Origin: Desulfuromusa sp.
GTDB taxonomy: Bacteria > Desulfobacterota > Desulfuromonadia > Desulfuromonadales > Geopsychrobacteraceae
NCBI GenBank assembly: GCA_016744675.1
Contig: JADGDX010000008.1
Coordinates: forward strand, 26,821-90,820
Direction: 5' to 3'
DNA: 64,000 nt
Notes under the pieces: generated by a model
Seen by the model: only the letters and a program-made list of their open reading frames with translations
The model's database searches: none
Told to the model about the DNA's origin: nothing
Position numbers and translations under genes: made by a program
Shown here: positions 1 to 64,000 of the stretch, one piece after another
How the letters are laid out: every line of letters begins with the position of its first letter
Numbering within the stretch: the first letter of the stretch is position 1

Positions 1-1103
1 CCGGCATAATGGATATCAACCGCGTTACCGCCAACGACAAAATCAGCCATACCCTTTACTTCGGCATCAGCAACAATACGAATTTTCAATCCAATCGGCC
101 CAGCAAACCCGGCTGGAGCCCCCGTAACTTTCTTGACGACATCTTCTTCAGCCATCAGCGCCCAATCAACATCCAGAAAGTTAGCCAGCTTAATTTCATT
201 TAAGTCTCGGTCACCACGCAACAAAACAGCAACAACTTCATCATCCGAGGTCTGGACAATTAAAGTCTTTACTAGCTGGTCAGGGCTCAATTTAAGAAAC
301 TCAGCAACCTCTTCGATTGTTTTTTGTGCGGGGGTATCTACTTTTTGCAGTTCCAGCGTCGCTTTTGGTGTTTCCAGATCACGATAGATCAGCTCTGCTT
401 TTTCCACGTTAGCGGCATATTCACAACTATCGCACGAAACAATTCCATCTTCACCTGATTCTGCCAAAACCATAAATTCATGGGAAAAATTGCCGCCAAT
501 AGCGCCACTATCAGCTTCAACAGAGCGGAAATTCAGCCCACAGCGATTAAAGATATTCCGATAGGCCTGATACATTTTGGCGTAAGAGGCATCGGCTCCT
601 GCATCTTCAAGATCAAAAGAGTAGGCATCCTTCATGACAAATTCCCGACCCCGCATCAAGCCAAAACGAGGGCGAATTTCATCACGAAATTTAGTCTGAA
701 TTTGATACAGATTTAGGGGCAGTTGCTTATAAGAATTGACCGTACTTCGAACAATATCAGTAATAACCTCCTCGTGAGTCGGTCCCATGCAAAAGTCAGC
801 AGACTTGCGGTCTTTAAAACGCAGCAGCTCTTTGCCATATTTTTCCCAACGTCCCGACTCCTGCCACAACTCAGCAGGATTTGCCATCGGCATCAAGCAC
901 TCGATAGCTCCTGCGCGATTCATTTCTTCACGAATAATCTGCTCCATCTTACGTAAAGAACGCAAACCAAATGGAAGATAACTATAAATACCGGCAGCGG
1001 CTTTGCGGATCATTCCAGACCGAAGCATCAACTGGTGACTGATAACCTCAGCGTCAGCCGGAGTTTCCTTAAGGGTCGGCAGAAAATATTGGGAGTAACG
1101 CAT
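1..1103 (-). CDS. proS: Prolyl-tRNA synthetase, N-terminal part (3' end lies beyond the window edge)
   Basis: Reverse-strand translation from ATG (complement of 1101-1103) reads [28 protein letters not shown]..., a typical bacterial ProRS N-terminus. The frame is open to position 1. It is absent from the ORF track because it has no stop inside the window. Confidence 0.88.
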
Positions 1104-1415
1104 TTGTTTTTCCTGTTCATTTGAGGAGTTATGGTCCAATTAGGTAAGTGGTAAGAATTAACCCGTATTTTACAGAAAAGCAAGCTCTAGCCGGGGAGAT
1201 ATCATTTAATTCCCTCTAGCCAATCATCATAAACAGGTGCCATGTTCTCCCAATCATAATGTTCAACCATCATCTGTAACTTTTCTTGGTGCAGAGAATC
1301 TATATTCGGGCAAAAAATGTTCTAGGCTTGCGGGCCGCTTAAGCAAGAGAGAAAACAGTGGCAATAGATTGCCTACACTAAGCTGAGTCGGATAAAACCA
1401 TGGCCAGACTTTATT

Positions 1416-2483
1416 CTATTCCAGTTCATCTTGCTCAATCATCCGCCAAGCTTCATCAACCAAGGCATCAGCCAGATCTTGTTGGGGAACTTTCCGTACA
1501 ACTTCACCATGACGAAACAAAATCCCCTGGCCGACTCCTCCAGCTATTCCCAAGTCGGCTTCACGTGCTTCCCCTGGACCATTAACAACACAACCCATTA
1601 CCGCAATCGTCAATGGCTTGGGAAACTCAGCCAACCTTTGCTCAACCTCTTCGGCAACTGCTATCAGTTCAATCTGGCAGCGCCCACACGTTGGGCAACT
1701 AACAAAGATTGGCCCTTTTTCCCGCAGTCGCAAGCTCTTGAGAATTTCCCAACCAACTCTCACCTCTTCGACAGGATCTCCAGTTAACGAAACCCGCAAG
1801 GTATCTCCAATTCCATCATACAGAAGAGAACCCACACCAATAGCACTCTTAATTGTACCGCTCCAAGTCGTCCCCGCTTCAGTAATCCCAATATGAAGGG
1901 GATAGTTGACCTGACCGGCCAGAATGCGGTAGGCCTCAACGGTCCTAGCAATATCAGAAGCCTTCAAGCTGACCTTTATGTTCTGATAGCCCAGGTCTTC
2001 TAGTATCCGGATATGACCTAAAGCACTTTCAACCATCGCTTCAGCCGTCGGGTGACCGTACTTCTGGAGCAACTCACGTTCAAGGGAACCAGCGTTAACT
2101 CCTATCCTGATGGGCACCTGCCTCTCGGCACACGCCTTGACCACCTCCTCCACCTTCCAACGCTCACCAATATTTCCGGGGTTAAGGCGTAAACCATCAA
2201 CCCCATGTTTGATTGAAGTCAAAGCCAGCTGATAATCAAAGTGAATATCTGCGATAAGCGGAATGTTGCAGCCTTGTTTAATCGCGCCCAGTGCTTCAGC
2301 GGCATCCTGATTGGGAACAGCGCAACGAACAATCTCACACTTCACTTCCTGCAATGCCTTAATCTGAGATAACGTTGCCGTGACGTCACAGGTATCGGTG
2401 TTACACATCGATTGAACACTAATTGGCGCATCTCCGCCGATAGTCAAATCACCTAATTGAAGTTGACGGGTTTTATGTCGCAA
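1416..2483 (-). CDS. ispG: 4-hydroxy-3-methylbut-2-en-1-yl diphosphate synthase (flavodoxin)
   Basis: 355 aa. The N-terminus (GGDAPISVQSMCNTDT), the C-terminal CPTCGRC cluster motif and the overall length match IspG/GcpE. Confidence 0.95.
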   Translation of the reverse strand: MRHKTRQLQLGDLTIGGDAPISVQSMCNTDTCDVTATLSQIKALQEVKCEIVRCAVPNQDAAEALGAIKQGCNIPLIADIHFDYQLALTSIKHGVDGLRLNPGNIGERWKVEEVVKACAERQVPIRIGVNAGSLERELLQKYGHPTAEAMVESALGHIRILEDLGYQNIKVSLKASDIARTVEAYRILAGQVNYPLHIGITEAGTTWSGTIKSAIGVGSLLYDGIGDTLRVSLTGDPVEEVRVGWEILKSLRLREKGPIFVSCPTCGRCQIELIAVAEEVEQRLAEFPKPLTIAVMGCVVNGPGEAREADLGIAGGVGQGILFRHGEVVRKVPQQDLADALVDEAWRMIEQDELE

Positions 2484-2768
2484 TGACTGAACTCCTGATT
2501 TGGGTTAACTACATACAACATTATGTGACCAAAGCGTCACTGTGACACAAAGAAAATATCTCCAGAGCCCGCTTGAATAGAAGTGACCTTTATTTCCGAA
2601 TATCGTGAAAAAGGAACCCTTATATACACGATAGATCATTCACGTCGCGCAGTTTATCTAAGTTGCCATCACCAAGCAACCCCGGTTAGAATTGACAGCA
2701 ACGTGAAACTAAGAGTACTCTCCCTGCCCTCAGAACCAACGTGATTCACTATTGAACGGAACATAAGA

Positions 2769-4163
2769 ATGATAAAACCAACAAAAAAGAAATCGGTCAT
2801 GAAAAAGAATCAAGCGGAGACGCTCAAATTAACCATCGACAAGCTGGACAATGATGGTATCGGTCTCGCTGCCCATAATAACAAAACGGCTGTGGTACAG
2901 GGGGCTCTGCCGGGAGAAACCGTTGTTGCTGAAGTTGAGCATACCGGAAGAACGCACATTTTCACCAGTTTGCGACGGGTATTGCGCAATTCCCCACAAA
3001 GAACCGCCAACCTTGCCTGTAAACTTGAACAAAATTGTCTTGGCTGCCCATTAATAAGTATGAAATACGCAAACCAACTACAATTCAAACAACATCGCGT
3101 CGCTGATGCTCTCAAACAGCATGGATTACTCGAGGCGGCAGAAATCCCCTCCGTATTGCCATCCGATCCTCCATTTGGCTACCGAGCCAGCGCCAAGTTA
3201 GCTTTTTCTCGAAACCGAGAAAAGGTTCTCATCGGGCTCTATAAGCGCGGCAGCCATGAGGTTGTTGATTGTCCTGAATGTCCCGTTCATCATCCACTAA
3301 TCAATAAAATCGCAGCAGTTGTTCGCGAAGAAGTTCAGCGTCAGAAGATCTCTGTCTATAACCCCCGCCATCAGCGGGGCTTATTACGCTATTTGCTAAT
3401 TAGAGTCAGTCCTTCCAGCGGTAAAGCCTTAGTGACCTTCGTCAGTAACTTTCGCGATCTGCAGCAACTTCCAAAACTTGGCAAATGGTTGATGCGAAGA
3501 GTCCCGGAAGTCATTGGTGTTCATCAAAACGTGAACAGCTCGACAGGGAATGTCGTTCTGGGAGAAAAAACATTAAAGCTGCACGGGCTCCCCGATTTAA
3601 TCGAACGAATTGGAGATATTCGCCTAAGGATCGCCCCTGAAGCTTTTTTTCAAATCAATACTCTTCAGGCAACCCGGATCTATTCTTTGGTACGTGATTG
3701 GGCCAAACTCTCCAAAAATGACACCGCAATCGATCTCTTCTGTGGGATCGGTGGAATCGCCCTACACCTCGCCAAAGATGCTGGTCAGGTAGAGGGGATT
3801 GAATACATTGATGAGGCAGTGCGCAACGCAAGCGAAAATGCCCGCATGAACGATTTGTACAACTGTCGTTTTTTTGCCGGAGATGCAGCTGAAGAACTAC
3901 ACAAACACTCCGGGCATAAAAACCTCGCCTTGATTTCCGTAAACCCACCACGGAAAGGGTGCTCAGAAGAATTGCTGCAAACATTATGCGAGGTGAATCC
4001 AAGGCAGATTATTTATGTTTCTTGCGATCCAGACAGTCTATGTCGTGATTTGAAATTTTTGACAGAAAATGGTTACAGGATCAAACAGCTGCAACCGGTT
4101 GATATGTTCCCACAGACAGCTCATATTGAAACTGTCGTGCAGTTGGAGAGAAATGAACTTTAG
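2769..4163 (+). CDS. 23S rRNA (uracil-5-)-methyltransferase, RumA/RlmD family
   Basis: 464 aa. N-terminal TRAM-like segment, Cys cluster C-x5-C-x2-C (CKLEQNCLGC), SAM-MTase motifs DLFCGIGG and NPPRKG, and catalytic YVSCDP. Confidence 0.88.
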   Translation: MIKPTKKKSVMKKNQAETLKLTIDKLDNDGIGLAAHNNKTAVVQGALPGETVVAEVEHTGRTHIFTSLRRVLRNSPQRTANLACKLEQNCLGCPLISMKYANQLQFKQHRVADALKQHGLLEAAEIPSVLPSDPPFGYRASAKLAFSRNREKVLIGLYKRGSHEVVDCPECPVHHPLINKIAAVVREEVQRQKISVYNPRHQRGLLRYLLIRVSPSSGKALVTFVSNFRDLQQLPKLGKWLMRRVPEVIGVHQNVNSSTGNVVLGEKTLKLHGLPDLIERIGDIRLRIAPEAFFQINTLQATRIYSLVRDWAKLSKNDTAIDLFCGIGGIALHLAKDAGQVEGIEYIDEAVRNASENARMNDLYNCRFFAGDAAEELHKHSGHKNLALISVNPPRKGCSEELLQTLCEVNPRQIIYVSCDPDSLCRDLKFLTENGYRIKQLQPVDMFPQTAHIETVVQLERNEL

Positions 4164-4221
4164 AAAGGGAACTTAGTCTTAGAATTCTCAACCTGCCGAC
4201 CATCAGTGTGAAAAGTTGAGT

Positions 4222-5130
4222 CTATATGGGTGACGGAACGTCCATAACTTTAAAAATACAACGAGCAAAACTGCGTAACAATGGGTCTTCTTCTCGCCCT
4301 TTTTCAAAAATCACAGTGCGGCAACGCGAATGGGGAAACCCTTTGACATAGTGCCCGACCATCTGACCTGTTTGAAGATACTCACAGACAAGACTTTTAG
4401 ACATAAATGAAATACCACCACCAGAAAGAACTGTTTGACACGTCAAACGCAAGTCATCAGACGTGACAACACCTGCGAAATCATCCAGAGTTTTCCCCTG
4501 CTCATCCAACCCCCTTGAGATCAGTTGACGAGAGCTGCACCCCTCTTTACGAGCAAACAGACATAAATCCAACAGTTTTTCGATATCTAAGTTCGGCGTT
4601 GGCAACTTCAATTCGGGAGAGCTAACAAAAAGCAATTCATCCTGCGGCAACGGGTAACTTGTGAACATACTTAAATCGGCATCAGGACAATGTTCAACAA
4701 CGGCGATATCAAACTCCTTTGTCAAAATACCCTGAAGAGCCTGGTCGGGGCTATGAAGTAAAAACTTCAAATCGGCCGGAGCACCACTTTCAAGCATAAA
4801 GCGATTTAAAACTCCTGGCAGATATACGGTACCAAAAGTCGGCGTACAACACAGGGCAACTCGCTGCCGCTCTTTAATGCGCTTCAATTTCCCGCGTAAT
4901 GATTCCTCTATTCCGATAATTCTCTGTGCACTTTCCAGAACGATCTCTCCGGCTGATGTCAACAACAGAGCAACACCAGAGCGATCAAACAGGGAATAGC
5001 CAAATGCTTCTTCGAGAAACTTAATGCGTTGAGACACTGCAGACTGCGTGAGATGTAAGCTTCGCGCAGCACTGGAAAAGCTGCCCGTATCAACAACTGT
5101 CACTAAAGTTTTAAGGTATCGCGTATCCAT
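4222..5130 (-). CDS. LysR-family transcriptional regulator
   Basis: 302 aa. N-terminal wHTH (FSSAARSLHLTQSAVSQRIKFLE) followed by a LysR substrate-binding region. It is divergent from the cytochrome/barrel pair. Confidence 0.9.
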   Translation of the reverse strand: MDTRYLKTLVTVVDTGSFSSAARSLHLTQSAVSQRIKFLEEAFGYSLFDRSGVALLLTSAGEIVLESAQRIIGIEESLRGKLKRIKERQRVALCCTPTFGTVYLPGVLNRFMLESGAPADLKFLLHSPDQALQGILTKEFDIAVVEHCPDADLSMFTSYPLPQDELLFVSSPELKLPTPNLDIEKLLDLCLFARKEGCSSRQLISRGLDEQGKTLDDFAGVVTSDDLRLTCQTVLSGGGISFMSKSLVCEYLQTGQMVGHYVKGFPHSRCRTVIFEKGREEDPLLRSFARCIFKVMDVPSPI

Positions 5131-5389
5131 TCAATTATCCGTATATTATGAATTAACCCCATTACTTACACTAATATACCTATTAAAATGATTTGCTTCA
5201 ACTGAATTCTCAAGCAAGGTAGTATGCGCATGTAAAAAATTACCATTAACATTTATAAATATTATTTTTATATTATTAATCAGCAAGAAAGGAGGCCTCT
5301 AAACCTGCTGAACAATCATTAAAACGTACCATTGCAACACAACAAACGAGGTAAGTAAGTCAACATTTTGAGTAACCAAAGGAGGTAAC

Positions 5390-6406
5390 ATGTTATTCAA
5401 GTCAACCGGCACTAAAACCGGCAGACTGGTGAGCGTACTTCTCCTGGTAATGTTCTTGGCCGCATGTGCCACGGGCGCGATCAGACAGAAAATGCTTAGC
5501 ATGCCGCAGATTGAAGGTGCCAGCTATGTGGGACAGGACACCTGTCTCGAATGCCATGATGATATGGCGGGCGAAGATTTCGCCACAAGTACAGGCGGTG
5601 AAGGATTTGCCCACACCATTCATGGTCGCTTAGCCGACTTTGAGATGCTGGGTGCAGAAACAGGCTGCGAAACCTGCCACGGACCTGGCAGCCTACACGT
5701 AGACGCTGAGGGAGACCCCGATTCAATTCTCCGACCAGCAGAACTCTCCGCCGAAGAAGTCGGCGCCATCTGTGCTACCTGTCACACCGACGGTGACCTG
5801 ATGGACTGGACTCACAGTGAGCATGCATTAGCTGATCTCAGCTGTACTGACTGCCACAGCATGCACGCTGAAGAACCTCTTAAAGCTAGCCTTAAACAAG
5901 AAGACCCTGAGTTGTGCTACTCCTGTCACCAGGAAATGCAGGCAAAGTCTCACTTCCCATCTCATCACCCCATCAAAGAAGGCAAGATGAGCTGTGGTGA
6001 CTGCCACAACCCACACGGTGAGTTGACGACCCACGAACGCACCAACGATCTGTGCCTCGATTGCCATACGCGCTTCCAGGGTCCATTTATGTTCGGTCAT
6101 GCTCCGGTTGAAGACGACTGTACCATCTGTCACGATCCACATGGTTCCGTTGCTAACAACCTGCTCGCTCAGAATGAGCCGTTCTTGTGTTTGCAGTGCC
6201 ACGAAGGTCACTTTCATATGGTGCGCCAATCCAATTACATTGGTGGTGATGCAAGTACACCGTCGACAGAAGCCAACATAGCCAATCCAAACGGCCATGA
6301 AGGATTCCAGATGTCATACGGTACAAAGTGTACAACTTGTCACAAAGTGGTACACGGAAGTGATTTCCCATCGCAACCGCTCACCGGTGGCGGCTTGACC
6401 CGTTAA
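5390..6406 (+). CDS. Decaheme c-type cytochrome, MtrA/DmsE/PioA-like, with a lipoprotein-type signal peptide
   Basis: 338 aa with ten CXXCH motifs: CLECH, CETCH, CATCH, CTDCH, CYSCH, CGDCH, CLDCH, CTICH, CLQCH, CTTCH. Signal peptide with lipobox LAAC. Strong RBS aaaggagg upstream. Confidence 0.9.
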   Translation: MLFKSTGTKTGRLVSVLLLVMFLAACATGAIRQKMLSMPQIEGASYVGQDTCLECHDDMAGEDFATSTGGEGFAHTIHGRLADFEMLGAETGCETCHGPGSLHVDAEGDPDSILRPAELSAEEVGAICATCHTDGDLMDWTHSEHALADLSCTDCHSMHAEEPLKASLKQEDPELCYSCHQEMQAKSHFPSHHPIKEGKMSCGDCHNPHGELTTHERTNDLCLDCHTRFQGPFMFGHAPVEDDCTICHDPHGSVANNLLAQNEPFLCLQCHEGHFHMVRQSNYIGGDASTPSTEANIANPNGHEGFQMSYGTKCTTCHKVVHGSDFPSQPLTGGGLTR

Positions 6407-6422
6407 CTTGAGGAGGCTAAAA

Positions 6423-8879
6423 ATGAAGCAACGCCATATATGGCTGCTTGCATTACTGTCCATCCTGACTTTGATGACGACCACCACCATGGCAATAGCT
6501 GGAGAAGCAATGACCAGCGGCCATGTGGAACTCGGCATCTCGAGTATGGATATCGATGACAGTCCTGCACGCGTCAACGAATATGTAAAAACAACAGATG
6601 ATGACGATAACCCCATAAACCCAGCCATCAATCTTGGCTTGGAATATACTGAAGCGGGAATCGCTGCAGAAGTTGAAGCTGATGTCAAAGGTGAAGATAA
6701 TTACGATTTTAACCTTGAAACAGACATCAACAGAGTTTTTCGATTTGGTCTCGGATATCAGTCCTTCCAACACTTAAAGGACCATGAAACGCTGAGTCAA
6801 ATGGGTGCAACCGCACGTGATGATATTGCTGTTTCACAACCCAACGTTACCACTGACCAAATCTACGCCGATCTCATTGAATCAACAGGCAACGATTTTG
6901 TTTCTGTTGGTGGTGCCAGTCTATCAGCTTCACCTGGGGTTGATGGAGTTTGGAACACTGCAGACGATGTCCTGGCTTATGATCCAGCAGCAGCCTGGGC
7001 TGAAGAAGTCAGTAACGACTATATGGTCACCCGTCGTGAGCTCAAAAGTGAAGTCGACCTAGCTTTACCTGTACTGCCAAACATTGTCTTCCATGCGGGT
7101 TTGCGCATTGAGACACGTGAAGGTATGGAACAAGCCATCGGCCTGTCCAAGTGTGGCGGTTGTCACGTCAGTGCGAAAGGCAAGGAAATTGATGAGCGCA
7201 CCGAGGAGTTCACCATTGGCGCAACGGGTAAATTTGGTATTGTTACTTTCGACTATGAGTATTTAACTCGTGACTTTGAAGAACAAGCTGATGCTCCAAC
7301 ACGCTTCTACCTCAGACCAGCACCTGATGCTGGTGGTTTAGTCAAAGCAAGTAGCCTTTTGTATGACACTGGCGATTACGAGTTTGCAAAGACACCTGAC
7401 TCAGAAAAAGACTCACACGTGCTTCAAGCTCGTGTTGACTTGCCAAACAACACCATCATTTCTGCCAGCTACGTAAATGCTGATGTCGAAAGTGCTAAAA
7501 CTGATGAGCCAAGCGATTTCGATCTGGATGGCGACTCTCTTTCCAGTGAATACAACGGCTTTAATGGTAAAGTTGCAACTATTTTTGGCCCTGTTCGTTT
7601 GTCGGTTCGTGGTGGGTACTATGAGATTGAAGGTCCGGAGTATACTATCACTTATGAGAAGCGTGATGATGCGCCTACAGCTGGTGGTCGTCCCCAAACT
7701 CACGACATGAGCAACGACCAAGATTATATCTCGGCTGAATCACGCGAAGTCACTGATTTTGGTATTGATGCTGTCTACCGTTTGGCCAAAGCAACCACAC
7801 TCCGTCTCGGGTACGAATTTGAGGAGATTGAGCGTGAGCACGAAGAACTTGGTGAAACCGAGACTCATACAATCAAAGCTGCTGTTAAGACTCGTATTAA
7901 CAAAGACCTATCAGGTCGCATCAGCTATGAGTTTCAAGACATCGATGATCCTTTTGTTGCCCACAATGCTACCGGTATCGCTCAGGGAGAATTCCAAGAT
8001 GGAACTCTCGTAGGTGGATATGATCCAGTTTCAGGCCTCGCTTGGCTGGATACAGCTCAGTTTAATAATAGTGGTGCAGAAGCTACACCCGGTAACGATA
8101 ACTGGGTTTACTACTGGAACTCTGTTTACCCATCACGCGGGCTTGATGCAACCAATCAACCCGATGCTGTCCATGAAGTCAAACTAAGCTCAACTTGGAC
8201 ACCACGGGCTGACATGGCACTAACTTTCTTTATGCGCACTCGCTATGAAGAAAATGATGAAGTCAATTATGAGCAAACAACGTTCGTTCCGGGCATCAGC
8301 TTCTGGCATGCACCAAACGAAAAACTCAACTTGACAATGTCTTACACATTCAACAATCAAGACACAGAAAACCGCGCCTGCGTCGGCTGGTACCATGGCT
8401 GAGCGAACGCCGTTGCGTCGACCCAGTTTGGGTCGATCTGTAAGACCGTTGAATATGAATCAGACGTTCACACACTTGCTTTAAACGCAGATTTTCAGGC
8501 GACTGAAAAGCTCCTCTTAAATGCTGGTTTCACTTACAGCAAAGCTGATGATAGTTGGGATTGGGAATTCACCTCAAGATCTGCTGTATTAGCTTTAAAT
8601 TCTGGGAATCCATTAGCTGACAACTCTGGTGCGACTCCAGGAATGTATTCTGCCCAGAATTATGATAATTGGCAGTTAAATAATGAGATTTCTGGCTATT
8701 CAGATCTCTCCTACGAGCAGTATCAATTTACTGCTGGTGCAACCTACAACTTCACTGATACATTTTACACCAACGTATCAGGCACCTACGATATCTTCGA
8801 CATGGGTGAAGAATATGTTTATGATGATGAAGATGGCACTGCTTACTACGGTTACGTAGGGTTCGGTTGGAATTTCTAA
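6423..8879 (+). CDS. MtrB/PioB-type outer-membrane beta-barrel protein with one in-frame TGA at 8400-8402 (candidate selenocysteine or readthrough; otherwise a nonsense pseudogene)
   Basis: ATG at 6423 follows RBS gaggagg, and there is a signal peptide. The protein is long, Asp/Thr/Tyr-rich and has alternating-strand character. ORFs 6408-8402 and 8643-8879 lie in the same frame with only the TGA between them. The C-terminus YVGFGWNF is an OMP-type terminal-Phe signature. The gene sits immediately downstream of the decaheme cytochrome, as in mtrAB/pioAB. Confidence 0.65.
8417..8437 (+). promoter_or_regulatory. SECIS-like hairpin downstream of the in-frame UGA
   Basis: tcgaccca (8418-8425) pairs perfectly with tgggtcga (8429-8436), with loop gtt. 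The G-U of the loop sits at +27/+28 counted from the U of UGA, and the spacer from the UGA is 15 nt. Confidence 0.5.
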
Positions 8880-8911
8880 TTCTCAACTAAACTTTTGACA
8901 TGATTTACTTT

Positions 8912-8941
8912 AGCCCGGCTGGAAACAGCCGGGCTTTTTTT
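8912..8941 (+). terminator. Rho-independent terminator after the barrel gene
   Basis: agcccggctg-gaaa-cagccgggct stem followed by a T8 run. Confidence 0.85.
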
Positions 8942-9064
8942 ATTCAAACCGAATATGGCCACCAGTACCAAGAAAGGCAAAACGAAAAGTTTAACGAAGA
9001 GATGCGGTCAGGTAGGATGCAGTTCATTGCACTCACCACATCCTACCTAATATTTTCTTGCACA

Positions 9065-9103
9065 TTGACCGAAACAACAATCCGGACTATTATAGGAATA
9101 ATA
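9065..9103 (+). promoter_or_regulatory. Sigma70-like promoter with an overlapping palindromic operator for the toxin-antitoxin operon
   Basis: TTGACC (9065-9070), a 17-nt spacer, then TATTAT (9088-9093). The inverted repeat TATTAT-agga-ATAATA (9088-9103) overlaps the -10 element. Confidence 0.55.
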
Positions 9104-9126
9104 ACTCACATAACATGGAGATAATT

Positions 9127-9396
9127 ATGCAGATTGAAAATTACCTGTCCGCAACAGCACTGTCAAAAAAAACTGCTGCAACCCTTGACAGCCTTGAAAA
9201 AAGTGACTCAGGTGAAATTATTATTCTCAAAAATAATACCCCAAAAGCAATTCTGTTATCCATAGATGCATACACTGCAATGCAAGAGGAAATAGAGGAC
9301 TTACGGCTGGCTGCTCTTGGCTTAGCCCGATTATCTACGTTTGCAACAAACGAAGCAATTTCACACCAAGAGATGATGAAAAAGTTTGAGGCATGA
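9127..9396 (+). CDS. Type II antitoxin, Phd/YefM family
   Basis: 89 aa from the ATG preceded by ggag. The pattern ...IILKNNTPKAILLSIDAYTAMQEEIEDL is typical of Phd/YefM. It overlaps the toxin gene by 4 nt. Confidence 0.8.
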   Translation: MQIENYLSATALSKKTAATLDSLEKSDSGEIIILKNNTPKAILLSIDAYTAMQEEIEDLRLAALGLARLSTFATNEAISHQEMMKKFEA

Positions 9397-9677
9397 AATG
9401 GGTCATTACGTACCACAAGGATGTGGAGAAGGATCTTAAGAGTATTGGAGCTTTTGCGGCAAAGCGCATCTTGCAAGCCATTGATACAAAACTAACGCAG
9501 GCTCCACTTGAGTTTGGCTCACCATTGGCACGAAATCTAGCACCGCTGCGTAAACTTAGAGTCGGTGACTATCGCGTTGTATATCAAGTGACCAATCACC
9601 AAGTACTGGTTTATGTTCTAGCTGTTGGCCCACGCAGAGATAAAGAAATTTATTCAGTTGCAAGAAAGCGTCTATAG
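9393..9677 (+). CDS. Type II toxin, RelE/ParE family mRNA interferase
   Basis: 94 aa. The motif LRVGDYRVVYQV...VLVYVLAVGPRRD is a RelE/StbE-like signature. ATGA overlap with the antitoxin gene. Confidence 0.82.
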   Translation: MKWVITYHKDVEKDLKSIGAFAAKRILQAIDTKLTQAPLEFGSPLARNLAPLRKLRVGDYRVVYQVTNHQVLVYVLAVGPRRDKEIYSVARKRL

Positions 9678-9729
9678 TCTATTCTGTAATTGAACAAGCG
9701 GCGGATTAAAAATAATGTAAAAAAATAAC

Positions 9730-9751
9730 GGGCGGGCACAGGGGCCCGCCC
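9730..9751 (-). terminator. Intrinsic terminator between convergent relE-like and octaheme cytochrome genes
   Basis: gggcgggc-acaggg-gcccgccc hairpin. An A-run on the plus side gives a T-run after the hairpin on the minus strand. Confidence 0.7.
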
Positions 9752-9764
9752 CTACATCTACGTA

Positions 9765-11111
9765 TTACATTCTCATCGGATCACTCTTATACCCCAGAGC
9801 TTCCCAATTCATCCGACCATCATCACCATGACAATCGAGACAACCTAAAGCTTCATTGGCGGGTGCGACCATATGATCGATACGCCAGTGCATGGTTGTT
9901 TGCGCAAAATCATACTCGCCACTATAGGGAAGACCGCTTGCTTCCATCCCTATCTTGATGGAACGCTCCCAGTCAGCAGTTGTCCAGAAACCATCATCAC
10001 CATAGATATGGTTAGTGATAAAATAGTTGTTCTTGCTATCATAAACCTGCTTACCAGTATGGATCTTAAAAGGATGAATTTTAGCGGTGTTATCCGCAAT
10101 GTCACCCAAAGGGTAAGCCATTTTTGTCGGTACTGTTGGGTCAATTATATCTCCAACAAGATGAACACTTGCTTTGCCATTAAACCAGGCATAAGAGGGT
10201 TCAACATTTTTCACCCAAGTTTGGGTTCCAACAGACTTTTTATATCTCACAGTTTTACCATCAACACCGGCAGGAACAATGTCGCGACCGGCTGTTGACC
10301 AGTCCCAGTCCATCTGCGTTGCATCTTCTTTTGCAAAAACTGGAATATGACACGTCTGACAAGCAACTTTTGCAACGTGCGCATTCAGGCGCGATTCCGC
10401 ATGGGGATCGGCCTCATGACATTGCGTACAGGCGATCGCTTTGTAGCCATCAGCAGCCGTTGGTAAGTTTGCCCCGGAGATGTAATGGTTCTGTGTGACG
10501 TGGCAGGTCTGACACTGAAAATCGTTACTATCGGCATCCATATGAACGTCAACAGAGCGCTCAGGGTAATCGAGGACGAGACCGATATCACCATGCTTTG
10601 CGTTGTTTCCGCCACCACCGAGAGCATGGCAGGAGTTACAATTTTGACGCACGGGCATACCAACATTACGCGCTACTGTAGCCAACTTGACATGATCTGT
10701 CGGCCAACCTGAGTTATCGCCATCCTTATGATAAGTTCCAGTGGTATCATGACAAATCAGACAATCAACGCGGGTCTTATCGGAAAAATCGAAAGATTGA
10801 TCCGACCAACCATAGCCTGCGTGACATTCACTACAGTGAACTTCATTACTGACAATGGTACTACAGTAATTGTTGATAGCATTGATTTTACCAAGTTGAA
10901 CTTCTTTACCGTTAACAACTTGTGTCCGCGACCATGTCCAGTGAGGAGTTAACATAAAGTCAGTCGCTTCATCTTCGTGGCACTCCAGACAGACTTTTGT
11001 CACTTCACTTCCATCAGCGAAAGGACCTTTGATAAATTTACTATGATCAACAGCATGTGAGGTTAGAGACAGAGAGAGCAAGCCGACAACAATCAACAAT
11101 ATTTTATTCAT
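9765..11111 (-). CDS. Octaheme c-type cytochrome, tetrathionate reductase (OTR) family
   Basis: Eight CXXCH motifs: CLECH, CSECH, CLICH, CNSCH, CQTCH, CTQCH, CQTCH, CLDCH. About 450 aa with a signal peptide. The probable start is Met8 of the track ORF (MNKILLI), which follows gaagg. Confidence 0.82.
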   Translation of the reverse strand: MNKILLIVVGLLSLSLTSHAVDHSKFIKGPFADGSEVTKVCLECHEDEATDFMLTPHWTWSRTQVVNGKEVQLGKINAINNYCSTIVSNEVHCSECHAGYGWSDQSFDFSDKTRVDCLICHDTTGTYHKDGDNSGWPTDHVKLATVARNVGMPVRQNCNSCHALGGGGNNAKHGDIGLVLDYPERSVDVHMDADSNDFQCQTCHVTQNHYISGANLPTAADGYKAIACTQCHEADPHAESRLNAHVAKVACQTCHIPVFAKEDATQMDWDWSTAGRDIVPAGVDGKTVRYKKSVGTQTWVKNVEPSYAWFNGKASVHLVGDIIDPTVPTKMAYPLGDIADNTAKIHPFKIHTGKQVYDSKNNYFITNHIYGDDGFWTTADWERSIKIGMEASGLPYSGEYDFAQTTMHWRIDHMVAPANEALGCLDCHGDDGRMNWEALGYKSDPMRM

Positions 11112-11162
11112 ATCTACCTTCACCCTATTCATTAAAACATCAGTATTATTAAATGTTTTCTC

Positions 11163-11200
11163 TAAAACAAAGGGGAGAAACCCAGCGAGCTCTCCCCTTT
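11163..11200 (-). terminator. Hairpin/terminator between the porin-like gene and the octaheme cytochrome gene
   Basis: On the minus strand: aaaggggaga, a 12-nt loop, tctccccttt, then gtttta. Confidence 0.5.
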
Positions 11201-11225
11201 ATAGCGTTAAACGACATTGAAATGA

Positions 11226-12851
11226 TTAGAACTTCATCGTAATCTTGGCATATGCATCCCAAGCCGTATCAACAACTGGCAGAAGTGAATATGCGGTACC
11301 ATCCATGATATCATCAATTTTCTTTGGCTCACCAACCGGAGAACCGCTACCAGAATATTCATAGTCGTAGTAGAGGCCACCAACTTTGATAAAAGCATTC
11401 GGGTTAATATCAAATATGTAATAAGCTTCAACAACATGGCCACGGGTTGACAGCTTACTACCGAGCAGGTCATCTTGAGCTTGAGTAAATGGAGTCCAGT
11501 ATTCAGAGCCATAGTTGTACTCCAAGCCAAACTTACCCATTGGTGCAGGAGTGCGGATACCCACATAGACACCATAACCATCCTGCGTGTCATCATTTTG
11601 TGCACCAGTAGGGCTAACCCCTATCATATTACCACCACCGTCAAAAACCGGCTCATAAACCATATCATTTCCCATACCACCAAACATCCCAGCATTACCA
11701 TTAGAATCAAGCTGAGTCCAACCAACGGAACCAAACCAGACAAAACCATTGTCTTCCTCGCGAGTGAAACCTATCTGGGCTAGGTTGATGTCACCAATCA
11801 CAGTGCTTGGGGTATATCGAACATTGAAGTTCATATTGGGGAATTCAGCAGTATCCTGCGATATATAAGTAGTAAACATATCGACAAATGCATCTGGGAA
11901 AGCAAATTCACCTTTAAAACCATCGACCACGTCTTGAGCACGAAACAAGGTCATTTGAACGAAGGTTTGGCCATCATTGAACAGATCAATATTGAAACCA
12001 CCCAGATGGGTATCTTCAAGGTTGTCATTAATATCACTGTTAATCAGAGAACCATTTCCCCAGTCAGACTCAAATCCTTGCCCATAACAGAAGCGGATTG
12101 TCTGACCCTCTATCCCAGTAATTTTATCGAGGTGGTAACCAATTGTTAAACCATCAAAGTTGAAATCAACCAGATGACCGGATGGAGTTCCGCCACGTAA
12201 TTCATTAACTCGAAAATTGGATGGAGGGCCATATGTAGAAGGACGACGGCCAATTGAAAAATAGATGTCACTACCACCAATATCTTTCCAGTTAAAGAAA
12301 GCACGCTCAACTTTTAACAAATCACCAGAGGTTTTACCACTACTGGTTCCATCCATGGCAAAAGCATCCCAAGAATCAAAAACATTAGTTGAGGTTGAAT
12401 CTCCCCAATTTTTGTACATGGCCAAACGCCCAGAAAAGTTCATGTTGCTGGCGATATCGGCCTTCATATTTAAACGAAGACGAGTAGTGTACATCAGATC
12501 ATTATCGATATCCCTTTTTTCTAGAGGGAAAAATGGGGTGCCAGTATTCGGATTGATCATGGGCATTTCCACAACAGGATTACCTGGCATAGGCATCCGT
12601 ACCTTCATCCCGGGACTGAATACGACATTTTTGTAATGAAGAGAATCAACCGTATTCCGTAAATCCCCAGTAAAGCTGATCCGGTCCATCGCAGTATGCT
12701 TTTCTGGCCCTTCAAGGCGATCAGACAGGTCATCAAGCTCTTCGAGAATATCGGCGATTTGAGCTTGCAATTCTTCAACTGTCGGATCGGCAAACACCGT
12801 TGCAGGGATTGTCAGTAAAACAGCCAGAAGTAAAACTAAAAATCTGTTCAT
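11226..12851 (-). CDS. Putative outer-membrane beta-barrel/porin with an N-terminal coiled coil (DUF3373-like, recalled from memory)
   Basis: Signal peptide (LLAVLLTIPATVFA), then a coiled segment (VEELQAQIADILEELDDLSDRLE). The rest is long and Gly/Asp/Tyr/Phe-rich, ending in KITMKF (terminal Phe). AGGAGG lies 9 nt upstream of ATG 12851. Confidence 0.6.
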   Translation of the reverse strand: MNRFLVLLLAVLLTIPATVFADPTVEELQAQIADILEELDDLSDRLEGPEKHTAMDRISFTGDLRNTVDSLHYKNVVFSPGMKVRMPMPGNPVVEMPMINPNTGTPFFPLEKRDIDNDLMYTTRLRLNMKADIASNMNFSGRLAMYKNWGDSTSTNVFDSWDAFAMDGTSSGKTSGDLLKVERAFFNWKDIGGSDIYFSIGRRPSTYGPPSNFRVNELRGGTPSGHLVDFNFDGLTIGYHLDKITGIEGQTIRFCYGQGFESDWGNGSLINSDINDNLEDTHLGGFNIDLFNDGQTFVQMTLFRAQDVVDGFKGEFAFPDAFVDMFTTYISQDTAEFPNMNFNVRYTPSTVIGDINLAQIGFTREEDNGFVWFGSVGWTQLDSNGNAGMFGGMGNDMVYEPVFDGGGNMIGVSPTGAQNDDTQDGYGVYVGIRTPAPMGKFGLEYNYGSEYWTPFTQAQDDLLGSKLSTRGHVVEAYYIFDINPNAFIKVGGLYYDYEYSGSGSPVGEPKKIDDIMDGTAYSLLPVVDTAWDAYAKITMKF

Positions 12852-12898
12852 CAAGTATTTCCTCCTAATAAGAATTATTTATGTGGCAGGGCAACAAA

Positions 12899-13225
12899 CT
12901 AACCGCAAGTCTCTGGTGAAGGAGAATCGGCTGCTTTGTCAAAGAGAAACTGATGGATGTCTTTGAGATCTTTTTTAGAGAGATCTTTCATCACGCTACC
13001 GGAATGCTTCTTTGCCTTCTTTTTGAAGTAGCGATCCCATTGCGCCATGGTCTTCGACATTGGATTCAACTCTTCGGCTTCACCACCAGCGTTATGACAG
13101 CTTTTACAGTTATTTTTGAAAAGATGCTTTCCTTTGCGCGAGTTACCACCTTCGACAGCCAGAACACTGGTTGCAGTAAATGCCATAAGAATAAGTCCTA
13201 CCATTAACAGCTTTTTCATTTTCAT
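12899..13225 (-). CDS. Small monoheme c-type cytochrome (secreted)
   Basis: Single CKSCH motif and a signal peptide MKMKKLLMVGLILMAFTATSVLA. RBS aaggag lies upstream of the ATG at 13225. Confidence 0.8.
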   Translation of the reverse strand: MKMKKLLMVGLILMAFTATSVLAVEGGNSRKGKHLFKNNCKSCHNAGGEAEELNPMSKTMAQWDRYFKKKAKKHSGSVMKDLSKKDLKDIHQFLFDKAADSPSPETCG

Positions 13226-13666
13226 CCCCGATCTCCTTGTTAGTAATGACGACGCCAATGGGCGCCTTGTTTATCGAACTAGTCAAGATTACAATGTCTA
13301 CTATCACCTATAAGTTCAGCTTACAAGTCATTTTTAGACCATTATGTGGAATAAATAGCCATATAAGGATCTTATACGCCCATAAGTGACCGGTGATTAT
13401 ATATTTCAATCGCTATATTGATATGTTACGACTATACAAACAATGAAAAAACTAAATTCTATTTAACGGCTCTTTGTTGTTTATCCATCCGAACCCTTTC
13501 TCATAAAACCTCAATAACCACCTAACAAATAAGCATATCTTATAAACACATCAAGGATTCTTATTATTACAAATATTGTATATAATATCGGATTCATCCC
13601 CTTCTTCTGGACTTCATTGATCGAATAATATAGCCTCAGAAGAAACTAACATTTGGAGGTAAAACC

Positions 13667-14269
13667 GTGATCAAACTTGACTATAGCCAACACCAATGCC
13701 CCTATCCTGTCGTAGAAACCCGCAAGCAAATTCTCTCCAATCCGGGTCAAGCTCTTGAAGTTCAAGTTGGCGATAAAGCAGGACGTGATAACGTGTCTCG
13801 ACTTGCAGAAAAAATGGGTTATCAAGCTTCGGTAAAAAGCGCTGGAGATAACTTTAAAATCGAATTGACTCCTTTGAATCACGCACCAGAGACAACCCAA
13901 AAAGCCGAACAGCAAAATGGACCGATAAGCTCGGGCGAAACTGTCATCTATTGCGGCAGTGATCGCATGGGAGATGGCGACAACGAGTTCGGTCAGATCC
14001 TGATGAGGAATTTCCTCACCACACTGCTTGAAATGAATCCACTTCCAGACACGATTCTTTTCGTTAATAGCGGCATACATCTCACCACAGAAGGGTCGAC
14101 AGTCCTTGAAGCGTTAGAGGCACTAGAAACACGCGACGTTGATATTGCTAGTTGCGGACTTTGCCTTGATTTTTATCAGAAAAAAGACAAGTTAAAAGTT
14201 GGCAGGACAACCAATATGTTTGAGATGGTTGAAGTTCAATGCCAGGCGGATCGGGTTATCTGTCCGTAA
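13667..14269 (+). CDS. yedF: YedF-type sulfurtransferase-like selenium metabolism protein (TusA/SirA-like N-domain plus DsrE-like C-domain)
   Basis: 200 aa with a GTG start after ggagg. N-terminal CPYP motif as in the TusA fold. The C-terminal half has FVNSGI...SCGLCLDFY. Length and architecture match the ~200-aa YedF family as I recall it. Confidence 0.72.
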   Translation: MIKLDYSQHQCPYPVVETRKQILSNPGQALEVQVGDKAGRDNVSRLAEKMGYQASVKSAGDNFKIELTPLNHAPETTQKAEQQNGPISSGETVIYCGSDRMGDGDNEFGQILMRNFLTTLLEMNPLPDTILFVNSGIHLTTEGSTVLEALEALETRDVDIASCGLCLDFYQKKDKLKVGRTTNMFEMVEVQCQADRVICP

Positions 14270-14367
14270 AGCCAAATATTTCGTAGAAGATCAAGAACAC
14301 CAAGACAATCACCATCACCTGTAATAGTTTTTCTGATGTCCTGTTCGCTAGAGATTTTGGAGATACA

Positions 14368-15876
14368 ATGCTCACACAGCGTCACAGCGGGGTTTTACTC
14401 CACCCAACTTCCCTTCCGGGACATCAAGCGATCGGCTCGTTAGGGCCTGAAGCGTATGCGTTTGTTGATTTCCTCAGAGATGCTGGGCAATCTGTTTGGC
14501 AGATGCTCCCTCTCGGGCCAACTGGCTACGGCAATTGCCCCTACAGCAGCTTTTCAGCTTTTGCTGGCAACCCCTTGCTGATTAACCTTCAACTTTTAGC
14601 GAAAAGCGGCGATCTCTCTGAAGCGGATCTCCCGATACCATTCCCAGATTCTGCAGTTGCCGATTTTAATATGGGGATAGAAGTTCAATACCCCCTCCTT
14701 CATAAAGCCTGTGATCATTTCAAACAAGTAAAAGGGACAGCTCGACACAATGATTTTGAACATTTCTGCTCGACTCAAGCTTACTGGTTGAATGACTATG
14801 CTTTTTTTCAAGCGATGCGCAAAAACCAAAACGATAAAGGTTGGCAGCATTGGCCAGAAGAGATTAAACAGCGTCAGCAATCGGCCCTACAGTCATGGGG
14901 AGATCAGCTCCATCACGATATTTACTGGCATAAATATCTTCAGTTTATCTTTTTCGAACAATGGAACAATCTAAAACAATACGCTCACCACAACAACATC
15001 CTGCTCTTTGGCGATCTGCCAATTTTTGTTGCCGAAGACTCAGCTGATGTTTGGGCCAATCGCGAGCTTTTTTTTCTAGACGAGAACGATCAAGCAACAC
15101 TTGTGGCTGGGGTTCCCCCCGACTATTTCAGTAAAACTGGGCAACGTTGGGGGAATCCACTCTATCGTTGGGACAGGATGGCAGAAAATAATTTTTCTTG
15201 GTGGCAAGCTCGTTTTCGTTGGAACCTTGAATTATTCGATCTGCTTCGTGTCGACCATTTTCGTGGGTTTTCAGCCTGCTGGGCGATTCCTTCCGCCGAA
15301 ACAACAGCTGAAAATGGTTCATGGCTTGACGCACCGGGTGAAGAACTCTTCTCACAGCTCCGAGAAGAACTCGGGGCCCTTCCCATTATCGCCGAAGATT
15401 TGGGAATTATTACTCCAGATGTTGAAAAGTTACGCGATCAATTTGGCTTTCCCGGGATGAAGATTCTTCAGTTTGCTTTTGATTCAGGTCCAGATAACCC
15501 TTACCTGCCAGCGAACCATTCAGAAAACTCTGTTATTTACACCGGGACACATGACAACAACACCAGCCTTGGGTGGTGGCGTTCTCTGAGCACCGAATCA
15601 AAGCAAAAGGTCAGGGATGCTCTGCATAACCCGTGCAAAAACATGCCATGGCCACTGATTGAAACAACTTTGTCCAGCATTGCTAAGTTAGCAATCGTCC
15701 CCTTACAGGATATTCTTGCTCTCCCCTCAGCTCACCGCATGAATGTCCCGGGAACAGCAACGGGTAATTGGCAATGGCGCTTTGACAAAGACGCTCTTTC
15801 ACCCGAAATCATTGAGAAATTAAAAACCATATCACATCTGTACGGACGCAATCTGTGCAATCCCACAGAAATTTAA
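14368..15876 (+). CDS. malQ: 4-alpha-glucanotransferase (amylomaltase)
   Basis: 502 aa. The N-terminus (RHSGVLLHPTSLPG...GSLGPEAY.F.DFL) and the internal motifs LRVDHFRGF and YTGTHDN are typical of GH77 MalQ. Confidence 0.93.
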   Translation: MLTQRHSGVLLHPTSLPGHQAIGSLGPEAYAFVDFLRDAGQSVWQMLPLGPTGYGNCPYSSFSAFAGNPLLINLQLLAKSGDLSEADLPIPFPDSAVADFNMGIEVQYPLLHKACDHFKQVKGTARHNDFEHFCSTQAYWLNDYAFFQAMRKNQNDKGWQHWPEEIKQRQQSALQSWGDQLHHDIYWHKYLQFIFFEQWNNLKQYAHHNNILLFGDLPIFVAEDSADVWANRELFFLDENDQATLVAGVPPDYFSKTGQRWGNPLYRWDRMAENNFSWWQARFRWNLELFDLLRVDHFRGFSACWAIPSAETTAENGSWLDAPGEELFSQLREELGALPIIAEDLGIITPDVEKLRDQFGFPGMKILQFAFDSGPDNPYLPANHSENSVIYTGTHDNNTSLGWWRSLSTESKQKVRDALHNPCKNMPWPLIETTLSSIAKLAIVPLQDILALPSAHRMNVPGTATGNWQWRFDKDALSPEIIEKLKTISHLYGRNLCNPTEI

Positions 15877-16011
15877 GCTGAAGCTCAATCCTCTTGTCTG
15901 AATTTCAAAACCCGTGCTAGTTTACAAAATTACAAATCGAGTCATAAATAGCTTTCGGTGAGACGTAGTCAAATCAACCTCTCCGACAACATCAATATCT
16001 GGAGGAAAACA

Positions 16012-16845
16012 GTGAAAAAACTTACTATTTTAATCATCTTGATTTTTACAATTGCCCCGTTGGTCGCCTGCAGTCAAAAAGAAGAGCCGGCGCAACCCGC
16101 AGCACAGACAACACCAGCTCCAGCACCTGAGCCTACGGACTCAAGTCCAGAACCAGCACCTGCAGCTGCTCCTGCTGGAATTTCAGGAAACGTTGTCGAA
16201 ACGATGAATGCTGCTGGATATACCTATGTTTATGTTGATAACGGAACTGAAAAAGTCTGGGCAGCTGCTCCTGAGTTTTCGGTTGAAGTTGGCGACGAAG
16301 TTATGGTTCCAGAAGGTATGGCCATGCACAACTACCATAGCCAGACCCTAGAGCGCGATTTTGATGTCGTCTATTTTGTTGAATCAGTTCTGAATGCCAG
16401 TAACCCATCAATGGGCGGATCTGGCATGGGAATGATGGGAGCAGCAGGGAATGCCGGCGACATGCAAATGCCTGAAGGACACCCTTCTATTAGCGGAGAA
16501 GCTGCCCCAGCAGAAGTTGACTTGACAAACATTGAAAAAGCGACCGAAGGATTAACCGTTGGTGAGATTTATGCTGACAAAGAGAATCTTTCTGGAAAGC
16601 CTGTCACATTGCGCGGCAAGGTTGTCAAATTCAGCCCTCAAATTATGGGAACAAACTGGATTCACCTTCAAGATGGAAGTGGTGATCAAGCTGCAAAAAC
16701 TCATGACCTGACGATTACCAGCAGTGTTCAAGTTGCTGTTGGAGACACTATTGTTGCCAGTGGAACGCTGACTCTCGATAAAGACTTTGGTTACGGTTAC
16801 AAATATGATCTAATTATGGAAGATGCGACTGTTACAGTCGAATAA
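16012..16845 (+). CDS. Lipoprotein of unknown function with a Pro/Ala-rich tether, two small beta-rich domains and a Met/His-rich linker
   Basis: GTG at 16012 follows ggagg. Lipobox LVAC. Linker MGGSGMGMMGAAGNAGDMQMPEGHP. I recognise no enzyme motif. Confidence 0.6.
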   Translation: MKKLTILIILIFTIAPLVACSQKEEPAQPAAQTTPAPAPEPTDSSPEPAPAAAPAGISGNVVETMNAAGYTYVYVDNGTEKVWAAAPEFSVEVGDEVMVPEGMAMHNYHSQTLERDFDVVYFVESVLNASNPSMGGSGMGMMGAAGNAGDMQMPEGHPSISGEAAPAEVDLTNIEKATEGLTVGEIYADKENLSGKPVTLRGKVVKFSPQIMGTNWIHLQDGSGDQAAKTHDLTITSSVQVAVGDTIVASGTLTLDKDFGYGYKYDLIMEDATVTVE

Positions 16846-16877
16846 CAATTCCCCTTCCAGCTTAATTTCTCAAAAAA

Positions 16878-16907
16878 GGCCTCTGATGTTTTCAGAGGCC
16901 TTTTTTT
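16878..16907 (+). terminator. Rho-independent terminator
   Basis: ggcctctga-tgttt-tcagaggcc stem followed by T7. Confidence 0.85.
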
Positions 16908-17088
16908 GTGCTCACCCTCTAAACATTATTAAATTTAAATTATTAATTGACAATAAATACAAACTAATCTACATTGTACCATGTAATTATTCTTATTTTC
17001 AGAGGGGGATTTCTATAGCAGAATAGCTACATATGTTTATCAACTCCCCAAAGTACACAACTAAAACAGCAATAACAATGAGGGTCCT

Positions 17089-18903
17089 ATGAGTTTCGGA
17101 AATTTAAAAATCAGTACTAAAATTTATCTAGTTATCGCGATGATCATTCTGATCTTCACCTTAGCAATCAGTTGGGTTTACACCGGCTACCGAAGCCAAA
17201 TTTATGCAACTGCCGAACTAAAGCTTCAGGCGGCCACAGGAACCGCTGTCGGGATTGTTGATCATTTCAGCAATCTCGTCGTTGATGGTTCAATGACGAC
17301 AGAACAAGCCCAGTCATTTGCTAAAGGCACAATCAAAGACTTGCGTCTCTCAGAGGGAAAACTCTATTTTTGGATCAATGATACTCAGCCTAAAATGATT
17401 ATGCATCCAATAAAACCGGCACTAGATGGGAAAGACCTATCTAAATCTGCTGATCCAAATGGCAAACATTTGTTTATTGAGATGGTCAAAGAAACTCAAA
17501 AAACAGGATCAGGATTTGTCAATTACATGTGGGCAAAACCTGGCAAAGAGACACCACAGCCAAAGCTCTCGTTTGTTAAAAGAAGTAAAAATTGGAATTG
17601 GATTATTGGTTGCGGTGTTTATATTGATGACCTAGAAGCAAAAATCAACAAAGCTTTTTATACTATCCTGATTATTGTTTTACTAACCATCTTCATCTCT
17701 GGCGTTATTGCGTATTTACTCTCTCGCTCAATTGCCGGCCCAATGAGACAAGCAGTCAACATGTTTGGAGAAGTAGAGAAAGGACATCTGTCTGGTCGTC
17801 TCAACTTTACTAGAAGTGATGAAGTGGGTCAGATGACACAAGCCATGGATAGATTTGCCGATGACATGCAGCATGAAGTGATTGGTTCATTACAAAAACT
17901 ATCTGACGGCAATTTAAATATGAACCTTGTTGCACGAGACAGTCAGGACGAAATTCGTGGTGCCTTTAACAAGCTGGAAGACGATCTCAATGAAGTAATG
18001 GCAGCAATTCAGAATGCTGGACAGCAAATAACGGCAAATAGTTCAAGTGTCAGCGATTTTTCACAGTCACTATCACATAGCGCAACGACATCCGCTGCCT
18101 CACTAGAAGAGATATCTTCGTCCTTGAGTGAGTTGTCTAGTCAAACTAAACACAATGCTGAAAATGCAAACCAAGTGAATACTCTATCCAGTGAAGCGAA
18201 ACAAGCAACAGAAGAAGGTAAAGCGAGGATGGCACAGATGATCTCTGCTATGGGCGAGATCAGTGAAGCAGGACAAAGCATTAACAAAATCATCAAAGTT
18301 ATTGATGAAATTGCCTTCCAGACCAACCTTCTGGCCCTTAATGCTGCTGTTGAAGCGGCACGTGCTGGACAACACGGGAAAGGCTTTGCGGTCGTAGCAG
18401 AAGAAGTTCGTAACCTTGCAGCGCGTAGCGCAAAGGCCGCCAGTGAAACAGCTCAGCTAATTGAAGGCTCTGTCGAAAAAACCAGTAATGGATCAAGAAT
18501 CGCGAATCAAACGGCTGAATCACTTGAAACTATTATTGGTGGCGTTTCAAAGGTTTCAGACCTCGCCGAAGAAATTGCATCAGCATCCAATGAACAAGCC
18601 TCTGGCATTGGTCAAATCAATCAGGGGCTTGGTCAGATCGATCAAGCAATTCAACAGAACACAGCAACAGCGGAAGAAAGTGCAGCAGCCGCTGAAGAGT
18701 TATCCAGTCAAGCGGCTGAACTTCTCAATATGCTAAAGCGCTTTCAGCTAAAGGGAAATCATCAGCAGCAAGCAAATTACCAACCGCAAAACGCTTCTTA
18801 CACACCGGCAGCTCAAAACGCTCCTATGAACAATAATGAGTGGGGTGGCGTTGCTGCACAACAAGCGATCGCTTTAGATGATGATGAATTTGGCAAGTTC
18901 TAA
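17089..18903 (+). CDS. Methyl-accepting chemotaxis protein with a periplasmic single-Cache-type sensor, HAMP and MA domains
   Basis: 604 aa. N-terminal TM helix, Cache-like [14 protein letters not shown]...[11 protein letters not shown], and a second TM helix. The highly conserved signalling hairpin reads [40 protein letters not shown]. Confidence 0.93.
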
Positions 18904-18928
18904 CTCATTGCCCAATTAATTAAAAAAA

Positions 18929-18961
18929 GAAGCCCGATTATCTCACCAATAATTGGGCTTC
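18929..18961. terminator. Bidirectional terminator between the MCP (+) and uvrC (-) genes
   Basis: 12-bp stem gaagcccgatta/taattgggcttc (one G-U pair). An A-run lies upstream and a T-rich stretch downstream. Confidence 0.7.
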
Positions 18962-19030
18962 TTTAATTATACCGAAGCGGAATCTCTGTAACTCCAAAAT
19001 GAAACATTCCCCAAAGAGGAACTTTGACCC

Positions 19031-20857
19031 TTAATTCTTCAATGCGCTATAAATTTCATCTGCCAAACGAGCAGGCAGCCCTGGCATTTTCTGTATGTCC
19101 TCAAGAGATGCCGCTCGTATTTTTTTCAAACTTCCAAAATATTTCAATAAGGCTTTTCTTCGAGCTGGCCCGACACCGGGGATGTCTTCTAGAGACGAAC
19201 GCAATGTTGCCTTATTGCGAATTTTACGGTGATAAGTGATAGCAAATCGATGAGCTTCATCACGCAAACGCTCAAGCAGAAATAAAGCCGCCGAACCATG
19301 TCGAAAGCTGATCGGGTTTTTTCTACCGGGGAGAAAGAAACGTTCTTCACTCCGCTCGACAACTTTCCCATGGACATTTGCAAAAACCCGACTTTTGGCA
19401 ATACCAACAGCCCCAATTTTCCCTCCCAGTCCAAAATCATTAAGGACATGTGTCAAAACTCCAAGTTGTCCTTTTCCACCATCAATCAAAATCATCTGCG
19501 GAAGACAACCATCACTGATGCCGCGCTCCAAACGTCTATGCAAGACTTCACGCAGAGAGGCGTAATCATCTGCACCCTCAACCGTTTTAATCTTAAAGCG
19601 CCGATACTCAGCTTTAGCCGGCTCACCTTTGAGTAACACAACCATACTGCCAACCGATTGGTTTCCTTGAACATTTGAGATATCGTAACATTCAATTCGC
19701 TCGGGGAAACTGGGCACTTGAAACTTTGTCCGCAATTCATCCAGAACCTGTTCTCGAGCCTTTTGGCGCTGCCCGCGCTGACGATAGGATTCCACCGCAT
19801 TTTTTTGAGCCATCAAGCAGAGACGTTTCTTTTCTCCCCGTTGTGGAGTTGTCAAAAAAACTTTTTTGCCCCGCTTCTCACTCAGCCACTCTCCAAGAAG
19901 GTCGGCACTTTCCAAAGGAAAAGGAAGCAATAACTGATCAGGAAGAATGACTTGCCCCGAGTAATATTCCTGGAGGAATGCACTGAGCAACTCGGTTAGA
20001 TCAAGCTTCCATTCCAAAGGGTAACTCCGCCGCCCAATCAATCGACCCTGTCGAACAAAGAGGATTGTGACCTCGACCTCCCCTCCATCCTGGTGCAAAC
20101 CAATCACATCCTGATTACCACCGCCATATTCGGTTACTTTTTGCCTTTCAACACTTCTTTCAATCGATAAAATCTGATCCCGTAGTCGAGCTGCTTCCTC
20201 AAAGAGCATTCCCTCTGAAGCCTCGGTCATCCGTTGCTGAAGTCGCTCAACAACTTCGGATTCCCGCCCTTCAAGCAACTGAATCACCCCATCGACTAGT
20301 TTTCTGTAATCGGGCTGACTAATCTTGCCATGGCAAGGAGCACTGCATTGTCCTATCTGATGAAAGAGACAGGGTCTTCCCCGCTTACTGCAGCGTTCGA
20401 TTGAAGAATGGCGCAGTGGAAAAATTCGATAGATTTCTTTCAGAGTTTCACGGATTGCAGATGCAGAGGAATAGGGACCAAAATAGTGAGCGCCATCATT
20501 CTTAACTTGTCTCACCACTTGCATCAGAGGAAAAGGATCATTGAGGTCGATCCGCACTGAAACGTAGGTTTTATCGTCCCGAAGATCTATATTGTAGTGG
20601 GGACGGTGTTTCTTTATCAGGGTATTTTCGAGCAGTAAGGCTTCTTTTTCCGTATCAGTAATGATGGTCTCTATGCGCTGCACCTTTTCCATCAAAAGAG
20701 GGATGTGAAGCCGACCATCACCCCCTGCTGAAAAGTAGCTACGCAATCGATGACGTAATAATTTGGCTTTTCCGACGTAAAGAACTTCGTCATTTTCACC
20801 AAACATCTGGTAGACCCCAGGTGCCAGAGGGTATTTTTTTAAATCAATATCAATCAT
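19031..20857 (-). CDS. uvrC: Excinuclease ABC subunit C
   Basis: 608 aa. GIY-YIG N-terminus (PGVYQMFGENDEVLYVGKA), UVR domain and C-terminal HhH motifs. Confidence 0.95.
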   Translation of the reverse strand: MIDIDLKKYPLAPGVYQMFGENDEVLYVGKAKLLRHRLRSYFSAGGDGRLHIPLLMEKVQRIETIITDTEKEALLLENTLIKKHRPHYNIDLRDDKTYVSVRIDLNDPFPLMQVVRQVKNDGAHYFGPYSSASAIRETLKEIYRIFPLRHSSIERCSKRGRPCLFHQIGQCSAPCHGKISQPDYRKLVDGVIQLLEGRESEVVERLQQRMTEASEGMLFEEAARLRDQILSIERSVERQKVTEYGGGNQDVIGLHQDGGEVEVTILFVRQGRLIGRRSYPLEWKLDLTELLSAFLQEYYSGQVILPDQLLLPFPLESADLLGEWLSEKRGKKVFLTTPQRGEKKRLCLMAQKNAVESYRQRGQRQKAREQVLDELRTKFQVPSFPERIECYDISNVQGNQSVGSMVVLLKGEPAKAEYRRFKIKTVEGADDYASLREVLHRRLERGISDGCLPQMILIDGGKGQLGVLTHVLNDFGLGGKIGAVGIAKSRVFANVHGKVVERSEERFFLPGRKNPISFRHGSAALFLLERLRDEAHRFAITYHRKIRNKATLRSSLEDIPGVGPARRKALLKYFGSLKKIRAASLEDIQKMPGLPARLADEIYSALKN

Positions 20858-21075
20858 CGCTACAGCATAATAAAGAATCGAAGTTGAATAAAGTGCTGTT
20901 TGTCTTTCACTGTTTTTATCTGGTACTCACTGAAGTTATTGGTATAATACCAGCTTATTACTGGCAGGCTGGAATATTCTTCGCAGGAAGAGAGGTTGAC
21001 GACTTTCTCGGTTCATATGGGAGAAGTCTCGACCATCACACACCCTGCCAAAACAATTTCCCAAAAGGTAAAATA

Positions 21076-21606
21076 GTGAATCCATTTTGGAGTAACATTT
21101 TCCGTGGTGACGGGCACAAACAAACCCTGCCCTACTTCCTCGGAACTTTGCCGATGTTCAAAAAATTGGACGACCGGGAACTAGCATTTCTCGAAAACAT
21201 TGTCCATGTCCGAAACTACGGAACCGATGAGGTTGTCTTCGGGGAAGGAGATGTCGGGTCTGGTATGTATTGTATCCGCACCGGACAAGTCCAAATTTAC
21301 AAACTTGACGAACATGGGAATGAAATTGAGCAAGCGGTCCTGGAAGCAGGAGACTTTTTCGGTGAAATTGCTTTAACAGCATCACGCCCCCGCTGTGCTG
21401 CAGCTCGGACGACAGAGCCGACCGTTCTGATCGGTTTATTCCGCTCTGACATGATAGAAGCGGTTCGTCGCCATCCCGTTCCTTCGTCAAAAATCATGTT
21501 AGGACTAAACCGCGTCATCAGTGATCGACTGCTGCAATGCAACCTGCAGATGGAAGTTTTAAAAAAACAGTTGGCGGCACTACAGAAAAAACAGTCCGAT
21601 GAATAG
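21076..21606 (+). CDS. Cyclic-nucleotide-binding domain protein (start uncertain)
   Basis: cNMP-binding beta-roll with GDFFGEIAL...RCAAART. The track ORF start at 20821 overlaps uvrC, so I chose the in-frame GTG at 21076; the Met further in (MFKKLDD...) is an alternative. Confidence 0.7.
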   Translation: MNPFWSNIFRGDGHKQTLPYFLGTLPMFKKLDDRELAFLENIVHVRNYGTDEVVFGEGDVGSGMYCIRTGQVQIYKLDEHGNEIEQAVLEAGDFFGEIALTASRPRCAAARTTEPTVLIGLFRSDMIEAVRRHPVPSSKIMLGLNRVISDRLLQCNLQMEVLKKQLAALQKKQSDE

Positions 21607-22729
21607 TTCTAGCGGCATGAGTCGTGCGCAAGTCGCCGTCCTATATCTTGTTTTGACGACTGCTATTGCATCTGGAATCGTCATCTATTCCTCTGCGTCA
21701 ACGGTGACCGCACTTTTTAAAACAGCAACCACCGGTCTTTTTCTCCCCCTGCTACTTTCTTTAATTGTGTCATTCCTTCTTGACCCTGCGGTTCAATTCT
21801 TTGAAGGACAGAAGATCAACCGGACGTTAAGCATCTTTATTGTCTATATCCTGATGTTCTCACTTTTCTTCTTATTCTTACTGATTGTCGGTCCCCCCAA
21901 CTGGGAAGGGATGATCAATGCTTTAAAAGCTGACTTCCCCCGCTATATCAGTCGAGCGATAGAATGGTTGAGTGGGCTATTGGCCGTGGCGCAACAGCAC
22001 TTTCCCTTTATCACAAACTATGACCTTTCTGAGCGCCTAAGGGCAACGTCACAAACATTTTTCGGCGTAGTTTTGATGCAAACCCCACGCTCAGCAATCA
22101 AGATCGGGAGCCTTCTCCTACTGGTTCCCCTCTTTTCATTCTTTTTTCTCCGCGACAGTCGCCGCATCATGCGGAGCTTGATTTCCTTAACCCCCAATCG
22201 ATATTTTGAGATGGTTCTGGATATTTATGCTCACGTCAGTTGGCAATTATCCCACTTTATCCGAGGAAGAATCCTCGAAGCATTGATCATCGGCATCGTC
22301 GTTTGGATTGGATTATCCCTCACGGATATTCGGTATGCTCCAATTCTGGCGGTTATTGCTGGAGCGACAAACCTGGTCCCTTACATCGGTCCGCTGATCG
22401 GCATGATCCCCGGGCTAGTTATTGCATTGGTCGACTTAGGGATGGGGGGGCAATTCTGGTGGATTCTTTGTGTCTATGTTCTCATTGCTCAGATTATTCT
22501 CGACAATTTCATCCTCATTCCAATTCTCATCTCCAAAGTTTCTAACCTCCACCCTCTGTGGGTCATACTCGCAATTATTATGGGGGGGAAACTTTACGGA
22601 GTCATGGGAATGATTATTGGTGTTCCGATTGCCAGTATCATCAATATTATTTTCATCGAAATCCACCAATATCGCAGAAGTTTTAATCTTTATAATCGCT
22701 ATTTCACTAACCGTGGAAAACTGTTGTGA
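21599..22729 (+). CDS. AI-2E family transporter (PerM/UPF0118)
   Basis: 376 aa, polytopic. Characteristic NLVPYIGPLIGMIPG segment. Confidence 0.85.
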   Translation: MNSSSGMSRAQVAVLYLVLTTAIASGIVIYSSASTVTALFKTATTGLFLPLLLSLIVSFLLDPAVQFFEGQKINRTLSIFIVYILMFSLFFLFLLIVGPPNWEGMINALKADFPRYISRAIEWLSGLLAVAQQHFPFITNYDLSERLRATSQTFFGVVLMQTPRSAIKIGSLLLLVPLFSFFFLRDSRRIMRSLISLTPNRYFEMVLDIYAHVSWQLSHFIRGRILEALIIGIVVWIGLSLTDIRYAPILAVIAGATNLVPYIGPLIGMIPGLVIALVDLGMGGQFWWILCVYVLIAQIILDNFILIPILISKVSNLHPLWVILAIIMGGKLYGVMGMIIGVPIASIINIIFIEIHQYRRSFNLYNRYFTNRGKLL

Positions 22730-22746
22730 CAACCTCCAACTAAAAA

Positions 22747-22777
22747 AGGCAGGGGCGTGATGATCACGCCCCTGCCT
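22747..22777. terminator. Strong hairpin between convergent AI-2E (+) and LysE-family (-) genes
   Basis: 14-bp perfect stem aggcaggggcgtga/tcacgcccctgcct. The T-run is on the minus-strand side. Confidence 0.75.
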
Positions 22778-22805
22778 CAAATAAAAACAGATCAAAACAT
22801 CTTTT

Positions 22806-23444
22806 TCATGTTCGCCTTTCAAGAAAAATCCGAACTCCAAAAGACACCAAAACAACCCCGGTCACGCCTTCAAGCAAACGCCCCAAAACACCACCACTGA
22901 ACCAACCCTTAACACGACAAACCAGAAGAGTTAACACTCCCTGATAAATCATCGCTATCGCAAAATGGACCGCAGCCATAAATAAAGATTGGAGAAGCGG
23001 TGACCTGTTCGGATCGATAAACTGGGGCAAAAAAGCCATGTAAAAAAACAAAGCCTTAGGGTTAAAAACGTTACAGATAAACCCCTCACGTAAAGAGCGA
23101 GACAAGTGAAAACAGCGGCCAGAAGATGTGGGCAGATCATATACGACAGGGGAATGGCCGCGAACCGATTGCCAAAGACTACAGCCCCCCAACCACAACA
23201 GATACCCTCCACCAATCAACTTGAGTGCGTTAAAAGCAACCGCAGATTGAAGCATTAACGCAGAAATTCCAAATGCAGAAATCAAAGCATGGACAAACAA
23301 ACCAAGGCAGATTCCAGTGCTGGTCGACACGCCATCTTTCCACCCACCCCGTGAGGAGTTTTTGACAACCAACAGCGAATCGACTCCCGGAAAAAACGTG
23401 AGCAGAGTTATCGCAATAAAAAATGTCCAGAATTGATCAATCAT
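22806..23444 (-). CDS. LysE/RhtB family amino-acid exporter
   Basis: 212 aa with six predicted TM segments. The N-terminal pattern FFIAITLLTFFPGVDSLLVV is typical of LysE translocators. Confidence 0.85.
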   Translation of the reverse strand: MIDQFWTFFIAITLLTFFPGVDSLLVVKNSSRGGWKDGVSTSTGICLGLFVHALISAFGISALMLQSAVAFNALKLIGGGYLLWLGGCSLWQSVRGHSPVVYDLPTSSGRCFHLSRSLREGFICNVFNPKALFFYMAFLPQFIDPNRSPLLQSLFMAAVHFAIAMIYQGVLTLLVCRVKGWFSGGVLGRLLEGVTGVVLVSFGVRIFLERRT

Positions 23445-23518
23445 AACGGTTCGATATCAACCTACGTTAGAGTGTTAACAAATAAAAGAAGCGAAGATTT
23501 TCTTAAAAAAACGAGACA

Positions 23519-24331
23519 TTACGCACTACCAAGCTCACGAGACCGAGCAGCAGAGGTCGCAACCGCTTCCATCAAAGTTGTCCGCAAACCATTCTTTTCC
23601 AAAGTACTGACGCCAGCAATGGCAGTCCCCCCCGGAGAACAGACTTGATCACGCAGTATTGCAGGGTGTTCGCCAGTTTCACGAACCATTAATGCAGCAC
23701 CAACGACGGTTTGTACGGCTAAAGCATGAGCGATATCGCGGCGTAGCCCTTCACGCACTCCACCATCGGCCAGAGCCTCAATAACAGTATAGATATAAGC
23801 CGGGCCAGAGCCGGACAGGCCAGTTGCAGCATCCATTTGACGTTCATCAATCAATTGAACAAGGCCAACAGATTCCAGCAATTGCTTAACCACATTCAAG
23901 TCTTCTTGACTGGAATACCGACCTCGACAAATGGTGCTAGCACCCTCTCCAACCAATGCTGGAGTGTTTGGCATAACCCGCACAACTCGCGGATCACCCT
24001 GGAAATATTTCTCTATCGATGCCGAGGGCACACCCGCCAGAATGGAAACAATCAGCTTCTCATTGCGGTAAGCACCAGCGACCTCTTCCAAAACCTCACC
24101 AACAATCTGCGGCTTAATCGACAAAACAATAATGTCACAATCCTCCATTAAGGCGAAATTGCTGTCGGCTAATTCAATATTGAACTCCTCAACGAGATGT
24201 TGCCGGCGCAAGTCACTTGGTTCCGAGGCCATAATCCTGTCAGCAGGAAAAGATCCGGCCAGAAGACCCTTAATTAAGGCTTCAGCCATATTGCCACCAC
24301 CGATAAAACCAATTTTTTGAGCATTCGTCAT
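23519..24331 (-). CDS. proC: Pyrroline-5-carboxylate reductase
   Basis: 270 aa. IGFIGGGNMAEAL Rossmann motif and C-terminal VCSPGGTAIAG motif. Confidence 0.95.
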   Translation of the reverse strand: MTNAQKIGFIGGGNMAEALIKGLLAGSFPADRIMASEPSDLRRQHLVEEFNIELADSNFALMEDCDIIVLSIKPQIVGEVLEEVAGAYRNEKLIVSILAGVPSASIEKYFQGDPRVVRVMPNTPALVGEGASTICRGRYSSQEDLNVVKQLLESVGLVQLIDERQMDAATGLSGSGPAYIYTVIEALADGGVREGLRRDIAHALAVQTVVGAALMVRETGEHPAILRDQVCSPGGTAIAGVSTLEKNGLRTTLMEAVATSAARSRELGSA

Positions 24332-24499
24332 GAGAAACCCCTTTTTTCTTTATGAAGCAATCCAGTTATAATGATCTTAGAAAAAATGATATACGAAACT
24401 ATCAAGCTTGATTTGTTTAGCACAGCGGGGTAAAAATTTCACCAGCAGAAGGTGAAATGGCTAAGATTTACAACATATCAGGACAGATGAGGGATGATC

Positions 24500-25345
24500 A
24501 TGGATCTCTGGTACACAGAAAAGCATAGTGACAATGCCGGCATAACGATGAAAACCACCCAAACCCTCTTCTCAGGGAAAAGCAAGTATCAGCAACTTGA
24601 TATTGTTGAAACACTCGAGTTTGGTCGAATGATGCTCCTTGACGGGTTAGTCATGGTCACTGAACGAGACGAGTTCATTTATCACGATATGATCGTTCAT
24701 CCAGCTTTATTTACTCACCCCAACCCAAAAAAAGTTTTGGTTATCGGAGGCGGAGACGGGGGTACAATTCGAGAAATCATGAAGCACGAGCGGGTAGAGC
24801 ATGCGGTTCTGTGTGAAATTGATAGCCTTGTAATAGAAAAATCGATCGATCTTCTTCCATCAATGGCTTGTGAAATTGATGGGAATAATCCCCGAGTCAC
24901 ATTACATGTCGATGATGGTTTGGCCTATATTCGGGAGCATCAGAATGAATTTGACATTATTCTCGTCGATTCGACTGACCCGATTGGCCCAGCCGTCGGT
25001 CTTTTTGAGGAAAACTTTTATCAACTTGTTTTCTCTGCATTAAAAGATGATGGGATCATGATTGCACAAAGTGAATCGCCCTTTTATCATGCAGAAATTC
25101 AGAAAAGCATGTATCGAAATTTACGCGCGGTATTTCCCATTGTAGAAATGTATCAAGCCTTTATTCCAACTTATCCAAGTGGTTTTTGGAGTTTTGCCTT
25201 TGCCAGTAAAACATACCACCCCATCCGCGATTTCGACCAAAACCGTGCTGCCAGTCGGAAATTCCATACCAGATATTATAATGAAGATCTTCATCGGGGA
25301 GCGTTTATGTTACCAACTTTTGCCCGCGAAAATATTGCCGAATGA
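24500..25345 (+). CDS. speE: Spermidine synthase (alternative start at 24494)
   Basis: N-terminus MDLWYTEKH. Motifs VLVIGGGDGGTIRE and DVIIVDSTDP-like (DIILVDSTDPIGPA). Confidence 0.93.
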   Translation: MDLWYTEKHSDNAGITMKTTQTLFSGKSKYQQLDIVETLEFGRMMLLDGLVMVTERDEFIYHDMIVHPALFTHPNPKKVLVIGGGDGGTIREIMKHERVEHAVLCEIDSLVIEKSIDLLPSMACEIDGNNPRVTLHVDDGLAYIREHQNEFDIILVDSTDPIGPAVGLFEENFYQLVFSALKDDGIMIAQSESPFYHAEIQKSMYRNLRAVFPIVEMYQAFIPTYPSGFWSFAFASKTYHPIRDFDQNRAASRKFHTRYYNEDLHRGAFMLPTFARENIAE

Positions 25346-27267
25346 CATCTCAAGCAAAGAATAACTGGTCGATTAATGATTCTATAGACCTCTATGGAAT
25401 CAAGAAATGGGGGCAGGGAAACTTTTCTGTTTCTGATACAGGTGATGCGACAATTACAATTCCCTTCCCCGAAGGAAATGTCTCTGTTCCACTGATAGAC
25501 ATCGTCAACGGAGCACGGGGTCGCGATTATGCATTACCTCTATTGCTCAGAGTTGAAAACTTTCTTGATGCACAGATCACTCTGATCAATGAAACATTCC
25601 GCCAAGCGATAAAAACAGCTGATTATCACGGGAGCTACACAGGCGTTTTCCCCGTCAAAGTGAATCAGCAGTGTGCCGTTATTGAAGAAATCTCTCGTTT
25701 CGGGGTAAAGTATGGACATGGCCTTGAAGCAGGAAGCAAGGCAGAACTGCTTCTTTGTCTAGCCAATTTACACACCAATGGTCTTCTGATTTGCAATGGG
25801 TACAAAGATCAAGACTATATCGATCTCGGCTTGTGGGCAACAAAGCTAGGATATCGCTGTTTTTTTGTCATTGAATCTCCATCAGAACTCCCGCTGATCA
25901 TAGAACGAAGTCGATTACTCAAGATCAAGCCTTTGATCGGTCTGCGGATTAAAATTTCGGCACAAGTCAGTGGCCTCTGGACGGAAACAAGTGGAGACCG
26001 TAGCAGTTTTGGTCTCAGCACCGCTCAGCTCATCGCAATAATCGATCAGCTCCGAGATCAAAAAATGATCGACTCCCTGCAGCTACTGCATTGTCACCTG
26101 GGATCTCAAATTCCAGATATTAACGAGATCAAAGTTGGAGTTCGTGAAGCCAGCCGTTTCTACGCAGACTTAGCTGACGAGGGGATTCCTCTCAAATACC
26201 TTGATCTGGGAGGTGGGCTTGCTGTCGACTATATCGGCAATCAGTCAGATCACAGTCAATCCTGCAACTATAATTTAAGTGATTATTGCGAAGCCTTAGT
26301 GACCACGATCAAAGAGACTCTCGCACCACAGGGCATTGAACACCCAACCATCATGACAGAATCTGGGCGTTTCACCGTAGCCCACACCTCGATTCTCCTT
26401 TTTGATGTCCTTGATGTTATGCGCTATGAGCCAATTTCTATCCCGGAGACGCTTCCTCAAAACCTTCACCCTCTCGTAGAGAAACAATATCAACTGTTTC
26501 GGCAGATAAAGGAAACTGAATTTACAAACGTTTATCCTCTCGCCATCGACACACGGGACCAAATTAGAGAACTTTTCAGGCTTGGAACGATAAGCACTCG
26601 CGAGCGAGCACTTGCTGAAAATCTTTTTCTCGGCATTGCAAAAAAATTGATATCAATTCTCGACGGACAAAAGGACGTTCCGCTTTCGGTACTTAAACTA
26701 AAGCAGAACTTTGCTGATATCTATTATGGAAACTTCAGTGTTTTTCAATCACTCCCTGACACTTGGGCGATTGGACAGGTATTTCCAGTGATGCCGATTC
26801 ATCGGCTTGACGAATATCCAGAACGAAACGCCAGCATCTCAGACCTCACATGTGATTGTGATGGCAAACTTGACCACTTTATTCTCTCAGGAGGTGAAAG
26901 CAGCACTCTTCCTTTGCACCCCTTTAAAGAGCAAGAGAATTATATTCTTGGGGTCTTTCTGATGGGAGCCTACCAGGAAACTCTTGGCGATCTGCACAAC
27001 CTGTTTGGCGATACCAATGTTATCAGTGTTAGGATTAATAGTGACGCAAGTTTTGATGTCATTAAAGAACAGTCAGGCGACACGATCTCTGAAGTTTTGC
27101 AGATGTTGGAATATAATCCATCCTCTTTTTTTAACGATTTTCGTGACAAAATTGAAGGTGCTGTAAAAAATCAGAAAATCACGATCAACGACCGTCAGAA
27201 AATTTTAAATCTATTTTCTGAACGGCTCAATGACCAGACCTATTTCAATAAAGCTCAGGAGATATAA
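25342..27267 (+). CDS. speA: Biosynthetic arginine decarboxylase
   Basis: 641 aa. N-terminus W..S..LYGI..WG..YF, a PLP-enzyme fold, and length typical of SpeA. ATGA overlap with speE. Confidence 0.92.
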   Translation: MTSQAKNNWSINDSIDLYGIKKWGQGNFSVSDTGDATITIPFPEGNVSVPLIDIVNGARGRDYALPLLLRVENFLDAQITLINETFRQAIKTADYHGSYTGVFPVKVNQQCAVIEEISRFGVKYGHGLEAGSKAELLLCLANLHTNGLLICNGYKDQDYIDLGLWATKLGYRCFFVIESPSELPLIIERSRLLKIKPLIGLRIKISAQVSGLWTETSGDRSSFGLSTAQLIAIIDQLRDQKMIDSLQLLHCHLGSQIPDINEIKVGVREASRFYADLADEGIPLKYLDLGGGLAVDYIGNQSDHSQSCNYNLSDYCEALVTTIKETLAPQGIEHPTIMTESGRFTVAHTSILLFDVLDVMRYEPISIPETLPQNLHPLVEKQYQLFRQIKETEFTNVYPLAIDTRDQIRELFRLGTISTRERALAENLFLGIAKKLISILDGQKDVPLSVLKLKQNFADIYYGNFSVFQSLPDTWAIGQVFPVMPIHRLDEYPERNASISDLTCDCDGKLDHFILSGGESSTLPLHPFKEQENYILGVFLMGAYQETLGDLHNLFGDTNVISVRINSDASFDVIKEQSGDTISEVLQMLEYNPSSFFNDFRDKIEGAVKNQKITINDRQKILNLFSERLNDQTYFNKAQEI

Positions 27268-27268
27268 A

Positions 27269-27589
27269 ATGACAATTGAGGAACTTTCCAGATTTGATGG
27301 ACGTGAAGGTCGAGCGGCCTATGTCGCAGTTAACCACATAGTTTACGATCTCACTTCCAGCCCACGCTGGAAGGATGGACAACATGAAGGGGCACATCAG
27401 GCAGGGTGCGATCTCACCGAAGAGTTAAAATCTGCTCCGCACGTTAAAACTGTCATTGAGCAATTTCCAATTGTAGGAAAAATTGAAAAACGGGGAACAA
27501 AAAAAAAGGAAGCTAGCGGGATATCACTGCTATCAATCATCATTATTGCTTTTGTGGTGCTATTGATGCTTGCAACATATATGGTTTAG
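27269..27589 (+). CDS. Cytochrome b5-like heme/steroid-binding domain protein with a C-terminal membrane anchor
   Basis: Starts MTIEELSRFDGREGRAAYVAVNHIVYDLT..W..G.H, ends in the hydrophobic tail LLSIIIIAFVVLLMLATYMV. aggag RBS. The start lies 1 nt after the speA stop. Confidence 0.75.
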   Translation: MTIEELSRFDGREGRAAYVAVNHIVYDLTSSPRWKDGQHEGAHQAGCDLTEELKSAPHVKTVIEQFPIVGKIEKRGTKKKEASGISLLSIIIIAFVVLLMLATYMV

Positions 27590-27608
27590 GACACAATCCG
27601 TTTTCTGC

Positions 27609-28013
27609 TTAACCCGCAGAAAGTATTTCTTCGATCACGCGAGGCAAGCATTCACAAACGGTTGTCTTAGCTTGCACAGCGCGAATATTCGTCTTTTCCA
27701 TCCCCTCTTCTTGCATTGTTAACATATGCCCAGAACAGAGGATAATGGGAGTATCCGGAGAAATACAAAATATTTCTTGCGCCAACTCCAACCCATTCAT
27801 TTTCGGCATCGTGACATCTGTGATGACGATATCAAAGCAAGGTTCTTTTTGTCGAAATAGCGTCAGAGCCTCTTCGCCATCGAAAGCACACGTGACTCGA
27901 TAACCAAAATCACCCAACAGATCCGCCCCGAGCAAGGCAAGACTTTCTTCATCGTCGACAAAAAGAATCTCTTTGATCACCTGAGAACATCGCTCGTCAG
28001 ACATATTAATCAC
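27609..28013 (-). CDS. Single-domain response regulator (REC only)
   Basis: 134 aa. Acidic pocket VDDEES, phospho-acceptor context DIVITDVTMPKMNG, and the conserved Lys region. Confidence 0.85.
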   Translation of the reverse strand: MINMSDERCSQVIKEILFVDDEESLALLGADLLGDFGYRVTCAFDGEEALTLFRQKEPCFDIVITDVTMPKMNGLELAQEIFCISPDTPIILCSGHMLTMQEEGMEKTNIRAVQAKTTVCECLPRVIEEILSAG

Positions 28014-28066
28014 CTAATCCGATTCAGTCTGTTTCAACAATACCCGGATATCACATTTGAAATGGA

Positions 28067-28891
28067 TCAAGAAGAAAATTCCGGTATCAGTACCAGCACA
28101 ACCCCTTGTATCTGGTTATCATGCAAACGCCTAACCTCACCTCGGAACCTTTGATGATTCACCTCAATAGAGGCACACGGCAATCGTTCAGTTTTAAGTC
28201 GGTCAATCAATTCATTGAGCTCAGAACTTAACACATCCGTTCGACCACTCCCAAGAGGACCAATCCCACCATGGGGAAACAAATCACGGGCGTACTCATT
28301 ACATTGAACTATCATCTCTTCCGGATCAATTCCAATAACAACAACCGGCAAAACATCCAGGACCCCCTGCGAAACTTGTAGGATTCGATTCCTAATATCT
28401 AACGCTTCTGTCCGTTTTATAACCTGGTCTTCCAGATTTTTGTTAACTTCCTGCAATTCAGAATTTTTCTTCTGTAGTTGATCATTCAGTTTTCGATTTT
28501 CCCACTGTAATGCTTGATAGTCTAACGCTAATGAAACGGCCGATATCAATTCTTCATCATCCCATGACTTGGGGATAACTTTATAGATCTGACCTAAATG
28601 GATCGCCTCAACAACCGCAGCAGTATCCGCATAATTCGACAAGAGAATCCGCATCGTTTCCGACCACTTATCACAAACCTGACGTAAAAAATCGACTCCT
28701 GTCATATCCGGCATCCGGTCATCGGAAATAACTATACGTACATCACCCTCATTTTCAAGAATCTCTAAACCTTTAGTCCCAGATTCAGTGACAAAAACTA
28801 TATATTTTTCTTTATCTACAAACAAACCACTGAGAGACTTCAGAATGCTTCTTTTGTTATCGACACAGAGTATTTTTATCATACCTGACAT
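28067..28891 (-). CDS. Response regulator: REC plus coiled coil plus PAS-like C-terminal domain, with no DNA-binding output
   Basis: 274 aa. REC with RIVISDDRMPDMTG, coiled segment (NRKLNDQLQKKNSELQEVNKNLEDQ), and a C-terminal ~100 aa PAS-like region. Confidence 0.75.
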   Translation of the reverse strand: MSGMIKILCVDNKRSILKSLSGLFVDKEKYIVFVTESGTKGLEILENEGDVRIVISDDRMPDMTGVDFLRQVCDKWSETMRILLSNYADTAAVVEAIHLGQIYKVIPKSWDDEELISAVSLALDYQALQWENRKLNDQLQKKNSELQEVNKNLEDQVIKRTEALDIRNRILQVSQGVLDVLPVVVIGIDPEEMIVQCNEYARDLFPHGGIGPLGSGRTDVLSSELNELIDRLKTERLPCASIEVNHQRFRGEVRRLHDNQIQGVVLVLIPEFSS

Positions 28892-29144
28892 TTAGCTATT
28901 CCTATTGAGATCTAAAGTCCCTCGCTTGTAAACGAGAATCCCTTATGCGTTAAATCATACGTAGCCTTAGCCACGGACTATTAAGAAAAGACACATTAGC
29001 ATATATTTTTATTAGTAAACAGCAATTTCCTCCTAAAATCATACAAAACAAGATTAATGCTTGCTATATTGGACAAGAATTAATAAACTCAAACATAGAA
29101 CAAGTATTTCACCTACACATATCAGTGGTCTGGAGGCTGATTCC

Positions 29145-29414
29145 ATGGCAAGAATGGTAGAAAACCCTGATCTCGCGTTTCGCCTGGCCCGTGCAATTGT
29201 ATCCGACATTGCCCTCTATAATCAGGACAAAGTTTCAGAGGGGATCAAGAGTGACAGTATTTTTGAATTACTCGATGAAGAGCTAGAAGAAGGGCGTGAA
29301 CACTTTTTTACGCGCGTGTCTCCCGAAATGAAAAATCGCGATCACCTCTACGAGCGAGCAATTGTCGACATTATGATCAAACAAGCAGGAAAGATCGAAA
29401 GTCAGATCTGGTAA
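29145..29414 (+). CDS. Small conserved-looking hypothetical protein (89 aa)
   Basis: ATG at 29145 lies 8 nt after ggagg. Acidic, helical sequence. The stop abuts the rluD start, which suggests co-transcription. Confidence 0.55.
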   Translation: MARMVENPDLAFRLARAIVSDIALYNQDKVSEGIKSDSIFELLDEELEEGREHFFTRVSPEMKNRDHLYERAIVDIMIKQAGKIESQIW

Positions 29415-30377
29415 ATGAAATCAAACCAACACCTGCTCTTTCCTGAAGATCGCCAAACAGAACGCCTCGATACTTTTCTTGCTGAAGCATTGCCTGATAT
29501 TAGCCGTTCACAATTGAAAAAACTGATAGAATGTGGACAGATCACCATCAATGGCATGCCCACGAAAGCCAGTCATAAACTAAAGGGTGGAGAATTAATA
29601 CGCGTCACCCTCCCTGAAGCAGAGCCAACCAAAGCACTAGCAGAAGACATCCCTCTGCATATCCTTTATGAAGATCAAGATGTCATTGTCGTTGACAAGC
29701 CAGCTGGTATGGTTGTACATCCCGCCGCCGGGCATTCTCGCGGCACCCTTGTGAACGCCTTGCTCCACCATTGTACCGATCTCGCAGGAATTGGCGGCGA
29801 ACTTCGTCCAGGAATCGTACACAGAATCGATAAGGACACCTCAGGGGTTCTTGTTGTGACAAAAAATGATCAAAGCCATCAATCCCTCTCAGCACAATTC
29901 AAGGATCACTCCATTAACAGGTGCTATATCGCATTGATCCACGGGACTCTAGACACAAAATCAGGATCAATAGACCAACCGATTGGTCGTCATCCAACAC
30001 AACGCAAAAAAATGAGTGGAAAATCAAGAAACGGAAAACGGGCAGTCACCCACTGGAAAACCCTCAAACAATACAATACCAACAGAATGAGCCTTGTGGA
30101 ATTACAGCTCGAAACAGGAAGGACCCATCAAATCAGGGTCCATTTTTCAGAAATCAACTGTCCCCTTCTCTCCGATCCTCTCTATGGAAATCGATCTCGA
30201 ACAACAGCGATTAAAGATATGGAATTGCGTCGCTTGATCGATCAATTGCCCGGACAAGCTCTCCATGCACAAAAACTTGGATTTATTCATCCAACAAGTG
30301 GAAAATATCTGGAACTTTTCAGCGAAATGCCTGACACTCTCAAAAATATCATCGATTACTTAGATCAAACATCTTAA
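29415..30377 (+). CDS. rluD: 23S rRNA pseudouridine synthase, RluD subfamily
   Basis: S4 domain (RLD.FL), catalytic HRIDKDTSG motif, 320 aa. Confidence 0.92.
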   Translation: MKSNQHLLFPEDRQTERLDTFLAEALPDISRSQLKKLIECGQITINGMPTKASHKLKGGELIRVTLPEAEPTKALAEDIPLHILYEDQDVIVVDKPAGMVVHPAAGHSRGTLVNALLHHCTDLAGIGGELRPGIVHRIDKDTSGVLVVTKNDQSHQSLSAQFKDHSINRCYIALIHGTLDTKSGSIDQPIGRHPTQRKKMSGKSRNGKRAVTHWKTLKQYNTNRMSLVELQLETGRTHQIRVHFSEINCPLLSDPLYGNRSRTTAIKDMELRRLIDQLPGQALHAQKLGFIHPTSGKYLELFSEMPDTLKNIIDYLDQTS

Positions 30378-30385
30378 TCATATTG

Positions 30386-31228
30386 ATGGCAGGAAAAGAA
30401 TCGTTCTCTCTGCCATCAACAATGGAGTTCTTCATGAAGCTTGTCCGCAAAGGAAAAATCTCATATCTACAACCAGAACAACTTCCCCACCATGTGGTTG
30501 CAGGGTTCAGTACACGTAATGGCGGGGTCAGTCGTCCGCCCTATAATTCTTTAAACTTAGGACTGGGAACAGACGATCAATTAGCCAGTGTCGAAGGGAA
30601 CCGGGCGGCATTTACTCGTGCATTTGACCTGTCTCCGGCCCAACTCTTGACGGTCAAACAGGATCATGGTGAAAATATCCTCTTGATAGATGAGCAAAAC
30701 CCGGACCTAAGCCATTTTCTAACCGTTGAAGTTGATGCAATCATAACCAACCAACCAGATATCATGATAGGAGTTCTAACGGCTGATTGCTTCCCTCTTT
30801 TGATCTGGCACGATAAACAAAAAGTCATCGCCGTCATCCATGCAGGCTGGCGAGGAGCGGCAAGTGGATTAATTGACAAAACACTTCAGTCGATTCACAA
30901 CCACTTTGGCCTTCCAGCAAGTGAACTTCATGCAGCCGTTGGACCTGGGATCGGGGCGCACGATTACGAGGTTGATCGTCCAGTACGCGATGCGTTCAGA
31001 CAAGGAACGGGTTTTTGGAATGACACCTCTAAAGAAACAAGACTCGGCCACTGGCTCTTGGATATTCCTTTGAGTTGCCAACTTCAACTCGAAAAGGCGG
31101 GGTTAAAACCACAAAACATTCAGATCACCAAAGAATGTACTTGTTGCCATCCAGAGTTGTTCTTCTCGCATCGAAGAGACAATGGGGTCACTGGCAGACA
31201 ATTAAATTTCATGCAATTAACTAAATAA
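30386..31228 (+). CDS. pgeF: Peptidoglycan editing factor PgeF / YfiH laccase-domain protein (start uncertain; Met at 30434 is also possible)
   Basis: Motifs FSTRNGGVS.PPY.SLN, LTADC.P and HAGWRG, plus a C-terminal CT..(H)PELFFSHRRD. Confidence 0.88.
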   Translation: MAGKESFSLPSTMEFFMKLVRKGKISYLQPEQLPHHVVAGFSTRNGGVSRPPYNSLNLGLGTDDQLASVEGNRAAFTRAFDLSPAQLLTVKQDHGENILLIDEQNPDLSHFLTVEVDAIITNQPDIMIGVLTADCFPLLIWHDKQKVIAVIHAGWRGAASGLIDKTLQSIHNHFGLPASELHAAVGPGIGAHDYEVDRPVRDAFRQGTGFWNDTSKETRLGHWLLDIPLSCQLQLEKAGLKPQNIQITKECTCCHPELFFSHRRDNGVTGRQLNFMQLTK

Positions 31229-31355
31229 CTGGGATTTTTTTAAAAGTTTTTCAAGATTTGAGGCAAAAATCAGATTTTTGTCAGATAGAATCGTTATACT
31301 CCCTCTAGATTTAATCAATTGCCTGTCTTTTAAACAAACAGGTTCCGGAGGGGGG

Positions 31356-31397
31356 AAGCCCCCATCGCCCACAGGGCGATGGGGGCTTTCGTATTTT
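31356..31397 (+). terminator. Very strong rho-independent terminator
   Basis: 14-bp stem aagcccccatcgcc/ggcgatgggggctt with loop cacag, followed by tttcgtatttt. Confidence 0.8.
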
Positions 31398-31407
31398 AGG
31401 GCCCCTG

Positions 31408-32853
31408 CTATTTTCGCCAGAACGATGGAAAAAACAAAACTAGAACGGTAAAAAGTTCAAGTCTCCCCATCAACATACAGACGATCAGAACAGATTTACC
31501 AAACCCGGGGACATGAGAAAAATTATCAACGGGTCCAACACTTCCTAGACCAGGACCAATATTTGACAAACAAGCGACAACCGCGCCTCCTGATGAAACC
31601 AGATCCATCCCACTGGCTGCAACGAGAAGAGATCCCACCACAAAAACACCAATAAACAACGCGAAAAAGCCCAATATTGATTGCAGGACATCTTTATCAA
31701 CTGGACGGTTTCCAAGCTTAACCAAGCGAATCGCCCGAGGATGAATCAAACGAAACACCTGCACCTGTGCGTGCTTGAACAATAGGAGAATTCGGGCAAC
31801 TTTCATTCCACCACCAGTGGAACCAGCACACCCGCCAATGAACATCAACAAAACCAGAAGATATTGCGGCAGAACCGGCCACAGTTCAAAATCAGCCGTA
31901 CCAAAACCAGTTGTCGTAATGATGGAAGACACTTGAAAAATGGAATAACGGAAGTTGTCACCAAAACTGTGATAAAGGCCAGCCGACCAGTTAAAAATCA
32001 TGATGATCACTGTTGCAACTAGAATAATCCCTAGATAAACACGAAGCTCTTCACTACGGAAAAATTCACGTGCCTTGCCACGCAAAACTTGAAAATGGAG
32101 AGCAAAGTTGACCCCAGCAAGAATCATAAACAGTGTGATGACGCCATCAATATAGCTGCTATCATAAGCAGCAATTGAAGTATTGCGGGTTGAAAAACCA
32201 CCGGTTGCCAGAGTTGCAAATGAATGACAGAGGGCATCAAAAAAGCTCATTCCACCAAACATCAATAGAACGGCTTCAACCATGGTCAATAAAAAGTAGA
32301 CACCCCAAAGCATTTTCGCAGTGTCCTGAATTCTTGGCTTCAAACGATCAGCCGTCGGCCCTGGCACCTCAGCCTTAAACAGCTGCATCCCGCCGACCCC
32401 CAACATCGGCAAAATGGCGAGAGATAAAACAATGATTCCCATTCCGCCGAGCCAGTGAGTCAAAGACCGCCAGAAGAGTAAACTTTGTGGCAGTGCTTCG
32501 ATATCGGTCAGGATTGTTGAACCAGTGGTCGTAAACCCACTCATCGTCTCAAATACAGCATCCAGAGGGGAAGTGATCGCTCCGGCAAAAAGGTAGGGCA
32601 GTGCACCAAATACCGCAAATACCGTCCAACCAAAGGTGACAACGGCAAACCCTTCCCTAACCGTCAGTTCCTTTGGGCTTTTACAGTAGCGGAACAATAA
32701 TCCACCAACAACAAAGCAGATGACAGCAGAAATGAGAAATGCAGGCCAAGCTCCATCATCGTAATAGATTGAAAAGGGAAGCGGGGCAAAAAGAGATCCC
32801 CCCAAAAACAGCAGGAGGGCTCCAAGAATACGTAGCGTCAGGATAAGATTCAT
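31408..32853 (-). CDS. trkH: Trk-type potassium uptake protein, membrane subunit
   Basis: 481 aa, polytopic. Repeated selectivity-filter-like motifs TTTGS, ATGGFS, TTTGFG and GSTGGG. Confidence 0.93.
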   Translation of the reverse strand: MNLILTLRILGALLLFLGGSLFAPLPFSIYYDDGAWPAFLISAVICFVVGGLLFRYCKSPKELTVREGFAVVTFGWTVFAVFGALPYLFAGAITSPLDAVFETMSGFTTTGSTILTDIEALPQSLLFWRSLTHWLGGMGIIVLSLAILPMLGVGGMQLFKAEVPGPTADRLKPRIQDTAKMLWGVYFLLTMVEAVLLMFGGMSFFDALCHSFATLATGGFSTRNTSIAAYDSSYIDGVITLFMILAGVNFALHFQVLRGKAREFFRSEELRVYLGIILVATVIIMIFNWSAGLYHSFGDNFRYSIFQVSSIITTTGFGTADFELWPVLPQYLLVLLMFIGGCAGSTGGGMKVARILLLFKHAQVQVFRLIHPRAIRLVKLGNRPVDKDVLQSILGFFALFIGVFVVGSLLVAASGMDLVSSGGAVVACLSNIGPGLGSVGPVDNFSHVPGFGKSVLIVCMLMGRLELFTVLVLFFPSFWRK

Positions 32854-34206
32854 TCAGGCAAAAAACCTTTCGACTTTCTGCAATGCTTCCGGGAGAGTAA
32901 AGACAACCACCCGATCCCCCTCTTTCAAGACACTTTCACCGGTAGGAATTTCATAAGTATCGCCACGCACAATTACACCGATGATCGCACCCCTGGGAAA
33001 ATGGAGTGAATTCAACGGAGCATCCAGAAGACCACTCTCCTTGTTGATTTCCAGTTCTAGGACTTCAGAATTACTTCCCTCAACAGCGGTCAAAGAAATA
33101 ATATCTCCACGACGAACAAATTTCAGGATCGCCCCAGCAGCAGCCAAGCGAGGTGAGATGCAGGCATCAATCCCCAGATCAGATGCCAATCCAATCAGTT
33201 CGGGTTGACTGACAAGGGCCATTGTTCTTCTCACCTTGTGCTGCCGAGCCAACAAACAGGTCAGAATATTCGTTTGATCGTTGTCGGTGACAGCAATGAA
33301 GACATCAGCTTCACCTAATCCTTCATCCACCAAAGTTTGAACGTCGAGACCTTCAGCATTGATAACAACCGTCTTGTTGAGTTGCTCAGCCAACTTGTAG
33401 CAGCGCTCCTCATCTCTCTCAATCAACTTGGTATGATAATGGAGCTTTTCCATATTCTGAGCCACCTGAAACCCAATGCGGCTACCACCCAGGATAAACG
33501 CTCTATGTGTCGGCTTTTCTTCTATTTGGTCTGACTGTAAGAGATAGTTGATCGCAGGAAGTTCCTGCTGGGGAGCAAAGATATAGATCCGATCACCCGC
33601 CTGGATTGTATCGTCACCACGGGGAATGATTGTCGTATCCCCTCGATTTATTGCAACAACAACAAAGCGGTACATCCCCCTCAGTTCGCCGAGCTCAGCC
33701 AAGGTTAAATCACAAAGAGGGCTCCCTTCTTCAATCCGATACCCCTGAAACAGAATCTGTCCATCGGCGAACTCAGCAACATCAAAAGCTTTGGAATTAC
33801 AAGCCAGTTTGGAAAGTTCTTCGGCAACAGCATCTTCAGGATTAATCAGCAGATCAATACCCAACTTTTCTTTGGAAAGAACCGCTTTTTGACTGGTATA
33901 TTCAATATTTTTAGTGCGCGCGATGAGTATTTCAACCTGATATTCACGCGCCAGAAGGCAAGCAAGAATATTGACTTCGTCCATGTTCGTCACGGCAATA
34001 AAGATATCGACATCCTTAACACCAGCTTGCTCGAGAGTTTCTGCACTGGCACCGTTACCAACAACACCCAAAACATTCAGGCGATCCTGAGCTCGCTCAA
34101 CAACCGCTTCGTCGCGATCAACCAGAGTGACCTCATGCCCTTCGCGGGAGAGTCGATCGCATAAAAAGTAGCCGACCTGACCTGAACCAACGACAAGGAT
34201 TTTCAT
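32854..34206 (-). CDS. trkA: Trk system NAD-binding subunit
   Basis: 450 aa. Two Rossmann (GSGQVG, GGSRIG) plus RCK_C repeats. The gene is immediately adjacent to trkH. Confidence 0.93.
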   Translation of the reverse strand: MKILVVGSGQVGYFLCDRLSREGHEVTLVDRDEAVVERAQDRLNVLGVVGNGASAETLEQAGVKDVDIFIAVTNMDEVNILACLLAREYQVEILIARTKNIEYTSQKAVLSKEKLGIDLLINPEDAVAEELSKLACNSKAFDVAEFADGQILFQGYRIEEGSPLCDLTLAELGELRGMYRFVVVAINRGDTTIIPRGDDTIQAGDRIYIFAPQQELPAINYLLQSDQIEEKPTHRAFILGGSRIGFQVAQNMEKLHYHTKLIERDEERCYKLAEQLNKTVVINAEGLDVQTLVDEGLGEADVFIAVTDNDQTNILTCLLARQHKVRRTMALVSQPELIGLASDLGIDACISPRLAAAGAILKFVRRGDIISLTAVEGSNSEVLELEINKESGLLDAPLNSLHFPRGAIIGVIVRGDTYEIPTGESVLKEGDRVVVFTLPEALQKVERFFA

Positions 34207-34310
34207 AAGTTATCTCTTCCAAATAGGTAATTAATAGCAAACAACAACTTTGCAAGATCGCATAAATTACTAAATTGTGCAATAATACGTCTTAATTCAA
34301 GGAGACGTTG

Positions 34311-34607
34311 ATGGACTGGGAAATCGATATTGATGAAGAGCAAATCCGCAAAGAACGGGGGAAAGCAAAGGAACTACGCAAACAAAACTGGTGGAAAAAC
34401 CGCATTGCCAGAGGGGTTTGTCACTATTGCGAGAAAACCGTTCCTCCAAAAGAATTAACCCTTGACCACATTGTCCCTGTCGCCAGAGGGGGGCGATCAA
34501 CAAAGGGGAATTGTGTTCCGGCGTGCAAAGATTGTAACAATCAGAAAAAAAACCTACTTCCCATGGAGTGGGACGACTATCTGCAACGACTGAATGAACA
34601 AACGTAA
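34311..34607 (+). CDS. Small stand-alone HNH endonuclease
   Basis: CHYC...LDHIVPVARGG...N.VPACKDCNNQK is a beta-beta-alpha-Me HNH motif with two Cys pairs. ATG lies 6 nt after aaggag. Confidence 0.85.
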   Translation: MDWEIDIDEEQIRKERGKAKELRKQNWWKNRIARGVCHYCEKTVPPKELTLDHIVPVARGGRSTKGNCVPACKDCNNQKKNLLPMEWDDYLQRLNEQT

Positions 34608-34665
34608 CATCACAACAAAGTGTTACTAGGCGAGATAAGTCCTAGAATCTATTAGAATAAAGCCC

Positions 34666-35691
34666 TCATCCTTTTTCATCCATCCCCACCCCGGCGAGAT
34701 TTTCGCCGCAATCAGGGCAACACCCATGACAATTCACGTGATGACTGCTGATTTCAAAGCCACCTCGACGAATCAAGACTTTGCCGCACGCTGAACAACA
34801 CGTGTTTATCTCCTCGCCAAGATTTCCTAGATATACATGCTTAAGCCCAGCATTCCTTCCGATTTCTGCTGCTCGATTAAGCGTATCAGGTGGAGTTGGC
34901 GGTAGCTGTTGCAATTTGTACTGGGGAAAGAATCGACTGATATGCCAGGGAGTCTCCGTCCCCAATTCTGTGGCAATAAATTCTGCCATTTCCTGTAATT
35001 CTTGGGGGTCATCATTCACCCCAGGAATCACCAAAGTTGTCACTTCAAGCCAGACCCCATAAGCAGAAAGCTTTTTCAAGCTGTCGAGAACTGGCTGCAA
35101 AGTCGCTCCAGTATATTGACGGTAGGTTTCATCCCGAAAAGCTTTGAGATCAATGTTTGCTGCATCCAATACCGGTTGTAACAGCTCCAGCATCTGCGAC
35201 GACATGTAGCCATTACTCACAAATACGTTGGCTAACCCAGCTTCCCGAGCTAGGCGAGCCGTGTCATAGCTGTATTCGAAAAATATCGTCGGCTCTGTGT
35301 AAGTGTAAGCAATAGAACGGCAGGAAGAATTCTGAGCAGCCATAACAATATCAGCAGGAGACAACTCATGCCCGGCAAGAAAATGCTGCTCCCTTGGCAT
35401 TTGAGATATTTCCCAATTCTGGCACCAGTCACAGCGCAGATTACAACCCGGAGTCGCAATAGAAAACGAGCGACTTCCTGGGTAAAAATGATTGAGCGGC
35501 TTTTTTTCTATCGGATCCACATTTTGTGTTATCGACCTTCCATAAACAAGAGAATAAAGAAACCCACCTCGATTTTCCCGTACCTGACAGATCCCCCTTT
35601 GACCACTCGCAATGACACAAGAGTGGGCACAGAGCTGACAGTGCACCTGTCCTTTCTCCATTTTTTTATAAAGCAAAGCCTCTTTCATCAC
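34666..35691 (-). CDS. amrS: AmmeMemoRadiSam-system radical SAM enzyme (PFL-activase-like)
   Basis: 341 aa. N-terminal VHCQLCAHSC...GICQVR zinc-ribbon-like segment, then the radical SAM cluster motif CNLRCDWCQNWEIS. Confidence 0.8.
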   Translation of the reverse strand: MMKEALLYKKMEKGQVHCQLCAHSCVIASGQRGICQVRENRGGFLYSLVYGRSITQNVDPIEKKPLNHFYPGSRSFSIATPGCNLRCDWCQNWEISQMPREQHFLAGHELSPADIVMAAQNSSCRSIAYTYTEPTIFFEYSYDTARLAREAGLANVFVSNGYMSSQMLELLQPVLDAANIDLKAFRDETYRQYTGATLQPVLDSLKKLSAYGVWLEVTTLVIPGVNDDPQELQEMAEFIATELGTETPWHISRFFPQYKLQQLPPTPPDTLNRAAEIGRNAGLKHVYLGNLGEEINTCCSACGKVLIRRGGFEISSHHVNCHGCCPDCGENLAGVGMDEKG

Positions 35692-35727
35692 CAGTCCTCT
35701 ATTCTCAAAAACTCCCTATCGAACCAC

Positions 35728-36768
35728 TCAGGAAATTCTCAAAACCTTGGCCCCGCGGATTTTGCGGTTTTTAAGTTCCAGCAAAGCTCTGTTGGCATCT
35801 TCCAGTGGGAATTCTTCATAGGTAGGATGGATAGGAATATCAGCTGCCAGAGCAAGAAACTTTGACACATCATTTCGGGTCACATTGGCGACACTCTGAA
35901 TATTTTTTTCCATCCAAAGGTCTCGGGGATAATCTATCCCTGCAAGCAGGTGACGATCACGATCCTCCTTACGAATCGCATTGACCACTAACCGCCCCCC
36001 AGGCTCCAGTTGCCTCATGGCTGCAACAACAGGGCGCCACGCAGGAGTGGTATCAATAATGGCCTCCATGAGTCCTGGGGCACTCTCCTCTGTGCTTCCT
36101 GCCCACGTCGCGCCAAGTTCCATAGCAAAGTGTTGTTCCTTTTCACTACGGGCAAAAACATAAACAGGAAGGTCTGGATACTGATGCCGAACTAACTTGA
36201 GGACCAAGTGTGCCGAGGCACCGAAGCCTGTTAGGCCTAGAGCACCTCCGGAATGAAGACGAGCCAAACTTAAAGAACGATATCCGATTGCGCCGGCACA
36301 AAGCAAAGGGGCTGCCTCAGCATCATTAACCGTATCAGGAAGGGGAAAGATGAAACCAGCGGGAACAACCATGTATTCGGCATAACCACCATCGGCATCT
36401 CGTCCCGTTGCTTTAAACTCAGGACAAAGGTTTTCCAAGCCCTGCTGGCACCAGCGACATTGACCACAGGCTGAATAAATCCAGGCGACACCGACCCGCT
36501 CCCCCATCTGCCTTTCATTAACACCGGTTCCAATTTTATCAATTTTGCCAACAGCCTGATGTCCAGGAATCATTGGATATCGTGGTGGTGGAGTCCGACC
36601 TTCGATTTCATCCAACTCCGTGTGACACACTCCACACACACTGACCTTGATGCGCACTTCTCCAATCCCAGGCTCTGGGACGGGATATTCAACCAACCGC
36701 AGTGGCGCATGTTCAACCTCAAGGTCGGATACTTTTTCCAGCAACATCGCTTTCATCATAGTTTTCAT
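35728..36768 (-). CDS. Zinc-dependent alcohol dehydrogenase family protein
   Basis: CGVCHTELDE catalytic Zn motif, structural Zn site C..C..C (CGQCRWCQQGLENLC), and GFGASAH Rossmann variant. Confidence 0.88.
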   Translation of the reverse strand: MKTMMKAMLLEKVSDLEVEHAPLRLVEYPVPEPGIGEVRIKVSVCGVCHTELDEIEGRTPPPRYPMIPGHQAVGKIDKIGTGVNERQMGERVGVAWIYSACGQCRWCQQGLENLCPEFKATGRDADGGYAEYMVVPAGFIFPLPDTVNDAEAAPLLCAGAIGYRSLSLARLHSGGALGLTGFGASAHLVLKLVRHQYPDLPVYVFARSEKEQHFAMELGATWAGSTEESAPGLMEAIIDTTPAWRPVVAAMRQLEPGGRLVVNAIRKEDRDRHLLAGIDYPRDLWMEKNIQSVANVTRNDVSKFLALAADIPIHPTYEEFPLEDANRALLELKNRKIRGAKVLRIS

Positions 36769-36783
36769 CGTATCACTGAATAA

Positions 36784-39700
36784 TCATTTTTCAAGCAATT
36801 GACGGTACAGCTTCACATACTGAGAGGCCGAATTCCCCCAACTAAAATCAACAGCCATACCGCGTTTAACAACCTGCAGCCATCGCCGTCTCTGGCCATA
36901 GAGGGACAGTCCACGATCGATCGTTGCGAGTAATTGTCCGGCGTCGACATGATCAAAAACAAAACCATAACCATGCTTTGGTGAGGCATCCACATCTGTC
37001 ACACTATCAGCCAGACCGCCAGTACGACGGACAACCGGAAGAGCGCCATATTTCAGGGCTATCATCTGAGTCAAACCGCATGGCTCATAGCGACTCGGGA
37101 CAAGCAATAGATCCGCAGCGGCATACAAACGGTGAGACAATCCTTCATTGAAAGTCAGGTTAATCGATACCTGACCTAAATGCTTTCCCTGTTGCTCTTG
37201 CCAGAAAGACATTTGTTCCTCGCTTCCAGAGCCAAGAAGAACAAACTGCAGATTCCGCTCCAGCAGTTGCGGCCACATCGCTTCGATCAGATTGATCCCT
37301 TTTTGTGGATCAAGACGACTGACGACGACTACAAGGGCTTTACTGCTATCGATCTCAAGCCCTAGTTCTTGTTGCAGCGCTTTTTTACACAAACTTTTTC
37401 CACGCAGCTTCTCTGCACTGTATCGACTTTGCAAATGGATATCCGTTGCAGGATTCCAAAGCCGCAGATCGAGACCGTTAATAATGCCATGAAGGACATC
37501 ACGCCGGGACCGCAAGAGGCCATCAAAACCATGCCCCTGCTCTGGTTCTTGTATTTCGTTGCAGTATGTAGGAGAGACCGTTGTCACAAGATCGGATAAA
37601 TTAATTCCACCTTTGAGAAATGACATACGCCCGTAATACTCAAGGGCCTCAGGGGAATTCAGTTCTTGCGGCAAGTCTAACTCACGTAAGGATTGTGGAG
37701 AGAACATCCCCTGATAACCAAGGTTATGGATCGTTAGTACCGTTTTTATCCCGGCATAAAAGTCATCATCCTGATAAAAGCTTTTCAATAGCGGTGAGAC
37801 CAAGCCAGTCTGCCAATCATGCAGATGGATCAAGTCTGGTTTAAAGTCGGCAACTTTGATCAATTCCAGTACGGCTCGGGAAAAGAAACCAAATCGCAAA
37901 GCGTTATCGGCATAATCACCATAAGCTGTTCCATAAAGCTCAGGGCGATCAAAAAGCTCAGGCGTATCAACAAACCAGTAAGGAACACCATCATAGACCG
38001 CTTCCTTCAAACTCCCTCGGAAAGTGGTCCCCTGCAAAGGGACTTCAATACTTTTATCCAACTTTACCGGTGCTTCAGAACGACGCATCACCGATTGATG
38101 GCATGGGATAATTACCCGCACGTCATGCCCTAACTCTCGCAGAGCTCGGGGTAAAGAGCCGACAACATCTGCCAACCCACCCGTCTTGGCAAAAGGGGCA
38201 GCTTCTGAGGCGACAAAAAGGATTTTCATGCCACTGCCAAAGGGGACGGGAAGAACCTTTTCTTGGGGCTGCGCCGGGTCCATCAATTGCAACATGGTAT
38301 CAACACCATAGCCACTTTTTTCAGCCCATTTTTTCGCCTTATCCAGAGTCTTCAAAAGCGTGACGACCTGATCGTGGAATGCAGCGTTATCCAAAGACTC
38401 ATCACGGCTATTGGTCATTAATTTAAACTGCAGCAAGAGCAGACAGAGCAGCTCAAAAGGTTCTTTTCCAAACCAGTCGGTCTGCTCATGATAATGACAA
38501 TTCAATAAAGGCCTAAGGTCTCGATGATTAAAGAAACGATCAAGCAACACAAACAGCTCTGTTTCATCCAATGAAGAAGTCGCAGCGATAAGTTGTCCCA
38601 ATTCATCACAGTTTTTCGTGGTCAACAAATGAGCAGGAAAGAGCGTGTGAACGAGCACCTCAAGCAAAGAGTTTTGAGACAAGTTAACAAGGTTCGGGGC
38701 TTGATAAAGTGTCTTCAATATTTCTAGTTGTTTCGAAACTTTGACCTTCGCTTGCCCCGGTCGCTCAACAGCTAACAGTGCCTTAGCGCTCTCCCAACTT
38801 GGTTCAAGCAATAATCCATCGCGATCAAAGTAGAGATTTCTCCGCTGAGCGTCACCATAGCGCTGCCATAACTGATTCCAACGACCATCATTGTCTTGAA
38901 GGGGCTGAAAGTGCCCCACCACCCGACGCGCATAACCAGCAAGGTGAAAAACCCCGCCTTCGGTAAGAGTTGATGCTGGCTGAAGGGAATGTTCTCCACT
39001 CGCTAAATCCTCCATCAGGACAAAATCACTTGAGCAATCAATCCCGCAGGCAACCGTCAGGTTCAGGCTATCCCTGTCGGCCATCGCGACAGGCATACCA
39101 ATCTTTCCACTGATGGCATCCGATGAGTTATTGCAGATGACGAGTGATGTCTGTTCGCCCAAACCATTACTGTAAACAAAAATATTTTCTTCAACACCAC
39201 CATGAGTGGAGATAAAATCATACAATTGAAAACGTTCTGCGCCACTAAACAGAGCCCGTTGCCGTAAGAGAGGAAAAACAAGTTGCTTATGCCCTTTAAT
39301 CAGAGCGCTATCGGGTTCTTCTTGCCAGCGCGGAGCCAAATACTCCATCCCATATTTTTCATGTAACCCTTCGACCTGACCATGACCGAACATCGGCATT
39401 CCCGGCATCGTTGCCAACAAAGTAGCGACACAAAAATATTTATCAGCAGCGCCAAATTGTTCAACAGCAGGTTTTTCATCGGGGTTACTCATAAAATTGA
39501 CAAACCGCTGGAGGATTGCCGGATCGAATTCGAGAATATTTTTAAGCGTCTGACGATACTTCTCATTCTCTTCACGCTTGAGCATATTCATAAAGGCACT
39601 GTTGTAAACCCGATGCATCCCTAAGGTACGGACAAAGTACCCTTCCATCAGCCAAAAGGCTTCGGCCACGAGTAATGTATCGGGGGCTTCAAGCTGGACA

Positions 39701-41403
39701 CGATCAACCAGTTCACGCCAGAATTCTACGGGAAAATGGCGATTGAACTCCTCCTGACTTATCGCATGATCATTGCGTGAGGGAACCCCATCCCCCCCCC
39801 CAGGAAGGGGATACCAAAGGCGTTGAAAATGTTTTTTTGCCAGTGTCATAGCGGCGTCAAAACGAATAATGCGAAACCGTTGTGCAACATCAATAATCAA
39901 TCGAATCATTGCTTCACGAACTTCGGGCAACAGATAATTCAATTGAGCCGTATCGTTCCAAGGAAGATGGGTTCCATCGTTACCATGGTAGATAAAACGA
40001 ACGTCCCCATTGTGCCGATTCTGATAACGACACACAACCGCAGCCTCACTATGATCAAAGTAACCATCTTCAATCTGCATGGAATAGTCAGCGTCTTCAC
40101 TTAAGTCAGGTCCGTTAAATTGATATCCCGGATAAGGAGGGTGTGAAAGTTGGACAAACCAGTCAGGGTGTTCACGCAACAAGGCAGACTCTATCCCCGT
40201 ATGATTTGTTACCACATCACAGGCGAGATCAAGGCCATGGTGGCGACAGCGAGAACGTAAATTTTCTAAAGCACTATCTCCACCAAGATCAGAAGCAATC
40301 TGATAATCGTCAATGGCATAAGCCGAAGCAGCAACCTGAACCTGTCCGCTTTGATTTTTGATCTTTAATGATGCTTTTGAACGCTCCCACACCCCAATGA
40401 GCCAAAGGCTGGTAAACCCATAATTGCTCAGTTCAGCTAATTCCTCATCTGGAATTTGATCGAGGCGGGTAATATGAAAATGATATTTACGCGATAACTG
40501 TTCTAACCACACATAGGTTGACTTGGCCAATAGAACAGTTCGAGGCATCCACTCGAGATCGACAGTAAAATCGGCATACTCTTCATACATCGCAGCAGCG
40601 GGATCAAGTGCTGTCGTTTCGGGCTCTCCCTGAAAGTCGAACGTCTGCCCTTCTCGTTCATAGACTTCGATCGCTGAAGAGATTCTATCTTGCAAATCGG
40701 CAGGCAGAATCTCAGCCCAAACAGTTCGTAATAATTGGAGTTGTCCATGAAGCGTTGTTACTGTTTGAAGCGGTTCAAGCAAACGCCGCAAAAGCGATTG
40801 TGGCTGTTGCGGAAAGTGATCCTTTTCTTGCGGCAAGACATGGTCAATTTGCAATAATTGTTGTCGATAATCTGTGACATTCTGAAACAATTGTTCCTCG
40901 TCAGCAAACAACTCTGGACTTAACTTCAGAGCTGAGTTTTGGCTCTGAGTAAAGAGAAGAACCATTTCAATCAAGATATCTTTGACATGATCATTGCTTT
41001 CCGAAGGGGCAATGATCTCAGTTGGAATGACAACGTTCAGCTCAACAGGGACGGCAGGAAAAAACTGTAAAAACTCATACAGAGTCTCTTCCATCTTGGG
41101 AAGATCAACGACACCCCCAGATATTTCAATCTGGTTTTTCATAACGGAACAATGGCGACTTGAGAGAAAGTCGCCTGCAATCCGACGCAACACTAGGTTC
41201 AGGGTCGTGAGAAGTTCCAATTCAGCTGCGTTCAATGCTGTCTCTGAAAATTGTCGCAGGTAATCTGCTAGAAGGTGGCGAAAGAAGGTCGGCTTGGGCC
41301 GCGATTCTTTTTCGAACTGTTCCTTAAGCACAACTTCATCCCAGGCCTTGCGGCCACACTGCACCCCCAATGGATAATATTCTTTCAAAAAATCGTTCGA
41401 CAT
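36784..41403 (-). CDS. glgA: Fusion protein: N-terminal ~1050 aa GH13-like alpha-amylase-family module plus a C-terminal full-length glycogen synthase (GT5) module
   Basis: GH13-like regions: [29 protein letters not shown] and FMSNPDE. The C-terminal 481 aa begins [27 protein letters not shown] (classical GlgA N-terminus, internal Met codon at 38227-38229). The start is set at [10 protein letters not shown] (41403) because the longer track ORF overlaps the upstream gene. Confidence 0.85.
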   Translation of the reverse strand: [1539 protein letters not shown]

Positions 41404-41429
41404 ATGATGGCTACTTTTCTCTATGAATC

Positions 41430-42467
41430 TCAATAATTTCTTAAATCGGCATTGCGCAAAAACTCGGCGGCCTCTTCGGGAGGAGTTGGATTGATATGGA
41501 ATCCGGACCCCCACTCAAAACCAGCAACCCGTGTCAGCTTGGGAACTAACTCAATATGCCAGTGATAATCGGAAGGAAAAGAAGCCCAGTAATCGGGCCG
41601 ACCCCAGCGCAAATGCATCGGGGGAGCATTATGCAGAATGAATGAATAGGGAGGATCTTTCAGGACGGCACGCATACGCAACAATGTATTACGCAGCGTT
41701 TCAGCCAGTAAAAGAAGCTTCTGATCGGTCTGAAGAGTAAAGTCATGGCTATGCTCTTGGGGGGCAATCATCAGTTCAAAGGGAAATCGTGCTGCGTACG
41801 GAACATAAACGAGAAAATTGCCATCATCACGCACAATACGATCTGTTGCCGTTTTCTCCTGCTTAATCAGATCACAGATCAGACAGCGTTCCTTACGCTG
41901 AAAATGCTCACGGGAAGTGTTGAGTTTCGTTGCCACCAGAGGTGGAATCAGTGGGACGGCAATTAACTGCGAATGGGAATGAGGAATATTTGCAGAAGCC
42001 TCGATCCCATGATTTTTAAAAATAAAAATATAGCGAAAGCGACTATCATTGCGCAAATCAAGCATTCGGGCTCGATATGCTTTTAGAACCTCGGCTATTT
42101 CTTCAACTGACAAATCCCCAAGACACTTATCATGGTCGGGCGTTTCGATAATAATTTCGTGGGCACCAACACCGTTCATCCTATCGTAAAGGCCTTCGGC
42201 CTGGTTATCGAGCTCCCCTTCAATGCGTAAGGCGGGAAACTTATTCGGAATAACCCTAACTTTCCAACCAGTCTGGTTTGGAGCACTTCCATCAGGACGA
42301 TGAGCATAGATTTCTGGGGGTGTTTTATCTTCATTTTTATCACAGAATGGGCAAGAAGACATTTCGGCCACTTGTCGCTGCTGTAAGAAATCCTGGGGTC
42401 GACGACTCTGACCCTTGGCAATAATGGCCCAGTTATTTTTCAATGGATCCCAACGAAATTCAGACAA
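41430..42467 (-). CDS. GalT-like HIT-superfamily nucleotidyltransferase (galactose-1-phosphate uridylyltransferase family)
   Basis: 345 aa. N-terminal Zn motif CPFC and active-site HSHSQ (HxHxQ). Two half-domains as in GalT. Confidence 0.8.
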   Translation of the reverse strand: MSEFRWDPLKNNWAIIAKGQSRRPQDFLQQRQVAEMSSCPFCDKNEDKTPPEIYAHRPDGSAPNQTGWKVRVIPNKFPALRIEGELDNQAEGLYDRMNGVGAHEIIIETPDHDKCLGDLSVEEIAEVLKAYRARMLDLRNDSRFRYIFIFKNHGIEASANIPHSHSQLIAVPLIPPLVATKLNTSREHFQRKERCLICDLIKQEKTATDRIVRDDGNFLVYVPYAARFPFELMIAPQEHSHDFTLQTDQKLLLLAETLRNTLLRMRAVLKDPPYSFILHNAPPMHLRWGRPDYWASFPSDYHWHIELVPKLTRVAGFEWGSGFHINPTPPEEAAEFLRNADLRNY

Positions 42468-42550
42468 GGTTTCTATCCTTTCAGTGATCGAAATAATTAC
42501 CCAACAGCAAGACCCTAAATAGATGGTTGAATAAATTTATTGCGCTTCTT

Positions 42551-44692
42551 TTATATTATCCAGTTATCTTCGTCGAGAACAGTCCCATGAAAGCAGAAAC
42601 TCGCATTTCCTTCGGTTGGCCAGCGACCATTCTCACGCCTGTTTTGCAGAGCGTGGCAGCTTAAGGCAACAACATCACCTTCCTGTAAATTAAGAGCCGC
42701 AAGTGGAACAGCCAATTCAAGAATCTTCCCGCATGCCCCAACTCCGCTATAGGCTCCCTCTCTATCAGATAGTATTTCGAGGGATCCTTCATCAAAGTCA
42801 TAACGTATTTGAAAGAGTTCTTTCACCAGCAGACGCATTTCAAAGCAGCCCCCTTTTCCACAGAGGCGTTTCAGCAATTTGGGTTGATCGAAACGGAAAT
42901 AAAGGTGGTCCTGATCATATCCATAGTAAAGGTCTTCAAGGCTTTCACCACTGGCATGCATCGCTCCACCAACCGCCAAATCAATACGACCCGCCGCCAG
43001 CCACTCAAAGTAATCCCCCATGTAGCCATCGATCTGCGGAGTAAAGCAAGCCGTAGGCTCAAAACCGACCATCTTCTTTTGGACCGGTTTTATCGCCTGG
43101 TGCAATCGTGCAGGAGCGGGAAGTCCTTTGAGATGATACAACCCCTCAAGGTGAAGCCTGAATAAGCGATCAAAAATATCAGCCTGAGCCGTCGAATGTT
43201 CATCACCAAACCACCAGAACCAATCACTTCCTTCGGCGCGCAACAATTCACGAACCGGCTCACTCAAAGGCTCATCCGGATGAGCCAGGGCATAATTGAC
43301 ATCATCATCAATCGTCTCTTTACGCGTTTGCTGCAATAACTCCCACGCCTTATTTTCTTCGGGATGGCCAATCCAAGTGGTAAAATCGGAACGAATCCAC
43401 GACCCCGCAGCAAGTCGATTTAATGGAATGGGTTCGCTCTTGGCCAAAGCATCTTGAATGGTTGTCATTTCAAGCAGCGGATCCTCTTGCAATGCGCGGT
43501 AAAAATCGCGCAAAAAAGGATAACCGTTGTCGGGATAGCGCTCCCAGCAGTTTTCACCGTCAAGAATAATTGCAACCGTCCCCCCCGGAGACTGTCGAGC
43601 AGCACGCTGTAAACGTCGACGCAAATCGGCAACAGCCTCACCTGTCTCCCAACCGGCATAGAGAAAGCCAATCCGATCTGACAACTCACGATCCCGAAAC
43701 AACAGAGGCAGATCGTTATATTGATAGATTTTGTAAAGATCGCTGCGCCGAGCCAACCCACTGTCAAGACTTCTAGCAAGGATGTCTTCGTCAGTGGCAG
43801 CCCAGAGGGCTCCCTCTTCTTGCAACAGCTTCACTGCCTCAGGGCAAACACCCCCTTCGGCGGGCCACATTCCACGCTGACGTTTGCCAAAGATACGATC
43901 AGCTGTTCGCAAACCCTCTCGCACCTGTAATCGGGCATCTTCCGGATGACGAAAGTCTGCAGCAGGAAGGGGCAAGCCGGGGCTCGGCTCCTGCGCTGTG
44001 TTCAAATCACAGAGCAGCGGTAAAATTGGATGCGCGTATGGCGTGACAGAAATTTCAATTTGTCCAGCTTCTTCAAGATCTCGATGAAATTGCAGGACTC
44101 GTCCCAATTCATCATTACAACAATCCAGCAGTTGTTGTTTCTGCCCCTCTTGAAAATTTTCTCGCTGCTGCAAAAGCGAGGCAACAACAGACGACTTTCT
44201 GCGTAGATGAGAACCGGTCCAAGCAAGGAGAAAGCAGACCTGAAGATCAAGCAGGTCTTGCTCACTAAAACTGAGTGCATTGGGATGAGGACCAATCCCA
44301 CGCAATTGATAGAGCTGATGATAGCGTCGGTTTGAAAAAATCTGTGTTTCTTCGTTAACAGAGAAAAATTGTTCAACCATAAATTGGCGCTCATGGTCAG
44401 ATAATTCTTGCGGTGAGCGAGAGAGCAACTCTAACCAACGATCCTGCCCATCACCTTGTGCATACCGTTCCAACTGTTCTAGCAAAGAGGGAACCAGATT
44501 AATGGTAACTCTTGCATTCGTTTCAACAATTGTTTCCAGCATTTCCCCATAATCTTTTACCCCATGGAGCCAGGTCCAAGGAAGGAGTGTCTGACCACTC
44601 ACCGGATCCCGATAATCGGGTTGGTGCATATGCCAGAGAATACAGACTTTAAGGGTATTTTCAGTGTCAGTGCCAGCGGCAATAGCTGCCAT
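42551..44692 (-). CDS. Glycoside hydrolase family 57 protein (alpha-amylase / 4-alpha-glucanotransferase / amylopullulanase-like)
   Basis: GH57 signature regions: WHMHQPDY, EISVTPYAHPILPLL, WPAEGGV and ILDGENCWE. 713 aa. Confidence 0.88.
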   Translation of the reverse strand: MAAIAAGTDTENTLKVCILWHMHQPDYRDPVSGQTLLPWTWLHGVKDYGEMLETIVETNARVTINLVPSLLEQLERYAQGDGQDRWLELLSRSPQELSDHERQFMVEQFFSVNEETQIFSNRRYHQLYQLRGIGPHPNALSFSEQDLLDLQVCFLLAWTGSHLRRKSSVVASLLQQRENFQEGQKQQLLDCCNDELGRVLQFHRDLEEAGQIEISVTPYAHPILPLLCDLNTAQEPSPGLPLPAADFRHPEDARLQVREGLRTADRIFGKRQRGMWPAEGGVCPEAVKLLQEEGALWAATDEDILARSLDSGLARRSDLYKIYQYNDLPLLFRDRELSDRIGFLYAGWETGEAVADLRRRLQRAARQSPGGTVAIILDGENCWERYPDNGYPFLRDFYRALQEDPLLEMTTIQDALAKSEPIPLNRLAAGSWIRSDFTTWIGHPEENKAWELLQQTRKETIDDDVNYALAHPDEPLSEPVRELLRAEGSDWFWWFGDEHSTAQADIFDRLFRLHLEGLYHLKGLPAPARLHQAIKPVQKKMVGFEPTACFTPQIDGYMGDYFEWLAAGRIDLAVGGAMHASGESLEDLYYGYDQDHLYFRFDQPKLLKRLCGKGGCFEMRLLVKELFQIRYDFDEGSLEILSDREGAYSGVGACGKILELAVPLAALNLQEGDVVALSCHALQNRRENGRWPTEGNASFCFHGTVLDEDNWII

Positions 44693-44871
44693 TTGTATTC
44701 CTTCTTATCTTATTTTGCGTTCTTAAATAACAATGATATTGAACTAAAAGCTGAACTATAGCAAAAGTTGCTCACGCGATTACAAAATTATATCAGTTTT
44801 GTGTCAATGATGCTTGTCCGATAGGAGAAAGAGACTTGCCCTGTCACTCAGCAACTGGCATAGTCCCGCCC

Positions 44872-45798
44872 ATGCGAAAAAAAGCTTTCAATCTCTACTC
44901 AACCCACTTGAAGCAACACTTTGGGGGAAGAGTCCATAAGATTTCAATTGATGCCGGTTTCGGCTGTCCAAACCGCAAAGGTGGTCGCGATGCTCACGGC
45001 TGCATTTTCTGCGATCCGGGAGGATCCGGCGCTGTCGGCATTGACCGCAGTGAACCGATCGCCTCTCAAGTCGAACGGGCGAAAGAACTCATGCGCAGAA
45101 AATATCGCGCCAAATGGTTCATCGCTTATTTTCAACCCTTTTCCAATACCTTTGCACCCGTTCCCCACCTGCGTAATTGCTATGATCAAGCCCTCGCTGT
45201 CGAAGATGTTGTTGGATTAGCGATCGGAACTCGTCCCGATTGCCTGCCTGAACCCGTCATTGACCTTCTGGCGGAATACCACCAAAAAACCGACTTCTGG
45301 CTGGAACTTGGTCTACAAAGTTGCCACGATAGGACCCTTGATTTCTTGCAACGCGGCCATGACTATGCTTGTTTTCTTGATGCCTACGAGCGGGCCAAAC
45401 AACGTGACCTGCGCATCTGTGCTCATGTTATCATTGGACTTCCAGGTGAAAGTCGCGAAGATATTTTAGAAACAGCCGCTGAGTTAGCGCGTCTCAAAGT
45501 TGACGGAATCAAACTTCACCTACTCCACATTCTGAAAGGCACACCTCTGGGCGATCTATACAAGAATGGTCAGATACCGATGCTGGAGATGGATGAGTAT
45601 GTGCAGTTAGTGGTCGACTTTATCGAACGATTACCGCCAGAGACGTTAATCCATAGGCTCACCGGCGATGGTCCACGCGATATTCTCCTCGCACCATTCT
45701 GGTCAATGAATAAGTGGGAAGTCCTCAATGCGATTGATGCTGAACTAGAGAGGCGCGGTTCACAGCAGGGAGATAAATATTTGAAACCTGAAGAATAG
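44872..45798 (+). CDS. TIGR01212-type (YhcC-like) radical SAM protein
   Basis: Starts RVHKISIDAGFGCPNR...C.FC, a variant radical SAM cluster. About 308 aa from the ATG at 44872; the track start at 44836 is TTG. Confidence 0.8.
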   Translation: MRKKAFNLYSTHLKQHFGGRVHKISIDAGFGCPNRKGGRDAHGCIFCDPGGSGAVGIDRSEPIASQVERAKELMRRKYRAKWFIAYFQPFSNTFAPVPHLRNCYDQALAVEDVVGLAIGTRPDCLPEPVIDLLAEYHQKTDFWLELGLQSCHDRTLDFLQRGHDYACFLDAYERAKQRDLRICAHVIIGLPGESREDILETAAELARLKVDGIKLHLLHILKGTPLGDLYKNGQIPMLEMDEYVQLVVDFIERLPPETLIHRLTGDGPRDILLAPFWSMNKWEVLNAIDAELERRGSQQGDKYLKPEE

Positions 45799-46115
45799 AG
45801 CTGAGAAAATTCAGACTGACTGATTTTACCTTCAGGCGAAAGTTCACAACCTTGACAGACTAAAAACATGAGAATAATGGCGTACGCTCCGCAACAGCGG
45901 AGAAATTTTCCACCCAGAATCGCTTAAGAGCGAGCGGGTGTGGACACTTCGATCTCTGAATGTCCCACAGGCGGGGTTGCCCCACTCCAGGAAATCAGCA
46001 TCAATGACGCCCAAACAAAACTAATGAGTAAAATCACTAACCGAAACATGGCGCGCAACTTAACAAAAGAATCCTTACGAATCAACTACTAGATAATAAA
46101 AAACATGGTTAAATA

Positions 46116-48155
46116 ATGTTCGATCTTAACAGCCTCAATCCTCAACAACGCAGTGCAGTCACTCACAATAAAGGCCCCCTACTCCTTTTAGCAGGAGCCG
46201 GGTCAGGAAAAACACGGGTTATTACCTGTCGTATTAGCCACTTAAGGCAACAAGGCGTCCCTGCTGAACAGATCCTTGCGCTCACATTCACCAATAAAGC
46301 CGCACGTGAGATGGCCGAACGTGTTCAGGAAATGATCGGAAGAAACGCTACGAAAGGGATGGTGATTGCAACCTTTCACTCCCTTGGGGTTCGTATTCTT
46401 AAATCCAACATTGATCGTCTTGGTTTCAAGAAAAACTTTTCCATCTACGCATCGGCCGATCAACAACGCTTAATCAGAGATCTGCTTCGCGAAATTGGTG
46501 CAGACAACAGTTCGGCAGATGCCGATCAAATTCTCTGGCGTATCAGCAATGCCAAAAACCACCTCATAAGTGCCGACAGCTATCAAGTTCAAGACCGTGA
46601 TCCAGTCTCCTCTTTAGTAGCGACAATTTATCCCCGCTACCAAAAGGCACTGAAAGCATTTAATGCCGTCGACTTTGATGACCTGCTGATGTTTAGCGTC
46701 CAGTTACTCGAACAACATGCTGACCTGCTGAAAGATTATTGTAAGCGCTTCCAATATCAGATGGTTGATGAGTACCAAGACACAAACCCGGTTCAGTACC
46801 GGCTACTTAAATTATTAGCGAGCGGCCACAGCAATTTATGCGTCGTTGGTGATGACGATCAATCGATCTATGCTTTTCGCGGCGCCGACATCTCCAACAT
46901 TTTAGACTTTGAACACGACTTCCCCGGCACAAAAGTCATCAAACTGGAGCAAAATTATCGCTCTACGGGAAACATTCTAGCCGCTGCCAACGCGGTTATC
47001 AAAAACAACCAGAAAAGAACCGAAAAAGCCCTCTGGACCGACAGCGGAGCCGGAGCTAAAATTGAATACCATCTTTGCACCGATGGTGAAGATGAAGCCC
47101 GCCAGGTTATGGAAAAGATCCATAGCGAAAAATATCGCCATAAACTTAACTATGGTGACTTCGCTATTCTCTACCGCACCAACAGTCAGTCACGGGCATT
47201 CGAAGAACAATTACGTTACGAGAACATCCCTTACGTTCTTATTGGTGGTCAGCAATTTTTTGATCGTAAAGAGATCAAAGACGTTATCGCCTACCTGAAG
47301 ACAGTTCAAAATCCTGCCGATGAAGTCAACTTGTTGCGAATTCTCAACTATCCTAAACGTGGAATTGGGGAAGGGAGTATTGATCGCATCATTCGCTACT
47401 CGGCCGATCAAAACATATCGCTCTGGAAAGTTTTGCAACAAGTCAATCAGGTCCCTGAGATGAACGATCGAACCGCAGCGGCATGTCTTTCTTTTGTTGA
47501 ACTCATCACCCGCTATAGAAAAAACTTCAAACAACCCCTGCGCCTTCTTGAGACCCTTCAAGAGCTTTTTTCCGAACTGAAACTCGCAGACGAAATTTAT
47601 CGTCAGGAGAAAGATCCCCAGGCTGCAAAACGGCGCGTCGAAAACCAGGAAGAGCTGCTCAACAGCATGTCAACCTACCTGGATCGAACTGAAGCCCCCA
47701 ACCTCGCCGGTTATTTGGAGCGGATATCTCTCTTTGATGACGAAACGGTCGGAAAAAATGACAAAGAGAGCAAACTGAAACTTGATGCCGTCACCTTGAT
47801 GAGTTTACACTCAAGCAAAGGGCTTGAATTCCCTGTTGTCTTTTTAGCCGGACTCGAAGAGGGCTTTCTCCCCCACAAGAAGTCGATCTACGAAACCTTT
47901 GATATCGATGAAGAACGTCGCCTCTGCTATGTTGGGATAACACGGGCACAGCAACAGTTATTTATGCTAGGAGCTCAACAACGACGCAAGTACGGAAAAC
48001 TGGAACAACGTGAGGCAAGCCGTTTTCTCAGTGAAATTCCTGACACCCTGCTACAAAAATCTACAGATAAAAACTCGGCCACGCAACAGCCCGAGGATGA
48101 AGCGGCGAGTGCGAGCAGTTTTTTTGATAATATCAGCCAGATGTTTGGCGATTAA
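46116..48155 (+). CDS. ATP-dependent DNA helicase, UvrD/PcrA/Rep family
   Basis: Walker A AGAGSGKT, motifs VDEYQDTN, QNYRS and VGITRA. 679 aa. Confidence 0.93.
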   Translation: MFDLNSLNPQQRSAVTHNKGPLLLLAGAGSGKTRVITCRISHLRQQGVPAEQILALTFTNKAAREMAERVQEMIGRNATKGMVIATFHSLGVRILKSNIDRLGFKKNFSIYASADQQRLIRDLLREIGADNSSADADQILWRISNAKNHLISADSYQVQDRDPVSSLVATIYPRYQKALKAFNAVDFDDLLMFSVQLLEQHADLLKDYCKRFQYQMVDEYQDTNPVQYRLLKLLASGHSNLCVVGDDDQSIYAFRGADISNILDFEHDFPGTKVIKLEQNYRSTGNILAAANAVIKNNQKRTEKALWTDSGAGAKIEYHLCTDGEDEARQVMEKIHSEKYRHKLNYGDFAILYRTNSQSRAFEEQLRYENIPYVLIGGQQFFDRKEIKDVIAYLKTVQNPADEVNLLRILNYPKRGIGEGSIDRIIRYSADQNISLWKVLQQVNQVPEMNDRTAAACLSFVELITRYRKNFKQPLRLLETLQELFSELKLADEIYRQEKDPQAAKRRVENQEELLNSMSTYLDRTEAPNLAGYLERISLFDDETVGKNDKESKLKLDAVTLMSLHSSKGLEFPVVFLAGLEEGFLPHKKSIYETFDIDEERRLCYVGITRAQQQLFMLGAQQRRKYGKLEQREASRFLSEIPDTLLQKSTDKNSATQQPEDEAASASSFFDNISQMFGD

Positions 48156-48186
48156 TTGATTGAAATAAACACAGAGGAGAAAACGT

Positions 48187-48579
48187 ATGTCGATGATTAA
48201 AGTGTCTTTTCCCGGAAGAACAAAGGTAACAGCCAACTTTGAAAATTTTGAAGTTGCAACAGACCAACCAATCAATGAAGGTGGAATGGGCAGTGCGCCA
48301 GAGCCCTACATGCTCTTTTTATCTTCCATTGTCACCTGTGCCGGTTTTTATGCTCAAAGCTTCTGCCGCCAGCGTGAGATCTCTACAGAAGGGATGACCA
48401 TGACTCTGGATATTGAACGAAATCAAGAGACGCGTCGGCTTGAAAAAGTCAAAATGGCAATCCAACTTCCACCCGAATTCCCAACAAAATACCAAAAAGC
48501 TATTATTCGTGCGGCGGGGATGTGTTCAGTAAAAAAAGCCATTGCTGATCCACCCGAATTTGAGGTGATTACAGAATGA
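48187..48579 (+). CDS. OsmC family peroxiredoxin-like protein
   Basis: 130 aa. OsmC pattern with two conserved Cys (SSIVTCAG... and GMCSV). Confidence 0.8.
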   Translation: MSMIKVSFPGRTKVTANFENFEVATDQPINEGGMGSAPEPYMLFLSSIVTCAGFYAQSFCRQREISTEGMTMTLDIERNQETRRLEKVKMAIQLPPEFPTKYQKAIIRAAGMCSVKKAIADPPEFEVITE

Positions 48580-48661
48580 CGAAAGTTAACAACACAGCCA
48601 CTTCCTCAACGGATTTCACCATGTTGTAATTGAGGTTAATCTCACCTTAAGAGTCTAACTT

Positions 48662-49723
48662 ATGACCGAAGCTAACAAACAATTAGAAATACAAATCCTT
48701 CAATTGCAGAAGGACAATCAAATCCTTCTGCAGTCAATTGAAGACCTGAAACAGTTGCAGCGGGATTGTGAGCAAATGATTGGCGAAAACAATGCCACCC
48801 TGCTGCAATCAGAAATGGCTCGGATGGAATTGGAACAGATCTTTTCTGTATATTCAGATCCCATGTGGGTTTTACGAGAAGATGGCAGTGTTATCAGAGC
48901 AAACGATGCCATGCTGAAAATTCTTAGAAAAAACAAGGAAGATGTCATCGGCAAATCCTGCTCAACTTTTCTGGAACATCACCTTTGCAAAAGTGAAAGC
49001 TGTCCGCTAAAAAGTATTCACGATGGGAAGACTCATGAATTTGATGTGCAGCTATCAAACCTGACGGACAATATTAATAATTATTATTTACTGACGACCG
49101 CCCCACATATCACCATTGATGGGAACCCGGGGATTATTGCACAACTTAAGGATATCACCAGTCGCAGACAGGCTGAAAAGGATCTGGAACAAGCCAATAT
49201 TGCATTAGAAAAGATGGCGCTGATTGACGGTCTGACTCAGATTGCTAACCGGCGCTGTTTTGATGATACGTTAGAGAAAGAATGGCAACGCCTTAAACGA
49301 ACAGAGCAACCCATCAGCTTGCTGCTTGGAGATATTGATTACTTCAAGAAATATAATGATCATTATGGCCATCAAGCCGGGGATGAGTGCTTACAACAAG
49401 TCGGGCAAGCATTGGCAGGGGTTGTTCTACGCCCTGCCGATCTAGCAGCCCGCTACGGTGGTGAAGAATTTGTGCTATTACTGCCTGAGGACGCAGCGGA
49501 CGGGGCTCTAAAAGTCGCTGAGCGGGCCATCGAAGCGATCAAAGCGCTCCAGATTCCACATCAGGACTCAGAGGTGAGCGGCATCATCACTATCAGCATT
49601 GGTGTAGCAACTCTGATTCCAACGCAAGATCAACAACCTGCGACGCTAATTGCGCTAGCAGATGAGGCGCTGTACAAAGCAAAAGAACAAGGGCGAAATA
49701 GGGTTCTATCAGCACAGAGCTGA
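48662..49723 (+). CDS. Diguanylate cyclase (coiled coil plus PAS plus GGDEF)
   Basis: GGEEF active site (RYGGEEF), RxxD-like I-site context, a PAS-like segment and an N-terminal coiled coil. Confidence 0.9.
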   Translation: MTEANKQLEIQILQLQKDNQILLQSIEDLKQLQRDCEQMIGENNATLLQSEMARMELEQIFSVYSDPMWVLREDGSVIRANDAMLKILRKNKEDVIGKSCSTFLEHHLCKSESCPLKSIHDGKTHEFDVQLSNLTDNINNYYLLTTAPHITIDGNPGIIAQLKDITSRRQAEKDLEQANIALEKMALIDGLTQIANRRCFDDTLEKEWQRLKRTEQPISLLLGDIDYFKKYNDHYGHQAGDECLQQVGQALAGVVLRPADLAARYGGEEFVLLLPEDAADGALKVAERAIEAIKALQIPHQDSEVSGIITISIGVATLIPTQDQQPATLIALADEALYKAKEQGRNRVLSAQS

Positions 49724-49781
49724 CTTCAAAGTACTCCGCAGAAACAGATCTAAACAACTCTCATTATGGGCCCACTGTGCC

Positions 49782-50258
49782 TTATGCTTTAATTGAAGCC
49801 GCTACACAGTATGCCCTAATTTCCCGACAGTGTTCCTCTTCGCTCTTCCCTATGGAGTGAAACATTTGACGCATACTTTTCGTTTCAAATTCAATAGCAG
49901 CGGTAATATGCACAGCGAGAAACTCCTGTTCCAACTTTAAAGTCATTTCGGCCGCTGCCTTTGTCGATAATCGTGAAGACTTACTTTTCTCTAGTATCGC
50001 CTGAGTCGAATCAAGAAGCTGATCGACCCTTGCTTGCGTTAAGCTTTTAACAGTAACTAATTCTTCATGGGGCAGACGCGCAGCAAAACTAATATCCAAA
50101 GCATGCTGATCTTCATCATTAGCCAGCTTAATCTAAATGGATTTCAATTCTTCATCTGCAGGGACTGTCTGTGCAAATTGGCGATAGATTGTAGCAATGG
50201 TTTTTTCTATCGCTGCGCAGGTATTCAAAAATTTACGGATATCTATTTTATTATTCAT
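49782..50258 (-). pseudogene. Ferritin-like/rubrerythrin-like diiron four-helix-bundle protein interrupted by a single in-frame TAG (complement of 50133-50135)
   Basis: ATG (complement of 50256-50258) follows aagg. It translates MNNKIDIRKFLNTCAAIEKTIATIYRQFAQTVPADEELKSI-stop-IKLANDEDQHALDISFAARL..., in frame with track ORF 49782-50099. ExxH motifs are present (EDQH, EEEH). Confidence 0.6.
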
Positions 50259-50498
50259 CGTTACCTTATGAGACATGAAAAGCAAAAAAAATAGTATACG
50301 GTCATGTGCATCAAAATACTATCGGGATAGGTTGTCGGCATGACTTCATGCTGAGCAAAACCTATTTAAACTGCTAACATCTTTGCCTCTGCTGGACCAA
50401 TTATCGCCACGAATAACTCAACGGTTATTCAAAAAAGCTTGGTCTTTTCAGACAAACTACAGTAAGTACTTAGTCAAATTATATTGACGTAGGATTTT

Positions 50499-51506
50499 AT
50501 GATAAATCATCTCGATGAACTTCGTGACAAGCCAACGGTATGGCGCAATCTTATCCAGGCCGCCTTTCTCTTCTGGTGCCTCTATCTAGGCTTTCAGTTT
50601 TCTCGATTTGTGGAACACTTTGTCAGCAAAGGGCAAACTCCATTTATCAGTCGTCCCCCCGGAGTGGAGGCTTTTCTCCCGATTGGTGCACTGGTCAGTT
50701 TAAAAAATTGGATACTTAACGGAACGCTCGATCCTGTCCACCCAGCAGCCCTCGTTCTCTTCTTGACCTTCCTTGCCATGGCTCTTTTTACCCGTAAATC
50801 TTTCTGTTCTTGGATCTGCCCGGTTGGAACCCTTGCCGAATTTCTTTGGCGCAGCAGTGAGCGCCTCACTGGCCGGAGACTCAGAGTCTGGCGCTGGCTC
50901 GATATCGTACTTCGCAGCACAAAGTATCTTCTGTTGTTTTTCTTTCTCAAGCTGATTTTGTTCGGGATGCCCGCTAATGCTCTAAAAAGTTTCCTCTCGA
51001 CCCCCTACTGGGCAATCAGCGACATTAAGATGCTCCACTTTTTCACCAATCCTTCACAACTCAGCATAATGATCATTGTCGCACTGGTTGTTTTATCCCT
51101 ATTGATCCGTCAATTTTGGTGTCGCTATTTATGCCCCTATGGTGCTCTCCTCGGTTTTTTCAGCCTCTTTAGTCCATGTAGAATCACCCGAGATGCTCAC
51201 AATTGCACCTCATGCGGCAACTGCGATCAAGCGTGTCCAGCGTCGATTCCCGTCTCTCGCAAACAGCAGGTCGCCTCTGTCGAATGCACTGGGTGCTTAA
51301 GCTGTGTCGAGAGTTGCCCCGAATCTCTGGTCCTTGGGATGGGAACCGTCGGTCGTCGTACCTTTATGCCAAACTGGCTGTTCCTCCTGCTGGTCATGCT
51401 AGTTTTTATCTTAGGTGTGGCCTCCGGCATGCTGACTGGACATTGGCAGAGCTCTCTGACTTACCGTGAGTACATGCAACTGATCCCCCTTCTCCACCGC
51501 TTTTAG
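50499..51506 (+). CDS. Membrane-bound 4Fe-4S polyferredoxin (NapH/MauN-like)
   Basis: Several TM helices. Motifs CSWICPVG and CRYLCPYG, plus two ferredoxin motifs CTSCGNCDQACP and CTGCLSCVESCP. Confidence 0.82.
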   Translation: MINHLDELRDKPTVWRNLIQAAFLFWCLYLGFQFSRFVEHFVSKGQTPFISRPPGVEAFLPIGALVSLKNWILNGTLDPVHPAALVLFLTFLAMALFTRKSFCSWICPVGTLAEFLWRSSERLTGRRLRVWRWLDIVLRSTKYLLLFFFLKLILFGMPANALKSFLSTPYWAISDIKMLHFFTNPSQLSIMIIVALVVLSLLIRQFWCRYLCPYGALLGFFSLFSPCRITRDAHNCTSCGNCDQACPASIPVSRKQQVASVECTGCLSCVESCPESLVLGMGTVGRRTFMPNWLFLLLVMLVFILGVASGMLTGHWQSSLTYREYMQLIPLLHRF

Positions 51507-51650
51507 TCTTAAGGGACTTTCCTAAGTAATCTAAAATACCAATTTTCCTCCTGATTAATGTTGTCTTCTTGCAGAGTCGTGCTTAAATATAAGTAAGAGT
51601 TCTCACCATTTCAATTCTCACAAACTGCTTTGGATAGAGGAGTCAGCAAA

Positions 51651-53096
51651 ATGTATGATGTCATCATTGTCGGTGGTGGAATTATCGGCTGTGCTCTGGC
51701 CAGAGAGCTGTCTCGCTACAATGTACGCCTCGCCCTCCTTGAAAAAGAAGTCGAAGTCGGCTTTGGAACCAGCAAAACGAACTCAGGAATCATTCATGCT
51801 GGTCACCATTCACCGCCTGGAACCCTGAAAGGTCAATTTGAATGGTCTGGCAATCAACTTTGGGGTGATCTTGCCAAAGAACTTAAATTCGGGTTTAAAC
51901 ACATTGGTGAATTGCTGATTGCTCAAAAACGTGAAGACTTGCAATATTTGGAAAACCTGAAAAAACAAGGGGATTCCAGAGGTGTCACTGGCCTTGAAAT
52001 GTGGGGACCAAAACGGATTCAAAAAGAGGAACCAAACCTCAGCCACACCATCCTTAAAGCCCTCCATGCTCCGACAGCTGCAGTCATCAACCCCTATGAA
52101 GCATGTTTTGGGCTTATTGAGTGTGCGAAACAAAATGGCCTTGAACTCTTCTGTGATCATCCGGTGCAATCTATCAAGAGAGAAAGGGACAATTTTTCCA
52201 TTGCAACACCACGAGGAAGCTTCAGAGCGCGGATCATCTTGAATGCGGCTGGCTTATTTGCAGACCATGTCGCAGCAATGGTTGGGGCGAAGACTTTTTC
52301 AATTTCCCCCCGTAAGGGAGAAGAATACCTCCTCGACAGACGACTTCAGGGAATCGTCACCCATTTGATTTTTCCGACTCCAACAGCAACGAGCAAAGGG
52401 GTTCTTATCATTCCAACAGTCGATGGCCCCACCATGGTTGGCCCTACGGCTGAAGACATTGATGATCGCGAAGATCTGTCGACCAGCTATTCAGGAGCCG
52501 CTGACGTGTTTGCAGCAGTCCGCAAGACGTGTCCTGCGATCTCTGAAAGGGACACGATTACTGAATTCGCCGGGCTACGAGCTGTATCAGAAAGCAACGA
52601 CTTCATTATCAAACGATCACCTGTCAAAAATTTCTACAATATTGCCGGAATTCAATCTCCGGGTCTGACCGCAGCACCTGTCATTGCAACATATGTCATC
52701 AATATGCTCCGGGATAACGACCTTTCTCTGGTTAAAAAGCAAACGTGGAAGGCGGATATTGATGGGCCGCCCCGCTTTGCGGCAATGTCACCCAAAGATC
52801 GCAAAGCTGCGATCCATAAAGACTCGGCTTTCGGACAAATTGTCTGCCGTTGTGAGTTAGTCACAGAAGCTGAAGTTCTTTACGCAATCAAACATGGTGC
52901 ACGCACGCTTGACGGGGTCAAGTTTCGAGTCCGTGCCGGGATGGGACGCTGCCAAGGAGGGTTCTGCACAACCCGATTGATGGATCTTCTTGCACAAGCT
53001 GATGAAATTCCTTTGTCTGAGATAACCAAACGCGGAAAGGGCTCAGAGATTTGCATCCAACGCCATGACATTATTCCTAAAAAGGATGACAGGTGA
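51651..53096 (+). CDS. FAD-dependent oxidoreductase, GlpA/GlpD-like, with a C-terminal BFD-like [2Fe-2S] domain
   Basis: YDVIIVGGGIIGC dinucleotide motif after RBS agaggag. C-terminal CRCE...GMGRCQGGFC. Confidence 0.85.
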   Translation: MYDVIIVGGGIIGCALARELSRYNVRLALLEKEVEVGFGTSKTNSGIIHAGHHSPPGTLKGQFEWSGNQLWGDLAKELKFGFKHIGELLIAQKREDLQYLENLKKQGDSRGVTGLEMWGPKRIQKEEPNLSHTILKALHAPTAAVINPYEACFGLIECAKQNGLELFCDHPVQSIKRERDNFSIATPRGSFRARIILNAAGLFADHVAAMVGAKTFSISPRKGEEYLLDRRLQGIVTHLIFPTPTATSKGVLIIPTVDGPTMVGPTAEDIDDREDLSTSYSGAADVFAAVRKTCPAISERDTITEFAGLRAVSESNDFIIKRSPVKNFYNIAGIQSPGLTAAPVIATYVINMLRDNDLSLVKKQTWKADIDGPPRFAAMSPKDRKAAIHKDSAFGQIVCRCELVTEAEVLYAIKHGARTLDGVKFRVRAGMGRCQGGFCTTRLMDLLAQADEIPLSEITKRGKGSEICIQRHDIIPKKDDR

Positions 53097-54355
53097 AAAA
53101 TCAAATGCGGAAAAACTATTCTGTGATCGTCGTTGGTGGAGGGCCAGCCGGTCTCGCTGCAGCATTAGGCGCACGTCAAGCTGGAGCAGAGCGTATTCTT
53201 ATCATTGATCGTGAAGTTGAGACAGGTGGAATCCTCAACCAATGTATCCACAGCGGCTTTGGATTGCACTATTTTAAAGAAGAATTGACAGGCCCTGAAT
53301 ATGCAGAACGATTCAATCAACAAGTCCGCTCAGATAAGATCACAATTCTCACCGATTCCTACGTACTCAATATTACACCCGATTTAAAGATTGAAGTGAT
53401 CAGTAAAAAGCATGGCTACTTAAACCTGCGGGCCAAAGCTGTGGTTCTCGCCATGGGCTGCCGTGAAAGAACCCGTGGAGCCATTCGAACCCCTGGGTTC
53501 AGACCTTCCGGAGTCATGACAGCAGGGCTAGCTCAGAAGATGGTTAATATGAAGGGAGTTCTCCCCGGTCAACGTGTTGCCATTCTCGGATCGGGAGATA
53601 TCGGGATGATCATGGCACGCCGACTGATACTGGAAGGGTGTCAAGTGGTTGGTGTCTTTGAACTACACCCTTTTTCAAGCGGATTGACCAGAAATAAAGT
53701 TCAATGTCTGGATGATTTTGATATTCCCCTGCACCTGTCAACCACGGTCGCTTTTATTCATGGACGAAAGCGTGTCGAGCGCCTGACACTAGCACCGGTC
53801 ACAACTGATTATAAACCCGACCTCAAACAATCTTGGGATATCCAATGTGACACTCTGCTTTTTTCCATTGGCCTGATCCCCGAAAATGAACTTTCAGCCA
53901 GGCTGCGGATTAAGATGGATCCAGCAACCGGTGGCCCTCAGGTCAGCAGCACCATGGAAACGTCTTTACCAGGAGTTTTTGCCTGTGGCAATGTTCTTCA
54001 CGTTCATGACATTGTCGATTTTGTTTCAGAAGAATCCCACCGTGCCGGTCGATATGCTGCAGAGCTCGCCCTAGGAATGCGACGTCCCGGAGACAATATT
54101 ACTCTTTACCCTGGAGAGAATATCGCATCCTGCACCCCCCATTCTCTTTCTTCCGACAGAGAGCAAACCATTTATCTACGCGTGAAACAACCGGTCAAAG
54201 ATGCCACTCTGAAAATTGGAAATCGATACGAACAAAAATTTAGAACACTCGTCCCTTCAGAAATGGTCAAATTGTCTCTTCCCCCCAAGGTTCTTAACCA
54301 TTTCTTTGGTGAACAACTTAGAATTGAAGTTTCATCTGAGGAGGGGGCACAATAA
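53093..54355 (+). CDS. NAD(P)/FAD-dependent pyridine nucleotide-disulfide oxidoreductase-family protein
   Basis: VIVVGGGPAGLAAA and a second Rossmann motif VAILGSGDIGM. 4-nt overlap with the upstream gene. Confidence 0.85.
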   Translation: MKNQMRKNYSVIVVGGGPAGLAAALGARQAGAERILIIDREVETGGILNQCIHSGFGLHYFKEELTGPEYAERFNQQVRSDKITILTDSYVLNITPDLKIEVISKKHGYLNLRAKAVVLAMGCRERTRGAIRTPGFRPSGVMTAGLAQKMVNMKGVLPGQRVAILGSGDIGMIMARRLILEGCQVVGVFELHPFSSGLTRNKVQCLDDFDIPLHLSTTVAFIHGRKRVERLTLAPVTTDYKPDLKQSWDIQCDTLLFSIGLIPENELSARLRIKMDPATGGPQVSSTMETSLPGVFACGNVLHVHDIVDFVSEESHRAGRYAAELALGMRRPGDNITLYPGENIASCTPHSLSSDREQTIYLRVKQPVKDATLKIGNRYEQKFRTLVPSEMVKLSLPPKVLNHFFGEQLRIEVSSEEGAQ

Positions 54356-54729
54356 TGAAAAAGGAACTCATTTGTATTAGCTGCCCAATGAGCTGTCCAT
54401 TGGAGCTCACAATTGTTAACGGTGAAATTTTGAGCATTACTGGAAACAGATGTAAAAATGGAGAAATATATGCACGGCAGGAGCTCACCCATCCCCAAAG
54501 AGTAGTCACGACAACTGTCGCCTGCCGTTCTGGGCTCTGGCCTCGACTTCCAGTCAAAACCATTGCAGCAGTACCAAAGGATTACGTCACCAACGTTGTC
54601 ACAGAGCTGCATGAAGTTGAGGTCGAAGCTCCTGTTCTGCTAGGACAAATTATTATAGAAAATGTCGCAAACACAGGGATAGCAGTCATTGCAACCCGTA
54701 GCCTTCCCCATGAAACCGTTAAAGAATAA
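54355..54729 (+). CDS. DUF1667-type small Cys-rich protein
   Basis: 124 aa. CISCPMSC...GNRCKNGE pattern. It is the third member of the familiar FAD-oxidoreductase trio. Confidence 0.75.
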   Translation: MKKELICISCPMSCPLELTIVNGEILSITGNRCKNGEIYARQELTHPQRVVTTTVACRSGLWPRLPVKTIAAVPKDYVTNVVTELHEVEVEAPVLLGQIIIENVANTGIAVIATRSLPHETVKE

Positions 54730-54898
54730 TGCGAAACATATTTAAAGAAAATGTAATCCAACATCAAAGCATAAAATTCTATAGATATGCTACAATCTCA
54801 AAATGTTGACATGAGTATGATCGGATTTTTTAGGAACACACCCACTTCCAAACGATACTGCGAACCCCTTTCATCAACAATTTTGTGAGGCGATCAAT

Positions 54899-55654
54899 AT
54901 GCGTATAACCTTGTCTTTACTCTTCTTTTTTCTGTTTTTCAGCAGCATCAGCATGGCTTCTTCACCGAAAGTTCTTTTTGACCAAGGACACAGACAAGCC
55001 TTTACCATTGAAAAGAACGGCCCATTGCAACTCAGTCAATTCGCTGAGAAATTTAGCAACAATGGCTGGCAGGTTGCCTCAACGGACACATCATTCACTC
55101 CGAAAACACTTGCAGACGTCAAAGCCTTGGTCATCTCAGGAGCCTTTACCCCTCTTCAGAAAAGCGAAATAGAAGCCGTCAAGGGATTCGTTGAAAACGG
55201 TGGGAATCTGATTGTCATGTTGCATATTGCCCCACCACTCATTCCACTGCTAGACACTTTTGGAGTCGCTTCAGCTAATGGTGTTGTGCGGGAACATGAA
55301 AAATTACTTGTCATCGATAATCAGCCCCTTAATTTTAAAACTTCATCATTGGTGGAGCACCCCCTCACCAAAGGCTTATCTCACATTTCAATCTACGGCA
55401 GCTGGCCACTCCTTCCCCTACGCGACAGTGCTAAGATCATTGCTAGCACGAGCTCTAACGCATGGGTTGATCTAAATCGGGATGACACTCTATCTGCAAA
55501 AGATGCTGTTCAGGAATTTGGCGTTGTTGTCGCGGGAACACTTGGCAAAGGAAAATTTGCTTTTTTTGCCGACGATGCAATGTTCCAAAACAATTTTTTC
55601 AAAGGTGAGAATATAAAGTTAGTCGACAATATGAGCAACTGGATGAGTCAGTAA
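54899..55654 (+). CDS. Secreted hypothetical protein (possibly DUF4350-like, amidotransferase-like fold)
   Basis: Signal peptide MRITLSLLFFFLFFSSISMA. No catalytic motif recognised. Confidence 0.5.
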   Translation: MRITLSLLFFFLFFSSISMASSPKVLFDQGHRQAFTIEKNGPLQLSQFAEKFSNNGWQVASTDTSFTPKTLADVKALVISGAFTPLQKSEIEAVKGFVENGGNLIVMLHIAPPLIPLLDTFGVASANGVVREHEKLLVIDNQPLNFKTSSLVEHPLTKGLSHISIYGSWPLLPLRDSAKIIASTSSNAWVDLNRDDTLSAKDAVQEFGVVVAGTLGKGKFAFFADDAMFQNNFFKGENIKLVDNMSNWMSQ

Positions 55655-56197
55655 TTACTCTGAGCCCGAGACAGCCGAATGGAGGTCATCTAAAGTCAGA
55701 ATAGATTCGATATCCGTTCGTTGTGATTTATTGATAATAACCGCAGCACCTACCAGAGAAGCTCCGCATTGACCAATGATCTCTTCTATTGCTTTGAGAG
55801 TTGATCCTTTGGCAAAGAAGTCATCAACAAACAAAACCTGATCTTCTCGATGAAGGACTTCTTTAGAAACATAAAGCGTTGTCGATTCCTGCTTGGTAAA
55901 GGAATAGCTTGCCGCAGCAAAATACTCCGGCATAGTGATAGGACGCTTCTTTTTTGCGTAAACAAACGGAACTTGCAACTTTAAAGCAACAGCTTGAGCC
56001 AGCATGATCCCGCTGGTTTCTGCTGTCAGTATTTTGGTGATGGGGTATTGGCTGAAACGCGCTGCAAGATCATCCCCTAAGAGATGGATCAACACCGGAT
56101 CAACCATATGGTTGAGAAACTGATCCACTTTGACAATCTGACCGTTGATCTTGCCATCTTTATGGATACGCTCCATCAAAGTTTCAGCAGCACTCAT
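55655..56197 (-). CDS. xpt: Xanthine phosphoribosyltransferase
   Basis: 180 aa. PRPP-binding loop VLFVDDFFAKGST and an N-terminal pattern (VDQFLNHMVDP) typical of Xpt. ATGA overlap with the upstream permease gene. Confidence 0.88.
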   Translation of the reverse strand: MSAAETLMERIHKDGKINGQIVKVDQFLNHMVDPVLIHLLGDDLAARFSQYPITKILTAETSGIMLAQAVALKLQVPFVYAKKKRPITMPEYFAAASYSFTKQESTTLYVSKEVLHREDQVLFVDDFFAKGSTLKAIEEIIGQCGASLVGAAVIINKSQRTDIESILTLDDLHSAVSGSE

Positions 56198-57114
56198 TTC
56201 CTATCCTCTCTATCATAAGGGAGCCCCAACCCCTCGGGTTGCTGACTCGCCCCCTTTTGCAATCGATGCGTCGATATAACCAGAACGAGGATTGTAAAAA
56301 AGTAAGGAAGCATCTGCAGTATATGAGCGCTGATCGTTGTCCCCATTGCCTGAAAGCGTAGCTGCATAGCCGTAATCCCACCAAACAGATATGCTCCCAA
56401 CATCGCCCGGGGGCTTGACCAACCAGCAAAAATAACTAACGCCACCGCGATCCAACCACGACCTGCAGACATGTTTTCAATCCACATTGGAGTACTTGCT
56501 AAGCTTAAGTACGCCCCCCCAATACCAACAAAGCCGGACCCAACCGTCACCGCTAAAAAGCGGTATTTACTGACTGAAAAACCACAGGTATCGGCAGCAG
56601 CCGGATTCTCCCCGACACTACGAACTCCCAGCCCCCAGCGGGTTCGGTAAAGAAAAAACCAGATCATAAACACCAGAAAAAAACTGAAATAAATCAACAA
56701 ATCCTGATTGAAGAATGCTTTTCCAATAAAGGGTAGTTGACTTAAACCGGGAATGGCAACCCGCTTAAAACCTACAATCGTCAAACCAACCATGCTCTTC
56801 CCAAAGAGGGCCGTCACTCCCACACCAAACATCGTCAGAGCCAAGCCACTAACAATCTGGTTTCCGCGCAATTGAACCGTTATCAACGCATGAATACTAC
56901 CTGCAATGAAAGTGGCACAAAAAGCAGCAATGACACCAACGAAAAGAGACCCACTCAAGTAGGTTCCAGAGAAACCAGCTAAGGCCCCTATCAGCATCAA
57001 CCCTTCAATACCCAGATTAATAATCCCGGCACGTTCATTGATGATTGCTCCTAAGGTCGCAAACAATATTGGAGTTCCGGCTCGCACCGTTGCATCGAGC
57101 AGAATCTCAAACAT
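56194..57114 (-). CDS. ABC transporter permease (BMP/nucleoside-type, second permease)
   Basis: 306 aa, polytopic, branched-chain/ribose-type permease fold. Lies within the BMP ABC operon. Confidence 0.85.
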   Translation of the reverse strand: MFEILLDATVRAGTPILFATLGAIINERAGIINLGIEGLMLIGALAGFSGTYLSGSLFVGVIAAFCATFIAGSIHALITVQLRGNQIVSGLALTMFGVGVTALFGKSMVGLTIVGFKRVAIPGLSQLPFIGKAFFNQDLLIYFSFFLVFMIWFFLYRTRWGLGVRSVGENPAAADTCGFSVSKYRFLAVTVGSGFVGIGGAYLSLASTPMWIENMSAGRGWIAVALVIFAGWSSPRAMLGAYLFGGITAMQLRFQAMGTTISAHILQMLPYFFTILVLVISTHRLQKGASQQPEGLGLPYDREDRK

Positions 57115-58177
57115 GAGCGCCTCCCTTAACGAATTTAAGCCGATAAATAATAAAAAAGTCAGAAGCCAAAAGGAAGAAGAGTATCAAACCCTGAAAAGCA
57201 TAAACAAAGGCAACCGGCAATTGCCATAATAATTGCAAACTGTCCCCGCCAACGAGCAAAACTCCCATCAAGAATGAGACAATCACAACACCGATAGCGC
57301 TACGCTTAGCCAGCCAAGCGATAATAATAGCGGTATAGCCATAACCGGGAGAAATACCGTGCTGCAGACGGTGTTGCAAGCCAGCAACTTCGCTGAAGCC
57401 GGCAATACCAGCAATCGCCCCACTAAGAAAGAGGACAAAAAAGATTGCCATCCCAGTGTTCATCCCAGCGTATTTGGCCGCCCGTTGGTTACTACCAATC
57501 ACTTTAATTTCATAGCCCCAAACGGTTCTTTCAATGAAAAGATAAAGGACCAAAGCACAAAACAGAGCAAGAAAAAAACCACTGTGCATACGGGTATTAA
57601 AATATTCGGCCAAGCGAGCCGTATCACTGAATTGAGCTGTTAAGGGAAAATTGAAGCCCTTGGGATCTTTCCATGGACCGTAAATCAAATAGTCGACCCA
57701 GAGGATGGCGATATAATTCATCAGTAAGGTCACAATGACCTCATTCACTTTCCAACGAGCACGGAGAAAACCTGCAACACCCGCCCAAGTTCCACCACAG
57801 AGAAACGCAGCAAAGAACATCGCCGTCAGCATAATCCAGTGAGTTTGAATCCCCGAGAAAAGGGCGACCCAGGACGCCCCCATCGCACCGACATAAATCT
57901 GTCCTTCTGCGCCGATGTTCCAAATTTGCATACGGAAAGCAAGGCTGACACCCAGTCCGGCAAAAATTAACGGGGTTGTCTTCACCAGAGTTTCTGATAG
58001 ACCATAAATTGAACCAAGTGATTCGATGATAATTTCTTTGTAGGCCTCAAGAGGGCTGACGCCACTGGCCAACAATAAAAAGCCAGCAACAAATAACGCG
58101 ACCCCGATCGATGCAATTGGTGCACTGAATCGAAGTAAGGCGGAAGAAATTTCCCGGCGTTCAATCACCAGTTTCAT
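57107..58177 (-). CDS. ABC transporter permease (BMP/nucleoside-type, first permease)
   Basis: 356 aa, polytopic. Overlaps both neighbouring genes. Confidence 0.85.
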   Translation of the reverse strand: MKLVIERREISSALLRFSAPIASIGVALFVAGFLLLASGVSPLEAYKEIIIESLGSIYGLSETLVKTTPLIFAGLGVSLAFRMQIWNIGAEGQIYVGAMGASWVALFSGIQTHWIMLTAMFFAAFLCGGTWAGVAGFLRARWKVNEVIVTLLMNYIAILWVDYLIYGPWKDPKGFNFPLTAQFSDTARLAEYFNTRMHSGFFLALFCALVLYLFIERTVWGYEIKVIGSNQRAAKYAGMNTGMAIFFVLFLSGAIAGIAGFSEVAGLQHRLQHGISPGYGYTAIIIAWLAKRSAIGVVIVSFLMGVLLVGGDSLQLLWQLPVAFVYAFQGLILFFLLASDFFIIYRLKFVKGGAHV

Positions 58178-59691
58178 ACTTTTTCTCCTGGAGTCTCTCC
58201 GCTCATCATCAAACCAATTTCTTCACGCGTCGTATTCCGTGGATCAACATAACCGATCAATCGACCGCGAAACATCACAGCAATACGGTCACTCAGCTTG
58301 AGCAACTCGTCAAGGTCTTCAGCAATCAGGATAGTACTCATACCCTGATCGGCACCATCAGCGATCACTTTATGCACATACCCCGCACTACCAATATCGA
58401 GTCCTCGCGTAGGGTAGAGGGCAACAAGGACGGCAGGTTTTTCTGACAGTTCCCGAGCAATAATAACTTTTTGGATGTTGCCACCCGACAGATATCGAAC
58501 CGGAGTTCCATCAGGGCCACTTTTAATCGCAAATTGTTCAATCTTTTCTTCGGCATTTCGCTTAATGGCTTTTTTGTTCTGAAAAATCCAGTTGCGAAAG
58601 GAGCCACTCTTAAAACTTTTCATAATCAGGTTTTCATCAACACTCATGTCGGGTGCAATTCCAATTGTTTTACGATCTTCTGGGATATGAGCAATTCCAG
58701 CGACATAAGAATATCTGGCGTTACTGTTGGTTATATCTTTTTGCTTTGCGTAAATTCGCCCCTGATTGGTATTTTTTAAACCAGTTAAAACTTCGGCGAG
58801 GGCTTTCTGACCATTTCCTGCAACCCCTGCAATTCCGAGAATTTCACCTTTTTTAAGTTGCAGATTAAAATCATCCAGATCGGACAATCCACGATCATTC
58901 CGAACTGATAAATTTTGAATATCAAGGACAATCTCATCGGACATTTGTAAGTTTTTTTGCCACTGAGGAACCTTGTCCCGACCGATCATTAAAGAAGCAA
59001 GTTTTGATTCATCGAAATCACCACGAACCCGAGTCGTAATACTACGGCCTTTTTTGAGAATCGTCACACGATCCGATATTTCCATAACTTCGCGCATCTT
59101 ATGGGAAATGAAAATAATGCTCTTCCCCTGCTCTTTCAGTTTTCGGAGAACATTAAACAATCGTGCGGTCTCTTGAGGGGTCAAAACAGCTGTTGGTTCG
59201 TCTAGTATCAGCAGCTTGCAATCACGCATCAACAATTTGATCAATTCAATCCACTGTTGAGCACCAATCGAAAGCCGCCAAACAGGAGTATCCAGATCAA
59301 GATCAAGATTGAATTCATCAATCAGTTTCTGAACTTTTTCTTTATATTTTTTTCTACTGTAAAAATTGGGAACCTTGTCGAGTGCAAGAAGAATATTTTC
59401 AAAAACTGAATGAGCGGGAACCAGCATGAAATGCTGGTGAACCATACCAATACCACAAGCCAAAGAGTCCCGAGGGCTGGTAAAGTGAATATTTTCACCA
59501 GCAATCTGGATCTGACCGCTATCGGGATGATAGAGCCCGGTTAGAACATTCATCAGGGTACTTTTACCAGCTCCATTTTCACCCAAAAGGGTATGAATCT
59601 CTCCCCGAGACACAGAGAATGAGACATCATCCAGAGCAATCACTCCGGGAAAAGTTTTACGGATATTTTTAATCGCTATGATATCGGTCAT
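58174..59691 (-). CDS. ABC transporter ATP-binding protein with duplicated ATPase domains
   Basis: Walker A GENGAGKST, signature LSIGAQQ / LSGGNIQK, Walker B LLILDEPT. 505 aa. Confidence 0.92.
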   Translation of the reverse strand: MTDIIAIKNIRKTFPGVIALDDVSFSVSRGEIHTLLGENGAGKSTLMNVLTGLYHPDSGQIQIAGENIHFTSPRDSLACGIGMVHQHFMLVPAHSVFENILLALDKVPNFYSRKKYKEKVQKLIDEFNLDLDLDTPVWRLSIGAQQWIELIKLLMRDCKLLILDEPTAVLTPQETARLFNVLRKLKEQGKSIIFISHKMREVMEISDRVTILKKGRSITTRVRGDFDESKLASLMIGRDKVPQWQKNLQMSDEIVLDIQNLSVRNDRGLSDLDDFNLQLKKGEILGIAGVAGNGQKALAEVLTGLKNTNQGRIYAKQKDITNSNARYSYVAGIAHIPEDRKTIGIAPDMSVDENLIMKSFKSGSFRNWIFQNKKAIKRNAEEKIEQFAIKSGPDGTPVRYLSGGNIQKVIIARELSEKPAVLVALYPTRGLDIGSAGYVHKVIADGADQGMSTILIAEDLDELLKLSDRIAVMFRGRLIGYVDPRNTTREEIGLMMSGETPGEKV

Positions 59692-59744
59692 ACTCTAATC
59701 GACATGAGGCGTCTCATAAAAGAAAGAGGAACGGTACCACCATC

Positions 59745-59776
59745 AAAAAAGGCACGCCGGAAAGCGTGCCTTTTTT
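59745..59776 (-). terminator. Intra-operon hairpin/terminator between the substrate-binding protein gene and the ATPase gene
   Basis: aaaaaa-ggcacgc-cggaaa-gcgtgcc-tttttt. It is symmetric, so it also reads as a stem plus T-run on the minus strand. Confidence 0.7.
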
Positions 59777-59789
59777 GATGACCTGTTAT

Positions 59790-60929
59790 TTACTTGGAAA
59801 TTGTCCCTTGGACACCCTCAACAAAATAATTCATCCCCAGAAGGTCACCATCTGGTGCAATTTGACCCGCTGCGATGACAATTTTACCACTCTGATCTTT
59901 AATTGGCCCAGCAAAGGGATGAAGAGTCCCCGACTTGATGGCATTACCCTTTTCAGTGACCAATGCTTGAACTTCAGCAGGGACGGCGCTGCTGAACGCT
60001 GCCAACTCAACGAGGTTTTCTTTCATCCCCCACCAGATTTGCTCAGACTTCCACGTACCATTGTGAACTTCTTCAGCCAATTTAGTGTAGAGAGAACCCC
60101 AGTTCCAGATGGGAGCAGTTAAAAAAGCATTGGGCGCAAAGCTGCGCATGTCAGAGTTATAACCAATAACATAAGCACCTCGCGCTTCAGCAGCCTGCAT
60201 TGTTGCTGGGGCATCCTGGTGCATGGTGAGAACATCGGCACCAACATCTAACAGACTATCAGCAGCATCACGCTCGACGCCTGGATCAAACCAGGTCTGA
60301 GTCCAGACAACTTTGACTTCAGCCTGCGGATTAACACTCTGTACTCCAAGGGTAAACGCGTTGATGCCACGAATAACTTCAGGGATTGGGAAAGCAGCAA
60401 CATAACCAATGATGTTTTTCTTGGTCATTTTTCCAGCGACAATCCCTGACAAATAGCGGGGCTCATACATCCGGCCAAAATAAGTCCCGACATTGTCTGC
60501 GGTTTTAAAACCGGAACAATGCATAAACACGATATCTTTATTTCTTTTTGCAACATCAATCGTGGCATCCATATAGCCAAAGCTCGTGGTAAAAATCAAA
60601 TTATGCCCTTTAAGAGCAAGACCATTAATAACGCGCGCAGACTCGGCACCTTCGGGAACCGTTTCAATGAAAGTTGAGGGTTGGACATAGGAAAGAATTT
60701 CCATCTCTTGTCGCCCTTGATCATGAGCATACGTCCAGCCGGCATCACCGACAGGTCCGACATAGATAAAGCCTGCCTTGATCCCTTTGTCCTCAGCCTG
60801 TTCCTGAGCTTTACTTTCGGCGGGTGCAGGAGCTGAAGAAGTTTCTTCCTTCTTTTCTTGTTGGCTACAGCCTGGAAGACAAAACGCCAGAGCGAGGACG
60901 AGCAACAGGAGCAAGGGTGCTTTTTTCAT
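59790..60929 (-). CDS. BMP-family (PnrA/Med-like) ABC substrate-binding lipoprotein, probably for purine nucleosides
   Basis: Lipobox LPGC, low-complexity tether, and BMP fold pattern (GFIYVGPVGDAGW). Confidence 0.88.
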   Translation of the reverse strand: MKKAPLLLLLVLALAFCLPGCSQQEKKEETSSAPAPAESKAQEQAEDKGIKAGFIYVGPVGDAGWTYAHDQGRQEMEILSYVQPSTFIETVPEGAESARVINGLALKGHNLIFTTSFGYMDATIDVAKRNKDIVFMHCSGFKTADNVGTYFGRMYEPRYLSGIVAGKMTKKNIIGYVAAFPIPEVIRGINAFTLGVQSVNPQAEVKVVWTQTWFDPGVERDAADSLLDVGADVLTMHQDAPATMQAAEARGAYVIGYNSDMRSFAPNAFLTAPIWNWGSLYTKLAEEVHNGTWKSEQIWWGMKENLVELAAFSSAVPAEVQALVTEKGNAIKSGTLHPFAGPIKDQSGKIVIAAGQIAPDGDLLGMNYFVEGVQGTISK

Positions 60930-60975
60930 TGAATTGTGCCTTTCTCGTGATGAGGAAAAGTGGTTTAAAATGGTT

Positions 60976-61004
60976 TTTTTAGACTAGACAACCGGGAGTG
61001 TCAA
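60976..61004 (-). promoter_or_regulatory. Candidate sigma70 promoter for the BMP/ABC/xpt operon
   Basis: On the minus strand: TTGACA (61004-60999), a 17-nt spacer, then TAAAAA (60981-60976). Confidence 0.4.
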
Positions 61005-61083
61005 GAAGCCCCCGTTAATCTTTAGTCGATTAACGATAAAAATCATTCACCCATGAAAAAATAAGATGATTTTTAGTCTTTCG

Positions 61084-62400
61084 CTACAACTTGCTGGTGA
61101 TATTATCCTGCAACCAATGTGCATCCCACCATTCTATAGGCTGAACGGGAACTCCAGAAACAAAAACTCCCAGATGAAGGTGGTCACCGCCGGCCAATCC
61201 GGTTGTGCCACTATTCCCGATAATCTGTCCCCTCGTCACCATATCCCCCTTCTGCACATCGAGTTGACTCATATGTGCATAAAGCGATTGCAAACCAAGG
61301 CCATGATCGATGACGACACAAAAACCATAAATTCCCAAGTACTCAGCCCAAACGACCTCTCCAGAATTCCCTGCAACCAACTCTGCTTGAGCAACTGAAG
61401 CAAGGTCATGGCCAAGATGGACCTGCCTGTCAATTTCCTTTCCCTTATAGAAATAGGTTCGGTAATCGGCAAACACGGCCTGAGTTGCAGCCTTGGGTTG
61501 GCGTAAGAAAGCCCCATCCCAGAGCGGCACTTCAGAACTTTCTTGTCCTAACTCAGCAATTTTACCCCGGTTTTCCTGTCGGATTGTCTGGTTAACGTAG
61601 AGAAATATTTCTAGTGGGGTTTCGAAGTTTGGCACCTGAGACTCAAACTCTGGAGCTTTCATCGTGAGGAAACTATCTGAAACATTGATTTTTCTGTGAC
61701 GAAATTTCTTATTATTAGCCCGGTAGTAAATTCCAGTAGGACGCTCATTTCCAGCAAGATCACGTGCAATAATACGCGGCACAAAATCCTTCTCTTTGAC
61801 ATTGTAGGGATAAACAAAAAGACAGCGGTACTCACCTGAATCCTGTTGGTAAGCGGGAAAGAAATAATCGCCAAATTGGATTCCAACCTTATCAACTTCT
61901 TCATTGACGTTAAAAGCAACCAGCCCACTTCCACCTTTGGTCAGATTGTGGGCTTTGCTCAAAACCGAAACAATTGGAGGACGGCTATCATAGGTCAGGG
62001 AAAATAATTGCTGGCTGGTATTCCCTTTTCCAAAGTGATAAATCGACTGATCCGTTGCTGTTACCTCAATTTGTAACGCTCCTTGCTGCAACTTCAGACC
62101 AGCCAAGTCAAGATCAAGCGTGGCTGCATCCGTCTGCAAAGGAAAATCACGCTTCACCAAAGGGATTCGGCTATTTCCCTGAATGACCACAACTTCAACA
62201 TTTTTAATTCCCATCCCGGGATCATTCAGAGTTAAAACGGCTTGTGTTTTATGTGAAATCGAACCACTTTCTGGTGTTAGACTCAACTGTGGAGCGGCCG
62301 TATCACGATAATAAAAAATCCCAGCAGCAACTAAACCAACAACAACCAACAACAGAAACAATTTTTTCAGTGTTTTCAAGACGAAACCTCGCAACAACAT
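61084..62400 (-). CDS. M23-family metallopeptidase with an N-terminal membrane anchor
   Basis: C-terminal LytM motifs HLGHDL and GNSGTTGLAGGDHLHLGV. One N-terminal TM helix. Confidence 0.88.
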   Translation of the reverse strand: MLLRGFVLKTLKKLFLLLVVVGLVAAGIFYYRDTAAPQLSLTPESGSISHKTQAVLTLNDPGMGIKNVEVVVIQGNSRIPLVKRDFPLQTDAATLDLDLAGLKLQQGALQIEVTATDQSIYHFGKGNTSQQLFSLTYDSRPPIVSVLSKAHNLTKGGSGLVAFNVNEEVDKVGIQFGDYFFPAYQQDSGEYRCLFVYPYNVKEKDFVPRIIARDLAGNERPTGIYYRANNKKFRHRKINVSDSFLTMKAPEFESQVPNFETPLEIFLYVNQTIRQENRGKIAELGQESSEVPLWDGAFLRQPKAATQAVFADYRTYFYKGKEIDRQVHLGHDLASVAQAELVAGNSGEVVWAEYLGIYGFCVVIDHGLGLQSLYAHMSQLDVQKGDMVTRGQIIGNSGTTGLAGGDHLHLGVFVSGVPVQPIEWWDAHWLQDNITSKL

Positions 62401-62513
62401 TCTTCGACAAAAAGTCAGAAAAGGGATGTATTTTCAGAAATTCAGGACAGCCGGATGGCACCCCTGAATAGAACTATTTATTGTCTTCTCTGCCCCTCAA
62501 TTTGTCAAGAGAA

Positions 62514-63938
62514 TCAGGCATGAATTGCCTCTTTATTCACTGCCAAAGCAGCCTCTTTAAGAGCCTCAGACAACGTGGGGTGGGCATGGCAAGTTTCTGC
62601 CAGATTATGGATAGTTCCAGAAGAAGACATGACTGTCGTTGCTTCAGCAATCAACTCCGATGCATGAGGGCCGACAATATGAATGCCATGGATGAGTCCG
62701 GTGTCGGGCTCCGCCAGAATCTTGACAAATCCGTCACTCATGCCACTACAAAGTGCGCGGCCACTGGCAGCAAAGAAAAACTTCCCCCCTTTATAAGGGA
62801 TATTTCCTTCCTTCAACTCAGCTTCGCTTTTTCCGACCGTTGCCACTTCTGGCCACGTATAGGTCACAGCAGGAATAACCTGATAATTCAGGGATGACTT
62901 ACGACCGGAGAGTCTTTCGGCAAAAACAATCCCCTCTTCACTCGCCTTATGAGCGAGCATTGGCCCAGGAATCAGGTCACCAACCGCATAGATTCCCGAA
63001 ACAGACGTCTGATAGTTTTCATCAACTTCGAGTTGCCCCTGAGGGTTCGTTTTCAAATTAACTGCCTCAAGGCCCAACCCATCCGTTTGAGCACGGCGAC
63101 CAGTAGCAACCAACACCTTATCGCATTCAATGCATTGCTCACCTTTTGCTGTTGTCAACGTGACTAACAGACCATCACCCGTGGTTTCAACCTTATCAAC
63201 TTTGGCTTTAATAAATATGTCTAAGCCTTGCTTTTTCAAGCTGCGCTGGAGTGTCTGGGCTACCTGTGAATCAACTTGAGGGAGAATCTGTGGTAACATC
63301 TCAACCACGGTTACAATCGAACCAAGACGGTTCCAGACCGACCCCAGTTCTAGACCGATCACGCCGCCTCCAACGACCAACAACCGTTCGGGAACAGACT
63401 TCAGATTTAATGCCTCTTTAGCACTGATAATTGTTGTCCCATTAAAAGGCAAATCAGGCAGCTCAGTTGCGGCACTTCCGGTTGCCAGTAATACGGCTTT
63501 GCCCAAGAGGTTCTTTGATCCTTCTTCACTCGTCACCCTGACCTTCCTGAGCTTATCGTCAGAAGCAAGAAGTTCTGCTTGCCCCGCTATTGAAACAATT
63601 TTGTTCTTTTTAAATAAGCCAGCAATACCGGTTGTTAATTTATTAATAATTCCGGCCTTTCTCAACATCATCTGTTCCAAGTTGAGTTTAATTCCAGAAA
63701 CTTCGACGCCGTGCTCAGACATTTCTTCGTTCAGCCGGGAAAAATGTTCACTGGATTCAAGTAATGCTTTACTGGGGATACAACCTTCGTTCAAACACAC
63801 TCCTCCAAGAACTCCGCGTCTCTCCACAACAACAACGGAGAAACCAAGCTGCGCTGCACGAATAGCAGCAACATAACCGCCAGGACCCGAACCAATAACA
63901 ATTAAATCAAAAATCTGTTCAGACATGATTTTCTCCAC
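62514..63938 (-). CDS. lpdA: Dihydrolipoyl dehydrogenase
   Basis: FDLIVIGSGPGGY, redox-active GGVCLNEGCIPSK, and C-terminal HAHPTLSE. Confidence 0.95.
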   Translation of the reverse strand: MEKIMSEQIFDLIVIGSGPGGYVAAIRAAQLGFSVVVVERRGVLGGVCLNEGCIPSKALLESSEHFSRLNEEMSEHGVEVSGIKLNLEQMMLRKAGIINKLTTGIAGLFKKNKIVSIAGQAELLASDDKLRKVRVTSEEGSKNLLGKAVLLATGSAATELPDLPFNGTTIISAKEALNLKSVPERLLVVGGGVIGLELGSVWNRLGSIVTVVEMLPQILPQVDSQVAQTLQRSLKKQGLDIFIKAKVDKVETTGDGLLVTLTTAKGEQCIECDKVLVATGRRAQTDGLGLEAVNLKTNPQGQLEVDENYQTSVSGIYAVGDLIPGPMLAHKASEEGIVFAERLSGRKSSLNYQVIPAVTYTWPEVATVGKSEAELKEGNIPYKGGKFFFAASGRALCSGMSDGFVKILAEPDTGLIHGIHIVGPHASELIAEATTVMSSSGTIHNLAETCHAHPTLSEALKEAALAVNKEAIHA

Positions 63939-64000
63939 TTAAATCTAAGTTTGATTATTTTCACGACAGCCGAAGAACCGAACTGATCCTTGTTTCAAAC

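Follow-up and report, generated by a model that had tools for sequence, protein, structure and literature searches.

We found that positions 6423-8879 of the window, the 64-kb stretch of Desulfuromusa DNA analysed here, very probably encode a single 818-residue outer-membrane protein of the GSU2204 family, namely an MtrB-like 26-strand barrel with a CXXCH motif in which the UGA at codon 660 is read as selenocysteine (Sec). The preliminary description of this DNA had proposed a candidate selenoprotein with the UGA recoded to give a full-length barrel, and the proposal was borne out by an invariant TGA, a covarying hairpin, a Cys-containing homologue and a 26-strand model. The features of the gene and of its 3' flank are as follows:

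6423..8879, + strand, full-length porin gene, 818 codons including the predicted Sec660, then TAA
7152..7166, + strand, CGGCH c-type haem-binding motif (C244, C247, H248) in the barrel protein, invariant in the alignments
8379..8381, + strand, Cys653, 7 residues before Sec, from its alignment column
8400..8402, + strand, UGA read as selenocysteine (predicted), residue 660, from the TGA column in two clades
8403..8876, + strand, C-terminal 158 residues (predicted barrel strands 22-26 and terminal Phe), from in-frame conservation and the model of a homologue (P0251)
8418..8436, + strand, predicted bacterial SECIS core, consisting of an 8-bp stem capped by GUU, with 23 nt separating UGA and loop
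8439..8441, + strand, Cys673, 13 residues after Sec, from its alignment column
8912..8945, + strand, intrinsic terminator of the cytochrome-porin unit, 10-bp stem with 8 GC pairs, then TTTTTTATTC

The porin gene starts with the ATG at 6423, which is preceded by the Shine-Dalgarno sequence GAGGAGG (6410-6416), and its signal peptide ends in ...MAIA, followed by GE. The frame runs through 659 codons to ...NRACVGWYHG, reaches the TGA and continues for 158 sense codons to the TAA at 8877-8879; re-reading it thus reproduced the earlier observation that the same frame stays open past the TGA to 8879. The peptide across the UGA is GWYHG-U-ANAVASTQFGSICK, and the C-terminus obtained by read-through is ...AYYGYVGFGWNF, with ...GFGWNF as its last residues. 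A terminal aromatic residue, or Phe in particular, is usual for BAM-assembled barrels. The terminal residue was F in 42/42 full-length reconstructions, and the window porin has it only if the UGA is read through: as the preliminary description had pointed out, a product stopped at 8402 would lack it, strands 22-26 and the Phe being predicted to be encoded after the UGA. The same description had noted no start with its own ribosome-binding site in the downstream stretch, and we likewise detected neither a Shine-Dalgarno sequence there nor a start conserved among relatives. The sole strong + strand intrinsic terminator, at 8912-8935 with its T-run, lies 3' of the TAA, and nothing comparable follows the TGA, a codon that serves as the ordinary stop in 15 of the 39 long ORFs of the window.

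Comparison with relatives revealed TGA at the aligned column in all 50 window-clade loci covering it, corresponding to 48 distinct sequences from genomes and metagenomes, as well as in 5/5 loci of a sister clade whose protein is only ~26% identical. No Sec-type locus of either clade had TAA, TAG or a sense codon instead, and the TGA was followed by 140-165 in-frame codons ending in F, with the exception of one locus (L053) that loses the frame after 74 codons and has the look of a damaged copy. Sense-codon forms among the full-length relatives found amounted to one Cys form (TGC at the UGA column; locus L056, protein P0251) and one Gly form (GGA; locus L057, protein P0215), both of which are single polypeptides spanning the UGA junction; P0215 aligns full-length to the window porin (residues 3-818). 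The homologue alignment that had been suggested as a check gave TGA in all Sec-type loci, Cys in one homologue, Gly in another that has no comparable hairpin, and an extension kept through the C-terminus. The rarity of the Cys form was counted against the Sec reading, such a small number of Cys forms being atypical of selenoprotein families, and the Gly form indicates that the residue can be lost.

The predicted Sec lies within the motif CVGWYHG-U-AN...FGS.C, and 24/24 aligned sequences end in CVGWYHG. We found 250 homologues; among the 120 matches listed, all end at 78-81% of the read-through query, and gene callers elsewhere report the downstream part as separate fragments of 87-162 aa. MAFFT alignments that mixed N-terminal sequences with C-terminal fragments were discarded, as they contained misplaced sequences (fragments in A3 and A6, N-terminal sequence ends in A5).

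The hairpin tcgaccca-gtt-tgggtcga starts 15 nt past the TGA and has a folding energy of -11.7 kcal/mol when folded alone. The published criteria for bacterial SECIS (bSECIS) elements (Zhang and Gladyshev model, summarised in PMC13188914) specify an apical loop of 3-9 nt, an upper stem of 4-16 bp, a G in the first two loop positions, 16-37 nt between UGA and loop, and a minimum free energy of -7.5 kcal/mol or lower. The window hairpin falls within each of these limits with its 3-nt loop GUU, 8 bp, 23 nt and the above energy, and 52 of the 55 Sec-type loci pass in a strict perfect-stem search. Together with the covariation of the stem, this substantiated the SECIS-like geometry attributed to the 8-bp hairpin in the preliminary description. 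The hairpin register is the same in nearly all loci, with stem columns 41-47 paired to 51-57 in at least 97% of cases, and the pair 44-54 occurs as CG (23), GC (19), UA (3) and GU (1), with none unpaired. The covariation score was 0.221, compared with 0.148 for shuffles (0/500 reach 0.221) and at most 0.076 for slid controls. In 44/44 sequences, the Gly wobble base likewise changes together with the middle base of codon X, the variable position of S-X-Q-F-G-S. Part of the stem conservation is owed to the protein because the stem sits within conserved coding sequence. The five sister-clade loci carry GUG(A/G)GCCA-GGU-UGGCUC(A/G)C at the same offset from the TGA, and the Cys and Gly forms contain no comparable hairpin (best candidates -5.7 and -5.9 kcal/mol, of other geometry).

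Folding of 8397-8450 on the single window sequence was not significant (z = -1.5; 16/200 shuffles fold at least as well), and the support for a SECIS comes from comparison, that is, from the invariant TGA and the covarying stem, rather than from the single-sequence fold. Scanning against Rfam gave no match in the whole window at the gathering threshold, and chance matches only, with no SECIS family, for the region 8340-8520 at E up to 10. A lower-stem extension suggested by RNAfold (columns 35-39 with 59-65) was dropped, columns 35-39 being only 40-90% paired. The predicted element resembles the E. coli fdhF SECIS and the bSECIS model in that a stem-loop inside the coding sequence directly follows the UGA and has a small G-first loop at a distance in the 16-37 nt range; it differs from them in being a plain 8-bp stem with a 3-nt loop and no conserved bulged U in the upper stem.

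The window porin is a member of the NCBIfam family NF041027, "GSU2204 family CXXCH-containing (seleno)protein" (627.3 bits, cut-off 350), judged from its sequence match and with no essential difference. The match covers porin residues 14-659 and profile positions 2-580 of 580; the profile, with the short name 'Se_pt_1', ends exactly at the Sec. The GSU2204 family is also named, with '-' in the motif column, in selenoprotein reviews of 2022 and 2026, which credit it to Zhang and Gladyshev 2008 (PMC2398784), a paper whose main text makes no mention of an outer-membrane or cytochrome-associated protein. The preliminary description had stated that no selenocysteine was described in the porin component of such a conduit; this claim of novelty fails because NF041027 and the two reviews already hold the family. 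The selenoprotein itself is thus no discovery: the family is already catalogued, from sequence analysis only in the literature found, which mentions GSU2204 in two papers only and in which we encountered no experiment showing that any GSU2204-family member incorporates selenium, attaches haem or is made at full length, nor any test of the role of its Sec or haem. To this the present analysis adds the CVGWYHG-U-AN motif, the evidence for covariation in the SECIS, a second clade with Sec, variants with Cys or Gly, and an inference of topology.

Membership in the broader MtrB/PioB superfamily is indicated by Pfam PF11854 MtrB_PioB (69.9 bits vs cut-off 23, E = 2.3e-19, only profile positions 11-398 of 635), and the porin is placed outside the MtrB/PioB subfamily proper because it scores 45.7 bits vs the cut-off of 240 for TIGR03509. 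By sequence, a profile of the porin N-terminal part matched no chain in the PDB. The AF2 model of the full-length Cys homologue P0251 forms 26 strands (pTM 0.69), and its best PDB match is MtrB (6R2Q_B, E = 1.7e-20, TM 0.54/0.65), the next matches having TM < 0.35 normalised to the query. The assignment to an MtrB/PioB-type barrel made in the preliminary description thus agrees with both the Pfam match and this MtrB-like model. The part of the model equivalent to the post-UGA region (E659-808) forms strands 22-26, and the loops carrying the Sec column and the CXXCH have pLDDT < 50. The strand parity of the model suggests that Sec660 (loop between strands 21/22) and the CXXCH (loop between strands 7/8) lie on the same long-loop face, and by the usual porin rule the long-loop face is extracellular.

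The CXXCH was invariant in three alignments (24/24, 59/59 and 42/42 sequences) that span both clades and the Cys and Gly forms. This motif, which forms part of the family name, had gone unmentioned in the preliminary description. The Cys codons noted earlier at 7 positions before and 13 after the TGA were located exactly there, and their conservation proved narrower. The Cys653 column contains 39 C, 2 A and 1 D among 42 sequences and is invariant in the window clade; the Cys673 column has C in 40/42, the other two being H (a sister-clade sequence) and Y (the Cys form). As a pair, the flanking cysteines, for which the preliminary description had considered a selenylsulfide conceivable, are conserved only in the window clade, the sister clade being mixed and the Cys-form homologue having neither.

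These comparisons bear directly on other ways of accounting for the in-frame TGA. A read-through independent of SECIS, in which a near-cognate or suppressor tRNA (e.g., for Trp or Cys) decodes the UGA and the hairpin merely slows termination, is improbable. All Sec-type loci examined have TGA and no other stop here; the hairpin fits the bSECIS model in its spacing, its loop size and its G-first loop, and the two sense-codon forms do without it. Moreover, in the one homologue where a sense codon specifies a chemically related residue, that residue is Cys, giving the classic Sec/Cys pair; Sec use is documented for the host order; and "(seleno)protein" is the family name chosen by the NCBI curators themselves. 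Such read-through would be in keeping with the lack of Sec machinery in the 64-kb window and with the natural Gly variant, which implies that Sec chemistry is dispensable in some members, and the sequence alone does not identify the inserted residue.

Genuine termination, giving a 659-residue product and leaving the downstream 158 codons as a separate small gene or as one half of a two-polypeptide split barrel, is very improbable, even though the automatic calls in public data, among the matches listed, stop at the TGA and add a short downstream ORF. These downstream calls (fragments of 87-162 aa) share no conserved start, and the piece, which has neither a Shine-Dalgarno sequence nor a signal peptide, would have no route to the outer membrane. 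In the Cys and Gly homologues a single polypeptide aligns across the junction, the frame is kept across the TGA in all loci, and strands 22-26 with the terminal Phe, as modelled, would be absent from the truncated product. It is also true that one base change in TGC, TGT or TGG gives TGA, as a sequencing or assembly error or a pseudogene in the window would require; however, the same TGA recurs in a second clade and in 48 distinct sequences of independent assemblies, strong purifying selection acts on both flanks, and a damaged copy looks like L053, which makes this explanation extremely improbable. Recoding of the UGA as Sec remains the reading that we adopt below.

The porin gene is accompanied in the window by the following genes:

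4222..5130, - strand, divergent LysR-type regulator (Pfam HTH_1 and LysR_substrate)
5390..6406, + strand, GSU2203-family (OmcK-like, MtrA/DmsE-type) decahaem c-type cytochrome (NF041028, TIGR03508)
13667..14269, + strand, YedF, a selenium-metabolism marker, context only (TIGR03527)

The cytochrome was assigned by NF041028 (462 bits, cut-off 325) and by the DmsE-family decahaem model TIGR03508 (241 bits, cut-off 192) and presumably sits inside the barrel as its partner. In each locus with an inspected gene table, the porin gene is immediately preceded by a gene for a multihaem cytochrome (Paired_CXXCH), and the LysR-type gene occupies the same position beside the cytochrome-porin pair in L001 and L003. 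The YedF-type gene that the preliminary description had placed about 5 kb away was found (190.6 bits, cut-off 110, E = 2.6e-56), and L003 has a TusA-domain gene at the syntenic position. The 64-kb window contains no tRNA gene, including tRNA-Sec, and no SelA, SelB or SelD in an NCBIfam scan that included 30 further ORFs, and for this reason the Sec machinery of the host is inferred from taxonomy and YedF only. Members of the Desulfuromonadia use Sec, with 6 selenoprotein genes in D. acetoxidans, 13 in D. soudanensis and 8-13 in G. sulfurreducens. Scanning the window for other in-frame TGA codons between long ORFs gave no further selenoprotein candidate among annotated genes. The cases there were ordinary junctions (TrkA/TrkH, and a glycogen-synthase fusion with a neighbouring alcohol dehydrogenase gene), and the remaining ones were short unannotated frames.

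According to the established Sec pathway, SelB-GTP-Sec-tRNASec would bind the hairpin at 8418-8436 while the UGA is in the ribosomal A site and would outcompete RF2. A ribosome that terminates instead would release the 659-residue product, which should not assemble since it is without strands 22-26 and the C-terminal Phe. By analogy with MtrCAB (PDB 6R2Q), the decahaem cytochrome would thread the full-length barrel and provide an electron path through the outer membrane. Since the window has no MtrC-type gene after the porin gene, the outer end of the conduit may have its redox site in the porin haem and Sec, and Sec could act there through a selenylsulfide with C653 or C673, haem ligation, or chalcogen or metal binding. 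A bolder proposal, which we regard as doubtful, is that the porin is itself a redox enzyme, with its covalently bound haem (loop 7/8) and Sec660 (loop 21/22) on the same, probably extracellular, face of the modelled barrel. Together they would serve a two-gene conduit without an MtrC-type cytochrome as its terminal site of catalysis or electron exit; Sec might then be a haem ligand or hold a chalcogen or metal substrate. If true, a beta-barrel would here contain a selenocysteine at the surface of the bacterial cell, for which we know of no experimental demonstration.

The predicted unit resembles known conduits in several respects. As with MtrB (Shewanella MtrCAB, 6R2Q chain B) and PioB/MtoB, there is a PF11854 match, a 26-strand barrel model (of the full-length homologue) and an MtrA/DmsE-type gene immediately upstream of the window porin, and the unit shares with PioAB and MtoAB a two-gene make-up that lacks an MtrC-type gene. 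The window porin differs from MtrB in carrying a CXXCH haem motif and a predicted Sec, and P0251 has ~12% identity to MtrB in the structural alignment. MtrB is not known to have either a CXXCH haem motif or Sec and contains an N-terminal CXXC instead. A second comparison is offered by ExtKL (GSU2937-2936), a multihaem cytochrome predicted to contain Sec in the extHIJKL porin-cytochrome cluster of Geobacter sulfurreducens. ExtKL is likewise a predicted selenoprotein of a Geobacter-type outer-membrane conduit, and its UGA also split it into two gene calls, but the Sec is in the cytochrome rather than in the porin and the family (NF040886) is unrelated.

As a predicted selenoprotein, the GSU2204 family falls outside the thiol-oxidoreductase setting usual in the cytoplasm or periplasm, being a haem-motif MtrB-like porin beside a decahaem cytochrome in metal- and sulfur-respiring Desulfuromonadia. 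The role of Sec and haem is experimentally tractable in hosts available in culture (Desulfuromusa kysingii DSM 7343 and Desulfuromonas sp. AOP6). For annotation, the 659-aa calls and the orphan fragments of 87-162 aa would be the two halves of one selenoprotein and should be merged; hundreds of truncated calls and dozens of fragments are present in the public collections that were searched.

The porin gene opens with an ATG at 6423, behind a GAGGAGG at 6410-6416. The part up to the TGA at 8400-8402 codes for 659 residues that start with a signal peptide and close with NRACVGWYHG, after which 158 codons run in frame to ...YYGYVGFGWNF and a TAA at 8877-8879. This interrupted frame, the hairpin tcgaccca-gtt-tgggtcga 15 nt past the TGA (8418-8436), the Cys codons at -7 (8379-8381) and +13 (8439-8441) of the UGA, and a YedF gene (TIGR03527; 13667-14269) were all found in the window as the preliminary description had them. 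TGA is an ordinary stop here, ending 15 of the 39 ORFs that reach 250 codons or more, and the sole strong terminator on the plus strand of 5100-9200 lies past the TAA (8912-8935).

We searched for homologues with the read-through protein and obtained 250 matches, of which the 120 listed were 606-680 aa long and spanned only 78-81% of the query; CVGWYHG was the invariant end in all 24 aligned homologues, at identities down to ~53%. The C-terminal 158 residues as query matched only fragments of 87-162 aa split off by gene callers. At the DNA level, we compared two loci retrieved by protein look-up and 51 from genome assemblies, mostly Desulfuromonadales MAGs but also Desulfuromusa kysingii DSM 7343 and Desulfuromonas sp. 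AOP6. The codon after CVGWYHG was TGA in all 50 loci reaching this column (48 distinct sequences), with no TAA, TAG or sense codon among them, and the downstream frame was open for 140-165 codons with Phe last in every locus but L053. There (4855-5080), TGA and hairpin are present and the frame is lost after 74 codons, the cause probably being gene decay, a frameshift or faulty assembly. Nearly every family entry in public databases stops at the Sec column, with the C-terminal pieces filed as separate hypothetical proteins (one as a 'long-subunit fatty acid transport protein'); this splitting is a systematic annotation error.

Folded alone, window 8397-8450 was no better than its shuffles (z = -1.5), and the case for recoding therefore depends on comparative data. 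Among 46 distinct sequences aligned without gaps, columns 41-47 paired with 51-57 in 97% or more of the cells. Positions 44-54 formed CG in 23, GC in 19, UA in three and GU in one, and were unpaired in none, while pair 43-55 alternated between AU (25) and GU (20). The covariation score was 0.221, compared with 0.148 +/- 0.011 for shuffles (0/500 as high) and no more than 0.076 when the register was slid. Within the encoded Ser-X-Gln-Phe-Gly-Ser, the middle base of the variable codon X covaried with the Gly wobble base in 44/44 sequences, a link that protein constraints alone would not produce. The loop bases G and U were invariant among aligned loci. A lower-stem extension proposed by RNAfold was rejected, as pair counts gave it no support. 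The bSECIS model specifies a loop of 3-9 nt with G within its first two positions, a stem of 4-16 bp, a UGA-to-loop spacing of 16-37 nt and an MFE of at most -7.5 kcal/mol (PMC13188914). The window hairpin (GUU loop of 3 nt, 8 bp, 23 nt, -11.7 kcal/mol) lies within all of these limits, in line with the bacterial SECIS geometry first proposed from the window sequence. Of 55 Sec-type loci, 52 contained a hairpin that passed a strict perfect-stem search; the other three had an internal mismatch or marginal energy. Four loci (L015:4831-4890, L016:4861-4920, L023:4792-4851 and L034:4873-4932) carry an insertion of 9-11 residues or another peptide right after the UGA, and their hairpins are altered or shifted, e.g. 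GCGACGCA-GUC-UGCGUUGC, yet within bSECIS spacing; judged by sequence, the SECIS is remodelled there with its position kept.

Synonymous sites near the UGA (window 8379-8411) are almost frozen. The codon before TGA was GGC in 46/46 aligned sequences, the first after it GCG (43/46) or GCT (3/46), and the second AAC or AAT (44/46) or GAC or GAT (2/46); TAC CAT ahead of the UGA is likewise nearly invariant. Such a pattern suggests that the surroundings of the UGA are constrained beyond what protein sequence and hairpin require.

With the C-terminal part of the porin as query, exhaustive searching by HMMER returned one full-length relative, P0215 (767 aa), which aligned with residues 3-818 of the read-through protein at 26% identity; both halves therefore belong to one polypeptide. 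Its 23 closest relatives (P0228-P0250) end at 75-79% coverage, in ...LFGG or ...LFAG in the four that were read. At five loci of this sister clade, the next codon was TGA, followed by 149-155 in-frame codons with Phe last and by GUG(A/G)GCCA-GGU-UGGCUC(A/G)C in the same register as in the window (15 nt, 8 bp, G-first 3-nt loop). The Sec column is GGA (Gly) in P0215 (L057:3776-6079) and TGC (Cys) in P0251 (L056:1490-3919), an 809-aa Desulfuromonas sp. protein that NCBI names 'GSU2204 family CXXCH-containing (seleno)protein'; the hairpin search found nothing comparable to the Sec-type loci at either. These two natural non-Sec members are the only full-length forms found among hundreds of truncated calls. 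Alignment with homologues, proposed from the outset, yielded a Cys form, TGA elsewhere except in the Gly form, and relatives extending through the C-terminal 158 residues.

The standard signature by which selenoprotein genes are recognised combines a Sec/Cys pair, a SECIS in UGA forms only and TGA as the only stop at the column. Given that all three occur here, we consider it very probable that the UGA is a Sec codon in a full-length porin, and the original interpretation of a selenoprotein read through to a complete barrel was right, on the conserved TGA, the covarying hairpin and the Cys form. Read-through of the UGA without Sec is improbable beside this signature. True termination or a split protein, the reading embodied in the truncated database entries, is slightly less probable still, with P0215 joining both halves. 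That the TGA is an error is highly improbable at 50 of 50 loci, and explanations beyond those considered deserve equally little weight. The 64-kb window holds no tRNA genes, and SelA, SelB and SelD were absent among the window ORFs scanned. Six selenoprotein genes including SelD are reported for Desulfuromonas acetoxidans and eight for Geobacter species (PMC1794560), and 13 each for D. soudanensis and G. sulfurreducens (PMC12013277); from Sec use across the order and the YedF marker in the window, we infer that the source genome uses Sec.

The preliminary description implied novelty, knowing of no Sec in a conduit porin; this did not hold, since catalogues already list the family among predicted selenoproteins: it has a curated NCBIfam model, NF041027, and appears as 'GSU2204 family CXXCH-containing protein ... 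NF041027' in PMC13188914. For a selenoproteome specialist, a Sec-containing porin is a known, ordinary result, and the function of its Sec can be tested. We found no experimental work on the GSU2204 family in the literature; in the sole functional data found, GSU2203 and GSU2204 were induced approximately 2-fold with iron oxides. Our analysis adds the quantified SECIS covariation, the second Sec-containing clade with its SECIS in the same register, one natural Cys and one natural Gly form, and a model-based placement of Sec and a haem motif on what may be one barrel face.

The porin matched Pfam MtrB_PioB in its N-terminal part (E 2.3e-19) and NF041027 'GSU2204_Se_pt_1' with 627 bits (cut-off 350), ending exactly at residue 659, compared with only 45.7 bits against TIGR03509 (MtrB/PioB proper; cut-off 240). 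The upstream gene (5390-6406) encodes a decahaem cytochrome of the GSU2203 family (NF041028), for which the name OmcK is used in PMC4070692 and PMC13194489, and a multihaem cytochrome gene (Pfam Paired_CXXCH) preceded the porin gene in every locus with genes listed. The barrel protein also has a CXXCH motif, unmentioned in the preliminary description, and a three-gene cluster adjoins the conduit at 9765-13258 (minus strand):

7152-7166, in the porin gene: CXXCH c-type haem-binding motif C-G-G-C-H (C244, C247, H248), invariant in both Sec clades as well as in the Cys form and the Gly form
Within 9765-13258, minus strand: octahaem tetrathionate-reductase-family cytochrome gene (TIGR04315, E 9e-164)
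Within 9765-13258, minus strand: gene for a DUF3373 protein of 542 aa
12899-13258, minus strand: ORF with a small c-type cytochrome as its counterpart at the syntenic position in homologous locus L003

YedF lies next to this cluster on the opposite strand. L003 shows synteny for the entire arrangement, which may represent a second redox module, related to sulfur or selenium.

A structural model was made for the Cys homologue P0251 in place of the window read-through protein (mean pLDDT 69.6, pTM 0.69, 26 long strands), and its best PDB match by far was the MtrB chain (6R2Q_B) of the Mtr complex from Shewanella (E 1.7e-20, TM 0.54/0.65). Residues past the Sec column form strands 22-26. Even-numbered strands are followed by connections of 2-6 residues and odd-numbered ones mostly by long connections, of up to 73 residues, the usual alternation of periplasmic turns and extracellular loops in barrels. 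The CXXCH motif falls between strands 7 and 8 and the Sec column between strands 21 and 22, both in loops with pLDDT <50; being 14 strands apart, they would share the long-loop face in this model. Cys-7 and Cys+13 are invariant only within the window's clade, so a selenylsulfide pair of Sec with a flanking Cys is possible in the window protein and, as far as the alignment indicates, cannot be a family-wide function.

Elsewhere in the window, a 1576-aa ORF (36784-41514, minus strand) contains a complete glycogen synthase GlgA at residues 1096-1576 and only a faint alpha-amylase-like match in its N-terminal 1100 residues; it is an unusually large fusion.
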